64,000 nt of DNA from the sequence record MK234886. The stretch is one strand, 5' to 3'. Shown here piece by piece: positions 1 to 64,000 of the stretch. Within the stretch, counting starts at the first letter, position 1, and each line of letters starts with the position of its first letter. A program made the position numbers and the translations under genes. The notes beneath the pieces are model-generated. The model was not told where the DNA came from. It saw nothing but the letters and a program-made list of their open reading frames with translations, and ran no database searches. This DNA is from Escherichia phage AnYang.

Positions 1-796
1 ACAACCGTTCGTTATTGTTAATGGAATCTTTGGTATGATGTAGTGCACTGTACCAGGCGGTTTTGAGTTTAAAGAACGTACCATCTTTCAGTACAAAGAT
101 GAAACCTTCAATACCCTCTTGTTTACGGATGTTTTCTACGAAATCACCCTCAGCGAGCTCATAGCTTTCAACCAAATGCTTACGCAGCGCGCCGTCCTTA
201 AACAATTCAGCATACGGAATATACTCACCTGTTTCATTATTACGAACGTTCAACAGGATGAGGTTTGTTTCTTGGTAAGCCAGCACGATACGGTTGGTAG
301 GTGCAACATATTCAAGGTTGCAGGTATACCCAGCTTTGGTGATTTCTTCTAGACGTGCGGCAAAAGCCTCATTCTCAGGGAGACGAAGGAAACGTAAAGA
401 ATCATATACCATCGATGAATGGATAGAGCCTTTAGATTTAACAGAAAGATACTGACGGTCCATGAATGTAGAAATCAGAGAACCATCTTCCTTAGCCATT
501 ACGAGGTCGATATTTTCTGGCGACAAATCCAGACCGATAGTCAGTGGGTTTTCGTCAAGGTTAAAGAACTTTTGCATAGGACGAGCAGCAATACGTACCG
601 GACCGTTCTCGTCCATTTCAAACATAATGCCTCGGCACTCTAGTGCTCCGTCCTCCAACCAATCAGAGTATGATGCATAGTTATAACTAAAGATGCGATA
701 GTTGACTCCTAGCGCACTCTGAAAGTCTTTAAAGAAGAACTTAGATTTAGTCGAGTTTTTAACCAGGGCCATCAAGTTATCATATAATTCAATCAT
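1..796 (-). CDS. rnlA: RNA ligase 1, partial (C-terminus lies beyond the window start)
   Basis: Manual minus-strand translation from ATG at 796: MIELYDNLMALVKNSTKSKFFFKDFQSALGVNYRIFSYNYASYSDWLEDGALECRGIMFEMDENG, recognisably the T4 gp63/Rnl1 N-terminus; frame stays open to the window edge, so it is absent from the ORF track. Confidence 0.8.
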   Translation of the reverse strand, partial: MIELYDNLMALVKNSTKSKFFFKDFQSALGVNYRIFSYNYASYSDWLEDGALECRGIMFEMDENGPVRIAARPMQKFFNLDENPLTIGLDLSPENIDLVMAKEDGSLISTFMDRQYLSVKSKGSIHSSMVYDSLRFLRLPENEAFAARLEEITKAGYTCNLEYVAPTNRIVLAYQETNLILLNVRNNETGEYIPYAELFKDGALRKHLVESYELAEGDFVENIRKQEGIEGFIFVLKDGTFFKLKTAWYSALHHTKDSINNNERL

Positions 797-800
797 TGCT

Positions 801-1214
801 TTATCCTTTTAATCGGTGTTGGGTATTCCAAGGTGGATTAAATTTCTTTATGAACATTGGCTCTTCAAGAGACATGGTCTCAACTGACATAGTTCCAAGT
901 TCGTTAGTCATCGACAGATTAAAGCACTGCCGTGCATAGAACTCTACCTTTTTACCTGCCATTAATGCTTCATGAATCAGAATGGACTTAGTCGAATCCG
1001 ACGTTTGGTCCTTACGATTAATAGCGGTTCGGTAGTAGTTGATGCGCTTACGAAGATTTTTAGTCTTCCCGATGTAGACTAGTATATCATCAACCGCTAT
1101 AGCATATATGACATTTTGTTTATTTGGTGCTGTGAGTGGAGCAATGCTGGCGTCATCTTGGAGTTCTAGGGTGACGTACTTGATAAAGCTAAATTCGTCT
1201 GCGATTTCTTTCAT
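801..1214 (-). CDS. denA: endonuclease II (GIY-YIG family)
   Basis: 137 aa; VIYAIAVDDILVYIGKT GIY-YIG-like motif; position downstream of nrdB as in T4. Confidence 0.8.
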   Translation of the reverse strand: MKEIADEFSFIKYVTLELQDDASIAPLTAPNKQNVIYAIAVDDILVYIGKTKNLRKRINYYRTAINRKDQTSDSTKSILIHEALMAGKKVEFYARQCFNLSMTNELGTMSVETMSLEEPMFIKKFNPPWNTQHRLKG

Positions 1215-1240
1215 AGCAATAAGGGGCCGAAGCCCCGTCC

Positions 1241-2449
1241 TTAAAAATATTTCTTGTATGATGTCATTACCTTTTCATCAACATCATTATCAATTTGTGC
1301 TACAAGGTAAGAACTGATTTCCACTTCCTGAGGAGCAGCCTGTACAGCATCAGAGTTCAGGTATTCGCGAATCCAAGGATATGGATGGCGGGTAGGAGCA
1401 TCAGTAATAGGACATGGTAAGCCACACTGCTTCATACGAGAAACTGTCAGGTAATCGACAAAAGCACCCATGTTCTGAGTATTTAATCCAGGGCAAGTGC
1501 CATCTTTGAACAGGTGAGCGGCCCATTCTTTTTCTTGGCGGTTAACTTCCATGAAAATATCAACTGCTTCTTGTTCACACTCTTGGGCAATTTTAACCCA
1601 TTCGTCGCCATCAGTACCAAGTTGAAGCTGACGAATAATGTACTGGGTACCTTTAAGGTGGAGCTGTTCATCACGTGCAATGAACTTCATAATCTTGGCA
1701 TTACCTTCCATGATTTCCATGTTTTTATGGAAGTTAAAGGTACATGCGAAAGATACATAAAAACGAATAGCTTCCAATGCGTTGATTACGTGCAGGCAGA
1801 GGTAAAGAGAACGCATCAGTTCACGTTTCCAATACATCTCATGCTCTATGGCATCTTCAATATCATCTTCGTCTGCGTTAATTTCTTTTTGGTACTCAAT
1901 ATCAGCTTTAGCATTCTGCCAATATCTAGTTTTCTTTAAAACATCGTCATAATAACGACCAATGGATTCGGCACGTTTCATGATGGCGTCATCTAACAGA
2001 ATTTCATCAAATACCTTAGATGGGTCTGTATAGAGGTTACGCATTATATGGGTATACGAACGTGAGTGAATAGTCTCACTAAAGGTCCATGTAGCAACCC
2101 ATGTATCAAGGCTAGGGTCAGAAATCAATGCTTGGAGAGCAGCAGAAGGAGCCCGTCCCTGGATACTATCCAGAAGTGATTGATACTTCAGGTTATTGGT
2201 AAAAATATTTTGCTGGAATTGTGGAAGCTTATTAAACTGGGCAGCATCCATCATCAAGTTAACTTCTTCTGGTCGCCAGAAAAAACTCAACTGCTTTTCA
2301 CAAAGCTCTTCGAATACTTTATGGCGTTGGATATCATAACGAGCAATACCCAATCCTGAACCAAAGAACATCGGTTCGACTAAAACATCAACTGGGGTGG
2401 TATTAAAAACTGTAGACATATTATTCTCATTTGTTAGTGACTCATCCAT
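1241..2449 (-). CDS. nrdB: ribonucleotide reductase small subunit
   Basis: 402 aa uninterrupted ORF; ferritin-like RNR beta features; adjacent to nrdA. Confidence 0.9.
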   Translation of the reverse strand: MDESLTNENNMSTVFNTTPVDVLVEPMFFGSGLGIARYDIQRHKVFEELCEKQLSFFWRPEEVNLMMDAAQFNKLPQFQQNIFTNNLKYQSLLDSIQGRAPSAALQALISDPSLDTWVATWTFSETIHSRSYTHIMRNLYTDPSKVFDEILLDDAIMKRAESIGRYYDDVLKKTRYWQNAKADIEYQKEINADEDDIEDAIEHEMYWKRELMRSLYLCLHVINALEAIRFYVSFACTFNFHKNMEIMEGNAKIMKFIARDEQLHLKGTQYIIRQLQLGTDGDEWVKIAQECEQEAVDIFMEVNRQEKEWAAHLFKDGTCPGLNTQNMGAFVDYLTVSRMKQCGLPCPITDAPTRHPYPWIREYLNSDAVQAAPQEVEISSYLVAQIDNDVDEKVMTSYKKYF

Positions 2450-2472
2450 GAGTCAATTATAATCAGATTTTA

Positions 2473-4728
2473 TTAAAGCTTACATGCTGCACAATCGTCG
2501 GCTTTAGGAGTTTCGATTTCGTAATCGTCAGTACCAGAACCATCACGGGTATTGTGATAATAGAGATTTTTTCCGCCATAATACCAGAAATATAGCAGGT
2601 CATCAAGCATTACAGACATCGGAACTTTTCCTTTTGGAAAAATCTGCGGGTCATAATAAGTGTTTGCTGATGCCGATTGACAAACCCATTTCAACATAAT
2701 CGCCACCTGCGTAAGATAAGGTTTATTACCTTTCTTAGCGAGGGTCCAAGCGTAATCGTAGAGCCCTTGATTATGTTCTACATTAGGAACTACCTGCCGG
2801 AAGTTACCTTCTTTAGATTCTTTAATACTTACTGGGCCACGCGGAGGTTCGATACCGTTTGTAGAGTTGGAAACCTGGCTGCTTGATTCACACGGCATAA
2901 GTGCTGATAATGTGCTATTACGGATGCCATGTTTAGCCAAGTCTTCCCGCAACGACGTCCAGTCGCAAACATAGTTAGGGGCTGCGATTTGGTCAATCTT
3001 TTTATTGTACCAGTCGATAGGTAATTCGCCTCGAGACCATTTAGTGTCTGAATAATACTCGCAAGGTCCTTTTTCTTCGGCCAGCTTGATGGATGCTCGG
3101 ATAAGTCCATATTGTAATCTCTCAAACAGTTCGTGAGTTAAATCGTTAGCGTCTTCATAAGAAGCAAAGTTGCTTGCCAACCAAGCAGCGTAGTTCGTAA
3201 CACCTACACCCAGGTTACGACGTTTCTTAGCCTTAAGAGCTTCAGGAACAGGATAATCTTGGTAGTCCAACAGGTTATCAAGTGCACGTACTTGTACTTC
3301 AGCCAGCTCATTGATTTTGTCTTGGTCTTGCCAATCGAAGTTATCCAGCACAAATGCAGACAACGTACACAATCCGATTTCAGCGTCCGGACTATTCACG
3401 TCAGTAGTCGGGATAGCAATTTCACAACACAAGTTGCTCTGGCGAATAGGAGCTTTCTCACGAATAAATGGTGTGAAGTTGTTAGTGTTATCAACGAACT
3501 GAGGATAAATTCGTGCAGTGCCTGAACGTTCAGTCATGAACAATTCAAAAAGGTCACGTGCTTTAATACGTTTCTTACGAATACTAGGGTCTTTTTCAGC
3601 AGCTTCATACAATTCACGGAAACGGTCTTGGTCTTCGAAATAAGAATGGTAAAGCTCACCACTCATTTCATGAGGACTAAACAGGGTAATGTAATCATTT
3701 TTGCCGAAACGTTCCATCATAAGGTCATTCAACTGGATTCCGTAGTCCATATGACGAATACGGTTCTCATCGACACCCTTGTTGTTTTTCAGAACGAGCA
3801 GATTCTCAACTTCCAAATGCCAAATAGGATAATAAGCAGTAGCAGCGCCGCCACGGATTCCACCTTGTGAACATGATTTAACAGCAGTCTGGAAATGTTT
3901 CCAGAATGGAATAACACCAGTATGTTTGACTTCGCCCATGCCAATACGAGAACCTTCAGCACGAATCATACCAACGTTGATACCAATACCTGCACGTTTA
4001 GAAATGTATTCAATTATTGAGTTAGCAGTTTTGTTAATAGATTTCAGTGAGTCGCCTGCTTCAATAACCACACAAGAACTAAATTGACGGGTTGGTGTAC
4101 GTGCTCCGGCCATAATAGGAGTAGGCAACGAAACCTGACGAGTACTTACAGCATCATAAAAACGGATAATATGCGCTAAACGATTACCCGGCTCTTCTTG
4201 GTGCAACGCCATACCAATGCACATAATAGCGAACTGAGGAGTTTCGTAGATTTTACCGGTTGTTTTATCTTTAACCAAATATTTCTCTTTCAGCTGCATT
4301 GCGCCTGCATAGGTCAATTCAAAGTCACGTTCATGCTTGATATGAGATTCTAAGAAAGTAATTTCTTCTGCAGAATATCGAGACAGCAATTCGGGGTCAT
4401 ATTTACCTTCGTTAACACAATAGGAAATATGGTCGATAAAACTACGTGGTTCAAACTGGCCGTAAACTTCTTTACGCAGTGCAAACATCAATTGCTTTGC
4501 AGCAACATATTGGTAATCAGGCTCTTCAACCGAAATAAGGTTGGCTGCTACCTTAACAGTCAGATTCTGGATATCTTTGGTAGTCATACCATCACGAAGA
4601 TGAGATTTGATTTCTTCGTATAATTCATAGGGGTCGATTTGGGTTCCTTCACAGCCCCAAGTCAGAACTTTAATAATTTTTTGTGCGTCAAAATCTTGGG
4701 ATACACCACTACTTTTTTGTACTTGCAT
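2473..4728 (-). CDS. nrdA: ribonucleotide reductase large subunit
   Basis: 751 aa; class I RNR alpha, size and synteny as T4 NrdA. Confidence 0.9.
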   Translation of the reverse strand: MQVQKSSGVSQDFDAQKIIKVLTWGCEGTQIDPYELYEEIKSHLRDGMTTKDIQNLTVKVAANLISVEEPDYQYVAAKQLMFALRKEVYGQFEPRSFIDHISYCVNEGKYDPELLSRYSAEEITFLESHIKHERDFELTYAGAMQLKEKYLVKDKTTGKIYETPQFAIMCIGMALHQEEPGNRLAHIIRFYDAVSTRQVSLPTPIMAGARTPTRQFSSCVVIEAGDSLKSINKTANSIIEYISKRAGIGINVGMIRAEGSRIGMGEVKHTGVIPFWKHFQTAVKSCSQGGIRGGAATAYYPIWHLEVENLLVLKNNKGVDENRIRHMDYGIQLNDLMMERFGKNDYITLFSPHEMSGELYHSYFEDQDRFRELYEAAEKDPSIRKKRIKARDLFELFMTERSGTARIYPQFVDNTNNFTPFIREKAPIRQSNLCCEIAIPTTDVNSPDAEIGLCTLSAFVLDNFDWQDQDKINELAEVQVRALDNLLDYQDYPVPEALKAKKRRNLGVGVTNYAAWLASNFASYEDANDLTHELFERLQYGLIRASIKLAEEKGPCEYYSDTKWSRGELPIDWYNKKIDQIAAPNYVCDWTSLREDLAKHGIRNSTLSALMPCESSSQVSNSTNGIEPPRGPVSIKESKEGNFRQVVPNVEHNQGLYDYAWTLAKKGNKPYLTQVAIMLKWVCQSASANTYYDPQIFPKGKVPMSVMLDDLLYFWYYGGKNLYYHNTRDGSGTDDYEIETPKADDCAACKL

Positions 4729-4856
4729 AATTTCCTCAATATGTTAGGTTCTATAATTATTCTATCATAGAACCTGTTAAGCATGGACTGATATTTATAG
4801 AATGAAATTCAGTCCGACCATAATAACCAAAAACAGAGTACAGATTATTTGAATTT

Positions 4857-6545
<1,689 letters not shown>

Positions 6546-6570
6546 TTTATTCTCCTTAGTTGATAAGGCT

Positions 6571-6600
6571 ATAGTATCACTACCATAGCCTGGTGTAAAC
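6571..6600 (-). promoter_or_regulatory. T4-type early promoter (-35 GTTTAC, TGn-extended -10 TACTAT)
   Basis: Minus strand reads GTTTAC-N18-TACTATAGCC; upstream of ORF 6306-6545. Confidence 0.55.
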
Positions 6601-6828
6601 TTATTTTTGAATTAAGCCCATATAAAATTTAGCGTCTTCCGGGTGCATACCGTCACAATACTCGTCAGCCATAAAGCGGGTAAGGTCTTCAAGAGGACCT
6701 TGGACTTCAATTTGCATACTGCAGAATTGCGTATCTTTAATATAGGTCATAACTAAAGAAGGATAACGATTACGGATAACTTCGTAAGTGTATTCAAAAT
6801 CAACGATATCAATATTAACCTTAGCCAT
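6601..6828 (-). CDS. hypothetical small protein (frd.2 position)
   Basis: 75-aa ORF preceded by an early-promoter motif. Confidence 0.5.
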
Positions 6829-6858
6829 TTTATTTTCCTCATGTAGTTGATAGGTTCT

Positions 6859-6887
6859 ATAGTATCATGTTTAAAGGCATTGTAAAC
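6859..6887 (-). promoter_or_regulatory. T4-type early promoter
   Basis: GTTTAC-N17-TACTATAGAACCTATCAAC on minus strand; upstream of ORF 6601-6828. Confidence 0.55.
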
Positions 6888-6939
6888 CATTAAATGCCAA
6901 AAAGGGAAGACCGAAGTCTTCCCATTATAAATCAATAAC

Positions 6940-7851
6940 TTATAGACCAGCTAACAGGTCGTCCAGACCATCGTCATCAGAAGGACTTACTGACGGCTCA
7001 GGAGTAGTGGAACGAGCAGGTGTAGACGGTTTGGAATCATATGCATCAAGGTCTGCACTGAATGCGTCCAGGTCATCACCAATCTTATCAGCGGCTGCAG
7101 ATGCGACAGCGGCAGCACCACCAAGAGCAGCTGTACCAACAACTTTCTTAAACTTAGCTTCGTTAGTTTCGAATGATTTGAACTCGAGCAGTTTAGAAAG
7201 GTCGTGCATTTCTTCCATCAATTTAGCTTGGTAAGCTTCATCATTGATGTTAGGAATTTCAGACTGACCCATGAATTTGGAATCGTCATAGTTCTTGAAG
7301 TCGCCAACTTTCTTAGATTTCAGTACGAAGTTCGCACCATCAAACGGACATGTTACGTCAACCGGCACTTCACCGATATCAGTATCAACTTCAACCATCT
7401 GGTTGATTTTATCCATAATTTTCTGACCGAAACGGAATTTAAACACTTTACCTTCGTTAGCAGGCACTGCACTATCCTTAATAACAAGGATGTTAGCCCA
7501 GAAGGAAGTTTTACGTTTCATCAGTTTGTATTCGGCATTATTAGTATTAAAGGTATCATTCTGGTTCATGTATTTACATACAGGACATGAATCGAAATCA
7601 CCATGAGTAGACGTACATGATTCGATATACCACTGACCATTTTTCTTAAAACCATGGTTAACAAGCTTAACGAATGGGGATGGATTAGCTTCGTTTTTCG
7701 AAGGAAGGAATCGAATAACTGCGGTTCCTACGCCATTGTCATCTTTCAATTTCCATTCGGATTTGTCATCAGACGAGAAAGAAGAGCCACCTTTCATTGC
7801 AGACAGTTGAGCAGCAAGTTCAGCAGGATTACGGCGTTTAAACATAGACAT
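6940..7851 (-). CDS. 32: single-stranded DNA-binding protein gp32
   Basis: 303 aa; Zn-binding region ([12 protein letters not shown]) and acidic C-terminal tail; T4 gp32-like. Confidence 0.9.
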
Positions 7852-7905
7852 ATTATTTACCTTATTTGATATATTTAATAAATTTATTAACAGTTGTTGT
7901 TATCA
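7852..7905 (-). promoter_or_regulatory. A/U-rich 5' leader of gene 32 (candidate autoregulatory operator)
   Basis: Minus-strand leader UUAAUAAAUUUAUUAAAUAUAUCAAAUAAGGUAAAUAAU-AUG is nearly free of G/C, as expected for a gp32 binding site. Confidence 0.35.
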
Positions 7906-7949
7906 CGTTTACCTTGATAACTAGGTTTTGAAGATGAAGTAATTATATA

Positions 7950-8594
7950 TCACTTCGAATAAAGCATTTTTAACTTAATGAATTCAGGGTCATCATTAGG
8001 AACCCAACCCTCATTAAATTGTTTAATCATACTCTTTGATGTAGTTTCACTAACATTTATACCAGAGTTAATGAGACGCCTCCATCCACAAGCTCTTCCA
8101 CTAGAATTAATTATACAATAATTAGTATAAGCAATATCACTAAGCATCCAATCTAAAGGGTTTGCTCTAGAAGTTTTCCAAGGACGGTAATCGGGTTGAT
8201 TCATATAGTTAGCAGCTTTCATATGGGCTCTAACTTCAGGACGTTTGGCTGGGTGAGTGCATCCAAAGACTCCAAATCCGCCACCGGCATAAACCAAATT
8301 AAAATAATCATCATTATCTCTAGCTTGAACTTCCAATTGTTCTGAACGTTCAATATTAATAACAATATCAAATGGCGTTATAGCCAAAATTTCAACAATA
8401 GGTTTTTCTTCTTCGAGGGCCTCTTTAAATCTTGATTGCTCGCAAGAGGTCCAATACTCTTTACCTTTACAGTCAATAATCACGCCATTTTCAAAAGTAC
8501 AATTAGTTTTAGAACCTATGTACGAAAACGGCTTAATATTATTAGCCTGACGATTAAGCCAAGTCATTTTATAAACTATATTCAAAATTGACAA
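7950..8594 (-). CDS. putative GIY-YIG endonuclease, SegG-like by position
   Basis: 214 aa; N-terminal NIVYKMT...FSYIGSK resembles a GIY-x(n)-YIG module; sits between 32 and 59 where T4 carries segG; overlaps gp59 start by 13 nt. Confidence 0.45.
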   Translation of the reverse strand: MSILNIVYKMTWLNRQANNIKPFSYIGSKTNCTFENGVIIDCKGKEYWTSCEQSRFKEALEEEKPIVEILAITPFDIVINIERSEQLEVQARDNDDYFNLVYAGGGFGVFGCTHPAKRPEVRAHMKAANYMNQPDYRPWKTSRANPLDWMLSDIAYTNYCIINSSGRACGWRRLINSGINVSETTSKSMIKQFNEGWVPNDDPEFIKLKMLYSK

Positions 8595-9235
8595 CTCTTA
8601 ATAGTCTCAATGAATAATTTTCTTGCCTCTACAGCATCTATTATAAGAATTTTTTTGTAAGCATTTAATTTAGTCGAATACTTAGACCACACTAAATCGT
8701 TAGTCTTTTCATCGTGCTTATCAATTATACCCATAAATGAATCAAGCAAAATAAACGTTTCGAATGAAATCACATTTGATTGAAGGAGCTTAAAAATATA
8801 GCTCGAGTTAACTTTTTTATTATAATCAAAAATTTCAGAAAGCGCTTGAACTTCCACTTTCTTACTAAAATAATAAATGTTTTTGATATCATCCTCAAAA
8901 ACTTGTTTTATTCTTTTAAGTCTACCGATATATTCTCGGTAAAAGACTAAGGCGTCAGCATCACTGATGTCGCCAATCCATGCGTCTTGGTTAGCCACCA
9001 AGTTACTCATGAAGATAAGAGCAAGCTCTTTCAAAGTGTATTTATCACTCAATTTCTCAAAGAAATATTTGTCACGACGTTTTTGATAAGCCGTATCAGA
9101 GATTCGCATGACCCAGTTATATTTTATAACGTCGTATTTGGCATTGAAGTGATGTTTAAGTTGCAAATATAAAGAATACACGCTCTTACCATTCACCATA
9201 CGATTGCTGTTTGGTGGCATACGAATCTTAATCAT
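8582..9235 (-). CDS. 59: helicase loader gp59
   Basis: 217 aa; near-collinear with T4 gp59 (KYDVIKYNWVMRISDTAYQKRRDKYFF, QDAWIGDISDADALVFYREYIGRL). Confidence 0.9.
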   Translation of the reverse strand: MIKIRMPPNSNRMVNGKSVYSLYLQLKHHFNAKYDVIKYNWVMRISDTAYQKRRDKYFFEKLSDKYTLKELALIFMSNLVANQDAWIGDISDADALVFYREYIGRLKRIKQVFEDDIKNIYYFSKKVEVQALSEIFDYNKKVNSSYIFKLLQSNVISFETFILLDSFMGIIDKHDEKTNDLVWSKYSTKLNAYKKILIIDAVEARKLFIETIKSCQF

Positions 9236-9914
9236 GATATTTCCATCCGGTCCACTTATCGCTTTTTAATCTGTAACTAACCAAACTATTAGATATTCCG
9301 AATTTGGAAGCCACTTCAGAACATGAATCATAACATATTCCATCGATAAGCAATTTCTTTTTGTATAAGTCTTTAAAAGATTGTGGCCTAGGTCCTGTAT
9401 TTGCCTTAAGAAGAGCAGCTCTTGTACTATCAGGCATTTTAGGTCCTTTCTTACCTGCTCTGGATTTACTTAGAGCTTTTCGATGTGCATCGGTAAGATT
9501 AATACCTTTATTTGGTGAAGGTATATTTCTAAGTCTTCTTGTTATAGAAACTTTTTTACAAACACTATCAGGTCGTGGAATACCTAATTTAGATTTACTT
9601 ATAGCAAGTTTATGTTCTTCAGATATTTTCTTACCAAGTCCACCTTTACCGCCAACAACCAAATTATAAGTATTCGGGTCTGAAACAAATTCTTCGTTAA
9701 CGAGTTCTCGCTCTTTATCAAAGGCCTCCTCTTGGGAATCCATAACAAAGAGAATTTCTTTTTCAAAATTCTCTATACCATGTTTTAATATAGCCTTCTT
9801 AATTAACTTACCTGAACCCATATAATGGTCATGGCGTTTGGTTTCTTTATGCACACCGATATAAATTTTACCATTCAATTTATTGGTTACTTTATATACG
9901 GTGTGTTTAATCAT
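9228..9914 (-). CDS. GIY-YIG homing endonuclease (Seg-like)
   Basis: 228 aa; TVYKVTNKLNGKIYIGVHKETKRHDHYMGSG; NUMOD-like repeats (HKLAISKSKLG, HRKALSKSRAG); inserted between 59 and 33. Confidence 0.8.
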   Translation of the reverse strand: MIKHTVYKVTNKLNGKIYIGVHKETKRHDHYMGSGKLIKKAILKHGIENFEKEILFVMDSQEEAFDKERELVNEEFVSDPNTYNLVVGGKGGLGKKISEEHKLAISKSKLGIPRPDSVCKKVSITRRLRNIPSPNKGINLTDAHRKALSKSRAGKKGPKMPDSTRAALLKANTGPRPQSFKDLYKKKLLIDGICYDSCSEVASKFGISNSLVSYRLKSDKWTGWKYHD

Positions 9915-10213
9915 AACAAGAAATCCAGAGTATTAGTCTTTTGCGTTCTGGCCATTGAAGGTCGAAGCAAGTTATCATCAATGGCTTCGTTCATAATTTT
10001 ATCAATAATTCCTGCAGGCAAATAACGAGCAAAGTTACCTTCAGGGATGCTGTTCTCTTCCAACCATGCGGTAGCCGCTTCGAGGTAACTACAACCTTCA
10101 GCCTCAACAAAGGCCTCAATATCAAGGCCATTCTGTTGTTTGTTTACCAATACATGGACGGGTTCGGAAGCGGTATTAACCGCTCCATCAAAATCATTCA
10201 AAGATTGTGTCAT
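9911..10213 (-). CDS. 33: late transcription co-activator gp33
   Basis: 100 aa; MTQSLNDF start and TNTLDFLL end match T4 gp33. Confidence 0.8.
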   Translation of the reverse strand: MTQSLNDFDGAVNTASEPVHVLVNKQQNGLDIEAFVEAEGCSYLEAATAWLEENSIPEGNFARYLPAGIIDKIMNEAIDDNLLRPSMARTQKTNTLDFLL

Positions 10214-10472
10214 ACAGTTCTACCACTTCAGTTTTTTCGTCTTCGAAACGTTCACGAGTGCCTTTATGGTACAAGGAGAACAGCTGGTTAAACATTTTAC
10301 CATCTACACCAAGTTCAGTCTTAGCACGGTCTTTGATATCTTTAATTTCGTCACCGTAAGCTTCCATTTTTAATTTAGTATCGGAAGCCGACTTAATCAG
10401 TTGTGCCAATGTGTTACCATGTTCTTCTTGATTGAATTCAACTTTCACTTTTTCTTTAGCCATTATATTCAC
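10194..10472 (-). CDS. dsbA: dsDNA-binding protein DsbA
   Basis: 92 aa; ELGVDGKMFNQLFSLYHKG matches T4 DsbA. Confidence 0.8.
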   Translation of the reverse strand: MNIMAKEKVKVEFNQEEHGNTLAQLIKSASDTKLKMEAYGDEIKDIKDRAKTELGVDGKMFNQLFSLYHKGTRERFEDEKTEVVELYDTIFE

Positions 10473-10473
10473 C

Positions 10474-11421
10474 TTAATAAAAATCAGCTACTGTAGCGGT
10501 TAGTTTAGACAAACCGGATTTAACGAAATAAGGATAAACTTTAGATTTCGAAGGTTTGTTATACGTATTATATCTTTCAGTAATTAAAGCAACAATATCA
10601 TCTGGAATAAAGTCCATATCAATTAAGATTTGGTTTTCACAGAAACGTTCATATTGTTCTTCAGTAAGAAGTGTTTTAATTATATCATGGTCATAATAAT
10701 TAAGAGCAATTGCTTCAAGTTCCTTGGCACGAGTGCTAGGAGTACGTTCGCCTTCAACCATTGTCAACCAGTAATCACCACGAACTTTAATACTCGCAAC
10801 GTTATCTTTACGGTCGCCTTTAACTACTTTAGTTACACAATCAAGCAAGGCATCGCCAGATTTCGTTTTGACGAATTTTTTCTGCATTGGAGACCATTGT
10901 TTTACCCCAGGGAATTTATGAAGTTGGGTAAAGTCACCATCCGAAGAACCGATCATAACAGGATGGCCTAAAGCCGTGAGGATGCGAGTCAATACAGCAA
11001 TATGGTCATCAGCTTCGATTGTATCGATATTCATAACAATATAAGGCATGTTTTGTTCCAGTTCATCAACAATAATATGCATTGCAGTGAATAAACCTTC
11101 CCAATCAAATGGTGATTCGTCACGTGCCTTAGCACGGTTTTTCTTATAATAAGAAGAATAACGACGACGCCAATAACCTGATTTAGAGTTATCGACACAA
11201 ATGATTAATTGGTTGTAACCTTGTTTTTTAAAGTCTTTAATGTTTTTCTTAATTGAATTCAACACGAGATGTCGAAGCATTGCTGTAGTTACTTTAGGAA
11301 ATCCAGCATTTTCACCAAATTCTTGGAAAGCCGCAGCCATAATGATTTGGCTGAAGTCTAACAACAAGAATCCATCTTTTTGTTGGTCTTCTTCAGGAAG
11401 TAAAAAATCTAAATCGTTCAT
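10474..11421 (-). CDS. rnh: RNase H (5'-3' exonuclease)
   Basis: Internal start MNDLDFLL chosen because the upstream ATG at 11454 lies inside the promoter -10; CIDNSKSGYWRR, SSDGDFTQLHK motifs as T4 RNase H. Confidence 0.85.
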   Translation of the reverse strand: MNDLDFLLPEEDQQKDGFLLLDFSQIIMAAAFQEFGENAGFPKVTTAMLRHLVLNSIKKNIKDFKKQGYNQLIICVDNSKSGYWRRRYSSYYKKNRAKARDESPFDWEGLFTAMHIIVDELEQNMPYIVMNIDTIEADDHIAVLTRILTALGHPVMIGSSDGDFTQLHKFPGVKQWSPMQKKFVKTKSGDALLDCVTKVVKGDRKDNVASIKVRGDYWLTMVEGERTPSTRAKELEAIALNYYDHDIIKTLLTEEQYERFCENQILIDMDFIPDDIVALITERYNTYNKPSKSKVYPYFVKSGLSKLTATVADFY

Positions 11422-11452
11422 ATGAACCTCTGTCCAATTAGTGTAGAGGTTC

Positions 11453-11481
11453 ATTATATCATGACCCTAGAAGAAGTAAAC
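11453..11481 (-). promoter_or_regulatory. T4-type early promoter for rnh
   Basis: GTTTAC-N17-TATAAT on minus strand; shares its -35 region with the plus-strand gene 34 late promoter. Confidence 0.6.
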
Positions 11482-11498
11482 ACTTTGCTATAAATAGT

Positions 11499-11506
11499 TC
11501 TATACC
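11499..11506 (+). promoter_or_regulatory. late promoter TATAAATA (gene 34)
   Basis: Exact TATAAATA about 22 nt upstream of the gene 34 ATG. Confidence 0.65.
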
Positions 11507-11528
11507 CTGAAAACGAAAAGGAAATAAA

Positions 11529-14500
11529 ATGGCTGATATTTTAAAACCTGCATTCCGTGCTACATCCGGACTCGATGCTGCGGGCGAGAAAGTTATCAAT
11601 GTTGCCAAAGCCGATTACAATGTATTAGATGATGGCGTCAACGTTGAATTCTTTATAGATGAGAACACCATCCAGGCGTACGACGAGACGCGCGGATATA
11701 AGAAAGGGTTTGCAGTAATCCATGACCAACGTATCTGGGTTTCTCAACGTGATATCGATGCTCCTGCAGGAACTTTTACTCCGGGCTATTGGACCGCTAC
11801 CCGTACCGACCCTAAATGGATTACCGTAGCATCTCCTACACGCCAGCTGGCTTCCGGTGAATATATTGCGGTGGATTCCGCTGCTAGCTTTACTACATTT
11901 ACCCTGCCTCCGAACCCTACTGATGGCGATACCGTTGTAATTAAAGATATTGGTGGACGTGTTGGTTATAACGAAATCAAGGTCCAATCTAGTTCTGCTC
12001 CTGGCGGCGGTAACCAGAAAATTGTTCGTTTTGGTAATCAGTTTACTGAGACCTTAATTACGAAGCCTTTTTCTTATAACATGATTATCTTTGCTAACCG
12101 TCTTTGGCATTTCTGGGAAGCCGGTAATGAAGAACGTGGTATTCGGGTAGAACCGAACATGGCCCAGTTCCAATCACAAGCAGGTGATAACGTTCTTCGT
12201 CGTTATACTTCAGGTGCAGTAATTAAGTTTACCCTTCCTAAGTATGCGAACCAAGGCGATATGATTAAAACCGTTGATATTGATGGTTTAGGAAGTAAAT
12301 TCCACTTAATCGTTGAAACGTTTGATGCTTCGTCTGCATTAGGTAAACCTGGTCAGCATAGCATGGAATTCCGTACCTCCGGTGATGGATTCTTTGTTTA
12401 TAACTCTACCGAAAAATTATGGTATGTTTGGGACGGCGACCGTCAAACTCGTTTACGTGTAATTCGTGACGATGTTGAGCTCTTGGCTAATGAAAGTGTT
12501 ATTGTTTTTGGCCCTAATAATACAACGCCGCAGACGATTAATATCACATTACCCACAAGCGTAGCGCAGGGCGATACAATTAAAATAGCGTTGAACTATC
12601 TTCGTAAAGCCCAGACAGTAAATATTAAGGCTGCTGTAGGAGACAAAATAGCTTCTTCGGTTCAATTGCTCCAGTTCCCTAAACGCTCTGAATATCCGCC
12701 GGATACTGAATGGGTTCTGAATGATGTGCTGACCTTCAATGGTAACTTGAGTTATACTCCTGTTATTGAGCTTAGCTATATTGAAGATTCTACTACAGAT
12801 GCCAAATATTGGGTTGTGGCTCAGAACGTTCCTACTGTAGAACGTGTGGATTCTAAGGATGATTTAACCCGTGCTCGTCTTGGTGTTATTGCTCTAGCGT
12901 CACAGACCCAAGCAAACGTAGACCATGAAAATAATCCTGAAAAAGAACTGGCTATCACTCCACAGACTTTAGCCAATCGTGTAGCGACTGAATCACGTCG
13001 TGGTATTGCTCGTATTGCTACAACTGCTCAGGTAAACCAGAATACTGGATTTGCATTCCAGGACGATTTGATTATTTCTCCTAAGAAATTAAACGAACGT
13101 ACTGCTACCGAAACTCGTCGTGGTGTAGCTGAAATTGCTACGCAACAGGAAACTGATGCAGGTGTTGATGATACAACCATTATCACTCCTAAGAAGCTAC
13201 AGACGCGCCAGGGAACTGAAACCCTGTCCGGTATAGTAAAATACGTATCCACCACAGGAACCACTCCTGCGACTTCTAGAGCAACTGTAGGTACTAACGT
13301 TTATAATAAGAACACAACTACTTTGGTTATTTCTCCTAAAGCTTTAGACCAATATAAAGCTAACTACGAGAACCAAGGCGCTGTATATCTTGCAACTGCC
13401 CCGGAAGTTAATGCTGGTACTACTAATCCTGGATTCCAGAATGCTGTAGTTACTCCTGAAATGTTACACCAACGTGTGGCCCTTGATAGTCGTACAGGTT
13501 TAATTGAAATTGCTACGCAAGCAGAAACTGATACTGGAACTGATTATACTCGTGCGGTAACGCCTAAGACGTTAAATGATAGAAAGGCTACAGAGACTTT
13601 AACGGGTATTGCTCGTATTGGTACTCAAGTAGAATTTGATGCAGGTGTATTAGATAATGTTATTTCAACTCCGTTGAAAGTTAAAACAAGATTTAATGAT
13701 ACTGCTAGAACTTCTGTCTCAGCAGCCAGTGGTTTGATTGAATCAGGAACCTTATGGAACCATTATACACTAGATATCCGTGAAGCAAGTAATACTCAAC
13801 GTGGTACGGCTCGTTTGGCTACCCAAACTGAAGTTAATACTGGTACTGATGACAAAACAATCATCACTCCACTTAAGCTTCAAGCTAAAAAGGCTACCGA
13901 AAACGCTGAAGGTATTATCCAACTCGCTACTCAGGCCGAAGTTATTGATGGTACGGTAAGTAATAAAGCGTTTAGTCCTAAGCATTACAAATATATCGTC
14001 CAACAGGAAAAATCCTGGGAAGCTACTTCTGCTCGTAGAGGATATGTTAAATTAACCACAGGTACAGCCACTTGGGAAGGTGACGATACTAATGGTTCTG
14101 TTGCTAACCTAGCTAAATTTGAAGATAACGGCTTTGCTATTTCCCCTCTTCAAATGAACACTGCTTTAACTCATTATCTTCCGATTAAAGGTAAGGCTTT
14201 TGACAGTGATAAATTAGATGGATTTGATTCTACGCAGTTTATTCGTCGTGATATAGCACAAGATATTAATGCTAATATGACATTTAAACAGCCTGTAAGA
14301 ATTGAAAACACTTTAGCGGTCACCGGTGCGGTTAATTTGAGTGGCTCTGTTATTTCAAATAATACTACATTAACCGGTTCTACTACAGTCAATAGCAATT
14401 CTACTATGGGTGCTTTGAATTACATTGAGTTCACTTCAGAATCTCAAGGTGCGGGTACTTGGAACTCTCAACACAATAGTAATGTTAAAGCTCCTGTATT

Positions 14501-15407
14501 TTTAAATATAACTACAGGTCCAGGCTCTTCTAAATACGTTCCTATCGTAAAGCAACGGTATAAAACTGGGACATTTAGTTTTGGTACTTTAATAAATGAG
14601 TCCGAAGCAAGTCCGGACGAAGGTTCATTTGTATTGCATTATATTGATGAAGCCCAGACACAAAGAAGATGGACCTTCCGTAGAGACGGTTCCCTACTTT
14701 TATCAGCAGGTGACTTAACTCTATACAATGGTAATGCTACTATTAATGGCGGGTTAAGTGTAACTAAAGCATCCGGTATTACTACTACGGGATTGGTTGC
14801 TTCCTCTTCATCAAGATTTGATGGCAGTGTTGCAATTAATAATACATTAACTGTTCGAGACCCTTTGACAGCTAATGGTGGTTTAACGGTTAATTCAAGA
14901 ATTCGTTCACAAGGTACTAAACCTGCCGACCTTTATTCCAGAAAACCTAATGCAGATAATACCGGTTTCTGGTCCGTTGACGTTAATGATTCAGCTACAT
15001 ATAATCAGTTCCCAGGTTATTTTAAAATGGTTGAAAAAACTAACGAAGTAACAGGACTGCCGTATTTGGTTCGTGGTGAAGAAGTTAAATCGCCTGGTAC
15101 GTTAACTCAGTTCGGTAACACTCTGAATTCGCTTTACCAAGATTGGATTACCTATCCAAATACTGCAGACGGAAGCACTACTCGTTGGACTCGTACTTGG
15201 CAGCAAAATAAAAATGCTTGGTCTGGATTTGTTCAGGTATTTGATGGCGGTAACCCACCACAACCGTCCGATATCGGTGCTTTGCCTTCTGACAACGCTT
15301 CAATGAGTAACTTGACCATTCGTGATTGGTTACGTATCGGTAACGTACGTATGGTTCCGGACCCGGTAACTCGTTCTGTTAAATTCGAATGGATTGATAC
15401 ACCATAA
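11529..15407 (+). CDS. 34: long tail fibre proximal subunit gp34
   Basis: 1292 aa; T4 gp34-like N-terminus and internal repeat array; TATAAATA late promoter upstream. Confidence 0.9.
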   Translation: MADILKPAFRATSGLDAAGEKVINVAKADYNVLDDGVNVEFFIDENTIQAYDETRGYKKGFAVIHDQRIWVSQRDIDAPAGTFTPGYWTATRTDPKWITVASPTRQLASGEYIAVDSAASFTTFTLPPNPTDGDTVVIKDIGGRVGYNEIKVQSSSAPGGGNQKIVRFGNQFTETLITKPFSYNMIIFANRLWHFWEAGNEERGIRVEPNMAQFQSQAGDNVLRRYTSGAVIKFTLPKYANQGDMIKTVDIDGLGSKFHLIVETFDASSALGKPGQHSMEFRTSGDGFFVYNSTEKLWYVWDGDRQTRLRVIRDDVELLANESVIVFGPNNTTPQTINITLPTSVAQGDTIKIALNYLRKAQTVNIKAAVGDKIASSVQLLQFPKRSEYPPDTEWVLNDVLTFNGNLSYTPVIELSYIEDSTTDAKYWVVAQNVPTVERVDSKDDLTRARLGVIALASQTQANVDHENNPEKELAITPQTLANRVATESRRGIARIATTAQVNQNTGFAFQDDLIISPKKLNERTATETRRGVAEIATQQETDAGVDDTTIITPKKLQTRQGTETLSGIVKYVSTTGTTPATSRATVGTNVYNKNTTTLVISPKALDQYKANYENQGAVYLATAPEVNAGTTNPGFQNAVVTPEMLHQRVALDSRTGLIEIATQAETDTGTDYTRAVTPKTLNDRKATETLTGIARIGTQVEFDAGVLDNVISTPLKVKTRFNDTARTSVSAASGLIESGTLWNHYTLDIREASNTQRGTARLATQTEVNTGTDDKTIITPLKLQAKKATENAEGIIQLATQAEVIDGTVSNKAFSPKHYKYIVQQEKSWEATSARRGYVKLTTGTATWEGDDTNGSVANLAKFEDNGFAISPLQMNTALTHYLPIKGKAFDSDKLDGFDSTQFIRRDIAQDINANMTFKQPVRIENTLAVTGAVNLSGSVISNNTTLTGSTTVNSNSTMGALNYIEFTSESQGAGTWNSQHNSNVKAPVFLNITTGPGSSKYVPIVKQRYKTGTFSFGTLINESEASPDEGSFVLHYIDEAQTQRRWTFRRDGSLLLSAGDLTLYNGNATINGGLSVTKASGITTTGLVASSSSRFDGSVAINNTLTVRDPLTANGGLTVNSRIRSQGTKPADLYSRKPNADNTGFWSVDVNDSATYNQFPGYFKMVEKTNEVTGLPYLVRGEEVKSPGTLTQFGNTLNSLYQDWITYPNTADGSTTRWTRTWQQNKNAWSGFVQVFDGGNPPQPSDIGALPSDNASMSNLTIRDWLRIGNVRMVPDPVTRSVKFEWIDTP
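12950..13995 (+). repeat. tandem ~35-residue repeat array inside gene 34
   Basis: Recurrent protein motif (T/S)E(T/S)RRG(I/V)A.IAT...(D/N)...I(S/T)P(K/L).L about 8 times in the translation. Confidence 0.6.
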
Positions 15408-15415
15408 GAGGTAAT

Positions 15416-16540
15416 ATGGAAAGATTTATGGCTGAATTTGGACAAGATTATGTTCAAATTCCTGTACTATCTGAAAATAATGCCGTTAGTTATAAACTTA
15501 GTATAGCAGGGAGCTGTACTAAGTCCACTAAAAAGGCTTATATCAAATTTCAAGATGAGGACTTCGGTCCTCAGAATTTCCAATCTGGCCTAAATTTGGT
15601 TGAAATAGACCCGACAAATAACACAATAGTAACTACAAAATCATACGCATTTACCAAAGACCATGATGTTATTTCCCAAGCGTTTATAACTTATATTTCG
15701 TCTATACCTGCCGGTAGAATTGTTTGCTTTATTTCTTCCGGTAAATTAAACGCCTCACAGATATTAATTGATTGGTTTAGAGCTTCCGGTTCTGCAGCGT
15801 TTCCAGATAAATGGCTTATTGATAAAGTGGATACTTCTTATTCAGCTTTTTATGTTTCAGGAAGAAATGCTATTGTAATGGAACATGTGCTTTATAACGA
15901 TGGCGTTTTGGTAGAAGACGTTTCCACCCCATTAGAAGTCGTTTATGACAACTTTAATGATGTAGGAGGAACTGGGTTCCCTGTTAGAGTCGTTGAAGAT
16001 GAAAACACTTACTATAGTGGAGCTACTCAAGAAATTAAAAGGTTTCCTACCGAATCCACTATAACTCCTTGTGCCGGTTATAATATGGTTCCTGGAGATT
16101 TCTTTTATCTTAAATTCCAAATGACCTATGACCAGGCTTTAAAAGATTTAGGGACGACCCAGATGTCCATACGTTTTTTTAATGGTCAGGAAATGCTTCA
16201 ATCCACTGATATCAATATTCCTGTAGGAGCGGGCTCTCCACCTGCAGGCGCATGGATGTCTTTTGAGCGCGTAATAGAAGTTCCGCCGAATGCTAATGGT
16301 TTTACATTATATTGTAGAAAAACTGTCTCAGGCGGAGTAGGAGGTGTTAGGAATGTTATGTTTGGTGAAATAGCTAGACCTGAAGATACACCTAAATCCG
16401 CTGAAATTGGTGTTAATGGTATTCGTATGAGCTATGGTACCGAAACCCGTTCAATGGGTAATGTTATTGCACAATTGAATGATAAATCATCTGGTAATGC
16501 AGGTAAAGTATTTGTTCAAGAATTTAAAGAAAAATATTAA
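15416..16540 (+). CDS. 35: long tail fibre hinge protein gp35
   Basis: 374 aa, size and position. Confidence 0.8.
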   Translation: MERFMAEFGQDYVQIPVLSENNAVSYKLSIAGSCTKSTKKAYIKFQDEDFGPQNFQSGLNLVEIDPTNNTIVTTKSYAFTKDHDVISQAFITYISSIPAGRIVCFISSGKLNASQILIDWFRASGSAAFPDKWLIDKVDTSYSAFYVSGRNAIVMEHVLYNDGVLVEDVSTPLEVVYDNFNDVGGTGFPVRVVEDENTYYSGATQEIKRFPTESTITPCAGYNMVPGDFFYLKFQMTYDQALKDLGTTQMSIRFFNGQEMLQSTDINIPVGAGSPPAGAWMSFERVIEVPPNANGFTLYCRKTVSGGVGGVRNVMFGEIARPEDTPKSAEIGVNGIRMSYGTETRSMGNVIAQLNDKSSGNAGKVFVQEFKEKY

Positions 16541-16561
16541 GGGACCTTACGGTCCCTTTTT
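16541..16561 (+). terminator. intrinsic terminator after gene 35
   Basis: GGGACC-TTAC-GGTCCC hairpin followed by TTTTT. Confidence 0.7.
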
Positions 16562-16563
16562 GC

Positions 16564-16571
16564 TATAAATA
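16564..16571 (+). promoter_or_regulatory. late promoter TATAAATA (gene 36)
   Basis: Exact TATAAATA after the gene 35 terminator, 25 nt before the gene 36 ATG. Confidence 0.65.
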
Positions 16572-16596
16572 CGTTATCTAATAAAGAGGAATAACT

Positions 16597-17244
16597 ATGG
16601 CTGATTTAAAATTAGGCTCAACTGCTGGAGGTTCCGTTATATGGCACCAAGGTAACTTTCCGTTGACGCCGGTATCAAATGATATTTTATATAAGACCTA
16701 CAAAATCTATACCGAATTTAATAAGCCTCAAGCCGCAGATAACGACTTTGTTTCTAAAGCAGCAGGTGGTTCTTACAAAGGGACTGTTAACTTTGAAAAG
16801 GGATTAATGTTTAATGATTCCACTGGTTATGGAATCAAACTTGGTGCAAGAAATGGCGGACAACCTTTTACTGCTTCATTTAAGATTAAAGGGCCTTTTG
16901 GCTTTGAAACTGAAACAGGAACCCCGTTTGTAATCTTTGACCCAACCACTACGGTAGGAGCTAACCGACTTACTGTAATGGGTGATATCCTAGGTCGTCA
17001 AATTAAAGACGAATCTGGAAGAGTATTTTCTCCAGGGAATACTCCTACTAAGGCCCAGGTGGGTTTAAGCGATGTAGATAACGCAAAACAGGTCCAAATA
17101 AATAATAGTAACATACAATCCATGGCTGGTGTTCTTTCAGCCCCGAATTTCATATCTAGGAACCCAGGAACATTGAACGAACACGTTCCTCGTATTGACC
17201 AGGTTGTTCTTAGAGGTACATCTGAAGATTTTGGATATTATTAA
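16597..17244 (+). CDS. 36: long tail fibre distal connector gp36
   Basis: 215 aa; late promoter upstream; position. Confidence 0.8.
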   Translation: MADLKLGSTAGGSVIWHQGNFPLTPVSNDILYKTYKIYTEFNKPQAADNDFVSKAAGGSYKGTVNFEKGLMFNDSTGYGIKLGARNGGQPFTASFKIKGPFGFETETGTPFVIFDPTTTVGANRLTVMGDILGRQIKDESGRVFSPGNTPTKAQVGLSDVDNAKQVQINNSNIQSMAGVLSAPNFISRNPGTLNEHVPRIDQVVLRGTSEDFGYY

Positions 17245-17252
17245 GAGGCATT

Positions 17253-20200
17253 ATGGCTACTTTAAAATCGATACAATTTAAAAGAAGTAAAATAGCAGGA
17301 GCCAAGCCTACTGCAGCTCAGTTAGATGAAGGCGAACTGGCTATTAACTTGCGTGACCGCACTATTTTTACCAAGTCAGACCAGGGACAGATTATTGATT
17401 TAGGTTTTGCGAAGGGTGGAACTATTGATGGGGATGTTCTTCAAAACGGGACATTTAACCTTAACGGTAACCAATTTGTTTATGCCGGTAAATATATTGA
17501 ATTTTTACCTAAGACTGCCGGTAACGGTGCCTGGGCTAACCAACATCTGAATAAAGCCCCTATCTTTACAGATTTGAGTTCAACTACTTCAACTTCTGAA
17601 TACCACCCTTTGATTAAGCAACGTTATAAAGACGGCACTTTTTCAGCAGGTACATTAGTAAGCGAAGGCAGTTTTAAATTCCATTATATCAATGAAACGG
17701 GTGATTCAAAATATTGGACGTTTAATCGTAATGGTAGTTTTATTGTAGATAATGGCAATATTGAGGTCCGCGCAGGTAATATTAACTCGGCCAATGGTGT
17801 TATCACTGGTCCTGAAATTGTTACTAAAAATATTAATTTCAGTACAAAACCCTTTGTAGCTAATGCCAACATCGGCTATGACTGGGTTTCTTTGCCCACC
17901 TGGGTTTATAACCCACCAGCTGATGGTTCTGATGATACTACTAACGGTTTAAACTATTTGCGTAAATTACGCGCATCAAGTGCATCAAGTATTTTCCATG
18001 AAATTGCTGATTGTCGCAAAGGTAAGCCACAAGAAATTTCTTGGTGGACTGGTGTCGGTCCTTCGTCTTTCCAATGGGCTTTTGATAACTCTGGACGTAT
18101 TACTGCAGGTAAATCTATTTCTGTCGGTCTTCCTGATAATGGTGCAAATGGACGTTATCCACTTGAGTCTGCAATTTCTATTGGTATTGCAATTGGTGAT
18201 AACGATACTGGTATTAAATGGGTCCGTGACGGTGTTTATGACCTGATGGCTAATGGTATTTCATCTGCTACCATTTTGAATAACGGTATTAATAGCACTA
18301 AGAAATTGATGGTTGGTTATAGCCGTGATTCGGGTACTACATGGGATTTCCCAAATACCAACCAGGCTATGTTCACTGCACGTACTGATGTTGATGGCAA
18401 TAATAACGGTGATGGTCAGACTCATATCGGTTATAGCAGCAATGCCAAGATGTATCACTATTTCCGTGGCACGGGTCGTATGTCTGTTAGCATGGGTGAT
18501 GGACTTCTTGTTGAGCCAGGTATTTTAGATATTAAAACCGGTACTAATACGTTATCTTTCCGCGCCGATGGTACCGTAGCTTCAACACAAAGAACAAAAT
18601 TTGATAATGGCCTAATGCTTAACTCTAATACCAGAAATGACGGTATTACATTTACTGCTGCTTCATCCATTGACGGCACTAAACAGATTTTATGGGAAGG
18701 CGGTACTCGAGCAGGTCAGAATAAGAGTTATGTAACTGTTAAAGCATGGGGTAATTCATTTAACGCCACTGGCGATAAATATCGTGAAACTGTATTTGAA
18801 GTTAGTGACGGGCAAGGATACCATTTTTATTCTCAACGGGGCGCGCCTACAAATGATGAAACTGTTGGCCCTGTATTAATGCAAATTGCAGGTTCTTTAA
18901 ATGCAAGAGGAACATTAAACACTGATAGCAATCTTTATGTGAAAGGATTAAGTACACATGAAGGTACCGTAACCATGAATAACGGCCTTCGCTTAACAGG
19001 CGGCGCTAATATAAGTGGCCAAGTTAAAATTGGCGGTGTTAATGATGCATTGAGAATTTGGAACGACCGATATGGTGCCGTTTTCCGTCGCTCAGAAACA
19101 TCATTACATATTATCCCAACCAATGAAAATGAAGGGGAAAACGGTCCGATAAGCAACCTTCGTCCGTTTAGTATTGAATTAGGTACCGGTGCCATTAATA
19201 TAGGCCATTCTTTAATGATAGGCAACTCGGCACGCGCCGATGGCCTGTTGAATATTGATACCAAAGCATTCTTGATTACAATTAACAGTCATTCGAAAAT
19301 TAACCCTAACTATCGTATGGACCTGGAAAACGGTGCTTATATAAATGCTTTGATGGATTCAAATGGTCGTTCAGCTGGTGCAGGTTCATTTGCTTCCCAG
19401 AATAACGAAAACGTCCGCGCGCCATTTTATATGAATATCGACCGTGATGATACCAGCACTTATGTTCCTATGATAAAACAACGTTATGTTCAGGGCAATG
19501 GTTGTTTTTCGATAGGTACTTTGCTTAATAACGGTAATTTCCGTGTTCATTACCATGCAGGCGGCGATGGTGGTTCTACCGGTGCTCAGATTGCTGATTA
19601 CGGTTGGGAATTCACTAAATCCGGTGATTTTGTATCCCCTAAACGCGTTTCTGCTGGTGGTACAGTTTATCTTGGCACCGATGGTAATATTACGGGTGGT
19701 TCATTACCTAACTTTGCTAACTTGAACTTGACATTAGACCGTAAAGTCAATACCCGAATGGTTTCTTATTCAGGTACTGGCGGTTGGTATAAATTAGCCA
19801 CTGTAACAATGCCACAATCCACTTCAACCGTCACATTCGAAATTGCTGGTGGAAATGGTTATAATATTAACACTCCACACCAATGCGTTACTTCGAAAAT
19901 TGTTTTAAGAACTTCGAATAACAATCCGAAAGGTGTTAACGCGGTTGTTTGGTCGATGGATGTTGCTCAAGGTATTAAAAATGTCGCAACTGTTAATACA
20001 TCAGGTGATGTTTATGACATTTATGTAAATGTAGGTACATATGCTCAGGCTCTAGCAGTTTCTTATTATGCTACTCCTAATGCAACCATCAACCAGATAT
20101 TTGCTTCAGATTCATCCGGCGCAACAGAAACTGCAGTTGAACTTCCAGCCGAGGCTATCCAAGGGGTGGTTGCTAGTGTTCTGAATAACTTGGCTCCTAC

Positions 20201-21224
20201 CCCGACCGGCGTGAAGCGTTATGAAGCTGATTCCGAAATAGCTATTAACAACCAAACCGGTATTCGTATCAGAAGTAACTACGATAAAGCGGGTTCTAAT
20301 GCTTTAATGATGCGAAATGATGGTGGAAGTTTTTATATTCTTATAACTGATAAAAACGCAACCGATGGCGCTGCAACAGTTAACGGTGATTGGAACTCAT
20401 TGCGTCCTTTTACAATAAGCATGACTACCGGTGAAGTATCAATGAATAATGGTACAATTCATCGTGGTTCCTCTTTGTTCTACAATGGCATAAACGTCAA
20501 AGATAACGGTTCGATTAACTTTGATAAATCAGGCGCAAACCCGAGAAACATGCGTATATTCCATGCTGGTGATGGCACACGCGGAAACCGTATTGAAATT
20601 GCTGATGACTCAAGCTATATTGTTTATTTCGAAAAAACTCCGGCCGGAGCAAACCGTTCTTCATATAATAGCTGCGAAGTTAACGGTATAACTACCCTTA
20701 GCGTCGGAACTAAGATTAACACCCCACAAATTGGAGCATTTGGTGTCAATACAACAAATGGATGGGGTGGTAACTCCATTGCAATTGGTGATAGCGATAC
20801 AGGTTTCAGACAAGTTGGTGATGGTCTTTTAGAAGCTTGGGCTAACAACGTTAAAGTTGTACGTTTTACTTCTAGTGAAGTATACTCCGAGAAAAACGTC
20901 AATGCTCCTAACGTTTATATTCGTTCTGATATCAGATTGAAATCAAACTTCAAGCCTATTGAAAATGCTCTTGAAAAGGTTGAACAGCTCGACGGTTTAA
21001 TCTATGATAAAGCAGAGTATATTGGCGGTGAAGCGGTTCAAACTGAAGCAGGTGTTATTGCTCAGAAACTTAAAGAAGTATTACCTGAAGCAGTGCATGA
21101 ATCTTTAGATTCGCAGGAAAATATGGTTCTGACAGTTTCGACTCAGGCACAAGTTGCTCTGTTAATTGAAGCAGTTAAAACCCTGTCGGCTAAAGTTAGA
21201 GAACTTGAAGCTAAATTAAATTAA
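17253..21224 (+). CDS. 37: long tail fibre distal subunit gp37 with C-terminal intramolecular chaperone domain
   Basis: 1323 aa; N-terminus MATLKSIQFKRSKIAG and central blocks (GQNKSYVTVKAWGNSFNATGD, SFASQNNENVRAPFYMNIDR) match T4 gp37; C-terminus DIRLKSNFKPIE... resembles the S74-type self-cleaving chaperone. Confidence 0.9.
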   Translation: MATLKSIQFKRSKIAGAKPTAAQLDEGELAINLRDRTIFTKSDQGQIIDLGFAKGGTIDGDVLQNGTFNLNGNQFVYAGKYIEFLPKTAGNGAWANQHLNKAPIFTDLSSTTSTSEYHPLIKQRYKDGTFSAGTLVSEGSFKFHYINETGDSKYWTFNRNGSFIVDNGNIEVRAGNINSANGVITGPEIVTKNINFSTKPFVANANIGYDWVSLPTWVYNPPADGSDDTTNGLNYLRKLRASSASSIFHEIADCRKGKPQEISWWTGVGPSSFQWAFDNSGRITAGKSISVGLPDNGANGRYPLESAISIGIAIGDNDTGIKWVRDGVYDLMANGISSATILNNGINSTKKLMVGYSRDSGTTWDFPNTNQAMFTARTDVDGNNNGDGQTHIGYSSNAKMYHYFRGTGRMSVSMGDGLLVEPGILDIKTGTNTLSFRADGTVASTQRTKFDNGLMLNSNTRNDGITFTAASSIDGTKQILWEGGTRAGQNKSYVTVKAWGNSFNATGDKYRETVFEVSDGQGYHFYSQRGAPTNDETVGPVLMQIAGSLNARGTLNTDSNLYVKGLSTHEGTVTMNNGLRLTGGANISGQVKIGGVNDALRIWNDRYGAVFRRSETSLHIIPTNENEGENGPISNLRPFSIELGTGAINIGHSLMIGNSARADGLLNIDTKAFLITINSHSKINPNYRMDLENGAYINALMDSNGRSAGAGSFASQNNENVRAPFYMNIDRDDTSTYVPMIKQRYVQGNGCFSIGTLLNNGNFRVHYHAGGDGGSTGAQIADYGWEFTKSGDFVSPKRVSAGGTVYLGTDGNITGGSLPNFANLNLTLDRKVNTRMVSYSGTGGWYKLATVTMPQSTSTVTFEIAGGNGYNINTPHQCVTSKIVLRTSNNNPKGVNAVVWSMDVAQGIKNVATVNTSGDVYDIYVNVGTYAQALAVSYYATPNATINQIFASDSSGATETAVELPAEAIQGVVASVLNNLAPTPTGVKRYEADSEIAINNQTGIRIRSNYDKAGSNALMMRNDGGSFYILITDKNATDGAATVNGDWNSLRPFTISMTTGEVSMNNGTIHRGSSLFYNGINVKDNGSINFDKSGANPRNMRIFHAGDGTRGNRIEIADDSSYIVYFEKTPAGANRSSYNSCEVNGITTLSVGTKINTPQIGAFGVNTTNGWGGNSIAIGDSDTGFRQVGDGLLEAWANNVKVVRFTSSEVYSEKNVNAPNVYIRSDIRLKSNFKPIENALEKVEQLDGLIYDKAEYIGGEAVQTEAGVIAQKLKEVLPEAVHESLDSQENMVLTVSTQAQVALLIEAVKTLSAKVRELEAKLN
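20910..21221 (+). other. C-terminal intramolecular chaperone (peptidase S74-like) domain of gp37
   Basis: SDIRLKSNFKPIENALEKVEQLDGLIYDK...coiled-coil tail; such domains autocleave after fibre trimerisation. Confidence 0.55.
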
Positions 21225-21257
21225 GAAAAGGGCCTTCGGCCCTCTAAGGATTTTTTA

Positions 21258-22046
21258 ATGGCAATTGTAGGAATACCTGGTTGGATTGGTGAATCTGCAG
21301 TGAATGAAACTGGACAACGCTGGATGGATGCTGCTATGCGTGATGTGCGAGTTGCAGTACCGGGTTGGATGGGTTCGATGGCTAACCAATCAAAAGAAAT
21401 TTACTTATCTATAGGGGCTAATAACTCTTATGACAGAAATACGCTAATTAATTGGATGAGAGCCCAAGGCGGTGCGCCTGTGGTTATTACTATAACCGGG
21501 AATATAGTATCAAATAGCCGTGGAAACCCGTGTCTGGAATTCCCTAGCAACTTACCTAATGCTTATATACAACTTAATATTAATAGTGGTGTAACCGTTT
21601 ATGGTCGAGGAGGTAATGGTTCTACTAATGGTACTGCAGGCCAAGCAGGCGGTACAGCAATCCATAACGCCGCTGGAACCAAATTGCGTATTCGAAACAA
21701 TGGTGCTATCGCTGGCGGTGGCGGCGGTGGCGGTGCTGTATCGTTACAGAACAGCTATCCGACTAACGGTACCTGTGGCGGCGGTGGTGGTAGACCATTC
21801 GGCGTCGGTGGGAAAATAGGGTCTGATGCCATATTGTCCGGTGCAAACGCATCTCTAACTGCCGCTGGCTCAGGTGGTACCACGGTCCAATACGGTGCAG
21901 GTAACGGCGGTAATGTTGGTGCTGGCGGTGGACGAGGATGGGGCAAAAACGTTTATACCTCTGCAGGCGGTTCAGCTGGTGCAGCCGTTACAGGCAATGC
22001 TCCTTCTTGGCAGAACGTAGGAACCATCTACGGAAGCCGTGTGTAA
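21258..22046 (+). CDS. 38: receptor-recognising adhesin gp38 (T2 type, glycine-rich motifs)
   Basis: 262 aa; N-terminus MAIVGIPGWIGESAVNETGQRWM; poly-Gly motifs GGGGGGGAV, GGGGGRPFGVGG, AGGGRGWG separated by variable segments. Confidence 0.85.
   Translation: MAIVGIPGWIGESAVNETGQRWMDAAMRDVRVAVPGWMGSMANQSKEIYLSIGANNSYDRNTLINWMRAQGGAPVVITITGNIVSNSRGNPCLEFPSNLPNAYIQLNINSGVTVYGRGGNGSTNGTAGQAGGTAIHNAAGTKLRIRNNGAIAGGGGGGGAVSLQNSYPTNGTCGGGGGRPFGVGGKIGSDAILSGANASLTAAGSGGTTVQYGAGNGGNVGAGGGRGWGKNVYTSAGGSAGAAVTGNAPSWQNVGTIYGSRV
21590..21960 (+). repeat. glycine-rich motif region of gp38 (low-complexity GGC/GGT runs)
   Basis: Runs such as ggcggtggcggcggtggcggtgct encode poly-Gly motifs separated by variable segments. 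Confidence 0.6.
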
Positions 22047-22057
22047 TACTTCTGTAT

Positions 22058-22065
22058 TATAAATA
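22058..22065 (+). promoter_or_regulatory. late promoter TATAAATA (holin t)
   Basis: Exact TATAAATA 18 nt upstream of the t ATG. Confidence 0.65.
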
Positions 22066-22083
22066 TCTTTAAAGGAGAAAAGT

Positions 22084-22737
22084 ATGGAACCAAAAGTAGG
22101 ATTTTCATTATCAGACCTACTTTTTGGACTTCTTGATAGAATTTTTAAAGATACTTCTTCCGGGAAAGTAGTTTTTTCCCGGGTCCTAGTCGTGGTATTA
22201 TTGTTCTTTATGGCACTGGTTTGGTATAAAGGCGAGTATATTCTAAACTTTTACAAAGAGACAACTTATGCCTCTTATACTGAAATGATTAGACAAGACC
22301 AGGACAATAGATTTAAAATTGCGGCTATCGAGCAGCTCCGAATAGTGCATTCTTCTTCAGGCGCAGACTTCACAGCAATATATTCTTTTAGACCAACCAA
22401 CATGAATTATTTTGTGGATATGGTGGCTTACGAGGGTAAATTACCGGAAACGGTAGACGCAAAAAACACGGGAGGGTTTCCAATTGACAAAACGTCAATA
22501 GAATATATGGCGGGAGTTAACGGGAACTATTTTGAATCAAGTACTGAAACTGTATTTCTTCCTACAAAGAAGAAAACACAATTCACGTATATGTTTTCGT
22601 GCCCGTTTTTTAATTTGGATAACGTCTACGCCGGCTCGATATCGTTGTACTGGTATGATATCAAACCGGATTTAGGATTTCCTAGACTTTCGTCTATGTG
22701 CGGTCAAGCCGGAAGGACATTAGGTCGAACACGTTAG
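22084..22737 (+). CDS. t: holin
   Basis: 217 aa; near-collinear with T4 holin T (single N-terminal TMD, LPTKKKTQFTYMFSCPFFNLDNVYAG). Confidence 0.9.
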   Translation: MEPKVGFSLSDLLFGLLDRIFKDTSSGKVVFSRVLVVVLLFFMALVWYKGEYILNFYKETTYASYTEMIRQDQDNRFKIAAIEQLRIVHSSSGADFTAIYSFRPTNMNYFVDMVAYEGKLPETVDAKNTGGFPIDKTSIEYMAGVNGNYFESSTETVFLPTKKKTQFTYMFSCPFFNLDNVYAGSISLYWYDIKPDLGFPRLSSMCGQAGRTLGRTR

Positions 22738-23009
22738 AAATTGGAGGTATACATCATTAAATAACGGTGTATATCTTCATACCCTTCATTAAATTGCTCA
22801 ATAAGAGTTTCACGCTCATCTTCAGTTAAAGACTTAAATAATTTGTTATAAGACAAACCATTAAGTTCCTTTCCATGTTCATTACGAATACCTAACTCAT
22901 TCAAAAAGGCAATAAACTCATCACGACGTTGCATGATGTCTTCACAATCCGTTTTAATCAAAATGGAAACAATAGTGGCAATTTCGGAAACGATTTCAAT
23001 TTTAGTCAT
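22734..23009 (-). CDS. asiA: anti-sigma70 factor AsiA
   Basis: 91 aa; IATIVSILIK...FIAFLNELG...YRYLMMYT matches T4 AsiA. Confidence 0.85.
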   Translation of the reverse strand: MTKIEIVSEIATIVSILIKTDCEDIMQRRDEFIAFLNELGIRNEHGKELNGLSYNKLFKSLTEDERETLIEQFNEGYEDIHRYLMMYTSNF

Positions 23010-23050
23010 AATATTCTCTTCAATTCAGTACGACATTATCTGATAGGGCT

Positions 23051-23079
23051 ATACTAACATATCCTTAGGGATTGTAAAC
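23051..23079 (-). promoter_or_regulatory. T4-type early promoter for asiA
   Basis: GTTTAC-N17-TAGTAT-AGCCCTATCAG on minus strand. Confidence 0.55.
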
Positions 23080-23223
23080 ATGTTCTTCGTTCTTTTTAAC
23101 ATATTCCTGATACATCTCTTCTATTGGTTCCTGGAACTTAAAATCAGCTCCCAGGAATTCCTCAAAGCACTCCTGCTCACGCGTACGCATGCCTGTTACG
23201 GTATTCTCTAAGTTATGGCTCAT
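23065..23223 (-). CDS. hypothetical small acidic protein
   Basis: Manually found 52-aa ORF MSHNLENTVTGMRTREQECFEEFLGADFKFQEPIEEMYQEYVKKNEEHVYNP. Confidence 0.3.
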   Translation of the reverse strand: MSHNLENTVTGMRTREQECFEEFLGADFKFQEPIEEMYQEYVKKNEEHVYNP

Positions 23224-23312
23224 AGCCTTTACCCTTATGTTTCTGTTTGCGATTGGACTCTTTAAAATTTTTCTTCTTGTCCTTATGGACAGAAGCCTTA
23301 TTGAAATCGTGC

Positions 23313-23594
23313 TTAGCTACCAGATTGTTCACGTAATTTCCTTAATTGATATTCAAGAGAGCTGATAATTTCTTTATTAGTTGCAATATACATATCACGT
23401 AGGAACGGCTTCAAACCTTCCATATTCCCATGGATTGTCTTAGAACTAATATTCTTTATATATTCGTGGTCTAAAGCATCCCAAGCCGGTTGGTTGACAT
23501 AAGTTCCCCAATTATCTTCCACCATAACAATCAGACGTTTAATATGGTTAATATGGGCTTCGATTGCATCAATCTGGAGTTGTTTAAGATTCAT
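23313..23594 (-). CDS. hypothetical protein (arn region)
   Basis: 93-aa ORF, start coupled to upstream stop. Confidence 0.45.
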   Translation of the reverse strand: MNLKQLQIDAIEAHINHIKRLIVMVEDNWGTYVNQPAWDALDHEYIKNISSKTIHGNMEGLKPFLRDMYIATNKEIISSLEYQLRKLREQSGS

Positions 23595-24082
23595 TAGTAA
23601 AGGTCCTCAGAGTAAAGTTCTTTTTCACTACCACCACGTTCAATACGTACTTGTCCAGCGTAAGTTGCAATAATCATTGCTTCTTCGCGAGTCCAATAGT
23701 TTGAATATTGGTCAATAAATCCTTGGTCGTCACCACAAACATGGTCCGACACAAGTTTATCACTTACCTGGTCAAGCACTTCTGCCATATCTTTAGAATA
23801 ATGACGAGCGCCAGGAATAACCAGAGTCCCACCATCTTTTAACTTAAAGCGGTTGGCTGCACACACAATCCGACGCTGATATTTTTCATTATTGTTCCAA
23901 TAGGCAATCTGCCAACAGATTTCAGGAACCTCTTCTAAAACATCCTCTTCTGTATATTCGGTGTAGTCGCCATAGGCCTGTAATTTAGCTGCTAAGCTTT
24001 CAGGCGTCTCACGAGAAAGAGCTTTATCTAACAAGGCCATACGGTCTTTAAAGGATAATTCTTTGCCTTTTAATGGATTCAT
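23594..24082 (-). CDS. hypothetical protein
   Basis: 162-aa ORF in the asiA-motA interval. Confidence 0.5.
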
Positions 24083-24426
24083 TTGAAAATCACCTTATGG
24101 CCGTTATCTTTAGCGAATTCTTGAATTTTAGTGGCGGTTTCAATTAAATCACCTTTATAATAGGATGATAATTTAATATCAACTGTTTGGCCTTCGCCAT
24201 ACGAAGTTATATTTACTTTTTCTATAAAAATAATCTCAAGAAATCGCAATAACTGCATACCAAATTCAAGATGAACATTATCAATCTGGAGATTAAGTTG
24301 GTAAATTTTCTTAATACCACTTACCAGAGCTACGCGCTCGTCCCAATCATTACGCTGCTCTTCAATCAATTTAAGGGAATGACCTTCACCGTCCCAGTCA
24401 AGTTCCATAGGAATCATTTGAACCAT
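24079..24426 (-). CDS. hypothetical protein
   Basis: 115-aa ORF, 4-nt overlap with neighbour. Confidence 0.5.
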
Positions 24427-24743
24427 CCTTTAACACGCTGCCATAAAGTTTTCTGTTGAGCTTTATTAACACCAATTGAACGAATAACCGGCTGTGATTC
24501 CTGGTATTCTTTATAGTCGGCTTTATAAACTTCATAAGCGGCCGGAACAAAGGTGCTGATTGCTGCCATAAAGTTCTTACGAATTCCCATAGAAGCTTCA
24601 GAACCACCACGGATGATTAAGTATTTACCTGCTTTAATCTTAACAATAGTGCCGAGATAAGCGCCATGGTACCAAATGTCCCAACCTTCTTGAGTAGGTT
24701 CTGCACAACGACGAAGTTCATTAACAATATTCAGCTTGTTCAT
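24414..24743 (-). CDS. hypothetical protein
   Basis: 109-aa ORF. Confidence 0.5.
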   Translation of the reverse strand: MNKLNIVNELRRCAEPTQEGWDIWYHGAYLGTIVKIKAGKYLIIRGGSEASMGIRKNFMAAISTFVPAAYEVYKADYKEYQESQPVIRSIGVNKAQQKTLWQRVKGWFK

Positions 24744-24761
24744 AATAATTTCCTCAGTCAG

Positions 24762-25394
24762 TTAAATTGCGTTGGTTACGGTTTTGATAACTTCAGATGA
24801 TACGTTTTGGAAGTCGATATAAGTATTCTTACCACCAGTCTTAATCTTAACATCAAGATTCAAGGAAGTAAACACTTGTTTTTCTTTATCAGTCATATTA
24901 TAACCGAAGATGCGCATCATTCCGTCACGACGGACTTCGATTTGACGAATACCATTGGTACGTTTGGCGAATCGAACTTCAAGGTTGCTACGGTTTTCAG
25001 CAATTTCACGAATCTCGATACGGTCTTCTAATAAAGCTTTAACTTCATCAGCCAGTGTTACCATTTCAGGAGTAACACCACGTGAACTACGCGTTTTACG
25101 TTTTTCCAACATCTCTGGGGCATTTTCAGAAGCGAACAGGTCAGCAGCTTTTTGAACTAGGTCCATTGCTTCACCCGTAGCCACTAAACCATCACCAGAT
25201 TTTTCGATGAATCCTTTCTTAATCAATACACCGATGTTAGAGTTAACTACCGCAGCACTAAATTGCTCACTCAGGGCTTCACGGACTTCGCCTGAAGTGA
25301 TGAAGTTATGCTTGATGATATGTACTAAGATCGAAGCAGTTTTTTCATTCAGGACGTCTTCAGAAGCTTTGATGATATAAGTAATTTTAGACAT
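24762..25394 (-). CDS. motA: middle transcription activator MotA
   Basis: 210 aa; MSKITYIIKAS...VVNSNIGVLIKKGFIEKSGDGL matches T4 MotA. Confidence 0.85.
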   Translation of the reverse strand: MSKITYIIKASEDVLNEKTASILVHIIKHNFITSGEVREALSEQFSAAVVNSNIGVLIKKGFIEKSGDGLVATGEAMDLVQKAADLFASENAPEMLEKRKTRSSRGVTPEMVTLADEVKALLEDRIEIREIAENRSNLEVRFAKRTNGIRQIEVRRDGMMRIFGYNMTDKEKQVFTSLNLDVKIKTGGKNTYIDFQNVSSEVIKTVTNAI

Positions 25395-25467
25395 TTTAAT
25401 CTCCGATAACCATTTATTTGATAGGTCTATAATAACATTATCATAGACCTTTGTATATAATTTTTAA

Positions 25468-25707
25468 TTAAATTGCGCTTTTAACATAATCAACATAAGC
25501 TTCAACAACTTTCTTAGAAGAAATTTTAGCTTGACCACGACCATTACCAGTTTTTAAATTTTTCTTAACAACCACTTTATCTGACTTAACACCCCATACA
25601 TGGATATAAGTATCTAAATCACAATCAAAGAACATTGCATGATCGGTATTAGCGTTGTAGAAAAAAGAATTAATATTTAAGGTTTTCATTTTGTATCTCC
25701 ATTTCAC
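25468..25707 (-). CDS. hypothetical protein
   Basis: 79-aa ORF directly downstream of an early-promoter motif. Confidence 0.5.
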   Translation of the reverse strand: MKWRYKMKTLNINSFFYNANTDHAMFFDCDLDTYIHVWGVKSDKVVVKKNLKTGNGRGQAKISSKKVVEAYVDYVKSAI

Positions 25708-25727
25708 TCTGTTGTTTTGATAGGTCT

Positions 25728-25756
25728 ATAGTATCATGTTTAAAGCAGAAGTAAAC
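25728..25756 (-). promoter_or_regulatory. T4-type early promoter
   Basis: GTTTAC-N17-TACTATAGACCTATCAA; directly after the gp52 terminator. Confidence 0.6.
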
Positions 25757-25775
25757 ACTTTTTTTCACTAAACCC

Positions 25776-25797
25776 AAAAAAGGAACCCGAAGGTTCC
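25776..25797 (-). terminator. intrinsic terminator after gene 52 region
   Basis: Minus strand GGAACC-UUCG-GGUUCC followed by UUUUUU. Confidence 0.65.
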
Positions 25798-25902
25798 TTA
25801 CTTTTTAAAGTGGGCCGCTATTAAACCTATAGCTAAGCCTGTCGCCAGGCCTAGAATAACAGCAAAGATACAGAGTAACAAGAACTCGACTCCAAGGCTC
25901 AT
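25798..25902 (-). CDS. hypothetical small membrane peptide
   Basis: Manual: MSLGVEFLLLCIFAVILGLATGLAIGLIAAHFKK; ATGA overlap with gp52 stop. Confidence 0.3.
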   Translation of the reverse strand: MSLGVEFLLLCIFAVILGLATGLAIGLIAAHFKK

Positions 25903-27227
25903 AGAGCCTCCAAATCTTTAACATACTCAGTTACCACATCAGTGGTTTTCCAGTATTGGTGCTCTTCTTTCTTAGCTTTAGCTTCGAGGGCCAGTTTCTT
26001 GGCTTCATCGGATGTGATATGGAAAATGTTCATTGCAACCAGTTTATCGGCATATTCGCCATAGACTTTATTACCAGCCAATTCTTCGGTTAAAACCTTA
26101 CGAGTCTTACCTTGGATAACCACTACGCCATCAATAACATCTTTGATGAATGTAGCTTTAGCCAATGCCAGTTTAAAAGCTTCTTCGGTTTCGATGATTT
26201 TACCATCAATACGTTTCTGTACAAAGGTCTTACGGACCTCAACGAAATCACGAATCAGTTCAACTGCATCTTCGTAAACCTTAAGTTTACCTTTTTCATT
26301 AATGACGGTCAGGTTTTGTGAACGACGTTCGATTAACCCGAAGTCCTTCATGATTTTTTCGTGCTTCTTATTTTCTTCGGTAGGCAATTCGTATTCTTTA
26401 CGAATCTTAACCTTGAAGCCAAAACCGTTCTCGTCACAGTCATCATCATATGTGATATACCCTTTGTCTTCCAGAGGGTCTAATATCTTGGCCACATATG
26501 TTTCACGGTCATACTTATACGGAATTTCCGTGATATGCATTTGGGTTCGAGATGTGAACTTATACGTTCCACGAATCTCATAACTACCAGGCTCAATCTC
26601 AACAACTTCACCACGGAATTCAGGATAAGCCACTTTGGGTTTGGTTACTCGTTTTTCCTGAAGAACTTGCAATACAGCTTTCTTAACAGAATCAAAACTA
26701 TGAGGAAGAATATTAGTTGCATAACCAGTTGCAATACCGGAAACGCCATTAAGAAGAACAGTAGGAATAATAGGCAGATAAAAAGCCGGTGGCTTATGTT
26801 CGACATCCGCATGAACCGGAGCATATTCTGTGTCCTTATAAACTTTTGCAAAGTTACTTCCTATACGAGCAAAAATATAACGAGAGGCCGCAGCTTTTTG
26901 AACCAATCGGGAACCAAAGTTACCTTGACCGTCTAACAATGGATAGTTGTTGTTCCATGTGTTGGCCATCAAAGCCCCTGCTTCCTGAGCAGAACCTTCG
27001 CCGTGGTGATATCCAAGGTCGGCTACGCCGCCAGCAATAGAAGCTAGTTTGTGGAATTTTTCTTTATTACCACGAGCCATATCAAGACAACGAGCCACTA
27101 CAAAACGTTGTACAGGTTTAAAGCCATCAATCATATTTGGAATGGCTCGGTTTTCGACAGTATACATTGCATAAGCCAATGCTTCATTGTCGATAATACT
27201 TTTTAAACCACGAGATGTTAATTCCAT
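25899..27227 (-). CDS. 52: DNA topoisomerase II medium subunit gp52
   Basis: 442 aa; type II topoisomerase A-subunit-like, size and synteny as T4 gp52. Confidence 0.9.
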   Translation of the reverse strand: MELTSRGLKSIIDNEALAYAMYTVENRAIPNMIDGFKPVQRFVVARCLDMARGNKEKFHKLASIAGGVADLGYHHGEGSAQEAGALMANTWNNNYPLLDGQGNFGSRLVQKAAASRYIFARIGSNFAKVYKDTEYAPVHADVEHKPPAFYLPIIPTVLLNGVSGIATGYATNILPHSFDSVKKAVLQVLQEKRVTKPKVAYPEFRGEVVEIEPGSYEIRGTYKFTSRTQMHITEIPYKYDRETYVAKILDPLEDKGYITYDDDCDENGFGFKVKIRKEYELPTEENKKHEKIMKDFGLIERRSQNLTVINEKGKLKVYEDAVELIRDFVEVRKTFVQKRIDGKIIETEEAFKLALAKATFIKDVIDGVVVIQGKTRKVLTEELAGNKVYGEYADKLVAMNIFHITSDEAKKLALEAKAKKEEHQYWKTTDVVTEYVKDLEAL

Positions 27228-27231
27228 AATT

Positions 27232-27372
27232 TTACCATACTAGTGAATGAATAGCCATAATAACATCGGAAATAAAAAGCACAACTTGGATAAGTCCGAA
27301 CATTACTCCATAATACAGTGCTACTAATAAAGCAGCAAGGGCTAACGAGTAGCCCAAGATTTTCTTAATCAT
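27232..27372 (-). CDS. hypothetical small membrane protein (52.1 position)
   Basis: Manual 46-aa ORF MIKKILGYSLALAALLVALYYGVMFGLIQVVLFISDVIMAIHSLVW. Confidence 0.35.
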   Translation of the reverse strand: MIKKILGYSLALAALLVALYYGVMFGLIQVVLFISDVIMAIHSLVW

Positions 27373-27526
27373 TTTTAATCATCTTAAGTAAACCGACAGA
27401 AGTAGAAAGAACCCAGCCAATAAACAGAAAACTTAAGAATATCGGACCAGGGGTCCACACACCTAAAAAGAAGCAAACTGAACAGACAATAGCCATAATA
27501 AGTTCAATAAAAACTAGGATAATCAT
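27365..27526 (-). CDS. small membrane protein, Ac-like by position and size
   Basis: Manual 53-aa hydrophobic ORF with GAGG RBS; T4 ac is a ~51-aa membrane protein at this locus. Confidence 0.4.
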   Translation of the reverse strand: MIILVFIELIMAIVCSVCFFLGVWTPGPIFLSFLFIGWVLSTSVGLLKMIKND

Positions 27527-27536
27527 ATTTTCCTCA

Positions 27537-27614
27537 TTAGCGTCCGAAGACGCCTTTAGTTTTAAGATTGTTACGATAGAACTGCATCACATGTTCGTTA
27601 TGGAAATTGCTCAT
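27537..27614 (-). CDS. stp: Stp peptide
   Basis: Manual 25-aa [28 protein letters not shown] matches my recollection of the 26-aa T4 Stp; TAATG overlap with ndd stop. Confidence 0.6.
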
Positions 27615-28063
27615 TAGTACGCCTGCAGAATGAATTTAAAGTTATCAGCCAACATACGGTTCATTTCTTCTAGTGTCTGGAGGTCGGAACTATGATTACG
27701 AGTGAAAGCCATTGCAATTTGACCCTTACCAAAACCTGTAGTCAGAGGTTTCATCTTAGAAGCTGGTACATAAAGAACTTCATACACAACACCGTTCACT
27801 GCCATAGTGCGGGCTGATTGAGAACGTTTCTTACGAATGTTAGCCACGATACCATCAAGACCTTGAGCCGAACGTTGATTACCGACATAAAAACGAGCCG
27901 CTACGACACGAGAATCAGCTCCACCTTTAACAAAGAAGTAGAAGCCTGGCTGGGCAGAGATTTCTTTAGAAGGTTTACCATTTTGGTATTCACCGTTCTT
28001 AACATAAGCAACAGTAGTAGCACCAGCAGACAGAACGTTACGGCGAGTCATATAAGTATTCAT
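27614..28063 (-). CDS. ndd: nucleoid disruption protein Ndd
   Basis: 149 aa; C-terminal [43 protein letters not shown] matches T4 Ndd. Confidence 0.8.
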
Positions 28064-28140
28064 ATCAATTTCCTCAGTAGATTAATGTTTTGTTATCCAG
28101 TCAACGAGAACCATTATAACATGATTCTCGAGGTTGTAAA

Positions 28141-28509
28141 CTATTTTTGTAGCTGTTCTAAAATAAATCCGCTCGTATAAAAGGTAGCATTATAAACCTT
28201 GTTCAGCGGGTTCAAAGCACGTCCATAGGTATCACATAATTCTTTGATAACATTTTCATAACTCACATAATAGCCGCTATGATAATACGGGTCCATACTC
28301 ATACGAAATTTAATGAACCGATAAAAGCCTGTTTCCGGGTCTTGAACGAAAACGAAATCAGCACTCATCATAATTTTTGAATCTACGCCAGGAATCATAC
28401 TTTGATTGAATGCCACCGATGCATCCTGAAGGCTGAGTTGTTTAAAGAACATTACCTTAGCATTACCAAAAAAGATTTTAGACATGATAATTTCCTTATT
28501 CAGCGTCAA
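28141..28509 (-). CDS. hypothetical protein
   Basis: 122-aa ORF (start may be the internal MSKIFFGN). Confidence 0.45.
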   Translation of the reverse strand: MTLNKEIIMSKIFFGNAKVMFFKQLSLQDASVAFNQSMIPGVDSKIMMSADFVFVQDPETGFYRFIKFRMSMDPYYHSGYYVSYENVIKELCDTYGRALNPLNKVYNATFYTSGFILEQLQK

Positions 28510-28750
28510 CAGAAATAGCCATCAGTTCATCAACAGTAAGACACTGTACACTAGGGCCTACGCAAAAACGCTTAGTTGAATCATAAAGGTCTGTAGCATT
28601 TACAGGCTGTAATTCACCACCAACTTGCAAAGGAGAAATGCGAATCAGTTGTTGACCATTATGTAATACAAAGCTCTCACCAACTGCAACATCTTTAAAA
28701 AGTTTCATAATATTTTCCTCAGAAGTTAAAGAATACACGTATATGGTCAA
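28496..28750 (-). CDS. hypothetical protein
   Basis: 84-aa ORF. Confidence 0.4.
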   Translation of the reverse strand: MTIYVYSLTSEENIMKLFKDVAVGESFVLHNGQQLIRISPLQVGGELQPVNATDLYDSTKRFCVGPSVQCLTVDELMAISVDAE

Positions 28751-28855
28751 TCATAAAAACGATTGGGAAAATGCTCAATACCATTAACAACACAAACATG
28801 TTCCAAATTGCTTTAAGTAAGTTTTTCATAATCATCTCCATTAGTTGATAGGTCT

Positions 28856-28884
28856 ATAGTATCATGATTAATGGAGATGTATAC
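28856..28884 (-). promoter_or_regulatory. T4-type early promoter (variant -35 GTATAC)
   Basis: GTATAC-N17-TACTATAGACCTATCAACTAA. Confidence 0.45.
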
Positions 28885-28974
28885 TGATTTATGCCAATTT
28901 CCACAACAATAAACTAAAACATACGCAAATCACTGGGATACAGGCCAACCAAATAAGGCACCACATTTTGCTAC

Positions 28975-29241
28975 TCAAAACACCACCTCTTTTATCTCAA
29001 TCAATCCCCTGTACAATGCAGTGCGGAGGTCATAAAGAATATCTATGCCATCAACATTATCCAGTTTTCCATCAATAAGCTTTTTTAAATCTTCCTTGGA
29101 TGCGATTAAGGGACGGAGAAATTTACAATCAGACAGAGATAACTCTGTAGTAACATCATCACCTTCGCCTGACGCGTCATACATAGCGGCAACAACCATA
29201 CCTGTAACTTTGTGTTTAGCGTAATATAATTTGATATCCAT
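28975..29241 (-). CDS. hypothetical protein
   Basis: Track ORF trimmed to internal start MDIKLYYAKHK; the 20-codon extension is read-through of the promoter/RBS motif. Confidence 0.5.
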   Translation of the reverse strand: MDIKLYYAKHKVTGMVVAAMYDASGEGDDVTTELSLSDCKFLRPLIASKEDLKKLIDGKLDNVDGIDILYDLRTALYRGLIEIKEVVF

Positions 29242-29269
29242 TTTGTTCTCCTCATTAGTTGATAGGAAG

Positions 29270-29299
29270 ATAGTAACACCATCCATGGCGTATGTAAAC
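29270..29299 (-). promoter_or_regulatory. T4-type early promoter
   Basis: GTTTAC-N18-TACTATCTTCCTATCAACTAATGAGGAG. Confidence 0.55.
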
Positions 29300-29311
29300 A
29301 CTTATTTTAAA

Positions 29312-29893
29312 TTATAAGGCGAGATACCAGCCGTTGTAATTGCTCTTACGGACTAGCTTTTTGATGGCTTCTCTGTCACCAGAGAACTTAGGAGTGAACA
29401 GGATGTCGCCTGCCTCATTTACTGAAGTGTCGAATATGATTATACAGTCTGCAACTTTATGATTCAAGAGCGGTCCCAGGTTAATCCCTGTTCCATAAGG
29501 GAAGTCACCAGAGTATCCTGTAGTGCAGGAAATCCACTTAGAATCTGATTGGTGAGTCTTGACCTCTACACGTAGTCCACAATACATAGGATGGGCTAAA
29601 ACATCCCATGCATAGGTATAAGGGTCGTCATGGTCTTCTAGACCACTGTTAACGTATCCTTTCAACCAATCGGCAACCATGTACTCGGCATACGTTGCAA
29701 TGACACACCGAGTCAATACTTCTTTCTTATCTTGGGACGGGTCTTGGCTTAAGGAATACAATACGGTATCCTTAATCTTAACCTTCATTTCGCCTGTTAA
29801 ATCAGATGTCTTCAGGGTAAATGTCGGCATCGCTGCCAATCGGAGTAGTCCCGGGTTCGTCTTCACCATAAATGCCTCGAATATGAAGTTCAC
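29312..29893 (-). CDS. hypothetical protein (denB position)
   Basis: 193-aa ORF between ndd and rIIB where T4 has denB; no motif recognised. Confidence 0.4.
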   Translation of the reverse strand: MNFIFEAFMVKTNPGLLRLAAMPTFTLKTSDLTGEMKVKIKDTVLYSLSQDPSQDKKEVLTRCVIATYAEYMVADWLKGYVNSGLEDHDDPYTYAWDVLAHPMYCGLRVEVKTHQSDSKWISCTTGYSGDFPYGTGINLGPLLNHKVADCIIIFDTSVNEAGDILFTPKFSGDREAIKKLVRKSNYNGWYLAL

Positions 29894-30110
29894 CGTAATA
29901 AATTCGGTCGTCGGGTTCTAAAGTATCAGAATCAATTAAAGGAAATTCACCTTCGACCACCTCATCGCATTCTAAAAAAGCGTAATGAACATCGCCAGGG
30001 TGTTTAACGAGCTTAGCACAATAAACAGTACCTGCTTTATGGAACCCACGCAAATTAGAAATCTTGATATCACGTTCGCCGACATTTAGGTAATTAATCA
30101 TTTTACTCAC
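29802..30110 (-). CDS. hypothetical acidic protein
   Basis: 102-aa ORF. Confidence 0.4.
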   Translation of the reverse strand: MSKMINYLNVGERDIKISNLRGFHKAGTVYCAKLVKHPGDVHYAFLECDEVVEGEFPLIDSDTLEPDDRIYYGELHIRGIYGEDEPGTTPIGSDADIYPEDI

Positions 30111-30300
30111 CGAAATAAGAAATACGAACTTCTAAACAATGAGCATAAGCACCCATCGCATCCAGTTGTGCAATCAGTAACCCTTGTTGACGAACATCTA
30201 GAGTTTCAAAAACACCACCTTTAATAAAGGTTTCTAGTGCATTAATTTTAAGAACCAATTGGTCGTATTCTTCAACTACACGTGCTTGGTAACCTAACAT
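30103..30300 (-). CDS. hypothetical protein
   Basis: 65-aa ORF immediately downstream of rIIB. Confidence 0.45.
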   Translation of the reverse strand: MLGYQARVVEEYDQLVLKINALETFIKGGVFETLDVRQQGLLIAQLDAMGAYAHCLEVRISYFGE

Positions 30301-30336
30301 AATTTCCTCTTAGGAGGCCGAAGCCTCCATTTAGTT

Positions 30337-31368
30337 TTAACGTAAATCTGATTTAAACTGATCGGTAACGTCTTCCAGAACTTCATAATAACATACGCGC
30401 ATTTTAGCATCACCATAATCAACAGGAATACTAACAACATCACGTGGGTTAACTTTACACGAAACTACACGGTTGTTTGAATTACCGAATGCGCCGATAT
30501 AGCTACGAGAGCAAACGTGCAGACCACTTGAACAAGTTACTTCATCATCGTCATTTACACGAGAACGTGGCATTTTAACCGGTTTGCCTGGTGAGTTATC
30601 AAATGTACCGGTACGGCAGTCGGTGTAATCAGAGTTAACTACCTTCCACGTAATAAAGTGACCATCTTCGGTGATTTTGATATCGTTTGCAACCAGGAAG
30701 TCGAACAAACGTTGTACAGCTTTTTCGCTTGGGTTTTCTAACAGGTTTTCAAGGAAAGGCAGGTAGAATTCGAAGTCTTCACCATTTTCCATTGAAGCAA
30801 TAATACGGTCGATTAACCCTGAACGAAGTTCGATACCTTGATACATCAAGCGTCCACCTTCAATACGAACGTTGCCTTTAACAAATGCCTTAACAGCTTC
30901 TTTAATGGAAATCAGTTTAATCGCATCATCAAAACGGGATTCTTTAAGAGCCTGTACGATGGCATCAAAATGTTTGTTCTTATTAGTGGTGTTCCATACT
31001 GTACGGCCTTCAGTGATGGACACGAATTTAGAACTAGCGTTCCAAATAATTTCTGGACGAGAACCGCCAATAGTAACTTCAACAGGAACTGCACGAGGCT
31101 CGTTAGGAACCGTTACTTTGATATTTCCGGTAATAACCACTTCTGTTGGGGCATTAAGAGGTACAGTAGGTGCTTTTTTAAGAGATTCGGCCAAAGAATT
31201 AGCCACTTGAGAACGTTTAGCTTCTTCAGCATTTTTCAGGACTTTACGAATGGTATCAACCGAAACACTATACCAGTCAGCTAGTTCTTGCTGAGTATAA
31301 TTACCGGATTTATAGAGGGAAACTACTTTCTCTTGTTCAGATTTAGCCAGACACTTAATATTGTACAT
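30337..31368 (-). CDS. rIIB: rIIB membrane-associated protein
   Basis: 343 aa; position next to rIIA. Confidence 0.85.
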   Translation of the reverse strand: MYNIKCLAKSEQEKVVSLYKSGNYTQQELADWYSVSVDTIRKVLKNAEEAKRSQVANSLAESLKKAPTVPLNAPTEVVITGNIKVTVPNEPRAVPVEVTIGGSRPEIIWNASSKFVSITEGRTVWNTTNKNKHFDAIVQALKESRFDDAIKLISIKEAVKAFVKGNVRIEGGRLMYQGIELRSGLIDRIIASMENGEDFEFYLPFLENLLENPSEKAVQRLFDFLVANDIKITEDGHFITWKVVNSDYTDCRTGTFDNSPGKPVKMPRSRVNDDDEVTCSSGLHVCSRSYIGAFGNSNNRVVSCKVNPRDVVSIPVDYGDAKMRVCYYEVLEDVTDQFKSDLR

Positions 31369-31382
31369 AATATTTCCTTAGA

Positions 31383-33593
31383 TTAAGCCGCTTCCACGGC
31401 TTTCATGAATTTAACGATTTGAGCTACAGAAGCCTCGGTAATGGATGTTCCACGACGATACATGTAGTCCGAAACTAAATGGTAATCAGATTCAAACTGT
31501 ACAGTCATTTTATCATTGTTACTTGAAGCATTATTGGTTAACGTATTAAACGTATTGTTACAAATTCTCTTGGTGATATTCAATTTATCATCAGTGATAT
31601 ATCCATGGAAATTCATATAACGGAATATATCATAGAAATTACTCAGACGAGTATATGCTTCAGTCACCGGCTTATCACTAAAATACTTGGTCATGAAACC
31701 GAGCTCAGGGAACTTGGCAATAATTTCAAGGTAATACCGAGCACGGGTATTACTACCAAGGTAATCATCAACATCTACCGCATCTAGAGCTTCGGTATAG
31801 GCTTCTAATGTAGCTTCCATCAAGCATTCACACTGGCCTAACTTTTTAATCTTTTTGGCAATCTGAGGGCGAATGATATGGAATTCTGTTACACCAATCA
31901 AATTAGCCATACGACACATAGTAGTGGTGTTGATGTCAAAGATACCATAAGCTTCGTCCATACCAAAGATATCAGAACGACTGCCAAACAGCACGTAACC
32001 TGTAATTTCTTCTGCTTCTGCGGCGGTCAAATACATGGTCTCTGTTTGCCAACGCCCATCTTTAATGAACCAACGATAAGCACTTGGTGTTTTAGGACGA
32101 GGTTCTGATGAGCGAACAGTAACCGGAATCCATGGCTTAACAATTTTATTCAGTTCAGAGACTTTATAAAAATGAATTGTGTCACCTTTAAAAAGTTCTT
32201 TAACCTTTTCAAGCTGCTGCATTTGCAGCAAAGAATTAGGGTCGACAAAAATAAGGTCTGTTCCGTATTTAGGAATATTGTGCTCTTTAACAATTTTCTT
32301 GGCTGAAGCACTGCTGTCCATTGCCAGGGCCCAAAGTCCTCGAACTAATGGCACACGGCCCTTTTCATCATCATAAACAACATGGATTTCTTTCTTATTA
32401 ATGCCTAATAAACTACTAAGTCCTGCTACTGAAGAAGTATTACCACTCGGCTTAATTCGTTTCAAACGTGGGTCCATACAAACTTCATAAACAACGCCTA
32501 AATTAAGAAGGTCGTTTTGGAGTGTATAACGCTGGTATAATTTCTCGTATGTTAATTTTTCAGTTGTGAACTGTTTAGTAATGCCTCTTTTAGAAAGATA
32601 ATCACGGGCACTATAACCGAGATTAGAAAGGTCACGATAAACATGACGTGGATTATCGGATTCAACCCATTCCTTCGTATCATTTTTAAAGACCACTGCA
32701 TCCAGTGCTTCGATACGGGTTGCAATATTTTCCATCGTGCGTTTATCAAGAGACAGCACTTCACGAGACGGAGCAATATCCAGTGAACCCATAGGGAACT
32801 TAATATAAACTACGTCATGTCGAGTACGCATCCATGTGCCTTTATTATAAGCTGAATCTAATGGGTAGACAATACCACCATAAACAGCATAAAGACCACT
32901 TCGTTCGAAATCACCATAACCTGTATCGGTTACTGGGTAGTAGTCTTCGAATTCAGGGAAATAATCAACTTCAACGCCATCAACATCACCAAGACCAACA
33001 AATGGGCGCATGATATAACGAATTTCGGTTTCAAACTTACGGAAATCCGATTCATCTACAGGAACTGTGATTTCAATGCCTGTTTTATCATCAGGGCCCA
33101 TAGGCTCTACAAATGTAGGTTTAATCTGTGGACCATCACCGTCCATATAAGCTACGTAACCACGAACTTCACCGTTATGCCATGACGTGATATTAAACGT
33201 TTCCGTATAACTGAACGGAGATTTTGAACCAAGGCCAAATCCACCGATGAAATCGTTAGAAGAGGTTTTAGAAGAAGCAAAATAAGAATTATACAGACCT
33301 GGTTCTTCATCATTACCACGAATCTGGAAATCACTCATGCCTGGACCGAAATCACGGCATACGAAACGTGGGTCCAGTTTACCAGGAACCTGTACTTTCC
33401 AGCGTTCTGTATTGCCATTCAGCATATGGGCATCAATCATGTTAGTAATTAGTTCACGTACTACAGCACGTACTTTATTACTATAAAGGTCTGATGACAG
33501 AATTTTAAAGACCTTAGGCGAGGCCTGGATAGTAAACCCTGTGGACTTAGCACCATTACCAATGATTTGTTCTTTTTCGGTTTCAATAATCAT
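31383..33593 (-). CDS. rIIA: rIIA protein (GHKL ATPase-like)
   Basis: 736 aa; N-terminal VRELITNMIDAH...GGFGLGSKSPF ATPase motifs; T4 rIIA-like. Confidence 0.9.
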   Translation of the reverse strand: MIIETEKEQIIGNGAKSTGFTIQASPKVFKILSSDLYSNKVRAVVRELITNMIDAHMLNGNTERWKVQVPGKLDPRFVCRDFGPGMSDFQIRGNDEEPGLYNSYFASSKTSSNDFIGGFGLGSKSPFSYTETFNITSWHNGEVRGYVAYMDGDGPQIKPTFVEPMGPDDKTGIEITVPVDESDFRKFETEIRYIMRPFVGLGDVDGVEVDYFPEFEDYYPVTDTGYGDFERSGLYAVYGGIVYPLDSAYNKGTWMRTRHDVVYIKFPMGSLDIAPSREVLSLDKRTMENIATRIEALDAVVFKNDTKEWVESDNPRHVYRDLSNLGYSARDYLSKRGITKQFTTEKLTYEKLYQRYTLQNDLLNLGVVYEVCMDPRLKRIKPSGNTSSVAGLSSLLGINKKEIHVVYDDEKGRVPLVRGLWALAMDSSASAKKIVKEHNIPKYGTDLIFVDPNSLLQMQQLEKVKELFKGDTIHFYKVSELNKIVKPWIPVTVRSSEPRPKTPSAYRWFIKDGRWQTETMYLTAAEAEEITGYVLFGSRSDIFGMDEAYGIFDINTTTMCRMANLIGVTEFHIIRPQIAKKIKKLGQCECLMEATLEAYTEALDAVDVDDYLGSNTRARYYLEIIAKFPELGFMTKYFSDKPVTEAYTRLSNFYDIFRYMNFHGYITDDKLNITKRICNNTFNTLTNNASSNNDKMTVQFESDYHLVSDYMYRRGTSITEASVAQIVKFMKAVEAA

Positions 33594-33600
33594 ATTTTTC

Positions 33601-33804
33601 TCAATTCAGGTTACGTTTAAAAAGGTCTGCCACTTCAAGGAGCTCGTCCTTAGTAGCGATGTCGTTGAGTATTTTATATCTGATTTCTTTAAAGCGTTCT
33701 TTAAAATCCTCAGCCGCATTGATATCAAAAAATCGCTGGATTAATCGGAATTCTTTATGGACTGCTTTATCGAACAAATCAATATTCACTTTAAAGTTTG
33801 TCAT
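33601..33804 (-). CDS. hypothetical protein (rIIA.1 position)
   Basis: 67-aa ORF. Confidence 0.5.
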   Translation of the reverse strand: MTNFKVNIDLFDKAVHKEFRLIQRFFDINAAEDFKERFKEIRYKILNDIATKDELLEVADLFKRNLN

Positions 33805-34141
33805 TTTTAACTACCTCATGTTGAACATATTCTCTGGTAGAACCAAGTTCAGCCAGAATTCTTCTCATAGAACCCATTGTACTTTTGTGCTCTCTGTGGC
33901 GATACATTATCTCTAAAACCTTTTCCTGGACCACAGGAGAGAGCGCCTGGTTATCTTTAATCTTTAAGGCAATAGATTTTACAGCCTTAAGGTATTCAAG
34001 TCCCTTACCGCTTGTAGTCACTACTCCTTCATCTTTACAGTTACGAATAGCCGTTTCCATAAAGGATAAAGCCAGGTTGTCAGTATTCACTATACTGTTA
34101 TCTTGCATAATCATATTCTCACCTCTAGATAATCCTATCAC
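33791..34141 (-). CDS. hypothetical protein
   Basis: 116-aa ORF. Confidence 0.45.
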   Translation of the reverse strand: MIGLSRGENMIMQDNSIVNTDNLALSFMETAIRNCKDEGVVTTSGKGLEYLKAVKSIALKIKDNQALSPVVQEKVLEIMYRHREHKSTMGSMRRILAELGSTREYVQHEVVKNDKL

Positions 34142-34165
34142 AGTTTTGTTATGTTGTAAACCCCG

Positions 34166-34183
34166 AAAAGGGCCCGAAGGCCC
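34166..34183 (-). terminator. intrinsic terminator
   Basis: Minus strand GGGCC-UUCG-GGCCC followed by UUUU. Confidence 0.5.
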
Positions 34184-34187
34184 TTAA

Positions 34188-34340
34188 TTATTCAATTTTG
34201 TAGACTTGTCCTCGAACTTGATAAAATTCGCCTTCCCAGGTTTCTACCATAATGGTCACGTACTCTGCGAACAAAGGTCTCTTCTCAGCCCAGAGATATC
34301 CAAATTCACCGGTGGCTAGCGTTATCCAGTACTTTCTCAT
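34188..34340 (-). CDS. hypothetical small protein
   Basis: Track ORF trimmed to MRKYWITLATGEF (AGGAG RBS 5 nt upstream); the longer form overlaps gp39. Confidence 0.35.
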   Translation of the reverse strand: MRKYWITLATGEFGYLWAEKRPLFAEYVTIMVETWEGEFYQVRGQVYKIE

Positions 34341-34383
34341 AAAGTCTCCTAATTGTATGGCACTCATGTACCATACATATTTA

Positions 34384-36201
34384 TTACGACATCCAGGCCT
34401 TACGGAGTTGAGGGTCATTTCCGAGGAGCATTTCGAACTGTTCTTTCCAATCTTCAGGCAATTGAACCACATCAAATTTAGGGTCTTGAATCATTCGACG
34501 GTATTCAGCCTTCTCAAGAGAACCTAGTCCTTTGATATAACGAATAGAATGTTTTGGTAGAGAGTCCTTAGCTTTGGTATAACTAGGAACATCATAGAAC
34601 CATTCCTGTTCTTTACCAACCTGGGCAATAATCACCGGAGTTTTACAGAATCGTACTCGACCCTGTTCGAACAATTCAGGCCATTGACTAAAGAAGGCTA
34701 GCAATGATGGATAAATCGAACCAGTACCATCCACATCAGCATCAGTCATGATAGCGATATTACGATAGTTAGTTTTCTCTGCGGGTTCGCCAATAACCAG
34801 TCCAGTGATTGCACAGATATCAAATAGTTCCTTGTTCTTCATGATATCTGTTGCTGTCATTCCCCAGGTATTCATAACCTTACCACGTAATGGATACCCG
34901 CCTTGAAGGTCTTTATTACGAACTTCAATGAAAGGACCCATAGCGGAATCACCTTCGGTTAGGAACAGGGTTGTATCAGCATCTTTGCCGTATAAGTTAG
35001 CTTTAATATGCTTATGGACCTTGGCTTTAGAAGCTTTCTTAGCGGCTTTAGTTTCGGCAGCCTTTTCAGCTGCTAATTTACGTGCTAAAGCAGCTTCAAC
35101 GATAGGCATAATCAACCCTTCGTCTTTAAGAATATACTGTGAGATTTTCTTTGCATCAATTTGAATATGGTTACGAATTTCACCGAATGGTGACGTCAAA
35201 CGTTCTTTAGTCTGGGAATCAAAACGCATATTACTCATATCGCGAATGAACATCAGCATAGTTAAGCATTCTTTAACTCGTGCCTTACTTACTTCGATGC
35301 CTTTATATTTCTTCTTGATGCCTGGCAAGAGATGTTCGCAGATATCATCAAACACACATTCAACATGATGACCACCGTTCTTAGTATGAATATTGTTCAC
35401 ATAAGTTAGGTGACGGAATCCATCTGGAGATGTAGTAAATGCCAATGAGACATTATCGGTTTCTTGAATTACTACATCTTTACCAAATTGATTGGCATAC
35501 TTTTTAAAGTTGCCATCTACTTTTTTACCATTAAAAGTAAATTGAATATCAGGATAAATTACAGCTAGAGTTTTAAGACGATCTAGAGTAATATCCAGAT
35601 AAATTTGTGATAGAGAGTTCTCTTCAAAATGATTAAAGTCTGGAGTGAATATAACCGAAGTACCCTTACCTTTAGATTTCTTAGTAGACCAACCTTTGTT
35701 TTCCATTCCATTGGAACAGTTAACTGTAATTTCATTCTCGCCATCAGAGGTGATGCCTGTGAACAAAACAGAGAAGATATTAGTTAAACTACTACCGACA
35801 CCATTCATGCCGCCTGTCTTACGCTCTGCATCATCTCCAAAGTTACCACCTGCCTTTGGGATAGTCCATGCAGCTACAGGACCTGGGATTTGTTCACCAT
35901 TTTGATCGATGACCATTGCTTGTGGAATACCACGACCATTATCAGAAACTGAAACCTGGTTATTCTTAATTTGAACATCAATTTTATTTGCGAACTTAAA
36001 ATTGGTGCGAATAGCTTCATCGACAGAGTTATCAATGATTTCGTCAATTAATTTAACCAGTCCAGGAACATAGTTCACCTGAGTAAAATTACCAAACAGG
36101 AATCGACCGTGAGCTTCATTAGCACTGGAGCCAATATACATCCCACTACGTTTTTTGATATGTTCAATGTCGGACAGTACTTTAATTTCATTCTTAATCA
36201 T
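34384..36201 (-). CDS. 39: DNA topoisomerase II large subunit, fused gp39+gp60
   Basis: 605-aa continuous ORF with GHKL ATPase N-terminus and TOPRIM region; no split or bypass element as in T4 gene 60. Confidence 0.9.
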   Translation of the reverse strand: MIKNEIKVLSDIEHIKKRSGMYIGSSANEAHGRFLFGNFTQVNYVPGLVKLIDEIIDNSVDEAIRTNFKFANKIDVQIKNNQVSVSDNGRGIPQAMVIDQNGEQIPGPVAAWTIPKAGGNFGDDAERKTGGMNGVGSSLTNIFSVLFTGITSDGENEITVNCSNGMENKGWSTKKSKGKGTSVIFTPDFNHFEENSLSQIYLDITLDRLKTLAVIYPDIQFTFNGKKVDGNFKKYANQFGKDVVIQETDNVSLAFTTSPDGFRHLTYVNNIHTKNGGHHVECVFDDICEHLLPGIKKKYKGIEVSKARVKECLTMLMFIRDMSNMRFDSQTKERLTSPFGEIRNHIQIDAKKISQYILKDEGLIMPIVEAALARKLAAEKAAETKAAKKASKAKVHKHIKANLYGKDADTTLFLTEGDSAMGPFIEVRNKDLQGGYPLRGKVMNTWGMTATDIMKNKELFDICAITGLVIGEPAEKTNYRNIAIMTDADVDGTGSIYPSLLAFFSQWPELFEQGRVRFCKTPVIIAQVGKEQEWFYDVPSYTKAKDSLPKHSIRYIKGLGSLEKAEYRRMIQDPKFDVVQLPEDWKEQFEMLLGNDPQLRKAWMS

Positions 36202-36251
36202 GTTATTTCCTCATGTAGTAGGAGAATATTATCCCATTTCACTTAAAGCAT

Positions 36252-36267
36252 AAAAGGGCCGAAGCCC
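36252..36267 (-). terminator. putative terminator between lipoprotein gene and gene 39
   Basis: Minus strand GGGC-UUCG-GCCC followed by UUUU; short stem. Confidence 0.35.
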
Positions 36268-36528
36268 TTAATCAAATCGAATGGTCGACTTTTTAAAGAA
36301 TAACCCGGAACAAACTGTCCCTTCAACCCTTTTACCTGTCGGCCCTACAGCAATAAAGCCTGTACGTTGGAAATCATCTTCAGAGCAGCCAAATAGGTTG
36401 TATCCTGTGATTTGGATTTGTTCGTAGCCATTTGCATCCAATACACGGGTAGCATTATCGGCATCAGTACAACCAACCAACGAAACTGCTAGTACAAGAG
36501 CTGCAATAGAACGATTAATATATTTCAT
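36268..36528 (-). CDS. putative lipoprotein
   Basis: 86 aa; signal peptide plus lipobox (ALVLAVSLVGC). Confidence 0.6.
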   Translation of the reverse strand: MKYINRSIAALVLAVSLVGCTDADNATRVLDANGYEQIQITGYNLFGCSEDDFQRTGFIAVGPTGKRVEGTVCSGLFFKKSTIRFD

Positions 36529-36534
36529 AATTTC

Positions 36535-36711
36535 TCACTTAGTCAGCAGGTCGTAAAACCCACCATTAACATGTTTAGGGGCCGAGACTAACCGAACAGC
36601 CAGCCGATGGCAATCAGGACAAACATCATTATCTCTTTCAGAGATTTTCTTGATTTTTTCGTATTCTTTTGCACAGTCTTCAGATTGGCATTTATAATCA
36701 TAAAGTGGCAT
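36535..36711 (-). CDS. small zinc-ribbon protein (FmdB-like)
   Basis: Manual 58-aa ORF MPLYDYKCQSEDCAKEYEKIKKISERDNDVCPDCHRLAVRLVSAPKHVNGGFYDLLTK; two CxxC pairs. Confidence 0.5.
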   Translation of the reverse strand: MPLYDYKCQSEDCAKEYEKIKKISERDNDVCPDCHRLAVRLVSAPKHVNGGFYDLLTK

Positions 36712-36712
36712 A

Positions 36713-37120
36713 TTATTCCTTAAAGTGAGCTTTCAACATCTGGTAAACGGTCCAGGCTTCAGAGTTATTAGAGATAGTGATTTTAGTCAAAGGGAAATCA
36801 CTCGGTTCGGACGGTTCATCACTATCATCGTAGTCATAATCACGGTCTTCATCCAATTCTTCGTCGCACTCAACTTCAACCATTTCGGTAAAAAATTTCC
36901 TCTCACTAGCGTATATAACCATATCTTTATTATCGCCGTAAACCAGGTCGAAGTTGGTTACACATCCATTTGAAATTTTAACCGGGGAAAAACCTTCACC
37001 TTCAATAATAACATCGGCTACAATATTATTGATACCTCTACGACGGAATTCAGCTTCTGCCGCATCATCTTTAAAATAGTACCATTTACCTTTTTCAAAT
37101 TCAGGTTCTTGATTAAGCAT
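36713..37120 (-). CDS. hypothetical acidic protein
   Basis: Track ORF trimmed to MLNQEPEF; acidic C-terminal tract. Confidence 0.5.
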   Translation of the reverse strand: MLNQEPEFEKGKWYYFKDDAAEAEFRRRGINNIVADVIIEGEGFSPVKISNGCVTNFDLVYGDNKDMVIYASERKFFTEMVEVECDEELDEDRDYDYDDSDEPSEPSDFPLTKITISNNSEAWTVYQMLKAHFKE

Positions 37121-37331
37121 TGTAAGTTTCCTTCCAGAAGTCGGTGCCTTCAGCAGTGATTTCACGGAACACTGCATAGATAGGGGTTTTATCGCCTTGA
37201 TTTTCGTATACATAAACCGACGATAAATGAGAAAACGTATCAGAATGTTCCTTTTGAACCACGATTAAATCCGGGTTGAACAGAACATCTTCAAATTCTT
37301 CACGAGTCGAGTTCACAGTAACTTTAGCCAT
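37113..37331 (-). CDS. hypothetical protein
   Basis: 72-aa ORF downstream of a promoter motif. Confidence 0.5.
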   Translation of the reverse strand: MAKVTVNSTREEFEDVLFNPDLIVVQKEHSDTFSHLSSVYVYENQGDKTPIYAVFREITAEGTDFWKETYNA

Positions 37332-37361
37332 TTTATTTTCCTCTCATTTGTTGATAGGGTA

Positions 37362-37391
37362 ATCTTATCACTACCCTACCATATTGTATAC
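37362..37391 (-). promoter_or_regulatory. early promoter-like motif (variant)
   Basis: GTATAC-N18-TAAGAT with CCTATCAAC leader; inverted repeat. Confidence 0.4.
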
Positions 37392-37405
37392 TGTTTTTTT
37401 AAACT

Positions 37406-37972
37406 TTATGCGCGATGAATATTGGCATATTCAACAATAAAGCTTTCAGGGACCACCTTAAAGGTTCCAAGGAATACGATGTTATAGAGTTTAACACCTT
37501 CTTCAACCCATTGGTCTGTGATATAACCGGACATGCTAGTGGTTTCATAAGTACCGAAAATTTCGTCATAGTATTCAAACGGCTTAGGGGAAACGAAAAA
37601 GACACCCGCGCCTAATTCCCATTTAAAATGGACACCCACATGAGACTGGTCAATAGTTTCAACGTCTTGAGCTACTACGCCACGGATATCATTGCTTTCA
37701 CATACATACCCATCATGGGATTCAACTTCTTCAACTACAGGAGCGATGTATCCAGTGAATTCAGTTGATTCCAAGAATTTAGCACGCACATAAGCGAATT
37801 GAGTTTCAGTCTGGCCATTTTTAGGAATGATACGCACTTTTACTTCAGAATTTTCTTCACTGATACCTTCTTTAAGTTGGATGCTAACAACTTCAACTAA
37901 ATGGCCTGCAGCTTTTGAACGAGACTTTTTGGATACACGAACAATACCGCCGATATCGGAAATAGTAATCAT
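37406..37972 (-). CDS. hypothetical protein, paralog A
   Basis: 188 aa; C-terminal block GYITDQWVEEGVKLYNIVFLGTFKVVPESFIV shared with the next gene. Confidence 0.55.
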   Translation of the reverse strand: MITISDIGGIVRVSKKSRSKAAGHLVEVVSIQLKEGISEENSEVKVRIIPKNGQTETQFAYVRAKFLESTEFTGYIAPVVEEVESHDGYVCESNDIRGVVAQDVETIDQSHVGVHFKWELGAGVFFVSPKPFEYYDEIFGTYETTSMSGYITDQWVEEGVKLYNIVFLGTFKVVPESFIVEYANIHRA

Positions 37973-38044
37973 AATTTTCTCTCTTGGTTAAAAGTTTATT
38001 CTCCGTAAGAGCCATTATAACATGGCTCTCGATAAAGTAAACTA

Positions 38045-38593
38045 CTAATTCAATACATTAACCACTGCATTACGAGGTACTACACTAAAATCACCTGCAT
38101 GGACAACGTTCAGCAGCTCAACACCGTCTTCAACCCACTGGTCTGTTACCCAACCACAGATAGGATTATCAAAAGGACGACGGATAGACACAGCAACACA
38201 CAGCAGGTCAGTAGGGTCTTGTTCTTCAACTTCTTGGAACAGGATGAACTCTGCTTCATAAACCAAGATTTTCTCTATTTTGTTATTATCTAATCGACGG
38301 CCGTGGATGACGTAAGATTTGGCAAACCAGTCACTTTTGGTAAATTCTTCAACAATAAATTCGCCTTCGCCAAAAACATCAGTCAGAGTTTTATGGCCGG
38401 AAATCAAGGCATTAGTTTTAATTTCAGGTTCAACCAGTTTATAGGTTTTGCCGATTTTGATAGTCTGAGTAGTCATAGTGGTTTCCTTAATTTCCAGTGG
38501 TTTAACAGGGCATACATAAGTGCTTAAAACATCAAAATCAATCAGTTTAGCTGCCGGATTTGGAGTGTATTTAGGGTTGTAATTAAATTTCAT
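38045..38593 (-). CDS. hypothetical protein, paralog B
   Basis: 182 aa; C-terminal block GWVTDQWVEDGVELLNVVHAGDFSVVPRNAVV. Confidence 0.55.
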   Translation of the reverse strand: MKFNYNPKYTPNPAAKLIDFDVLSTYVCPVKPLEIKETTMTTQTIKIGKTYKLVEPEIKTNALISGHKTLTDVFGEGEFIVEEFTKSDWFAKSYVIHGRRLDNNKIEKILVYEAEFILFQEVEEQDPTDLLCVAVSIRRPFDNPICGWVTDQWVEDGVELLNVVHAGDFSVVPRNAVVNVLN

Positions 38594-39099
38594 ATTGTTC
38601 TCAATTCAATAAAATCTACGAGTTCAGCATGGGATTTGCGGAACATTACTTGGCGGCCACCAATGACAACCTCATCTTCTGGTATTTCGTAAACAGCAAG
38701 ATAGAATCCTTTAGAAGATAATTCAGCACGCTCTTCACGAGTAAACCAGCGCATCATATCATACTCGCTGGCAAAGGCAAAATGGTAGAGGTTAACAAAC
38801 CAACCTGGAATGTAGTTATCTACACCTTTATAATCTTCATGTTCGAATTTGGTTTTAATTACCATATTAGAATTTTTAACCAACAATTCGTCTTGACTTG
38901 GTAGTGGAATATTTTTATTATTGGTATGATGGTGTCTAAAATTAGGTCTGTCGAAACCTACTTCCAATAACCAACCTTCACTCCATTCGTCAAATGAGCC
39001 TCTATACGGGGTTAATTGGCGGCATTGTTGACGAGTGATTGCGATAACATCGCTGTTGTCTAGGATACTGAACGATGACTCCACTCGATAAATTTTCAT
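38590..39099 (-). CDS. hypothetical protein
   Basis: 169-aa ORF downstream of a promoter motif. Confidence 0.55.
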   Translation of the reverse strand: MKIYRVESSFSILDNSDVIAITRQQCRQLTPYRGSFDEWSEGWLLEVGFDRPNFRHHHTNNKNIPLPSQDELLVKNSNMVIKTKFEHEDYKGVDNYIPGWFVNLYHFAFASEYDMMRWFTREERAELSSKGFYLAVYEIPEDEVVIGGRQVMFRKSHAELVDFIELRTI

Positions 39100-39126
39100 T
39101 TTGTTCTCCTCATGTTGATAGGGTAG

Positions 39127-39155
39127 ATAATATCATGTCATGAGGAGAAGTAAAC
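39127..39155 (-). promoter_or_regulatory. T4-type early promoter
   Basis: GTTTAC-N17-TATTATCTACCCTATCAACATGAGGAG. Confidence 0.55.
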
Positions 39156-39159
39156 ACTT

Positions 39160-39834
39160 TTATCGATTTTTTACACTTAACGGGTCAGGATTCTCAGGGA
39201 CATCTTCCAGGCCCAAGGCGTATCGTTGGGCATATTTAAGCATCAAGATATCCTTAGCACAGTCATGGATGGAGTCATGAGCAACAAAGCCGTTCAATGT
39301 TCCGTTAGGCAGAGGACACATGCTCAATCCACGAGTCAATGAATATGCTTCAATAGCCGTACGGATGTCACGTTGGTTCCAGAATTTAACCGGTTCTAAT
39401 TTGCTGGTATCGATTTCATTCTCAGGGACACCTTCAGAACGATAAGCATCGCGAATAAGGTCGACTAAGATAGGAAAGTCAAATGACATTCCACGACACC
39501 ACATCTGTGATTTCCATTGGTCCACTTCGTTTTTACGGCAGTATTCCAGGAAATTACCAAGGCCGATAGAAGTGCTCACATCAATTTCAGATGGCGCCAG
39601 GTTTTTACGTGCTTCAGGCCCTTGCTCTTTCCACCACTGTAACGTGCTTTTAGAAAACAGTCGTCTATCACGTTGAGAAGCGAGGTCAAATTTAATACGA
39701 AGGCCCCGTCGAGTAAGCTCTTCAAACGTTTCTACAACCTCTGGATTAGGGTCATAAGCAATTACCGCGAGGTCGATAACCGCCGCGTTTTGGGTAGTGG
39801 CAAAGGTTTCAAAGTCAATAATTATATCTTTCAT
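39160..39834 (-). CDS. dexA: exonuclease A (DEDD 3'-5' exonuclease)
   Basis: 224 aa; N-terminal IIDFETFAT DEDD-type motif; T4 DexA size and position. Confidence 0.8.
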   Translation of the reverse strand: MKDIIIDFETFATTQNAAVIDLAVIAYDPNPEVVETFEELTRRGLRIKFDLASQRDRRLFSKSTLQWWKEQGPEARKNLAPSEIDVSTSIGLGNFLEYCRKNEVDQWKSQMWCRGMSFDFPILVDLIRDAYRSEGVPENEIDTSKLEPVKFWNQRDIRTAIEAYSLTRGLSMCPLPNGTLNGFVAHDSIHDCAKDILMLKYAQRYALGLEDVPENPDPLSVKNR

Positions 39835-40070
39835 TTAACATACCTCATAAGGTCACGGATTTGACCGACGGTGTAGTCTTCAATATAAACCGAAGAGATA
39901 TTGTCGTCCATCAGTTTTTGTACAGCAATAAAATCGTATTCAATCTCTTTAAGAGAATGCAAGACCTTATGAGCCTTGCCACGGATATTGGTATCGTCTT
40001 GGTTGACCTTAATAATATATTCTGTTTCAAATTTCAACTTATAAAATTGGTCTTTAGTTACTTTAATCAT
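39831..40070 (-). CDS. hypothetical protein
   Basis: Track ORF trimmed to MIKVTKDQ, just downstream of dda stop. Confidence 0.4.
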   Translation of the reverse strand: MIKVTKDQFYKLKFETEYIIKVNQDDTNIRGKAHKVLHSLKEIEYDFIAVQKLMDDNISSVYIEDYTVGQIRDLMRYVK

Positions 40071-40077
40071 ATTTTCC

Positions 40078-41409
40078 TCAAACGTAATAAGCATCAGTAC
40101 GAGCACGAGTAATACTAACATAAGCTAGCTGTGAAGCTAAACTCACATCAGCCATATGCATACACGGCGTATAGATGAAACTGTTCTGGACCGTGAGGCC
40201 TTGGGATTTATGAACAGTGCTCACAGGAAGAGCTCGAACCTTAGTAAACATTCTCTTAGCTTTCCAAAAATCAGCCCACTTAGGTTTCTTACCACTACCA
40301 CGCATGGCTTTGTACTCAGTAGCAACCTTAGCCAAGAAATAATGGAACTTCTCAACCGAAGCCTCATCAATAACCTTTAAGTGCTCTACGTAATACTCAT
40401 CATCTTCATCGATAGATTCTACTTGGAGGTCCCAGTAATTAATCATTTGTCGAGTGCCTACATCCTTAGCAGACAAGAACAATGAGGTGTGGTTCACATC
40501 TAGAATACGAACCATTTGACCATTATTAAAAATGGTTTCAGAGAATTTCTTACCGTCGTATTCAAGTTCCTTCATAAAAGGCTCTTGCATTACCAGGATT
40601 TCACCTTTGATATAAGGTGCATCGGTTTCGTAAAGCTTTTTACGAATAATGCTATTCAGCTTTTCAACCGATTTATTTGTATAAGCAAACATCCTATTTT
40701 CAAATAAGGCATCCGCGTCTTTTACAATGGAAAAATAATTCATCATAAAATCTTTTAAAGCGGTTTGGGATTTAAAGCCATGAACACCATGTCCTTCGAA
40801 TACACAATCTCTAAACCATCCACCATTACGGATTTCAGTAGCAACCTCAATGATAGGAGCATTACTACGCATTACTTCGGTCAAATGCAATTGCTTGATT
40901 TTTGGATGAGTAAAGAACGGAGACAACTGTGGACTACCATCACTTCCAGGTTCCACTGGCTGTAGCTGAGCTCTGTCGCCAATCCCTAATACAGTACACC
41001 ATGGAGGCACGGAAGATTCAATAATCTTAAACAGCTTACCGTCAATCATCGAGCCTTCATCAACAACTAGCACATTACATTTACTCAAATCAGGAGCTTC
41101 GCGTTGTTCAAAGATGTCCTGGTCTTCGTATGTGGTAGGGTTAATCTTTAAGATTCTATGGATTGTTGATGCTTCTTGACCTGCGAGTTTCGACAACACC
41201 TTTTTGGCCGCATGAGTGGGTGCAGTCAAAATAACTCCGAGTTCACCATTCTTGACTAGATGGTCAAGAATAAATTTGGTAAGGGTTGTTTTACCCGTAC
41301 CGGCTGGACCGTTCAATGTAATCCATTCGCCCTTACGTCGTTTAATAGCTTCAATGATTTCTTTAAAAGCCGTCCTCTGGCCAATGTTCAAGTCTTCAAA
41401 TGTAATCAT
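40078..41409 (-). CDS. dda: Dda DNA helicase (SF1)
   Basis: 443 aa; Walker A GPAGTGKTT, near-collinear with T4 Dda. Confidence 0.9.
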   Translation of the reverse strand: MITFEDLNIGQRTAFKEIIEAIKRRKGEWITLNGPAGTGKTTLTKFILDHLVKNGELGVILTAPTHAAKKVLSKLAGQEASTIHRILKINPTTYEDQDIFEQREAPDLSKCNVLVVDEGSMIDGKLFKIIESSVPPWCTVLGIGDRAQLQPVEPGSDGSPQLSPFFTHPKIKQLHLTEVMRSNAPIIEVATEIRNGGWFRDCVFEGHGVHGFKSQTALKDFMMNYFSIVKDADALFENRMFAYTNKSVEKLNSIIRKKLYETDAPYIKGEILVMQEPFMKELEYDGKKFSETIFNNGQMVRILDVNHTSLFLSAKDVGTRQMINYWDLQVESIDEDDEYYVEHLKVIDEASVEKFHYFLAKVATEYKAMRGSGKKPKWADFWKAKRMFTKVRALPVSTVHKSQGLTVQNSFIYTPCMHMADVSLASQLAYVSITRARTDAYYV

Positions 41410-41705
41410 GCCAATTTTACTCGCTTAACATATAAAGTGTCTAAAACTAATTTAAGTTCTCGGGCTCGTTCTTCGGTAGGATACACGGTTTTGGTTTCCC
41501 ACTTGTTAAACCACCATTTTCTAGGTGTGCACACTGTTTCAATGCGTCCCCTACTTAAATATTGTTTTGTATTGTATGAATACCCAGCGCATTCGAAATC
41601 AGCAGCGGCTTTTGTGGAATATAAGGTCACCTTTCCGTCATATTCCAATGGAATTTCATACCCGTCTTTGTCCTTGTGAACCAATACATATGCGTAATAC
41701 ATCAC
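41406..41705 (-). CDS. hypothetical protein (dda.1 position)
   Basis: 99-aa ORF. Confidence 0.5.
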   Translation of the reverse strand: MMYYAYVLVHKDKDGYEIPLEYDGKVTLYSTKAAADFECAGYSYNTKQYLSRGRIETVCTPRKWWFNKWETKTVYPTEERARELKLVLDTLYVKRVKLA

Positions 41706-41706
41706 G

Positions 41707-42456
41707 TTAACCTCTAATCAGTGAAAAAATTGAAGCATTCAGCGGAAGACCTTTTTTCAACTTCAATTTGTCAATAAAAGAAAGGTGTTCTAAACGCTCC
41801 AGACCTTGAATAATTTTATCATACATATCGTAACGCGTTTCTGCTTCAGACAATTTAAACTTGACGCGCCAATCAGGCCCACCAATTAAAGATTTAAGGC
41901 CTTTTTCCATAGTACCGATTGAAGCATTAGAACCATGGATACGAGCTTTAACCGCGATGACAGAAGGGGTCTTATCAGTAGCTCCTGATTTAATAAGGTC
42001 CTTAAGACGTTTTTCACGCTTTTTAAGGCCTCTTTGGGTATCTTTAATATTTTTAACGATTTTACGAATTTTATAATAATTATCGGGGGTAACTTTAAAA
42101 CTATTAGGCATTTTAGAACTACCTGAAATACGGGACGCTAAACGAGTCTGTGCACGTTTCAATTCATCTAAAGACAAATCAGCGCGCAACCAGTTGTACT
42201 TAACTTTAACCGGGATTACATTACCTTCGATATAACCTATATCGTTGTTAAAGCGTTCAAAAGAAATCTTATCACTATCTGAATTCTCATCAAAGCGCTC
42301 GCCTGAATATGCACACACTTTTTGTTCAAGAAGTCTACGAACGTACTTACTAGACAGGTTAAAGTCCTTACCACGTTTTTTGGCAGAGGCTTTAGTGTGT
42401 TCGCGACGTTTGTAAACCTTTAACTCAAATTCATCAGTAGTTTTAATAGTAGGCAT
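41707..42456 (-). CDS. hypothetical protein with degenerate HNH-like segment (srd position)
   Basis: 249 aa; CAYSGERF...SFERFNNDIGYIEGNVIPV resembles an HNH motif lacking the catalytic His; size and position as T4 srd. Confidence 0.4.
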   Translation of the reverse strand: MPTIKTTDEFELKVYKRREHTKASAKKRGKDFNLSSKYVRRLLEQKVCAYSGERFDENSDSDKISFERFNNDIGYIEGNVIPVKVKYNWLRADLSLDELKRAQTRLASRISGSSKMPNSFKVTPDNYYKIRKIVKNIKDTQRGLKKREKRLKDLIKSGATDKTPSVIAVKARIHGSNASIGTMEKGLKSLIGGPDWRVKFKLSEAETRYDMYDKIIQGLERLEHLSFIDKLKLKKGLPLNASIFSLIRG

Positions 42457-42496
42457 AATATTTTTCTCATCTTACGGACGATTAGTTGATAGGTCT

Positions 42497-42525
42497 ATAG
42501 TATCACGTTGCTTGATAAAGTAAAC
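42497..42525 (-). promoter_or_regulatory. T4-type early promoter
   Basis: GTTTAC-N17-TACTATAGACCTATCAACTAAT. Confidence 0.6.
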
Positions 42526-42594
42526 ACTTTTTTGCTTTAAATTTTCGACGGTATAATGAATCAAGGACTTTGCCTTTCAATTAAACCGGGTGGT

Positions 42595-43209
42595 TCAGTA
42601 AGAAAGAACGGAAAGATTCCAAATGGTGTAATTATTCCATTTAGGATTTCTCTCAATAGAGTCTACGCGCAGCGTAGTTCCCGCAGGGAACATCATCTCA
42701 TCTTCATCATTTATTAATTGTAAGTTTGCTACACGGGTAGATTCAGGAAATGCGCCTGGGAACTCTTCAGGGGGTGCGGCACATAACATTTTAAAGATTT
42801 CTTCCTGATAATTGTACACAAATGGTGCATCATTAATACAAAAGATATTAAATGTGCCGTAGAAGTTATAAGATGCGAAGTTACGAGCTACATTGAAATC
42901 TTTTGAGAAGCTCATTACTCGGTCGAATTCAATTACGGCACCTACACACATTGTGGACTCTAGATACTTCATAGTCTTTTTAGATATACCGCGATAGAGC
43001 TTATCAGGCACTACAGAAGTCAGGTTCTTACGAATAATTTTGTTCAGAGTTTCCTGGATATTATCTGGTTTATTTTCCATGCACTGCCAGAGCGTGCTCT
43101 GTTCTAAATCAGAATAAACCTCATCAATTTCTATCTGAGTATTCTCACGGAAATCATCGCATTTGGCGTTGTTGATAAATTCTGCTAATTTATGGCTCGG
43201 ATATAACAT
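42595..43209 (-). CDS. modB: ADP-ribosyltransferase, ModB-like
   Basis: 204 aa; R-S-E triad elements LYRG, MSFSKD, DEDEM. Confidence 0.65.
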   Translation of the reverse strand: MLYPSHKLAEFINNAKCDDFRENTQIEIDEVYSDLEQSTLWQCMENKPDNIQETLNKIIRKNLTSVVPDKLYRGISKKTMKYLESTMCVGAVIEFDRVMSFSKDFNVARNFASYNFYGTFNIFCINDAPFVYNYQEEIFKMLCAAPPEEFPGAFPESTRVANLQLINDEDEMMFPAGTTLRVDSIERNPKWNNYTIWNLSVLSY

Positions 43210-43234
43210 ATTATTCTCCTCAGTTGGTAGAAAG

Positions 43235-43264
43235 ATAGTACCACAAGCTTCCTTGCCTGTAAAC
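43235..43264 (-). promoter_or_regulatory. T4-type early promoter for modB-like gene
   Basis: GTTTAC-N18-TACTATCTTTCTACCAACTGAGGAG. Confidence 0.5.
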
Positions 43265-43833
43265 TAAAAATCCAACATTTTTAAATGAATTGTTTTGTAC
43301 TCGATTTCGCACGGGTCTCTTTTGACGGTTTCGATTTCAACAATCTCGAATCGTGATAGGCCGGAGACCATGAACTCACATTCAGTTTCAACCATATCAT
43401 AGAGGTCAATACGAGTTTCATCAATTTCAAGGTCGTCTACATTCCCTGCAAGAACAAGGTCGATAGCATGGTTGTAGTAGTCGAAAATGAACGGTGCATT
43501 CCTGAGACTTAAAATGGTTTTGGTTCCGTATTCCCATGCCCCTGCGAACTGACGAGCCTGAGAGTATTGTGTACTAAAAGAAGTAACGCGACCAGGAGAC
43601 CATTGACAACCTACTGAAAGGAGCTCTAATTGCTCAAGTTCTCTGGTGGTAATCCCACGATACAACTCTACCGGAACCGCTGAAGTAACATGCTTACGGA
43701 CTAGTTTGTCGAGGTCGTAATGGAAGTTAGGGTCCTTTTTAGCATCCAGACATTTCTCTAACAACGCTTGTTCAGATTTTGAAAATTTGGAATTGATTCG
43801 GTCTTGATAAAGACATTTTTGTTCGATGTTCAT
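43264..43833 (-). CDS. modA: ADP-ribosyltransferase, ModA-like
   Basis: 189 aa; LYRG, TSFSTQ, ETECEF motifs; tandem with paralog. Confidence 0.65.
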   Translation of the reverse strand: MNIEQKCLYQDRINSKFSKSEQALLEKCLDAKKDPNFHYDLDKLVRKHVTSAVPVELYRGITTRELEQLELLSVGCQWSPGRVTSFSTQYSQARQFAGAWEYGTKTILSLRNAPFIFDYYNHAIDLVLAGNVDDLEIDETRIDLYDMVETECEFMVSGLSRFEIVEIETVKRDPCEIEYKTIHLKMLDF

Positions 43834-43885
43834 ATGACCTCCAGTGATTTAGAGGTCATTATAACATGAAGGGAGGAGGTGTAAA

Positions 43886-44140
43886 CTACTTAAACACACC
43901 AAGTGGGACGCCAAACACTGCAATGTCAGCAGCCATGCCTAATGAGGATTGGGTATATGAAGTATAGGAGCTTTTTGATTCATAAGAGCTTTTTGTTTCT
44001 GGCGCCTTGGCCGTAATCTTAGGAGCTTTTGCCTGAATATTTTTTTGCTCGATTTCCTTACGAGCTTGTTTACGGTCGATATCCAACGTCGATGTAGGTA
44101 TATTAGTTAGCCAATTCATCATTTTACCCAAGGAGCCCAT
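43886..44140 (-). CDS. hypothetical protein
   Basis: 84-aa ORF. Confidence 0.4.
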   Translation of the reverse strand: MGSLGKMMNWLTNIPTSTLDIDRKQARKEIEQKNIQAKAPKITAKAPETKSSYESKSSYTSYTQSSLGMAADIAVFGVPLGVFK

Positions 44141-44307
44141 GGAGGAGGGTCTAAGTAATAAGAAGCTAGGTCGCTAAGAGCATCTTTAGGCAACTTAAAA
44201 CCATGCTTCTGTATAATCATATCAAGCTCATTGACGAGGTCAACAGGCGGCTCCTGAGTTGTTTCAGGCTCAGGGTCCGGAATGACAAACATATCAAATA
44301 GGTCCAT
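44119..44307 (-). CDS. hypothetical protein
   Basis: 62-aa ORF. Confidence 0.35.
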   Translation of the reverse strand: MDLFDMFVIPDPEPETTQEPPVDLVNELDMIIQKHGFKLPKDALSDLASYYLDPPPWAPWVK

Positions 44308-44798
44308 TAGTAACCACCGATAGGACCGTACTCGTACATACGAGCTCGCACCTTAGCATCAAAAATAGCGTCTTCAGTCATGGTAAAGCGCAATCCAATA
44401 TCAAAGTGTTTCCAAATCTGACGTTCGACTTCAGTAAGGTCTTCGGTAGCGGAAATCAGATAAGTACGACCTTTAAGACGTTCGTTGGACATTCTATCGG
44501 TATCTTTATAGAAAATATCCATTGTTCCTTCGGTATATGGGTCTGCCGGATAACGATAACCCTTGATATGTAATGCTTCAGCCAGGCTAAAAGGACAACC
44601 TTCAGCAACATCAACATTTTTGTTATGGTAAGCCTTCATCATAATATTTTCTGGCAGCTTAATATCTTTTAATCGTGTTTCTAACTGGGTTATAGAATTC
44701 GTACCATTATCGACAAGGATAAGACACGCCGTAGCATCATAAGGACGCGTTTGTCCTGCAGAATCACGAACAAAGAATTCTAGTTCATAAACTTTCAT
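44307..44798 (-). CDS. hypothetical protein (mrh/srh region)
   Basis: 163-aa ORF. Confidence 0.5.
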
Positions 44799-44952
44799 TA
44801 TGTTTTCCTCTTCTTAGTTTACCTACTAAAGGACCATCCGGAATTTTATTTTCTTGGATGTATTTCTCGTTTTCTTCCATCATTTTACTACCAATTTTAA
44901 GAAGCAAATCTAATGCCTCTTTAGCACGTTCTTCAGCCTCTTTAATAGTCAT
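44785..44952 (-). CDS. hypothetical small protein
   Basis: Manual 55-aa [34 protein letters not shown]...; ATGA overlap with upstream stop. Confidence 0.3.
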
Positions 44953-45149
44953 GATTTATCCCCATAGATATCACGCATAATCCTAAGGGCTTCGCGTTCT
45001 AATTTCTTTTCGCGTTCTTCACGGATACCTTTAAGAATCCATTCTTCGGAGTCACGTTTCATTTCTGCATTGGCTTGGTCTAACCATCCGTCATCAAGAT
45101 AATCACCAGGACGATCTAGCCAATCTTTAAGCCATGATAAAGGTTTCAT
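44949..45149 (-). CDS. hypothetical protein
   Basis: 66-aa ORF. Confidence 0.4.
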
Positions 45150-45466
45150 TAATCACACGAGCTGGACGATGAGCCACAGCTTCCCGAGTCAGAATAAGAC
45201 GAATCGCCGGTCCATGAACTAACAGCTGCCGCAACCATAATAGGAGTAGTATCAATATGGCTTGTGCGACGAGCTTCTAGATGTTCTTTAAACTTTTTAG
45301 AATTCAAAGGAAGAGCGCCTGGCCCCACATTACCAGCTTTTTCAGGTTGACGGGTAACTTCTTCCATCATACCATCGCCCACATAAACATATTCCTTCGG
45401 ACCTGAGATAGGAACCATCCCTTCACCGGGTTTGGTCTTGAAAAAATTCTTAAGCCAACGAATCAT
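45149..45466 (-). CDS. hypothetical protein with Ser-rich C-terminus
   Basis: 105-aa ORF. Confidence 0.45.
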   Translation of the reverse strand: MIRWLKNFFKTKPGEGMVPISGPKEYVYVGDGMMEEVTRQPEKAGNVGPGALPLNSKKFKEHLEARRTSHIDTTPIMVAAAVSSWTGDSSYSDSGSCGSSSSSCD

Positions 45467-45672
45467 AGGAAACCTCGTTTAAATTCAACTTTATCGATAT
45501 CATCAGTCTCGTGACGGATTTCGGCATTAAATTCGATAGAACCGTCTTCATGCATCATAAATGAATGGACAATAACTTCGGTATACCAAGGCGTATAGAA
45601 GTACTTTTTCAATACGTGGTTAGCTATAATTTCATCCAGACCTTTATTAGGTTTAATCCAACGATTTAACAT
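45463..45672 (-). CDS. hypothetical protein
   Basis: Track ORF trimmed to MLNRWIKP; longer form overlaps soc and contains promoter-derived codons. Confidence 0.45.
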   Translation of the reverse strand: MLNRWIKPNKGLDEIIANHVLKKYFYTPWYTEVIVHSFMMHEDGSIEFNAEIRHETDDIDKVEFKRGFL

Positions 45673-45698
45673 AGTGTTCTCCTCTATAAGATAAGACC

Positions 45699-45728
45699 AT
45701 CTTAACACAACCTTCCTGGAAAGTAAAC
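45699..45728 (-). promoter_or_regulatory. early promoter-like motif (variant -10)
   Basis: GTTTAC followed ~18 nt later by TAAGAT; directly after the soc terminator. Confidence 0.4.
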
Positions 45729-45738
45729 CCTTAAAACC

Positions 45739-45760
45739 AAAAAAGGAACCCGAAGGTTCC
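45739..45760 (-). terminator. intrinsic terminator after soc
   Basis: GGAACC-UUCG-GGUUCC followed by UUUUUU, immediately after the soc stop. Confidence 0.65.
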
Positions 45761-45766
45761 TTATAA

Positions 45767-46000
45767 TTAAACAATATCAGTTGGCGTAAACATCGCCGCG
45801 TTTTTGGTCTTCCAGTCAGCAGCATCAGTCACTACGGTTGAGTAGGCTGCAACGGCTGAAGGGAAAGTCTGATAATGAGCATTAGCGATACGATGTTCGT
45901 TAGAATAGATTTCAAACGGGACAGAAACCTCGGTACCTTTAACTTCTTTACCTTCACCAGCCGGATGCGTAAAGGTTTTGATATTAACGAAACCACCCAT
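45767..46000 (-). CDS. soc: small outer capsid protein Soc
   Basis: 77 aa; YSNEHRIANAHYQTFPSAVAAYSTV matches T4 Soc; TATAAATA late promoter upstream. Confidence 0.85.
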   Translation of the reverse strand: MGGFVNIKTFTHPAGEGKEVKGTEVSVPFEIYSNEHRIANAHYQTFPSAVAAYSTVVTDAADWKTKNAAMFTPTDIV

Positions 46001-46031
46001 AATAAACTCCTTTGTTGTTTAATTACAGGTG

Positions 46032-46039
46032 TATTTATA
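46032..46039 (-). promoter_or_regulatory. late promoter TATAAATA (soc)
   Basis: Minus-strand TATAAATA about 30 nt upstream of the soc ATG. Confidence 0.6.
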
Positions 46040-46730
46040 TATCTCTAAAAGAGTATATTAAATTTTTGAGAGCACTTGCGGTAACGTCATATTTACCTTT
46101 AAGTTCTTTGACTACAGGACCTGTAGTTGGTTTACCTAATGAAAGCCAAATATTATAGATTTCGCTTTTCAATGGTTCATGCCAATGAGGAGCAGTTCGT
46201 TGAGCTTTAGAAGTGGCTTCAGATATTAATTTATTCCCACCATTCTCATAAAACTCTTTCATTATTTCTGATTGACGAGCTTTACGTTCAGGCCTATTCT
46301 GAGCTATAGCTTGAGCCTTCCTCATTTTAATCTTAGTTTCAGGTTTATTTAATCTAAGCTTGTGCTCTATACACTGTTCTTCAGTCCATTTATGTCCTTC
46401 GCTGCCAGCGCCACCTGGTAATATATTCAAGCATTCGTTAGGATGCTTTTCTCTTATTTTGGCTATTAAAAGTCTTTCATGATTAAAAGATTCTTCTAAA
46501 TTTTGGTGGCCTACAAACCAACGTATTTTATATTTTAGACCATACTTTTTATACATATTCCATAAGATTTTGCCAGAACCTGGATATCTATCTTTATTTG
46601 GATTTAGTATAAAGGTTTCATGTTTACCACCATACCAAAAGACGCCTTTCGGCGTCCTAATTTTTATCAAATAAGTTCTATAAAACTTAGCCTTAATAGC
46701 CACGGTCCTGCCTTGCAAAGTTTTCAGCAT
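46035..46730 (-). CDS. putative GIY-YIG homing endonuclease, SegF-like by position
   Basis: 231 aa; N-terminal YLIKIRTPKGVFWYGGKHETF module; between 56 and soc where T4 has segF. Confidence 0.5.
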   Translation of the reverse strand: MLKTLQGRTVAIKAKFYRTYLIKIRTPKGVFWYGGKHETFILNPNKDRYPGSGKILWNMYKKYGLKYKIRWFVGHQNLEESFNHERLLIAKIREKHPNECLNILPGGAGSEGHKWTEEQCIEHKLRLNKPETKIKMRKAQAIAQNRPERKARQSEIMKEFYENGGNKLISEATSKAQRTAPHWHEPLKSEIYNIWLSLGKPTTGPVVKELKGKYDVTASALKNLIYSFRDI

Positions 46731-47211
46731 TCTTCAGATAATAAAGTTTAAACATTTCTTCAGCCGACATATTCAGGCCAATAGCCATATTGAATACGAA
46801 GTGCATAATATCAATGAGTTCAAATTTAATTTCAAGCTGGTCTTCAGGAGACATTTCTGAAATAGGTTTGGCTTGTGCTTCCGGGTAACGGGCTTTCCAT
46901 TTTTTCCATACAGCAGATGCATCTTTCTCACCTTTAGACATTTCACCGAGGGAAGTCAGAAGTTCACGGAATTCATCGTCAATACAATCTTTCTGTTCAC
47001 GCATCCAAGCAACAACATCACCGGCTGTCGCTAATTTGTCCGGATGGTAACAATATTCACGGTCATTAGCCAAACGGACCTGTAATGATTTCTGCATATC
47101 AAGCATAACCTGCAGAGGGTCTTTATCTTCGTGAATCAGAGCATTAAAATAAGCTTCCTCAGCTTTATCAACACCGTCAATCAGGTTTGCGCATTCGTTA
47201 AAGTATGCCAT
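46693..47211 (-). CDS. 56: dCTP pyrophosphatase gp56 (MazG-like)
   Basis: 172 aa; size and synteny as T4 gp56. Confidence 0.85.
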   Translation of the reverse strand: MAYFNECANLIDGVDKAEEAYFNALIHEDKDPLQVMLDMQKSLQVRLANDREYCYHPDKLATAGDVVAWMREQKDCIDDEFRELLTSLGEMSKGEKDASAVWKKWKARYPEAQAKPISEMSPEDQLEIKFELIDIMHFVFNMAIGLNMSAEEMFKLYYLKNAENFARQDRGY

Positions 47212-47304
47212 TATATTTTTTCCTTTTTCAATTCATTAGTAAGTTAGATAATTATAAACTGTTTAGATTAAAGCGAATAAATATTAATTTAACAGGAGGA
47301 TAAC

Positions 47305-47505
47305 ATGGGTAGTATTTTTTACCAAATCTGGAAATTGGCCGAAAAGAAAGACAAGAAAATGATGTTAGGTTTTCTTGCGCTAGACGTATTCCTTTGGAAT
47401 CTTCTGGTAGTTCCTGTAGCCGCTAGCCAAGGTATAATTTTACCAGCGGTTACAATGGAACACGTGTTAAGCATAATTGGATTCTTTACCGGAATCCACG
47501 CTTAA
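47305..47505 (+). CDS. hypothetical small membrane protein (opposite strand to neighbours)
   Basis: 66 aa; strong RBS AGGAGG 5 nt before ATG; two hydrophobic segments; stop overlaps gp61 stop. Confidence 0.5.
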   Translation: MGSIFYQIWKLAEKKDKKMMLGFLALDVFLWNLLVVPVAASQGIILPAVTMEHVLSIIGFFTGIHA

Positions 47506-48530
47506 ATTTTGGAATATTTTGAAAGTCTCATTTTTGCCATTAGACCTTGGGCGATATTTGCTTTCATATATGCCAGTACATCATTTATATCGGCTTTATC
47601 TTTCATAACCATATCATTTATATCTTTAGAAGGCCATGGAGCCTTGTCCCAGAATAGAACCCTTTCGCCAGCATCAACTAATCGTTGCATACGCTTAATT
47701 GTGTCAGGATGGCGGGGTTCATTGTCCATTACCCAGGCACGAGTTTCTTTACACGGAACCATAGCCAAGTCCAACGACCCACCAGTAATTGCTATTGCAT
47801 TAGGTACGAATAATGAATCAATAGGACCTTCCATTACCCACACCAACTGACGTTCGTCAACTGTATCCATTCCATATATTTTTGTAGCTTGGTCATGAGC
47901 TTTTATTGTAATATATTTTTGTGGAGCATCTTTACGTAAGGCTCGACCCTGAAAACTTTCAATTTGTTTATTCTTATTGAAAATTGGAATAACCAAACGA
48001 GGTTCAGGCATTTCTTTAGAATAGGTCCCTGGATTCACAGAGTTAACTAATGCAGGCCATTCTTTAGTAAACCATAGCCGATTCCATTTGTTTTCAGGAA
48101 TGCAACGTAGTGTTACGTATTTGATGATAGGATGGTCCTTTGGCATCCTATCTAATCGTTCACAGAAATTAAGCTTTTCGATGACAGGCATCTTAGCTTT
48201 AATTTTTTCAGATATCTCCACCTTAGGTGCAGCTTGTCTCCCGAACGATTGCTCTTTATGTTTCTCAAGAATATATTCACGATATAAATCAGGCTCGTAT
48301 TCGTATAGATACTTCTTAATTCCTGCTGAATAGTCACAGTTAAAACAGTGCAGCATTACGGAGCCGTCATTAGCAGGATAGGCCCAAAAACGAGCTTTGT
48401 TCTCATCTTTTAGGGAGTCACCGCATACACGACAACGACAGTTTAATTTAAAATCACTACCAGTTACTTGTCTGAATTTAGGTTGGTAATTCAAGGCACG
48501 TACAGCAAATTCTCTATCGACATATGACAT
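47502..48530 (-). CDS. 61: DNA primase gp61
   Basis: 342 aa; N-terminal zinc ribbon (CRCRVCGD...CFNCDYS) and TOPRIM; T4 gp61-like. Confidence 0.9.
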   Translation of the reverse strand: MSYVDREFAVRALNYQPKFRQVTGSDFKLNCRCRVCGDSLKDENKARFWAYPANDGSVMLHCFNCDYSAGIKKYLYEYEPDLYREYILEKHKEQSFGRQAAPKVEISEKIKAKMPVIEKLNFCERLDRMPKDHPIIKYVTLRCIPENKWNRLWFTKEWPALVNSVNPGTYSKEMPEPRLVIPIFNKNKQIESFQGRALRKDAPQKYITIKAHDQATKIYGMDTVDERQLVWVMEGPIDSLFVPNAIAITGGSLDLAMVPCKETRAWVMDNEPRHPDTIKRMQRLVDAGERVLFWDKAPWPSKDINDMVMKDKADINDVLAYMKANIAQGLMAKMRLSKYSKI

Positions 48531-48568
48531 TATTTTTCCTTGGGCTCTAAATTAATAGAGCCATTATA

Positions 48569-48730
48569 TCATTCGTTTTCGGATTTTTCTTTACGCTTTT
48601 TAGATGGGATTTGTTCAGGCCCTTTGTTGACGACCGCGCCTGAGGTAGTTCCGGAGGCAATAGCAGTAGGATTACCACCTGCATCACCTGCGACCATATC
48701 TTCGTTCATAACTTCTTTAAAAGATTTCAT
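48569..48730 (-). CDS. hypothetical small protein
   Basis: Manual 53-aa ORF MKSFKEVMNEDMVAGDAGGNPTAIASGTTSGAVVNKGPEQIPSKKRKEKSENE. Confidence 0.3.
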   Translation of the reverse strand: MKSFKEVMNEDMVAGDAGGNPTAIASGTTSGAVVNKGPEQIPSKKRKEKSENE

Positions 48731-48746
48731 AGGCTCCTGGCCTTAT

Positions 48747-48938
48747 TTATATTACGAAAATAGCTTTATCACCATTTGCATCAGTGACTTCATAGGTATC
48801 TTCGTTGTAAAGTGGAATAATCCAAGTCACACCATCACCAGCAATAATATGGATAGCTTCTTGGTCTTTTGATACGATTTCATATTCTTCGAATAATTCG
48901 AATACAGAAATCTTAGAGCCCGTACACATTGCACTCAT
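48747..48938 (-). CDS. hypothetical protein
   Basis: 63-aa ORF. Confidence 0.4.
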   Translation of the reverse strand: MSAMCTGSKISVFELFEEYEIVSKDQEAIHIIAGDGVTWIIPLYNEDTYEVTDANGDKAIFVI

Positions 48939-49134
48939 ATTGTTCCCTTCTTTTAATCAGTTGACGATGAGCCTTTTTAAGTTTGCGAAGCTGACGTTTA
49001 GTTGGCCGCGCAACATAAGCTTGAGTAGTTACTCGTCCAAAAACACCGTACTTAGGTGAAGGAGAATCGATAAAGACTTCCCACTGACAAGAGTAACTAT
49101 ACACTGCTTTAGAGAATTGAGTTAAGACAAACAT
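48913..49134 (-). CDS. hypothetical basic-tailed protein (paralog of 49922-50161)
   Basis: 73 aa; shares WEV and ARPTKRQLRKLKK block with the other copy. Confidence 0.4.
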   Translation of the reverse strand: MFVLTQFSKAVYSYSCQWEVFIDSPSPKYGVFGRVTTQAYVARPTKRQLRKLKKAHRQLIKRREQYECNVYGL

Positions 49135-49135
49135 A

Positions 49136-49576
49136 TTAACCTCGATTCATAAAGGCATTAAAAATCTGGTCATCGATTGAATAAACCGGGGCCTCCAGAA
49201 TTTTCAACAGACTATTTTTGATGTACTTGCTAGGGATATCCATATTAACGCCGTCATTCAATTCGTTGTCCGGGAGGATGTCTTTAAATTCAAATCCATC
49301 AAACTCAACCTTGTCGGGAATACCTTCAGCGAAAAAATAAACCAATTGGTGCATTGCATTGCACGAAAATAATTTAGACCTCACCGCAATAAGTTCTTGC
49401 CAATGGTTTAATTCTCTGTTAAGAAGTTTATGAGCCATTGTAATTCTATCATCACTATCAACAAGAAAATAACCTAGGTATTGGTGGTCGTCGCTCCAAT
49501 ACATCCGGTATGCTTGTGCATTTGGATTTTTACAACGAAGTTTTTTGATAACTAAATTTCTGTTAATCTTATTCAC
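49136..49576 (-). CDS. hypothetical protein
   Basis: 146-aa ORF. Confidence 0.5.
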   Translation of the reverse strand: MNKINRNLVIKKLRCKNPNAQAYRMYWSDDHQYLGYFLVDSDDRITMAHKLLNRELNHWQELIAVRSKLFSCNAMHQLVYFFAEGIPDKVEFDGFEFKDILPDNELNDGVNMDIPSKYIKNSLLKILEAPVYSIDDQIFNAFMNRG

Positions 49577-49862
49577 CTGTCACCTCTTTAACGATATTTT
49601 TGTTATCGAAATTGGCATCGCAATACAAAACATAGTTATATTGCATAACACCACCTGAAGCTAATTGGTCTGACACTTCTTTAGCCATATTAGGGCGGTC
49701 GCGTTTAGTGATGTTCATGATATCGGCATAAATCTGGTGTTCAACCGATTCTTGGTCTGCAGTCATAGACCATTCACAAAGGTCTTTATCCAATCCAGCC
49801 GTAACTGGAGCCGTACCACATGATGCTACTGTAAGGATTGCTGCGATTAATAACTTTTTCAT
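49569..49862 (-). CDS. putative lipoprotein
   Basis: Track ORF trimmed to MKKLLIAAILTVASCG (signal peptide plus lipobox); promoter motif upstream. Confidence 0.55.
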   Translation of the reverse strand: MKKLLIAAILTVASCGTAPVTAGLDKDLCEWSMTADQESVEHQIYADIMNITKRDRPNMAKEVSDQLASGGVMQYNYVLYCDANFDNKNIVKEVTGE

Positions 49863-49890
49863 TTTTAACTCCTCGTTAGTTGATAGGTCT

Positions 49891-49920
49891 ATAGTATCAC
49901 TACCATAGACCGTTGTAAAC
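49891..49920 (-). promoter_or_regulatory. T4-type early promoter
   Basis: GTTTAC-N18-TACTATAGACCTATCAACTAACGAGGAG; perfect inverted repeat. Confidence 0.6.
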
Positions 49921-49921
49921 A

Positions 49922-50161
49922 CTATTTCAGCGAATCTTCCAAATAAATTTTACGGAATTTACGTTTTGTCTGACGAATCTGACGCTTAGTAGGCTTCACA
50001 GGAAAATCGAAGAACTCTACGTATTCTTGTTCATAATCGTTGTGACCGACTGAAAGAACCAGTTCCCAGTTGCTTACAGTACGTTGGATAAACATATTAT
50101 GCTTACCAAAGGATTTATTCCAAAAAGAACTAGGAGTTGGTTTCATTAATACAATATTCAT
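49922..50161 (-). CDS. hypothetical basic-tailed protein (paralog of 48913-49134)
   Basis: 79 aa; VKPTKRQIRQTKRKFRK block. Confidence 0.45.
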   Translation of the reverse strand: MNIVLMKPTPSSFWNKSFGKHNMFIQRTVSNWELVLSVGHNDYEQEYVEFFDFPVKPTKRQIRQTKRKFRKIYLEDSLK

Positions 50162-50302
50162 TTATTCCTCGCCTTCATGTTTATGGGCAATTTCTTCGAA
50201 TTCGCTGTCACAGTCTAAACAGGTTGCGTTATCCCAAGCATCAAATACCGCTTGGTCTTCGCAGACCGAACAACCACATACTACACATTCAAATTCTTCC
50301 AT
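50162..50302 (-). CDS. small Cys-rich zinc-ribbon-like protein
   Basis: Manual 46-aa ORF MEEFECVVCGCSVCEDQAVFDAWDNATCLDCDSEFEEIAHKHEGEE. Confidence 0.4.
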   Translation of the reverse strand: MEEFECVVCGCSVCEDQAVFDAWDNATCLDCDSEFEEIAHKHEGEE

Positions 50303-50506
50303 TTAGATTTCCTCAATGCGGGCATCATATTCAAAAACTTTATTGTCATCAACAAAGGCTTTCACCAGCGCATTATTCACTTCTGCATACTGCACTGTAA
50401 CCCATTCAATCATATTTTGGTCACTAACATCCAGAACGGTTTCTTTGGTAAACATATTACCATTTTCAAACCAACCAATAAACACTACTTTCTCTAATTT
50501 AGGCAT
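50303..50506 (-). CDS. hypothetical protein
   Basis: 67-aa ORF. Confidence 0.45.
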   Translation of the reverse strand: MPKLEKVVFIGWFENGNMFTKETVLDVSDQNMIEWVTVQYAEVNNALVKAFVDDNKVFEYDARIEEI

Positions 50507-50836
50507 TTAGATTTCCTCACAGAAAGCCCATTCGGCATGATAAACCGTAGCGCCTTTAGTATCATTTAAACAAACCACATCTACCGGAGCAATTACACGA
50601 TAAAGACGGGGTTCTCCTCCCACTGAACGAGCTGCACGTCCAGCATAAATCTTAGCCAAACCGATATCTTCAGTAAAGAACACACGATTTAGGTTTTTCT
50701 TACGACCGGTTTCAGACAAAACTCCTGTTTCCTCAGGAGGACAAAGCATATTACCGATATTAGCAACACTACAACTTCCATGATAATACACTTTATATTC
50801 TGCTTTACAGTCGATGGTTTTCATTTTGTTCTCCAA
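50507..50836 (-). CDS. hypothetical protein with possible H-Y-E ADP-ribosyltransferase-like motifs
   Basis: 109 aa; VYYHGS, FFTEDIGLAKIYAG and YHAEW resemble the HGS / aromatic / E elements of PARP-type folds; speculative; first gene after the gp41 terminator and a promoter motif. Confidence 0.5.
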   Translation of the reverse strand: MENKMKTIDCKAEYKVYYHGSCSVANIGNMLCPPEETGVLSETGRKKNLNRVFFTEDIGLAKIYAGRAARSVGGEPRLYRVIAPVDVVCLNDTKGATVYHAEWAFCEEI

Positions 50837-50848
50837 GTTGATAGGTCT

Positions 50849-50877
50849 ATAGTATCACGCCTACAGGAGATGTAAAC
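50849..50877 (-). promoter_or_regulatory. T4-type early promoter
   Basis: GTTTAC-N17-TACTATAGACCTATCAACTTGGAGAAC; directly after the gp41 terminator. Confidence 0.6.
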
Positions 50878-50887
50878 CCTTAAAAAC

Positions 50888-50907
50888 AAAAAAGGAGCCG
50901 AAGCTCC
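50888..50907 (-). terminator. intrinsic terminator after gene 41
   Basis: GGAGC-UUCG-GCUCC followed by UUUUUU, immediately after the gp41 stop. Confidence 0.65.
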
Positions 50908-52347
50908 TTAAAATTTGATAGATGCGGCTAAATCGTCCAAATCACTTCTATTAACACGCGTCTGTCGATTGACCTCGGCTTGACGATTCATCTCACCTGT
51001 AGCCTCACGAACAGTGTTCACTGGACCTGGATTGGAATCATCTTCAACTTCGTACCAACGTTGATTTCCTTTCTTAACACCAATCTTAAATTTGTTGTAG
51101 TAGCTCTTATCACCATAACGAGATTTAAGCTGCTTAACCATCTGCATACCCATTTGGGCAAACTCTTCTGTCTCGACCACACCTAACATGAAGTCTGCAG
51201 TATGTGCAATACCAAAGGATTCGGCAATATCAGCCATATCGATTTCGGCTGCAACGTTCGCACCACGAGTAGTCTGGGCTGCAGTCCACAACAATAATTT
51301 CTTTTCTACTGCAAGTCCACGTAGTTCTTCGGCTACCATCTTAATCAATCCGTAACTGTTTTCAGAGAAAACTTTCGTACGAGACGATGCACAGATGGCC
51401 AAGTAGTCGACGATAACGACCTGTGGGACAAAGTTTTGTTTGAGCTTATATTCGTTTAATAATGCACGGAATGTATCGGCATTAGCACCACCAGTAGGGT
51501 ACTGTTTAATCTTTAAACGTCCTAAGGTAGCAGTCGAACGCCATTTATCCATCTTAGCTTTATATTCAGGCCATGATACGTGACCATCATCGATATCATC
51601 CAGTGACACATCCAGAAGGTTGGCATCGATACGCTTAGCACATACTTCCTCTGCCATCTCCATGGAGATATAAAGAACATCGTAACCAGATTGAAGGTAA
51701 TCAGCAGCCAATGAACACAGACCAAGAGACTTACCTACGTTTGTTCCTGCCAACAATACGTTTTCAGTACCAAACTCGGCACCACCTTTAGTAATCTTAT
51801 TCAGAATATTAAGACGGAACGGAACCTTACGTGCTTTATCGGAATAACTTTTGAATCGTTCTTCATAGTCATCCATCCAGTCATGACCTAATTCAGAATC
51901 GAAACAAATCGATAATGCATCACGCATGATATCTGGAATAGCGCCAATACCTGGAAGTTTTCTATTTTGTTGCTCAACCGGAAGGTCTGCATTAGTTTGG
52001 ATTTCAATGATTTTTGAAGTTGCATTATACATCGCTGCTTTCTGAACGTATTTCTCCGTCTCTTTAACCAACCATTCTTGGTCTTCAGGTCCAGCATTCA
52101 GTGAGCTTAAAAGCTCTTTAGCTCCTTGATGTTCGACTTCTGAAAGCGTGCTGTTATCTAATGCAATGCTCAATGCGTTCTTAGAAGGCACTGCATTATA
52201 TTCATTGACGTGTTTTTTAATTTCTTTGAAAAGGGTCTTTGCAGGACCCTGGTCAAAATAAGAATCATTCATATAAGGCCAGACCTTAGTGAAATAATCA
52301 CTATTGCCTAGCAGTTGAGCCAAAATAGTTTCTACCACTTCCACCAC
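50908..52347 (-). CDS. 41: replicative DNA helicase gp41 (DnaB family)
   Basis: 479 aa; size and synteny as T4 gp41. Confidence 0.9.
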   Translation of the reverse strand: MVEVVETILAQLLGNSDYFTKVWPYMNDSYFDQGPAKTLFKEIKKHVNEYNAVPSKNALSIALDNSTLSEVEHQGAKELLSSLNAGPEDQEWLVKETEKYVQKAAMYNATSKIIEIQTNADLPVEQQNRKLPGIGAIPDIMRDALSICFDSELGHDWMDDYEERFKSYSDKARKVPFRLNILNKITKGGAEFGTENVLLAGTNVGKSLGLCSLAADYLQSGYDVLYISMEMAEEVCAKRIDANLLDVSLDDIDDGHVSWPEYKAKMDKWRSTATLGRLKIKQYPTGGANADTFRALLNEYKLKQNFVPQVVIVDYLAICASSRTKVFSENSYGLIKMVAEELRGLAVEKKLLLWTAAQTTRGANVAAEIDMADIAESFGIAHTADFMLGVVETEEFAQMGMQMVKQLKSRYGDKSYYNKFKIGVKKGNQRWYEVEDDSNPGPVNTVREATGEMNRQAEVNRQTRVNRSDLDDLAASIKF

Positions 52348-52661
52348 CTCTTAGATTTAATTTTATCCAGTTCTTCTTGTATTTGCATTGTAACACATTT
52401 TTCTACATGAAGCGCTAGCTCTTCTTTTCGGTCTTCGGAAGGTGTTCCGAAATCAACCGACACTTTTCCATCTTTCTCAATAACAATATTCATCACATAA
52501 ACGATGTGAGCAGTGCCATCCGGTAAAGTAAGCATAATTTCCTGCTTAACAGAACCCATTGACTTACGGATTATATCTAATGATTTCTCATAATAACGAG
52601 GGTCACTAGGACCCTCTTCGGCATCTTTAACAAAATTATCTAAATCAGATAAATCAGTCAT
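52332..52661 (-). CDS. hypothetical protein (gene 40 position)
   Basis: 109-aa ORF between uvsX and 41. Confidence 0.5.
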   Translation of the reverse strand: MTDLSDLDNFVKDAEEGPSDPRYYEKSLDIIRKSMGSVKQEIMLTLPDGTAHIVYVMNIVIEKDGKVSVDFGTPSEDRKEELALHVEKCVTMQIQEELDKIKSKRWWKW

Positions 52662-53835
52662 GGTCGCTCACAAAATTCATGTTTTCTAAATCGCTTTCGA
52701 TGTCAGCGGCGCTTTGGGTATTTCCACCTAATTTAACAGCAACGTTTTTAGAGACACGAGAGTTAATAAGGTCGTTCACTGCATCGTCAACTTCTTTAAT
52801 AGAATTAATTGCACCAAGCTTATACTTATTCTCGATTGCTTCACGGAACGGAGCGTGTTTAAACAGAGGTCCCCAGAACTCAACACAATCGGTAGCTTTA
52901 GCACGCCATGCTTTTTCTTCTTGAACCATTTCACCTGTGGTTTCGTCAAGGAATGCACGATTATACCAACCAGCTTTAGGTTTCACGACAAAGCCGATAT
53001 CGGTAGCCATTTCAAGCAGACCAGAGAACGGGTCGATACCACCTTCGAAGTTAACGGTGATAGGGAACGTTGATTTCTCTTTAACCGTACGAGATTTCTC
53101 TGCTTTCAGTGTGAAGTCATAACCAGTGAGCTCAGTACCATCTTTAACTTGGCGTTTAGAGATAAAGAACACGGTAGAAGCAGAGTACAGAATACCAGTA
53201 CCACCACCCATAATCTCTTTAGGATACATTCCACCAATTTCCATAGCCGTGTGGTTAATTGCTACGCAAGGGATATCCTTGATGGTCAGATAAGGTGTTA
53301 CGATACGGAACAGAGATTTCAGTGACTTAGCACGAGTCATATCACCTACAACTTTCTCGTTCAAAGCATCTTCGGTTTCTTTCTTAGAAGCAGTGTTACC
53401 AATGGAGTCGATAAAGATAATAACCTTTTCGCCACGAGTAATTTCTTCTAACTGGTTGGTCATATCAACTTTAAGCTGTTCGACTGACTGGATTGGTGTA
53501 TGAACCACACGTTCCAAATCAACACCCATCGAACGGAAATAAGATTCTGAAGCACCAAACTCAGAGTCATAGAACAAACAAATTGCGTCTGGATATTTCT
53601 TCATATATGCCGCAACCATGGTAAGTCCAAACAACGTTTTAAAGTGTTTAGATGGGGCAGCAAAGATTGTCAAACCTGATTGTAAGCCTGCATTCAATGC
53701 ACCGCCTAATGCAATATTCAGCATAGGGATACGAGTAGGAACTTCGTCACGACCATTAAACAATTTAGATTTGGTCAGGTCGGCAGTCATTTTAGAAGTA
53801 GAAGCTTTAATCAAACGGGATTTTAAATCGGACAT
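52654..53835 (-). CDS. uvsX: UvsX recombinase (RecA-like)
   Basis: 393 aa; near-collinear with T4 UvsX (MSDLKSRLIKASTSK..., FYDSEFG, GGGTG). Confidence 0.9.
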   Translation of the reverse strand: MSDLKSRLIKASTSKMTADLTKSKLFNGRDEVPTRIPMLNIALGGALNAGLQSGLTIFAAPSKHFKTLFGLTMVAAYMKKYPDAICLFYDSEFGASESYFRSMGVDLERVVHTPIQSVEQLKVDMTNQLEEITRGEKVIIFIDSIGNTASKKETEDALNEKVVGDMTRAKSLKSLFRIVTPYLTIKDIPCVAINHTAMEIGGMYPKEIMGGGTGILYSASTVFFISKRQVKDGTELTGYDFTLKAEKSRTVKEKSTFPITVNFEGGIDPFSGLLEMATDIGFVVKPKAGWYNRAFLDETTGEMVQEEKAWRAKATDCVEFWGPLFKHAPFREAIENKYKLGAINSIKEVDDAVNDLINSRVSKNVAVKLGGNTQSAADIESDLENMNFVSDHD

Positions 53836-53912
53836 TATATTTTTCCATAGGCACCATTATATTTTACTCACGTTTTAAGATAGGGTAATTATATCACTTC
53901 ACATTTACAGCG

Positions 53913-54806
53913 TTAAAGGACCACGTCCTCATAACTTGGCATTTCGTGCTCAGAATGGATGTGGGCACCGAAATAAATGAATTCAGCCAGTCCAGGATGG
54001 AATACTAAACCAGGATTCTCATGATAAATGATATGAGGTCTTGATTTCAGAATCTGGTAATATTCAACCTTACTCGGTTTGAATTTAATAATCTCTACAT
54101 CAGGACGATAGTCTTCACGTTTAAATGAATCATTCGGATCGGTGATATAAAGACGAGCACCTTCAGCCGCAGCTTGGTCTACAACTCTTTCGAATTGATA
54201 ACACTTATCAGAGATACGGAACGGATGGAAAATACCATCAATTTTAATAGGCGCTAGACCTTCAGAGTAACGCTCAATTACTGCGGGATTAATTACCTTT
54301 TGGTCTACAAAAATCTTATCAGAGGACGCACCTCGTGACACCAGGACGTCTTTCTGACATTGATTCAGGACTGTAGTATAAATCGAACGTTCAACTGAAG
54401 ACACGTCGATATCAATGAACTCATCAATATAATAACGAGGAACTTCAGGGTCCATTGTAATGTTAAAGTTGAATTGTACAGTCTGAGTGCCATCATAACC
54501 TGTGATATCGGTTACTAATCCTGAGCAGTCATAGTATTCGATTAATGAATCAACGACGAACTCGTTTTCAGACCAAAAATGTTTACGGGTTTCATAAGCA
54601 TTTTCTTTATACCAAAGCGGCACAAAATTCAGTTCAGGAAACAATTCAATACATTCTTTGATATCGCTCGAATTTCTAGGATAAGCCAGATAATCACCTG
54701 GGCGAGCACGGTTTAAATGGAGTTGAAAATTGCCGTCCTTAAGGACGGCATATTCACCTGTTTCGTAACTACGCATACTGAAAATAGGAACGATAAATAG
54801 ACTCAT
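53913..54806 (-). CDS. hypothetical protein in the beta-gt slot (candidate DNA sugar transferase)
   Basis: 297-aa ORF, 4-nt overlap with the hydroxymethylase gene; no motif recognised; functional guess from position only. Confidence 0.6.
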   Translation of the reverse strand: MSLFIVPIFSMRSYETGEYAVLKDGNFQLHLNRARPGDYLAYPRNSSDIKECIELFPELNFVPLWYKENAYETRKHFWSENEFVVDSLIEYYDCSGLVTDITGYDGTQTVQFNFNITMDPEVPRYYIDEFIDIDVSSVERSIYTTVLNQCQKDVLVSRGASSDKIFVDQKVINPAVIERYSEGLAPIKIDGIFHPFRISDKCYQFERVVDQAAAEGARLYITDPNDSFKREDYRPDVEIIKFKPSKVEYYQILKSRPHIIYHENPGLVFHPGLAEFIYFGAHIHSEHEMPSYEDVVL

Positions 54807-55501
54807 TTCAGGAATCCTCGAACGTAGTCAAAATCACGTTCAAATACGTGTGCACTAACCATAGTATGGGAATATGTGCCCAGACCAACACCACATTGTT
54901 CAGCAATAAAGGCCATCAATTTACCCTGCAGATAGAAATCCAGCTGCATAACGATAGCACAGTTCTGTGAACGCATATGAGTGTGTGCATACAGACGTCC
55001 ATCACGAATATAATATGTTACCGAATCGGTACATGGATATTCTAAGGATTCGTCAGAATCAAGGAGGGCTTGGTCTTGTTCTTGGAGAATTTGGAACACA
55101 ACTCTTCGCGAGTTAGGCTTTTCTTTAAGCTCTTTAAGTAAGGCTGGGAGTTGGGCCACAATTCGAGGTCCATAGAAAGTGTTGAAGTTTGCAGGCAATA
55201 CGTCACTTTTCGGCTTATCAATGAACTTAGCAACATTAGGGTATTCCTTAAATGCTTCGGCGGCATCAGTACCACCAGAAATCATAAATTTCCAGAAAGA
55301 TTCGGCGTATTCATAACTAATACGATTGATACGCGGGTCGGTGAATTTATAGGTGCTTGCATCCAGTACTTCTACCGAAGCAGAACCAATTTCATAACAA
55401 CGGCCGATACGAGAATCAACTGCAAACTGTGGAGCTTCCAGGATTTCTTCGTTCATTTGTTTAAACGCGTTTTCAAAACTAACAGCGGTAATGTGTTTCA
55501 T
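54803..55501 (-). CDS. 42: divergent dCMP hydroxymethylase-like enzyme (thymidylate-synthase fold)
   Basis: 232 aa; KPNSRRVVF and EYPCTDSVTYYIRDGRLYAHTHMRSQN parallel T4 gp42 NPDSRRGIM and FMCTNTVQYLIRDKK...MRSND, but the rest differs. Confidence 0.65.
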   Translation of the reverse strand: MKHITAVSFENAFKQMNEEILEAPQFAVDSRIGRCYEIGSASVEVLDASTYKFTDPRINRISYEYAESFWKFMISGGTDAAEAFKEYPNVAKFIDKPKSDVLPANFNTFYGPRIVAQLPALLKELKEKPNSRRVVFQILQEQDQALLDSDESLEYPCTDSVTYYIRDGRLYAHTHMRSQNCAIVMQLDFYLQGKLMAFIAEQCGVGLGTYSHTMVSAHVFERDFDYVRGFLK

Positions 55502-56034
55502 TTATTCACCTTATTTTCAATATATTCATTCAGACGTTTTAATTCTACCATATCTACGTTAAGCAAGTTATTATGGCCGTCGTGATTTAAGATTTTAAAC
55601 ACGTTTTCAAAACATGTTTCATACTGCCGGATAGTTAGGTTGAACTCATCTTTGGTTAATTTAATAAGGTCATCTTCGAAGTCTTCATCTAATGGGTTAC
55701 GGGTTAAAATAACCTCAATAATATTGAATTCAGATTTAAACCCTTTCCAATCTTCCAGTTCTACATAAGGGTCCATTTCACCACGAAGGAATCCCGAGTA
55801 AACAATATTACTAGGATATCCACGGTCTAAGATGTAGACAAAATTAGGGTCTAAAAACTTATATAAGGTTTCGACTAAAGCCTTATCATTATCAGTCCCT
55901 ATTGAAATGCACTTACCATTAATCTTTTTAGGAAAATCAATAAGACGATATTTCTTATCAGATAAAAGCGATTCAATTAAAGTAGACTTCCCGGAATTAT
56001 CCGGGCCGTCGATAACAATGATTTTTGGTTTCAC
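55498..56034 (-). CDS. P-loop nucleotide kinase-like protein
   Basis: 178 aa; Walker A IVIDGPDNSGKSTL; dNMP/thymidylate-kinase-like. Confidence 0.6.
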   Translation of the reverse strand: MKPKIIVIDGPDNSGKSTLIESLLSDKKYRLIDFPKKINGKCISIGTDNDKALVETLYKFLDPNFVYILDRGYPSNIVYSGFLRGEMDPYVELEDWKGFKSEFNIIEVILTRNPLDEDFEDDLIKLTKDEFNLTIRQYETCFENVFKILNHDGHNNLLNVDMVELKRLNEYIENKVNK

Positions 56035-56429
56035 GGATGATATGCCTTATAGGTTTCAAGAGTTCCTTCACGAACCATTTCTTTAAAGTGGTCAGGACGG
56101 ATTGCTCGGTCATCGATGATAAAAGTATAACTCGGCTTATGTGTAAGCAGATTATGATATTTCAATCCAATCTTTTCAAGGTTCTTAACCAATGCAGGAA
56201 CTACTTCAACCAAGATTCGACCGGGGCCACATGAAGTCATACCACGAGCGGTGAACAATGTAATCTCGTACCCTTCATCATAAAGCTTATTAATCATGGA
56301 CACCATTTCGGTGTCCGGTTTAAAGTTTTCGTAATCACGGTCATGGTTCCAAACCGTGATTGTATTATCGATGTCAAAACATAAATGGGGCTTATTTTCT
56401 ACTCGATGTGACATTAAATTTTCTTCCAT
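56031..56429 (-). CDS. HAD-superfamily phosphatase
   Basis: 132 aa; motif I CFDIDNTIT (DxDxT), later K and IIDD elements. Confidence 0.6.
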   Translation of the reverse strand: MEENLMSHRVENKPHLCFDIDNTITVWNHDRDYENFKPDTEMVSMINKLYDEGYEITLFTARGMTSCGPGRILVEVVPALVKNLEKIGLKYHNLLTHKPSYTFIIDDRAIRPDHFKEMVREGTLETYKAYHP

Positions 56430-58087
56430 TGTTTGTGGAGTTCAGTAGAACCTGTAGGTTTATATTTTACACCAGTTTCTTGGTCAAGCAAAACCCACTT
56501 ATCAGGACAACGAGTGATAATTTGGGCCGTGATAGGGTCACGAACTTCATCGACAAATTCACCTGTGATAAGCTTACGCTTACGAGGATGCCGCTTCAGC
56601 AGCACACTCAGTTGGTACAAACCGTTGTAATAAGCACCTAGAGCTTTCAGAGGGTTATTTTTAAAGTAACCTGCCAGTGCCATCCAGATAACAGCAATCC
56701 AGAGCTTGTGCTTAAATGTACACATCGGAATATCGTCTAAAGGCATAACCTTTTCAATATCAACGAATACACGAGTTCCGTTACGAGTTAAGCCGCCCCA
56801 TAGAGGGTCAGAGTTAAATTTGTCATAACCATCGATAGAATAAAGCACCTTAGCTTCATCATAAATTGCAGGGCCTTTAGAACTATTACCAAAATAACCA
56901 CGTGGGTCGATGATTTTAATATCACCTTCATCCGACAACATAATATTACTGTAGTGCGGGTCACCATGAATAAGTTGGTACGGTTCTTTATGTTCAGACA
57001 GAATTTCTAAGGCGTGACGAAGAAGTTTTTCTGGGTCGCCTACCTTGAAGTCGTTAACATGGGTAATGCCCTGTGGAGCAAAGCCTTCAATCAATCCAGC
57101 AATAGAAGCATTACGAATCAGGACCTTGTCCAATACTTCTTTCTTAACATCGGAATACCATTGCTCATCGGATGGATTATCGATAGTCCCACCGAATGAA
57201 CGCAATGCACTAATGACCTTATAAACCATGAGGACTTTAGTTTCTTTAGACATAAACCGATAGGCATCTGCCATAGTACGACCAAAGATACGTTCCATTT
57301 TAATGAATTCACCTGGAGCAAAGTCTACAATGCTCGGAACGAATTCAGAATCAATAGAATTGTACCAATTGATTTCTTTAGATTGGATTTCTTTACCTAA
57401 TTCGTTAGTAGGTACTTTAATAGCCAGATTCTCAGTGAACTCTAATTTATTAAATTCACGGTTAATTTCAGAATCTTCATGGGCCTTAGCCAGTTTCAGT
57501 TTGTCACCGACATCAACTACAAAGTCCAGCTTACGTTCGGTCAAATGGACCATTGAATCTAGATTGTCAGCAAGGTCTTCGCCGTAATTAGAACCGTTAA
57601 AACCTGTCCAATTGGCTACTTGATACAAACCAACTACACCGCCACCGGTACCAATTTCACGCAGGTACGGTTCTTCAAATGTAAAACGACAGTCGGTCCC
57701 GTAGGTATAACAGTAGTCGTTATCCCACTCAACTTTATGACCCTCAGGAATGATGTCACACCAGTTAAACAGGACATTGTGCCCGATGATATCTTCGGCA
57801 ATGCAATCAATAGCATGAGCTGAACCATTAGCCACATCTACGTTACGAATAGTGAATTTAGGCTTATCACTATTAATCATGTTAATGGATTTAATATAGC
57901 CTTTAACGAGGTCGTTAAATTTGCTGTGAATAACCAGAATAATTTCATCTGATTGGTTACTATACAAATCATACAAATGTTTTAGTACTGTATGTTGTTT
58001 GTAGTTAACCAATACCTTCGGGATTTCGTTAGTAATTGGATACAACCGTGAGCCAAGACCTGCGCCTAAAATAACAACCTTTTTCAT
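56414..58087 (-). CDS. bifunctional sugar-1-phosphate nucleotidyltransferase / APH-like kinase
   Basis: Start at MKKVVILGAGLGSRL (GAGGAA RBS; track start 58117 has none); N-terminal NTP-transferase glycine loop; C-terminal kinase motifs LIHGDPHYSNIML and DIKIIDPRG. Confidence 0.7.
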   Translation of the reverse strand: MKKVVILGAGLGSRLYPITNEIPKVLVNYKQHTVLKHLYDLYSNQSDEIILVIHSKFNDLVKGYIKSINMINSDKPKFTIRNVDVANGSAHAIDCIAEDIIGHNVLFNWCDIIPEGHKVEWDNDYCYTYGTDCRFTFEEPYLREIGTGGGVVGLYQVANWTGFNGSNYGEDLADNLDSMVHLTERKLDFVVDVGDKLKLAKAHEDSEINREFNKLEFTENLAIKVPTNELGKEIQSKEINWYNSIDSEFVPSIVDFAPGEFIKMERIFGRTMADAYRFMSKETKVLMVYKVISALRSFGGTIDNPSDEQWYSDVKKEVLDKVLIRNASIAGLIEGFAPQGITHVNDFKVGDPEKLLRHALEILSEHKEPYQLIHGDPHYSNIMLSDEGDIKIIDPRGYFGNSSKGPAIYDEAKVLYSIDGYDKFNSDPLWGGLTRNGTRVFVDIEKVMPLDDIPMCTFKHKLWIAVIWMALAGYFKNNPLKALGAYYNGLYQLSVLLKRHPRKRKLITGEFVDEVRDPITAQIITRCPDKWVLLDQETGVKYKPTGSTELHKQWKKI

Positions 58088-58147
58088 TATCTGTTCCTCA
58101 AGTGAATGTAGGTACATTATACACTATTTTTAATAAATTGATACTGC

Positions 58148-58648
58148 TTAAATCTTATCTTTACCGATTTCGATGCACTGTTCTATTGCTGCCGGCACTT
58201 TGGTCTTGAGCTTATTGATTTGTTTCTTATAATCACGGGCCTTATCAAAGCTCTCGGTTTCGAGCATTTCGTAATAACGAGCCTCGTGGATGGAAATCTG
58301 TAGATTGATATGATTTACGCACATCGCATACAGTTTCTGTTTTTTGTACAAATCGTCTTGACGCTTCATTTCTGCCTGGTGTTTGGCTAGTACCGCTTCA
58401 CGCTTAGACTCTTGTTCACGTTGGAATTCGATTTCATGTTGAGCATATTTTGCACAGTTATTACCACATTGATTATTAGCTCGGGTATACACAAGTCCAG
58501 AACCTGCACGGAATTTCATTTCGCCATCGAATTGTTTCTGTTCAGCTGCGATACGAGCTTTACCAACTTCATCAGCCGAAACTGCATCACCATATTGGAC
58601 CGCGCAACCTGATAGGAGCATACTCATTGCGATAATTAACTTTTTCAT
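58148..58648 (-). CDS. putative lipoprotein
   Basis: 166 aa; signal peptide plus lipobox (AMSMLLSGCAV); coiled-coil-like, Cys-containing mature part. Confidence 0.6.
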   Translation of the reverse strand: MKKLIIAMSMLLSGCAVQYGDAVSADEVGKARIAAEQKQFDGEMKFRAGSGLVYTRANNQCGNNCAKYAQHEIEFQREQESKREAVLAKHQAEMKRQDDLYKKQKLYAMCVNHINLQISIHEARYYEMLETESFDKARDYKKQINKLKTKVPAAIEQCIEIGKDKI

Positions 58649-58655
58649 AATATCC

Positions 58656-58793
58656 TCAATTAAAACAGTTATACTTAATTTGTGCTATAAGAATAATCCA
58701 TCCGATGATTAGTGTCGGAATCATTGGTGGAATTGCCACTGCCCAATAAACGGTAAAGGCGACCATTATAAGAAATAAAATAATTATTTTCAT
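58656..58793 (-). CDS. hypothetical small membrane protein (imm.1 position)
   Basis: Manual 45-aa ORF MKIIILFLIMVAFTVYWAVAIPPMIPTLIIGWIILIAQIKYNCFN; ATGA overlap with upstream stop. Confidence 0.35.
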   Translation of the reverse strand: MKIIILFLIMVAFTVYWAVAIPPMIPTLIIGWIILIAQIKYNCFN

Positions 58794-59026
58794 TGCTTAA
58801 CGATAATGATTTGCGCGTTTGATTTACGTTCGGCGACGATAGCCCAGATTAAAGCCACTACCCAACCAATCATCGTCCAACCCAACAGGAGATTAAGGAA
58901 GAAAATTCCTACATTACTACGAGTGCCTCGCAGAAGAGCCAGAATCCATGGTAAGAAATAACCGATGAACATAATAACCAGAGAACCGAATCCTAAAACA
59001 CCTGCACTGACGATTAAAGCTTCCAT
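58790..59026 (-). CDS. imm: superinfection immunity protein Imm-like
   Basis: Track ORF trimmed to MEALIVSAGV (GAGGAA RBS); two TMDs; LPWILALLRGTRSN...LLLGWTMIGWVVALIWA resembles the Imm family; position after 43 as in T4. Confidence 0.65.
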   Translation of the reverse strand: MEALIVSAGVLGFGSLVIMFIGYFLPWILALLRGTRSNVGIFFLNLLLGWTMIGWVVALIWAIVAERKSNAQIIIVKQ

Positions 59027-59057
59027 TGTAATTTCCTCTAAGTAGTTGATAGGAGGG

Positions 59058-59087
59058 ATACTACCACGTTCCGTGTGGTATGTAAAC
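59058..59087 (-). promoter_or_regulatory. T4-type early promoter for imm-like gene
   Basis: GTTTAC-N18-TAGTATCCCTCCTATCAACTACT. Confidence 0.5.
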
Positions 59088-59089
59088 AC

Positions 59090-61801
59090 TTAAAAGTCAA
59101 ACATGTCAAATAATGTTGCTTTTTTCTCGTAGTCGATTTTAGCAGACTCGGTAAAACCGGTCAGAGGCTTGATAAAGGTCTTTTGGAACAGTACGTTGTA
59201 GTCCATCCAACGGAGGACTTGGTCACGAATCTGAATCGGAAGTTCAATACCTGAAGGCCATGCCATACAAGCTTCACCAAACGGGTTGCCTTCTTTAAGT
59301 GGCAGTACGTATACCTTTTCACCATCAACGATACGAGGCATAGTCAAATCACCAGCAGAAGCACGCATGTAAGCTAAGCAACCTTTGATGTGGTACGGAC
59401 ACTTAGAACCAGGGAATCCGCCTTCATTATATTTCTCGATGTTGTTAGCACTGGATACTGCTGCAATGCTTACATAGTCCAGTTCGTTAAATTCCTTATT
59501 AAACTGTTTGAAATATTCTTGCAAAGATGCCTCGCCTTCCTGAAGCATACGACGGATACATTCTTTCAGAGCTTTCTGAACCGCTTTAGGTGTACTTGAT
59601 TTCTGGGTTTCGAGCCCCATGATTTTCAAGTGTGGTTCGGCATAACGAGTGCCTTCCATGTCCCAAACGTTAAGTGCATAACGTTTCTTGCCTGTCCAGA
59701 ATCCACCAAGACCTTTAGAACCAAGTGGAGGACCTGCGATAGCTTCTCGGTCCATGAACATCAAGTGTTGTTTGTTGTTCATGTACTCGCACATCTCACG
59801 GAAGCCTGCATCAATAGCTGGTTCCATACGTTCACGTGCAAATTTATCTAAGAAGTCAACCCAGTGGTTAGTGTCACGGAATTTATCTTCGCCTACTTTA
59901 TTGATGATTGCATCTGCCTTAACATAAATGGAGTCGGTATCACCGTAGAGCACGAACTTCTGATTTTCAGTCTTACACACGCTATTCAGATATTCGTTAA
60001 CCTTACGTTCAATCCATTGGAGGGCCATTTGACCAAACAGTGTGATTGCAGTTGCGTTCCTAAGGTCATAGTAACGGAACCATACGTTACCAAGTGCACC
60101 ATAAAGGGAGTTGATAAGCAACTTACGGTTAATCTGAGCAGTGTTACCTGCAACTTCAGTGAGCTCGGCTTTCTTCAACATTTCTCTTAAAGAAGGCGCT
60201 GACAGTGCTTTAATCTGGGCTTTGATTTCGTCAGAGAAGTCAAAACGATAATCGATATCCAGTGGACTATCAACTGAGAGATTAGGATTTTCCAATGCTT
60301 CTTTAATTAACTCGCCATTACGTTGAGCTGCAAGCATGTAACCTTTATGTTCTTTACGCTGCAAGAATACCTTGGTGATTTCTGTCGGAATCACACCTTC
60401 ACGGTCTTTATAATACATCATGCCGTTAGGAGAGCAACTGTAGGTGTCGCTAGGACGCTGAGCAGTTCCGGCAATATATTCATGTATCGGTGCGTTAGCG
60501 AATGTGCCTGCGATGGTCTCTGGGCTTATATTCACTTGTCGAATGATACTCGGATACAGAGATGTAAGGTCGAAACTCATTACATATTTGTAAGCGTTAG
60601 GAATAGGTTCCTTAACGAAAGCACCAGGATAAGGTTGGACCACGTGTGAACGAGCTTGTGGAATTACCTTGCCTTGTTCTTTAAGACTATTAAAGATAAT
60701 AGCATCCCAAGTCTTAATTGGACTGAACACCGACTGAATCTGCATCTTAGCATAATACCCCATGTCCAAACTCAGAAGAATGAACTGGCGTTTCATATCA
60801 ATCTGCACTACACGATATACGTCGATAATGTTATAGGAAATATATCGTTGGTGGTTAGTCTCACGTAACTTGGAGATTGGACCATCATATTTCAACTTAC
60901 CTACTTTCAATTCATATTCAGAAACATAATCCAGAGAATAAGAAGGCTGGTTGGTAAAGCTGAATTTTTTATATAGGTCGATATAATCCAGAACAGAGAT
61001 ACCGAACAAAGTAATGATTTCACGAGCACCGTACATGTTCTCGATAACTTTAACACGAGTTTTACGATGTGGGCTTAATCGCTTAGCAGTGTTCTCACCG
61101 AACAGATTTTTCAGACGGTTATAAACGTATGGTACGTCAAACGACTCAACGTTCCATCCAGTCAAAATCACAGGAGTTTTCTGTTGCCAGAAGTTCAGAT
61201 ACTCAAGCATCATTTCTTCTTCAGAATTAAACGGAAGATAAACGATTTTGTCAATGATTTCTTGTGGAACTTCGTCACCACCTTCGTCTTGGAGTTTCTC
61301 AGCGATTTTAATCGACCACTCTTCAACAGTACCATAAGGTGAAACTAAAAGGTCGAATACATAGAATTTATCGTCAATCGAGTCGTAGTGGGTAATGGCA
61401 TCGATAGGATGTTTAGCCTGAGCTGGTTCAGGGAATCCATCAGGAGATGTTACCTCGATGTCGAAGTTAGCAATACGAATCTTAGAAGAATCATACTTGA
61501 TTTCTTTACGATAGGTATCGGACAAATAGGCTAATTTGTAGTCGTCCATACCCAGGGCTTCGAGACCCATATCGTCCATGCGTTTCATCCATTGGGATGC
61601 ATCACGCATAGAGTCAAATTCTTTCTTAACACAACCCTTACCATAGATATCAATGTATTTTACGGCTTGCTCTGGATTGGCATGCATAAACATTGTAGGC
61701 TTGTAAGGAACTTCACGACTACGTTCGTTACCATTTTTATCGATGTAACGTTCGAGAATATTATCACCGATTTGTTCGACTGTCAAATAGAATTCTTGCA
61801 T
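59090..61801 (-). CDS. 43: DNA polymerase gp43 (family B)
   Basis: Start at MQEFYLTVEQIGDN (track ORF has a 20-codon extension); 903 aa; exo motifs FDIEV, polymerase motifs DLTSLYPSI, YGDTDS; reads closer to RB69 gp43 than T4, from memory. Confidence 0.9.
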   Translation of the reverse strand: MQEFYLTVEQIGDNILERYIDKNGNERSREVPYKPTMFMHANPEQAVKYIDIYGKGCVKKEFDSMRDASQWMKRMDDMGLEALGMDDYKLAYLSDTYRKEIKYDSSKIRIANFDIEVTSPDGFPEPAQAKHPIDAITHYDSIDDKFYVFDLLVSPYGTVEEWSIKIAEKLQDEGGDEVPQEIIDKIVYLPFNSEEEMMLEYLNFWQQKTPVILTGWNVESFDVPYVYNRLKNLFGENTAKRLSPHRKTRVKVIENMYGAREIITLFGISVLDYIDLYKKFSFTNQPSYSLDYVSEYELKVGKLKYDGPISKLRETNHQRYISYNIIDVYRVVQIDMKRQFILLSLDMGYYAKMQIQSVFSPIKTWDAIIFNSLKEQGKVIPQARSHVVQPYPGAFVKEPIPNAYKYVMSFDLTSLYPSIIRQVNISPETIAGTFANAPIHEYIAGTAQRPSDTYSCSPNGMMYYKDREGVIPTEITKVFLQRKEHKGYMLAAQRNGELIKEALENPNLSVDSPLDIDYRFDFSDEIKAQIKALSAPSLREMLKKAELTEVAGNTAQINRKLLINSLYGALGNVWFRYYDLRNATAITLFGQMALQWIERKVNEYLNSVCKTENQKFVLYGDTDSIYVKADAIINKVGEDKFRDTNHWVDFLDKFARERMEPAIDAGFREMCEYMNNKQHLMFMDREAIAGPPLGSKGLGGFWTGKKRYALNVWDMEGTRYAEPHLKIMGLETQKSSTPKAVQKALKECIRRMLQEGEASLQEYFKQFNKEFNELDYVSIAAVSSANNIEKYNEGGFPGSKCPYHIKGCLAYMRASAGDLTMPRIVDGEKVYVLPLKEGNPFGEACMAWPSGIELPIQIRDQVLRWMDYNVLFQKTFIKPLTGFTESAKIDYEKKATLFDMFDF

Positions 61802-61859
61802 TTCATTTCCTTTATAGACGAGTGATTGTCTTTTGTTTGTTGATGAATCATTATACTCC

Positions 61860-61880
61860 AAAAGGGACCGAAGTCCCTTT
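61860..61880. terminator. hairpin flanked by A and T runs (possible bidirectional terminator upstream of gene 43)
   Basis: AAAA-GGGACC-GAAG-TCCC-TTT. Confidence 0.4.
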
Positions 61881-61882
61881 GC

Positions 61883-62098
61883 TTAAATTTCTATTGTAAA
61901 ACGTTTAATGGTTGGATTGCCATATTCGTCTTTAGTTCTAATCATAGCCTGGAAGACTTGTTGACCTGGATGTAATAACTTATGGAGGTCCTTTTGAAAT
62001 TCTATTTGGAGCTCTTCGGAAAGGTCAAAAACAGTTTGAGTTGGGGAAAGTCCGTATACCTCTTTAAGACGTTCACACATTTCAATTTCAAGAATCAT
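61883..62098 (-). CDS. hypothetical small protein
   Basis: Track ORF trimmed to MILEIEMCERL; the longer form overlaps regA. Confidence 0.3.
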   Translation of the reverse strand: MILEIEMCERLKEVYGLSPTQTVFDLSEELQIEFQKDLHKLLHPGQQVFQAMIRTKDEYGNPTIKRFTIEI

Positions 62099-62099
62099 A

Positions 62100-62462
62100 T
62101 TAATTACCAATGGTGTACTTAGACAGTAGTTCCCAGTCATTTTTCTGCTTAAAGGAAATGACACGGAAGTTATTGGTGATTTCGAACAGTTCAGATTCAT
62201 CTACAATATCAATCAGTCCCCACTCCTTAAGAAGCTGGGCAATCGAATCACGACGTTGGTAGTCTTCACCGTCGATATCGACTTGTCGACCGTCCATACG
62301 CAACATCTCTTTAAAGTGGACAATATAATATCGACCTTGCTTTTGCAAAATGTGACAGGATTGATATAGTTTCTTTTCTTTATTATTAGCGATACCCATA
62401 CGAGTTAGGGTCTCTTTCACTTTCAAGAAGTCTTCAGGTTGTTTCAGAGTAATTTCAATCAT
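62100..62462 (-). CDS. regA: translational repressor RegA
   Basis: 120 aa; near-identical to T4 RegA (MIEITLK.PEDFLKVKETLTRMGIANNK). Confidence 0.9.
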   Translation of the reverse strand: MIEITLKQPEDFLKVKETLTRMGIANNKEKKLYQSCHILQKQGRYYIVHFKEMLRMDGRQVDIDGEDYQRRDSIAQLLKEWGLIDIVDESELFEITNNFRVISFKQKNDWELLSKYTIGN

Positions 62463-62468
62463 TTTAAT

Positions 62469-63041
62469 TTACCATTCCAATGCTTTCTTTTTCAAGTCTT
62501 TTTGTTCTTTAACATTTTTGGTTACAGATTTCAGGAATTCGTCCGTAACCAACCCTTTCATCTTCTTAAGCACTGCTGGAAGATGGCCTTTAATTTTATA
62601 AGTCTCGAGATAACGATAAGCGTCATCATTATTAATTGAATGGTATTTCATCAATAAACGAGTAATAAAAACTACACTAACTTCATCATCATGGGCCTTA
62701 GCCCATTTACCAAATCTCTTACCCTTAGGAACCGCATGTAAAAGATAGTTGAAATGACTTTGGTCATCAAGTTTCAGACAGTTAACCATTGCAGCCTGCA
62801 TAATGCAATCCACATGTTGGCTCAAACTATTATCGAGCCAAAATTGATTGTAGTTTTCCGACTGAGCCAAGTTACGTTGGTTCTTACCATATGTGATATC
62901 GTTCATAATGGCAAACAATTCGTTTTCAGCCTTTTCTTTAAATGAATCGGCCAAGGCTTGAATAGCGGCATCGTTACGTTGTTTCCAAGCAACTTCATGT
63001 TCGTTCAGTTCAACGTCATCATCAAAAAGACTTATAGCCAT
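62469..63041 (-). CDS. 62: clamp loader small subunit gp62
   Basis: 190 aa; size and synteny. Confidence 0.9.
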   Translation of the reverse strand: MAISLFDDDVELNEHEVAWKQRNDAAIQALADSFKEKAENELFAIMNDITYGKNQRNLAQSENYNQFWLDNSLSQHVDCIMQAAMVNCLKLDDQSHFNYLLHAVPKGKRFGKWAKAHDDEVSVVFITRLLMKYHSINNDDAYRYLETYKIKGHLPAVLKKMKGLVTDEFLKSVTKNVKEQKDLKKKALEW

Positions 63042-63991
63042 TGGAGCTCCAGAGCAAGTTGGATGAACAGATAAGTCATGTGAATTTCTGGGTTAGCTGC
63101 AATACCATGGTATTGGTTATTTTCACCGACAATTTCATACATTCTAACAATGCTTGGTCCAGGCAATTTACCATAGAGTTCGTTAGCCAGTGTCATAATA
63201 AAGTTGGAATAGTCATTGACATGGCGCGGAGCTAATGCACGGAGTTCTTTAAAGTTTTTATCTTTCAGTGCAGCCACTACTTCATCGATAGGCGAATTGG
63301 TATTCATTACAATACTCAAAATGCCTGTATCGATTTTACCACCGGATGAGTAACGGTCCAGTTGGTTAACTGTTTTACGGAAGTCAGGAAAGTTTTGCTT
63401 AACTAAGGCAGCAATAACTTTAAGGTCTTCGACTTCGATATTTTCGTTTTTACAGATTGCTACAGCACGATGAATCATTTCTTTCATCATGGATGTTTGG
63501 TCGGCCGGAGTGGCTTCACCAAATTTAATAACACGACAACGGGATTGAAGTGGACCAATAATACCATCAATATTGTTTGCTGTAATAATTACAGAACAGT
63601 TTGAGGAATAGGCTTCTAAGAACGAACGAAGGTGACGTTGAGCTTCAGCAACACCAGCACGGTCGAATTCGTCGATAACAATTACCTTACGCTTACCTTC
63701 GATAGATTTTGAAGATGCAAAACGAGTAAGTTCATTACGAACGAAATCAATACGGCAGTCGGAACCGTTAACAAACAGCATGTCTGAATTTGTATCAGCA
63801 CACAATGCTTTAGCTACGGTAGTTTTGCCCGTGCCTGGTGAAGCAGAGACTAGGATAATGTTAGGGATTAGGCCCTTATTAACAATGGCTTGGAGAGTTT
63901 CTTTATCATGTGCAGGCAGAATACATTCAGATAAAGTACCCGGACGATATTTCTGTTCCCACATGAATTCATTATTATTTACTGTAAGCAT
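63032..63991 (-). CDS. 44: clamp loader large subunit gp44 (AAA+)
   Basis: 319 aa; Walker A SPGTGKTT, near-collinear with T4 gp44. Confidence 0.9.
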   Translation of the reverse strand: MLTVNNNEFMWEQKYRPGTLSECILPAHDKETLQAIVNKGLIPNIILVSASPGTGKTTVAKALCADTNSDMLFVNGSDCRIDFVRNELTRFASSKSIEGKRKVIVIDEFDRAGVAEAQRHLRSFLEAYSSNCSVIITANNIDGIIGPLQSRCRVIKFGEATPADQTSMMKEMIHRAVAICKNENIEVEDLKVIAALVKQNFPDFRKTVNQLDRYSSGGKIDTGILSIVMNTNSPIDEVVAALKDKNFKELRALAPRHVNDYSNFIMTLANELYGKLPGPSIVRMYEIVGENNQYHGIAANPEIHMTYLFIQLALELQWL

Positions 63992-64000
63992 ATTAATTTC

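Follow-up and report, generated by a model that had tools for sequence, protein, structure and literature searches.

A probable arabinosyl-5-hydroxycytosine hypermodification module in a Dhakavirus-type T-even phage

A five-gene module between uvsX and imm

We analysed a 64,000-nt stretch of Escherichia phage AnYang DNA (MK234886), hereafter the window. It belongs to a Dhakavirus-type T-even phage with ~97% nucleotide identity to IME08, and its DNA polymerase is RB69-like (83% identity to RB69 vs 61% to T4), as a preliminary description had supposed. Five minus-strand open reading frames occupy positions 53913-58087, flanked by uvsX and imm/gp43, and consecutive genes overlap by 16, 4, 4 and 4 nt. 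This layout and the domain calls of the preliminary description were borne out, with the HAD and P-loop proteins weak in Pfam and recognizable by their motifs. Since each has strong homologues, all five genes are real. The features are as follows.

56414-58087, minus strand, fusion gene, 557 aa
56031-56429, minus strand, small HAD gene, 132 aa
55498-56034, minus strand, P-loop kinase gene, 178 aa, GTG start
54803-55501, minus strand, TS-fold gene, 232 aa
53913-54806, minus strand, GT-B gene, 297 aa
58088-58147, minus strand, intergenic module leader, TATAAT box at 58121-58116, GAGGA Shine-Dalgarno ahead of ATG 58087
46693-47211, minus strand, gp56 dCTPase/dUTPase, 78% identity to RB69 gp56 over 173 aa (tblastn, E=1.5e-89), Pfam dUTPase_2

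Two ORFs, one lipoprotein-like (166 aa) and one of 45 aa, lie between the module and imm. T4 had been described as holding only beta-gt and gene 42 between uvsX and imm; these two stand, and the T4 uvsX-beta-gt interval additionally holds segA. The gp56 dCTPase, already recognized in the preliminary description, would be an upstream pathway partner that supplies dCMP and excludes dCTP.

The fusion start at 58087 has its Shine-Dalgarno 8 nt upstream and agrees with the RB69 gp53 start. It is better supported than the ATG at 58117 annotated in RefSeq IME08, which falls within the TATAAT box. For the HAD gene, ATG 56414 is a possible alternative start (TAATG, 1-nt overlap), in agreement with RB69 gp51. 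The leader is a possible promoter; it was not among the calls of a generic sigma-70 scan, and the count of promoter-like sites in the region equalled the shuffle expectation.

The TS-fold enzyme and the modified base

The TS-fold protein matches Pfam Thymidylat_synt (4.8e-14) and PDB 9IQU, 9IQC and 9IR2 (E ~2e-126), and is 80% identical to RB69 gp48 but only 25% to T4 gp42. Alignment with E. coli ThyA and T4 gp42 places Glu143, Cys146, Asn169 and Asp177 in this protein (D169N, N177D and L143E with C146, in ThyA numbering), whereas T4 gp42 keeps Asp169. D169N is diagnostic of flavin/O2-dependent 5-hydroxy-dCMP (5hodCMP) synthases, and this activity was proven by experiment for RB69 gp48 and DLP3 gp80 (Lee et al., NAR 2026; PMC13326640). 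Judged by these residues, the TS-fold protein is a 5hodCMP synthase, that is, a flavin/O2 dCMP C5-hydroxylase and not a hydroxymethylase. Because of the identity to RB69 gp48 and the Asn at ThyA position 169, we read the modified base here as 5-hydroxycytosine (5hoC), not 5-hydroxymethylcytosine (5-hmC).

The preliminary description had favoured 5-hmC as the product of a divergent hydroxymethylase of the gp42 type, with a non-glucose free sugar salvaged by the HAD protein, an anomeric kinase and a nucleotidyltransferase and placed on the hydroxymethyl group. The protein does share with T4 gp42 the Asp177 that specifies dCMP and an acidic residue at 143, arabinosyl-hmC was originally reported for RB69 DNA (Thomas 2018), and the putative functions in Table 1 of Lee et al. 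keep dephosphorylation ahead of phosphorylation (PMC13326640). However, besides Asn169 and the closeness to a proven 5hodCMP synthase, NMR/MS re-analysis of RB69 DNA found an ether link to 5hoC and termed the hmC assignment erroneous (PMC13326640). The HY126 biochemistry, as relayed by Lee et al., also has the kinase acting before the phosphatase (PMC13326640). We therefore consider 5-hmC with free-sugar salvage very unlikely. The searchable literature yielded no Dhakavirus nucleoside analysis.

Sugar activation and transfer

The fusion carries Pfam NTP_transferase (2.4e-8) and APH (1.2e-5) on a single polypeptide, with an N-terminal sugar-1-phosphate nucleotidyltransferase domain (motif GAGLGSRL) and a C-terminal APH-fold kinase domain (motifs HGDPHYSN and IIDP). 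It matches phrog_4098 at 4e-269 and, over its full length, is 45% identical to RB69 gp53 and 41% to RB69 gp52. These matches identify it as an AfhE-type bifunctional enzyme, the orthologue of RB69 gp53:52/AfhE. For HY126 AfhE, arabinose-5-phosphate (A5P) kinase and UDP-arabinose pyrophosphorylase activities were demonstrated (as relayed by Lee et al., PMC13326640), and we predict A5P 1-kinase and UDP-arabinofuranose pyrophosphorylase activities for the fusion. A5P is an assumed substrate, because identity to RB69 AfhE is 41-45% and this sub-lineage never occurs with a phage A5P isomerase.

An alternative raised by the preliminary description is LicA/LicC-type activation of choline or an amino-alcohol head group for a lipid or cell-envelope pathway, with the 297-aa protein unrelated to DNA. 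The N-terminal domain is weakly similar to LicC (1JYK, E 0.0011), and the RB69 and DLP3 homologues have structural matches to LicC and choline kinase (Lee et al., PMC13326640). Against this, equal or better, likewise weak, matches were obtained to sugar-1-phosphate nucleotidyltransferases (heptose pathway, RmlA, MurU, GlmU), and the orthology is to AfhE, whose activities Lee et al. relay as demonstrated. We also compared 42 well-flanked loci; in 32 of them the fusion type is tightly coupled to both a GT-B transferase and a 5hodCMP synthase. The module moreover lies amid replication genes. A head-group pathway thus has a negligible probability.

The HAD protein has DIDNT and IIDD motifs and is 63% identical to RB69 gp51/AfhF. 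It matches PDB 9IQW (E=3.9e-55) and 1XPJ (2.7e-12), and NCBIfam TIGR01689, a capsule-biosynthesis phosphatase (1.6e-14). We predict an AfhF-type small phosphatase that converts Araf-1,5-bisphosphate to Araf-1-phosphate. Its RefSeq name, phosphoheptose isomerase, is a misnomer inherited from phrog_1238. In HY126 the order relayed by Lee et al. is A5P to Araf-1,5-P2 to Araf-1-P to UDP-Araf, with the C1 kinase preceding removal of the 5-phosphate (PMC13326640). The proposed NDP-sugar production is thereby upheld as synthesis of an NDP-pentose by AfhE/AfhF orthology, and its suggested sequence, HAD first to a free sugar and then the kinase, is reversed.

The P-loop kinase (motif GPDNSGKS) is 37% identical to RB69 gp45 (E=2e-35), matches phrog_761 'thymidylate kinase' at 1.8e-39 and YorR (2AXP) weakly. 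Its homology marks it as a TMPK/YorR-like nucleotide kinase, the RB69 gp45 orthologue. In 39 of the 42 loci, eight of them lacking sugar-activation genes, this kinase type adjoins the first transferase or the TS homologue, and a role as dedicated kinase for the modified dCMP is plausible.

The 297-aa protein has no Pfam match. It has a GT-B fold and is 63-69% identical to the RB69/HY126 gp46:47 GT-B arabinosyltransferase, which supports the earlier suggestion that this orphan transfers the sugar. The PDB entries matched by the TS-fold and HAD proteins belong to the same code series as 9IQZ, labelled 'phage HY126 glycosyltransferase'. As the gp46:47 orthologue, the protein is predicted to be the first (base-proximal) 5hoC arabinofuranosyltransferase. 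For single transferases, first-arabinose transfer was not demonstrable in vitro, and DNA and mononucleotide acceptors were not distinguishable (Lee et al., PMC13326640).

Related loci and the proposed pathway

The closest characterized system is the RB69 gp45-gp55/HY126 Afh cluster of Mosigviruses, which holds the same five enzymes, each orthologous (RB69 gp45, 46:47, 48, 51 and 52:53) at 37-80% identity; the hunch of an RB69-like arabinose modification was thus well placed. Shared are the uvsX-to-polymerase (gp43) locus, the D169N signature, the gp56 dCTPase, the fused kinase/nucleotidyltransferase and the GT-B first transferase. RB69/HY126 additionally have the A5P isomerase gp55, U32-like gp50, gp49 and a second arabinosyltransferase, gp3, and their TMPK-like kinase gene follows the transferase, whereas in the window it lies between the HAD and hydroxylase genes. 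We found no A5P isomerase, gp50/U32 or gp3-type transferase in the 64-kb window of the ~170-kb genome, and tblastn of gp3 and gp55 against 50,697 phage records gave no Dhakavirus record among the matches. RB69 and NP, which have a second transferase, carry two arabinoses, and Thanatos, with a single transferase, is mono-arabinosylated (PMC13326640); in our literature comparison Bas46/47, with a second transferase, are likewise doubly arabinosylated. Because no second arabinosyltransferase was found in the window, we predict mono-arabinosyl-5hoC in Dhakaviruses, as opposed to di-arabinosyl-5hoC in RB69/HY126, although a non-homologous second transferase may lie elsewhere in the genome. Lee et al. 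give 5hodC a mass of 243 Da (PMC13326640), and for its mono-pentosyl form we calculate ~375 Da.

Klebsiella phage Marfa (Marfavirus) and Proteus phage Pm5461 (Bragavirus) share the isomerase-less arrangement of AfhE, HAD and kinase genes followed by the TS and first-transferase genes, with AfhE at 73-81% identity to that of the window. Both keep a U32-like gene, which in Pm5461 is separated from the hydroxylase gene by one for a type II chorismate mutase; the window has neither the U32-like nor the mutase gene. This AfhE/HAD sub-lineage (Dhakavirus, Marfavirus, Bragavirus) might activate another sugar phosphate, such as another host pentose-5-phosphate, and so yield a different glycosyl-5hoC by the same enzymology. 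In all 10 isomerase-less loci AfhE shares at least 73% identity with that of the window, against at most 44% in all 22 isomerase-containing ones, the literature searched held no chemical data for the three genera, and 5hoC bears galactose or glucose in Rhizobium phage RL38J1 (PMC13326640). However, the transferase has no such split (69% to RB69, 68-69% to Marfa-type), which speaks for a common donor. As only three clades make up the 10 loci, a single ancestral loss of the isomerase accounts for the pattern. In Gram-negative hosts KdsD/GutQ supply the A5P that feeds Kdo synthesis. Lee et al. assign the clusters of Dhaka-, Marfa- and Bragaviruses to arabinosylation (PMC13326640). A different sugar is unlikely, and arabinose remains our preferred reading.

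RL38J1 gp214-216 and metagenomic 'trio-only' loci share the core trio of TMPK-like kinase, transferase and D169N TS homologue; they have no AfhE, HAD or isomerase genes and draw on host or other NDP-hexoses. The module occupies the T4 42/beta-gt slot, and no T4 beta-gt homologue was found in the window. T4 gene 42/alpha-gt/beta-gt follows the same logic, from dCTPase through TS-fold C5 modification of dCMP, kinases and polymerase to GT-B sugar transfer. The window differs in flavin/O2 hydroxylation instead of folate hydroxymethylation and in the sugar, a pentose joined by an ether link where T4 has glucose on a CH2OH group. Its donor, UDP-Araf, needs phage enzymes, whereas T4 takes UDP-glucose from host metabolism.

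The enzyme set, whose characterization the preliminary description could not verify, is reportedly also treated by Mahler et al. (Cell Host Microbe 2025) and He et al. (Nat Chem Biol 2026), besides Thomas 2018 and Lee 2026. The pathway of RB69 and relatives, worked out in 2025-2026, puts 5hoC in the place of cytosine and attaches arabinose, and the ara-5hoC structure was established in RB69 and DLP3 DNA (PMC13326640). The Dhakavirus cluster is already known, because Lee et al. list Dhakaviruses among the genera with a syntenic arabinosylation cluster.

Catalytic motifs are intact in every module enzyme, and by transferring functions through orthology we infer the following scheme. dCMP from gp56 would be hydroxylated at C5 by the TS-fold enzyme with flavin and O2; 5hodCMP would become 5hodCTP through host NDK, a phage gp1-type dNMP kinase encoded outside the window and probably also the TMPK-like kinase, and the polymerase would incorporate it in place of dCTP. 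As no phage isomerase is encoded, D-arabinose-5-phosphate would come from host KdsD/GutQ; the APH-fold domain would phosphorylate it at C1, the HAD phosphatase would remove the 5-phosphate, and the nucleotidyltransferase domain would form UDP-arabinofuranose, from which the GT-B enzyme would place arabinose on the 5-OH of 5hoC by an ether/glycosidic link. The pathway would thus divert a sugar phosphate of host or phage origin and not salvage free sugar. In conclusion, the module is very probably the Dhakavirus version of the ara-5hoC DNA hypermodification pathway.

Module layout and RB69 orthologues

We found five minus-strand ORFs at exactly the positions given in the preliminary description, with start/stop overlaps of 16, 4, 4 and 4 nt, in line with the 4-16 nt it had reported. 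On sequence comparison, all five encoded proteins are orthologues of genes in the RB69 uvsX-to-gp43 cluster.

The five genes of the module, with RB69 counterparts and identities
53913-54806, minus strand, 297-aa protein formerly termed an orphan: RB69 gp47 + gp46, 69% / 63%
54803-55501, minus strand, thymidylate synthase (TS)-fold protein: RB69 gp48, 80%
55498-56034, minus strand, TMPK-like P-loop kinase: RB69 gp45, 37%
56031-56429, minus strand, HAD protein: RB69 gp51, 63%
56414-58087, minus strand, nucleotidyltransferase-APH kinase fusion: RB69 gp53 + gp52, 45% / 41%

RB69 gp47 and gp46 are a single gene divided by a sequencing error. The TS-fold protein matched PDB entries 9IQU, 9IQC and 9IR2 (E about 2e-126) and the HAD protein matched 9IQW (E 3.9e-55); these codes belong to the same series as 9IQZ, titled 'phage HY126 glycosyltransferase'. 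The module is flanked by uvsX (52654-53835) on one side and by a 166-aa lipoprotein-like ORF, a 45-aa ORF, imm and the DNA polymerase gene on the other. The phage is a Dhakavirus-type T-even phage, and by megablast the module region is ~97% identical to IME08, C6, MX01, Bp7 and related records. In IME08-type records, most of the module genes carry the name 'hypothetical'.

Pfam bore out the proposed combination of NTP_transferase and APH in one polypeptide, as well as the TS fold of 54803-55501; matches were weak for the HAD and P-loop proteins and absent for the 297-aa protein. All catalytic motifs are intact, namely GAGLGSRL (GxGxRL type), HGDPHYSN (HGDxxxxN type) and a downstream IIDP in the fusion, DIDNT (motif I) and IIDD (motif IV) in the HAD protein, and GPDNSGKS and PCT. 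The preliminary description was also right that dCTPase gp56 is encoded within the window (46693-47211) and that the polymerase is RB69-like (83% identity to RB69 gp43 vs 61% to T4 gp43). Its statement that the T4 uvsX-imm interval holds beta-gt and gene 42 alone needs correction, since segA also lies there in T4.

The fusion start at 58087 is preceded by a GAGGA Shine-Dalgarno sequence; the RefSeq IME08 ATG lies 30 nt further upstream (window 58117), within a TATAAT box. ATG 56414 (TAATG) may be an alternative start of the HAD gene, like that of RB69 gp51. In a generic promoter and terminator scan, sites were just as numerous as expected from shuffled sequence, so we make no claims on operon boundaries from it.

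Further features were observed in the window.

Additional ORFs and matches
58148-58648, minus strand, 166-aa ORF with lipoprotein signal MKKLIIAMSMLLSGC and lipobox LSGC (phrog_1754, function not assigned)
58656-58793, minus strand, very hydrophobic 45-aa ORF, with the 166-aa ORF between imm and the module
46035-46730, minus strand, tblastn match to T4 SegA, a GIY-YIG homing endonuclease (E 0.001); 231-aa ORF overlapping the end of the gp56 gene, no Pfam match
9534-9899, minus strand, second tblastn match to T4 SegA (E 2e-17)
59090-61861, minus strand, DNA polymerase ORF with a mechanical TTG start 20 codons upstream of a Met (MQEFYLTVEQ...)

The 166-aa and 45-aa products may be superinfection-exclusion or envelope proteins; in T4 the equivalent position, upstream of imm, is occupied by imm.1. 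Both SegA-matching sites are probably seg-like homing endonuclease genes. Because the polymerase Met aligns with residue 1 of RB69 and T4 gp43, the true start is probably ATG 61801.

Names derived from RefSeq and PHROG are misleading for this module, as in IME08 (comparison locus L001, 6357-8446): the HAD phosphatase appears as 'phosphoheptose isomerase', the P-loop kinase as 'thymidylate kinase', and the transferase and the fusion (AfhE in phage HY126) as 'hypothetical'. The hydroxylase is misnamed 'thymidylate synthase' or 'dCMP hydroxymethylase' in databases.

Predicted base hydroxylation, sugar activation and transfer

In DNA of RB69 and the Acinetobacter phage DLP3, MS and NMR have placed arabinose on cytosine C5 through an oxygen derived from 5-hydroxycytosine (5hoC) (Lee et al. 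NAR 2026, PMC13326640). The base is not hydroxymethylcytosine (PMC13326640), and the earlier identification of arabosyl-hmC in RB69 is described as an error in an independent publication of 2026. The pathway itself is not new, and Dhakaviruses are on record as carriers, being explicitly among the genera with a syntenic cluster (Lee et al., PMC13326640). Our literature search found no nucleoside or restriction data for Dhakaviruses.

For the TS-fold protein, we built an alignment that included the authentic sequences of E. coli ThyA, T4 gp42 and RB69 gp48, and used ThyA numbering. The TS fold (Pfam Thymidylat_synt, 4.8e-14) retains the catalytic Cys, with the Cys of PCT aligning to ThyA C146. 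The key residues are Glu143, Cys146, Asn169 and Asp177, and those of T4 gp42 are Asp143, Cys146, Asp169 and Asp177; position 169 lies in RSQN in the TS-fold protein, RSCD in ThyA and RSND in T4 gp42. The protein thus has both Asp177, associated with dCMP rather than dUMP as substrate, and an acidic residue 143. Asn at position 169 (D169N) has been proposed as diagnostic of 5-hydroxy-dCMP (5hodCMP) synthases and validated on nine further D169N homologues (Lee et al., PMC13326640). Since Glu143, Cys146, Asn169 and Asp177 are all found in the alignment, the TS-fold protein carries the residues published as marking a hydroxylase rather than a hydroxymethylase. We rejected a T4 gp42-type dCMP hydroxymethylase, as residue 169 is Asn and not Asp and identity is 25% to gp42 over 159 aa vs 80% to RB69 gp48. 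The Asn169 signature and the mere 25% identity to gp42 overturn the initial proposal of 5-hmC as the modified base.

The TS homologues RB69 gp48 and DLP3 gp80 produce 5hodCMP with oxygen from O2 and bound flavin (Lee et al., PMC13326640); this chemistry is known from these two and the HY126 enzyme only. Two large metagenomic phage contigs carry a Flavodoxin_2 gene, of the NAD(P)H-dependent FMN reductase type, upstream of the TS-type hydroxylase gene and within 1 to 6 kb of it (L006:6426-6932 and L007:1-523), in agreement with a need for reduced flavin. No Flavodoxin_2-type gene was found near the window module.

The 557-aa fusion (NTP_transferase 3-100, APH 346-417) is collinear end to end with RB69 gp53:52 (E 4e-57 and E 6e-78), and the HAD protein is of the AfhF type by its motifs and its identity to gp51. 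In HY126, AfhE (= gp52:53) is a bifunctional arabinose-5-phosphate (A5P) kinase and UDP-arabinose pyrophosphorylase, and AfhF (= gp51) is a Mg-dependent phosphatase converting Araf-1,5-P2 to Araf-1-P (Araf, arabinofuranose; He et al., Nat Chem Biol 2026, as relayed by Lee et al., PMC13326640). By analogy, the fusion is predicted to have AfhE-type A5P 1-kinase / UDP-Araf pyrophosphorylase activity (A5P + UTP -> UDP-Araf). In that relayed account, the A5P and UTP substrates and the UDP-Araf product are known from HY126 alone; the window fusion belongs to an isomerase-less sub-lineage. The phosphatase-then-kinase order first suggested for the module is the reverse of that reported for HY126 in the same account (PMC13326640), and the general scheme of an NDP-sugar and a transferase, probably for arabinose, stands. 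A LicA/LicC-type lipid or head-group pathway had been named as the homology that would speak against this scheme. We rejected such choline activation: similarity to LicC (1JYK, E 0.0011) is unspecific, not above heptose-pathway, RmlA-type or archaeal GlmU-type matches, and the fusion has no Choline_kinase Pfam match at E<=0.1.

A sequence-only PDB search with the 297-aa protein returned nothing. A fold search matched it to 6KIH (17.8), BshA (17.1), PimA (16.1), the HY126 glycosyltransferase 9IQZ (14.6) and T4 alpha-glucosyltransferase (13.4); 6KIH is also the top match for RB69 gp46:47 in Lee et al. (PMC13326640). Its GT-B fold, its orthology to gp46:47 (phrog_3891 family) and its position adjoining the TS homologue place it in this family, and by analogy we predict a first DNA arabinosyltransferase that would move Araf from UDP-Araf to 5hoC (RB69 gp46:47 / DLP3 gp79 family). 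Lee et al. obtained no first-arabinose transfer in vitro with the RB69 and DLP3 enzymes, and saw single transferases to be inactive on 5hoC-DNA (PMC13326640). Identity with T4 beta-glucosyltransferase was rejected, as the tblastn match of T4 beta-gt to the window was noise (E 0.58) and the protein has no Pfam match.

Cluster composition across phages and the expected product

We surveyed 51 viral and 3 metagenomic loci with transferase homologues, scoring partner genes by tblastn and restricting the counts to 42 loci with adequate flanks.

Partner genes at the 42 loci
TS homologue, 40/42
TMPK-like kinase, 39/42
AfhE, 32/42
HAD, 29/42
A5P isomerase, 22/42
U32-like, 18/42
Second GT, 4/42

The TS-GT-kinase trio alone was present at 8 loci, in agreement with the consecutive locus numbers gp214-216 in RL38J1. 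Judged by gene content, the conserved core is hydroxylase, transferase and kinase, with the arabinose-activation genes as an add-on; the P-loop kinase would therefore belong to the nucleotide branch, not to sugar activation.

The kinase is tied to the hydroxylase and first transferase in 39/42 loci, including loci without sugar-activation genes, and T4-like phages already possess a gp1-type kinase accepting 5hodCMP. One reading of this coupling is that the first sugar would be attached at the mononucleotide stage; the substrate of the kinase would be glycosyl-5hodCMP, and the dCTP analogue used by the polymerase would already bear its sugar. We consider this improbable. In T4, glycosylation follows replication, and mononucleotide-level glycosylation, if true, would break this rule. 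The data of Lee et al. do not distinguish DNA from the mononucleotide as first-arabinose acceptor (PMC13326640).

In all ten isomerase-less loci (Dhakavirus, six; Marfavirus, three; Bragavirus Pm5461), AfhE shares 73% identity or more with the window fusion, and in all 22 isomerase-containing loci it shares no more than 44%. We read this as a single ancestral isomerase loss in a module lineage using host A5P. A changed sugar in the isomerase-less lineage might also accompany such divergence of AfhE; the transferase is not split by lineage, that of the window being 69% identical to RB69's and 68-69% to the Marfa-type, and we regard this alternative as very unlikely.

RB69 has the A5P isomerase gp55, the U32-like gp50 and the second arabinosyltransferase gp3, whereas the window contains no homologue of any of the three. 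The rIIA-gp39 gap, the site of gp3 in RB69, holds just a DUF7367 ORF and a 95-aa ORF in the window. In tblastn searches of 50,697 phage records, gp3 and gp55 matched Mosigviruses, Acinetobacter phages and others, and no Dhakavirus. The two-transferase phages RB69, NP and Bas46/47 are doubly arabinosylated. Thanatos, with one transferase, is mono-arabinosylated (PMC13326640). Since one vs two transferases parallels mono vs double arabinosylation, we infer by analogy that the product would be mono-arabinosyl-5hoC, and that its A5P would come from host KdsD/GutQ.

U32-family genes and significance

A U32-family 'peptidase' (RB69 gp50 type; Pfam Peptidase_U32 about 1e-10) is common in arabinosylation clusters, as at L029:7510-9300 (Proteus phage Pm5461, = L060:4411-6201), L002:8493-9662 (RB69), L008:9049-10125, L054 and L058. 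The Pm5461 cluster has a gene for a type II chorismate mutase (CM_2, E 3.7e-12) between the U32 and hydroxylase genes, and three distant loci combine a GT and a U32 gene with no TS homologue in the surrounding 5-10 kb or so. The U32 enzymes RlhA, TrhP and UbiU/V are prephenate-dependent, O2-independent hydroxylases, one of which makes 5-hydroxycytidine in rRNA (PMC5727448, PMC6599085, PMC10990095). Because of this family chemistry, the phage U32 protein may provide an anaerobic route to 5hoC. In the literature searched, we found no paper connecting phage DNA modification with U32 proteins or prephenate. RB69 gp49, positioned like the Pm5461 gene, was rejected as a cryptic chorismate mutase, as it shows no similarity. 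The window has neither a U32 nor a chorismate mutase gene.

The window is a clean case of the minimal five-gene version, without isomerase, U32-like gene or second transferase, which predicts mono-arabinosyl-5hoC on host A5P and strictly O2-dependent hydroxylation. The significance for defence evasion is already established for RB69-type phages, and the addition from the window is small. Whether a given restriction, CRISPR or type IV system is able to attack such phages depends on the pathway, which is thereby relevant to phage-therapy candidates of the IME08/JS98 group.

Follow-up and report, generated by a model that had tools for sequence, protein, structure and literature searches.

The closest described relatives of the gene analyzed here are phage enzymes that convert dCMP to 5-hydroxy-dCMP (5hodCMP). 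RB69 gp48 catalyzes this reaction, with 5-hydroxy-dCMP and not 5-hydroxymethyl-dC as its product, and it binds a flavin where other enzymes depend on methylene-THF (Lee et al., NAR 2026, PMC13326640). In E. coli, RB69 gp48 and gp80 of the Acinetobacter phage DLP3 put 5hodC (243 Da) into DNA; the oxygen of this 5hodC derives from 18O2, and both proteins, when purified, bind an FMN-like flavin (PMC13326640). DLP3 gp80 and the RL38J1 enzyme are 5hodCMP synthases by experiment, and an Asn in place of D169 of thymidylate synthase (D169N) is diagnostic for the group, as confirmed for nine additional homologs (Lee et al., NAR 2026, PMC13326640). For the HY126 homolog, that paper cites He et al. (Nat Chem Biol 2026), whose crystal structure contains flavin and who also reconstituted the reaction. 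It further states that the RB69 DNA modification, earlier described as arabosyl-hmC, is in fact arabinosyl-5-hydroxycytosine, in which an ether joins the sugar directly to C5, that the RB69 dNMP kinase (gp1) phosphorylates 5hodCMP, and that arabinosylation takes place on DNA (PMC13326640). The sugar donor is made in HY126 by AfhE and AfhF, which together turn arabinose-5-phosphate first into the 1,5-bisphosphate, then into the 1-phosphate and finally into UDP-arabinose, AfhF being responsible for the step from arabinose-1,5-bisphosphate to arabinose-1-phosphate (Lee et al., PMC13326640). Dhakaviruses, the genus to which the phage studied here belongs, are named among the genera with a syntenic cluster (Lee et al., PMC13326640). 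Given this listing, the finding described below is already known: both the enzyme family and its occurrence in Dhakaviruses were published in 2025-2026.

T4 gp42 (PDB 1B49/1B5D/1B5E), the dCMP hydroxymethylase, shares with the protein described below the thymidylate synthase (TS) fold, the catalytic Cys, an acidic residue at the L143 position, Asp at N177 and the position in the genome, and the logic of its pathway is the same (gp56, gp1, gp43 and post-replicative glycosylation). Unlike the flavin-dependent enzymes, however, T4 gp42 is methylene-THF-dependent and attaches CH2OH, not OH, and its partner transferases use UDP-glucose.

The gene in the gene-42 slot and its relatives

We analyzed a window of 64,000 nucleotides from Escherichia phage AnYang (MK234886), which corresponds approximately to a JS98 interval that starts at 139 kb, runs across the end of the genome and stops at 32 kb. 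An ORF at 54803..55501 on the minus strand begins with ATG and encodes 232 aa, compared with 246 aa for T4 gp42 and 264 aa for E. coli ThyA; the earlier note had correctly described the product as shorter than T4 gp42. Its start codon overlaps the TGA stop of the upstream gene (ATGA), its stop codon overlaps the ATG of the downstream gene, and AAGGTG can be read from the sequence approximately 6 nt 5′ of its ATG. The transcription order 43, imm, cluster, uvsX, 40, 41 makes the flanks collinear with those of T4, with the ORF in the gene-42 slot and a 297-aa gene in the beta-glucosyltransferase slot, so that the description of a TS-fold protein in the gene-42 position between T4-like flanks holds. 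The 232-aa protein matched 559 phage records in a tblastn search, with E-values down to 5e-151, which puts the ORF well outside chance. Scanning 53700..59200 for promoters and terminators returned 20 sites, no excess over the 17.7 expected from shuffled sequence.

The nearest relatives are found in JS98-like coliphages. The 4.3 kb surrounding the gene are 95-97% identical to SHP1, C6, IME08, MX01, Bp7, WG01 and QL01, and the protein itself shows 100% identity to its counterpart in phage MN04 and about 99% (99.1%) to orf39 of JS98 (genus Dhakavirus). Among solved structures, phmmer searches against the PDB returned 9IQC/9IQU/9IR2, the HY126 enzyme, as a full-length match with an E-value of 2e-126; these entries were deposited under the name "thymidylate synthase". 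The translated HY126 CDS (238 aa) agrees with the 9iqu/9iqc chain in the PDB alignment. Full-length identity is 79.7% to the HY126 enzyme and 79.3% to RB69 gp48, with no indels except a 6-residue N-terminal extension, and the Cys, L143E, D169N and N177D are identical in all three. Identity of 80% to an enzyme of known structure and activity is enough, in our view, to settle the fold and family of the 232-aa protein. The HY126 and RB69 genes also occupy the same slot between uvsX and gene 43, beside an arabinosyltransferase gene, although these phages are members of Mosigvirus, whereas the phage analyzed here is a Dhakavirus. More distant homologs include the DLP1 protein, an ortholog of DLP3 gp80 (72% identity), and a Rhizobium phage homolog (33%); DLP3 gp80/DLP1 and the Rhizobium phage RL38J1-type homologs carry the same signature residues as the AnYang protein.

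The next PDB matches were far weaker, with the CMP hydroxymethylase MilA at an E-value of 3e-14, followed by ordinary thymidylate synthases, and T4 gp42 at 8e-6. MilA (PDB 5JNH/5B6D), the best non-phage match and one that ranks above T4 gp42, aligns over residues 5-226; it is specific for cytosine nucleotides and has Asp at both key positions, but its substrate is the ribonucleotide CMP, its reaction is a folate-dependent hydroxymethylation, and it is about 100 aa longer. In a global alignment with T4 gp42 (NC_000866), 54 of the 214 aligned pairs (25%) are identical, and blastp against the same protein covers residues 86-232 only (E-value of 5.5e-12). The strong divergence from T4 gp42 that the earlier note had pointed out is thus real, and the identity of more than 60% that it had named as speaking against divergence is not reached in the alignment. 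Identity to E. coli ThyA is 19%. The Pfam family Thymidylat_synt (PF00303) is detected at residues 114-229, that is, in the C-terminal half only (E-value of 4.8e-14), and against the TS equivalogs of NCBIfam the protein scores 41-63 bits compared with cut-offs of 108-405 bits. An NCBIfam match to the NimABCDEF nitroimidazole reductase (E-value of 0.00099), in which no stretch passed alone, was taken as chance.

The features found at this locus are a TS fold, Asn at the D169 position, the triad of Cys, Asp and acidic residue, close relatives that have been validated, and adjoining genes for a glycosyltransferase and for NDP-sugar synthesis. Our findings indicate that 54803..55501 very probably encodes a 5-hydroxy-dCMP synthase, namely a TS-fold enzyme that employs flavin in place of folate for the O2-dependent hydroxylation of dCMP at C5. 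The activity, the flavin and the origin of the oxygen from O2 are established for homologs with 79-80% identity, from which we infer that the phage analyzed here shares both this activity and the sugar, and that it adds a single arabinose. The 20% of residues that differ from the characterised enzymes were counted against this reading.

Active-site residues and a proposed reaction

Having placed the protein in its family, we aligned it with RB69 gp48, the HY126 enzyme, the DLP1 ortholog, the Rhizobium phage homolog, T4 gp42 and E. coli ThyA, and mapped residue positions onto ThyA numbering; as a check, this alignment returned the known C148 and D179 of T4 gp42. The conserved blocks are KPNSRRVVF (R132, R133), EYPCTDS (C157) and HMRSQNC (R177, S178, Q179, N180), in agreement with the NSRR, PCT and MRSQN signatures recognised earlier. 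The nucleophile, C146 in ThyA and C148 in T4 gp42, is C157. At the position of ThyA N177, which governs substrate specificity and where Asp denotes cytosine, the protein has D188 (D179 in T4 gp42), and at the position of L143, which distinguishes a methyl from a hydroxymethyl product, it has E154 (D145 in T4 gp42). The diagnostic difference lies at D169, which is D171 in T4 gp42 and becomes the 5hodCMP synthase signature when replaced by Asn: here, the residue is N180. Asn at this position is common to the 232-aa protein and all four other homologs of this branch in the alignment; the MRSQN block pointed out in the earlier note includes this residue. ThyA has the same fold and shares R132/R133 and R177, which are phosphate-binding arginines, as well as S178, Y110 and H218 with the AnYang protein, but its L143, D169 and N177 are all replaced and about 43 of its C-terminal residues are absent.

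Other positions set the same five proteins apart. In this small alignment, all of them have Phe at E58, Ala at W80 and Val at G173, whereas T4 gp42 and ThyA retain the Glu, Trp and Gly. In the 232-aa protein, F69 stands at the E58 position and A91 at the W80 position, in an N-terminal part of the alignment that is less certain, so that none of the folate-site residues D169, E58 and W80 is retained, with the same caution for E58 and W80. The five proteins also all end opposite ThyA residue 221. The substitutions at E58 and W80, as aligned in this less certain region, that at G173 and the early C-terminal end are consistent with a remodelled cofactor site.

The earlier note had left the substrate as either dCMP or another pyrimidine. 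Because D188 occupies the position of E. coli N177, dCMP is the most likely substrate, and the same residue disfavours others such as dUMP. Steps of the reaction can be proposed from thymidylate-synthase chemistry together with the published flavin and 18O2 data. Cys157 would add to C6 of dCMP, the cytosine being recognised by Asp188; a flavin-derived oxygen species, located in what was once the folate site, would then oxygenate the activated C5; and elimination of Cys157 would release 5hodCMP. An assay with methylene-THF, as suggested in the earlier note, would probably come out negative.

Neighbouring genes and the predicted DNA decoration

The ORF is the fourth of five closely packed minus-strand genes with overlapping stop and start codons. 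The first of these, at 56414..58087, encodes a bifunctional protein with an N-terminal sugar-1-phosphate nucleotidyltransferase and a C-terminal APH-like kinase (Pfam NTP_transferase and APH domains), a homolog of RB69 gp52:53 and HY126 AfhE with 41-45% identity to RB69 gp52 and gp53 and 98.6% to JS98 orf42. We set its start at 58087 after JS98 orf42, the maximal ORF reaching 58117; a PDB sequence search with this protein returned weak nucleotidyltransferase matches only. The second gene (56031..56429) encodes a HAD-family sugar phosphatase that is homologous to RB69 gp51 (63% identity) and HY126 AfhF and that matches a capsule biosynthesis phosphatase and HAD-IIIA in NCBIfam. The third (55498..56034) encodes a P-loop, thymidylate-kinase-like nucleotide kinase with 37% identity to its RB69 homolog gp45; it falls in phrog_761 ("thymidylate kinase"), its NCBIfam matches to cmk and dTMP-kinase P-loop families are sub-threshold only, and a PDB sequence search returned no match. 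This kinase-like gene lies upstream of the hydroxylase gene here but downstream of it in HY126 and RB69. The fifth gene (53913..54806), in the T4 beta-gt slot, encodes a putative DNA arabinosyltransferase 1; its product has 64-69% identity to RB69 gp46 and gp47 by tblastn and a match to phrog_3891, with no match in Pfam or in a PDB sequence search, and its role is putatively assigned by homology to the RB69 and DLP3 proteins of Lee et al. (PMC13326640).

Further from the cluster, 46696..47211 on the minus strand encodes the gp56 dCTPase/dUTPase, with 77% identity to JS98 gp56 over all 173 aa (tblastn), and the JS98 annotation lists gp56, the gp1 dNMP kinase, alc, denA and denB. From these genes, a pathway can be proposed. 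The phage gp56 would supply dCMP and remove dCTP, the dNMP kinase and the host NDK would turn 5hodCMP into 5hodCTP, and gp43 would incorporate 5hodCTP in place of C. The product of 53913..54806 would subsequently move arabinose onto the 5-OH in DNA from UDP-arabinose, which may be made by the AfhE-like and AfhF-like enzymes of 56031..58087.

Three genes of the characterised phages are missing from this cluster. Searches by tblastn of the window and of JS98 1-50 kb detected no homolog of RB69 gp55 (arabinose-5-phosphate isomerase), of RB69 gp50 (Peptidase_U32 family) or of RB69 gp3 (second arabinosyltransferase); the interval from rIIA to gene 39, where RB69 carries gp3, is devoid of a homolog in this phage. 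JS98 from 50 to 139 kb was judged by GenBank annotation and a Pfam scan; the annotation together with the scan, which took in ten larger unassigned ORFs, revealed no SIS or glycosyltransferase domain elsewhere in JS98. By contrast, RB69, HY126 and CHI14 have both an arabinose-5-phosphate isomerase gene and a U32-like gene, the latter directly before the enzyme gene, and DLP1 has the isomerase. That the Dhakavirus cluster has neither the isomerase nor the U32-type protein nor the second arabinosyltransferase of other genera is one minor new point of this analysis. Since three of their genes are missing, the final DNA modification may differ from that of the characterised phages.

We therefore weighed the reading that the enzyme is a genuine 5hodCMP synthase but that the 5-OH carries a decoration unlike that of RB69 and HY126, through another sugar or linkage or through one arabinose. 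The sugar-activation part of the cluster is both divergent and reduced: the identities of the AfhE-like protein (41-45%) and of the kinase-like protein (37%) to their RB69 counterparts are low, and the isomerase, the U32-like protein and a gp3-type transferase were not found in the window, in JS98 1-50 kb or by JS98 annotation and Pfam. Related phages also vary in this respect, since Lee et al. report one to three sugars among them and hexoses in RL38J1 (PMC13326640); DLP3 adds three arabinoses and RL38J1 builds galactose/glucose chains, in both cases by extra transferases that are absent here. Against a different decoration, conservation relative to RB69 is good for both the transferase (64-69%) and the HAD phosphatase (63%). 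Moreover, E. coli itself encodes two arabinose-5-phosphate isomerases, KdsD and GutQ, and arabinose is for this reason the simplest reading. On balance, we regard a decoration unlike that of RB69 and HY126 as possible, though the less favoured outcome. From the gene content, we infer a single arabosyl (mono-arabinosyl) decoration that would rely on host KdsD and GutQ. A minimal five-gene arabinosyl-5-hydroxycytosine system, yielding mono-glycosylated 5-hydroxycytosine from a KdsD/GutQ-derived precursor or else a sugar unlike that of RB69, is put forward here as a tentative proposal. If true, such a cluster would show which genes of the pathway are dispensable, and dependence on KdsD/GutQ would create an exploitable host-dependency.

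Hydroxymethylase and thymidylate synthase readings

The view of the earlier note and of the literature from 2010 to 2021 was that the protein is a diverged T4-type dCMP hydroxymethylase, which would use methylene-THF to form 5-hydroxymethyl-dCMP in a phage with hmC or glycosylated hmC. This view draws on the gene-42 position and on the Cys, the acidic L143 position and the N177D shared with T4 gp42, and it accords with Petrov et al. (2010), who gave JS98-type phages a gene 42 allele (PMC2993671), and with several GenBank records in which the ortholog is labelled dCMP hydroxymethylase. However, the 25% identity to T4 gp42 contrasts with 80% to enzymes that make 5hodCMP and not 5hmdCMP, and T4 gp42 retains Asp169 and, by alignment, also Glu58, Trp80 and Gly173, whereas the AnYang protein has Asn at 169 and, in the less certain N-terminal alignment, Phe and Ala at E58 and W80, with Val at G173. 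Nor is there a glucosyltransferase to accompany a hydroxymethylase: tblastn detected no T4 beta-gt homolog in the 64-kb window or JS98 1-50 kb, and the JS98 annotation contains no alpha- or beta-glucosyltransferase, only the small ORFs a-gt.2 to a-gt.5; Petrov et al. (2010) likewise listed no partner glucosyltransferase for the JS98 gene (PMC2993671). The earlier assignment of arabinosyl-hmC to RB69 has itself been revised to arabinosyl-5-hydroxy-C (Lee et al., PMC13326640). A T4-type hydroxymethylase is thus very unlikely. What the earlier note picked out is a genuine anomaly, which it took for divergence among hydroxymethylases; that placement does not stand, given the 79-80% identity to the HY126 enzyme and to RB69 gp48, which makes 5-hydroxy-dC.

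The identification as a 5hodCMP synthase would imply that the phage substitutes glycosylated 5-hydroxycytosine, and not T4-style glucosyl-hydroxymethylcytosine, for every cytosine. It would change predictions about the defence systems (restriction, CRISPR and type IV) that the phage can evade or set off, and it bears on the sequencing and cloning of phage DNA and on the choice of therapy phages. Orthologs are publicly labelled "thymidylate synthase" (in RefSeq as well), "dCMP hydroxymethylase" (in several GenBank records) or "hypothetical", and both Pfam and PHROG name the family "thymidylate synthase". Annotation calls for caution here, as Asn180 and the gene neighbourhood give a function that the public labels miss.

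Despite those family names and RefSeq labels, there is a negligible probability that the protein is an additional thymidylate synthase or is directed at dUMP in some other way, e.g., as an SPO1-type dUMP hydroxymethylase, since Asp188 at N177 specifies cytosine, Glu154 replaces L143, all NCBIfam TS equivalog scores lie far under their cut-offs, the characterised homologs use dCMP (PMC13326640), and the window already contains a full-length canonical td. The SPO1-type enzyme (SPO1 gp29) was set apart by position 177, where uracil specificity would call for Asn and the AnYang protein has Asp188. The td gene, at 4857..5720 on the minus strand, matches PF00303 over its full length with 328 bits and scores 328 and 311 bits in NCBIfam, above two TS equivalog cut-offs. 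Its product retains MALPPCH and keeps L143, D169 and N177, and it is the real thymidylate synthase of the phage, serving as an internal control for 54803..55501.

Gene content of the arabinosylation cluster

Comparison with the RB69, HY126, CHI14 and DLP1 loci revealed that the Dhakavirus arabinosylation cluster is reduced to five genes (53913-58087, minus strand). In the window, we detected no homologs of three RB69 genes: the arabinose-5-phosphate isomerase gene (gp55), the Peptidase_U32-like gene (gp50) and the gene for a second arabinosyltransferase (gp3). Gene order also differs: in the window, the hydroxylase gene (54803..55501, minus strand) is preceded by the thymidylate-kinase-like gene, which in the compared loci is found downstream of the transferase gene. 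Together, these features suggest mono-arabinosylation and reliance on host KdsD/GutQ.

The Peptidase_U32 family includes the O2-independent hydroxylases RlhA, TrhP and UbiU/V, with RlhA producing 5-hydroxycytidine in 23S rRNA. RB69 gp50 (8493-9662 in the RB69 locus) matches Peptidase_U32 (Pfam, 42 bits) and, weakly, UbiU; given this family membership, gp50 might provide an anaerobic route to 5-hydroxycytosine. A gp50-type gene adjoins the hydroxylase gene on its upstream side in RB69, HY126 and CHI14. The sole label for gp50 in Lee et al. (NAR 2026, PMC13326640) is "sugar or heterocycle reductase".

Residues accompanying D169N and annotation of orthologs

We aligned the window protein, RB69 gp48, the HY126 enzyme, the DLP1 ortholog and a Rhizobium phage homolog with T4 gp42 and E. 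coli ThyA, a small sample in which the N-terminal part of the alignment is uncertain. All five D169N homologs, including the 33%-identical Rhizobium phage protein, carry Phe, Ala and Val at the positions of ThyA E58, W80 and G173 (F69, A91 and V184 in the window protein), and none of the five has the C-terminal tail of ThyA. At the three positions, Glu, Trp and Gly are retained in both T4 gp42 and ThyA. The three residues and the absent tail could be additional markers, besides D169N, of a folate-to-flavin switch. As an internal control, we used the window's canonical thymidylate synthase td (287 aa; 4857..5720, minus strand), which retains L143, D169 and N177.

In public records, some hydroxylase orthologs are named hypothetical protein or thymidylate synthase and others dCMP hydroxymethylase or deoxycytidylate 5-hydroxymethyltransferase, and the HAD phosphatase (56031..56429, minus strand) is widely annotated as "phosphoheptose isomerase". 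While a 2021 survey described some Gaprivervirus phages as having no base-modification enzyme, phage VR5 carries a 98% identical copy of the hydroxylase gene.

Other genes of the window

On the same strand as td lie nrdA (2473..4728) and a frd-like ORF (5717..6532). The gp56 dCTPase (46696-47211, minus strand) is 77% identical to its counterpart in phage JS98, whereas the neighbouring genes compared reach 94-100%, suggesting that the segment around gene 56 is mosaic or recombinant. For DNA polymerase gp43, the mechanically called ORF (59090-61861, minus strand; 923 aa) opens with a TTG at 61861; since the 903-aa JS98 protein aligns from 61801, the ATG at that position is probably the true start.

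Between the AfhE-like gene (56414..58087, minus strand) and imm lies a 166-aa ORF (58148-58648, minus strand; JS98 orf43, phrog_1754), at roughly the place occupied by the A5P isomerase gene in RB69. The ORF has a lipoprotein-type N-terminus (MKKLIIAMSMLLSGC), and its product could be a superinfection-exclusion-type lipoprotein.
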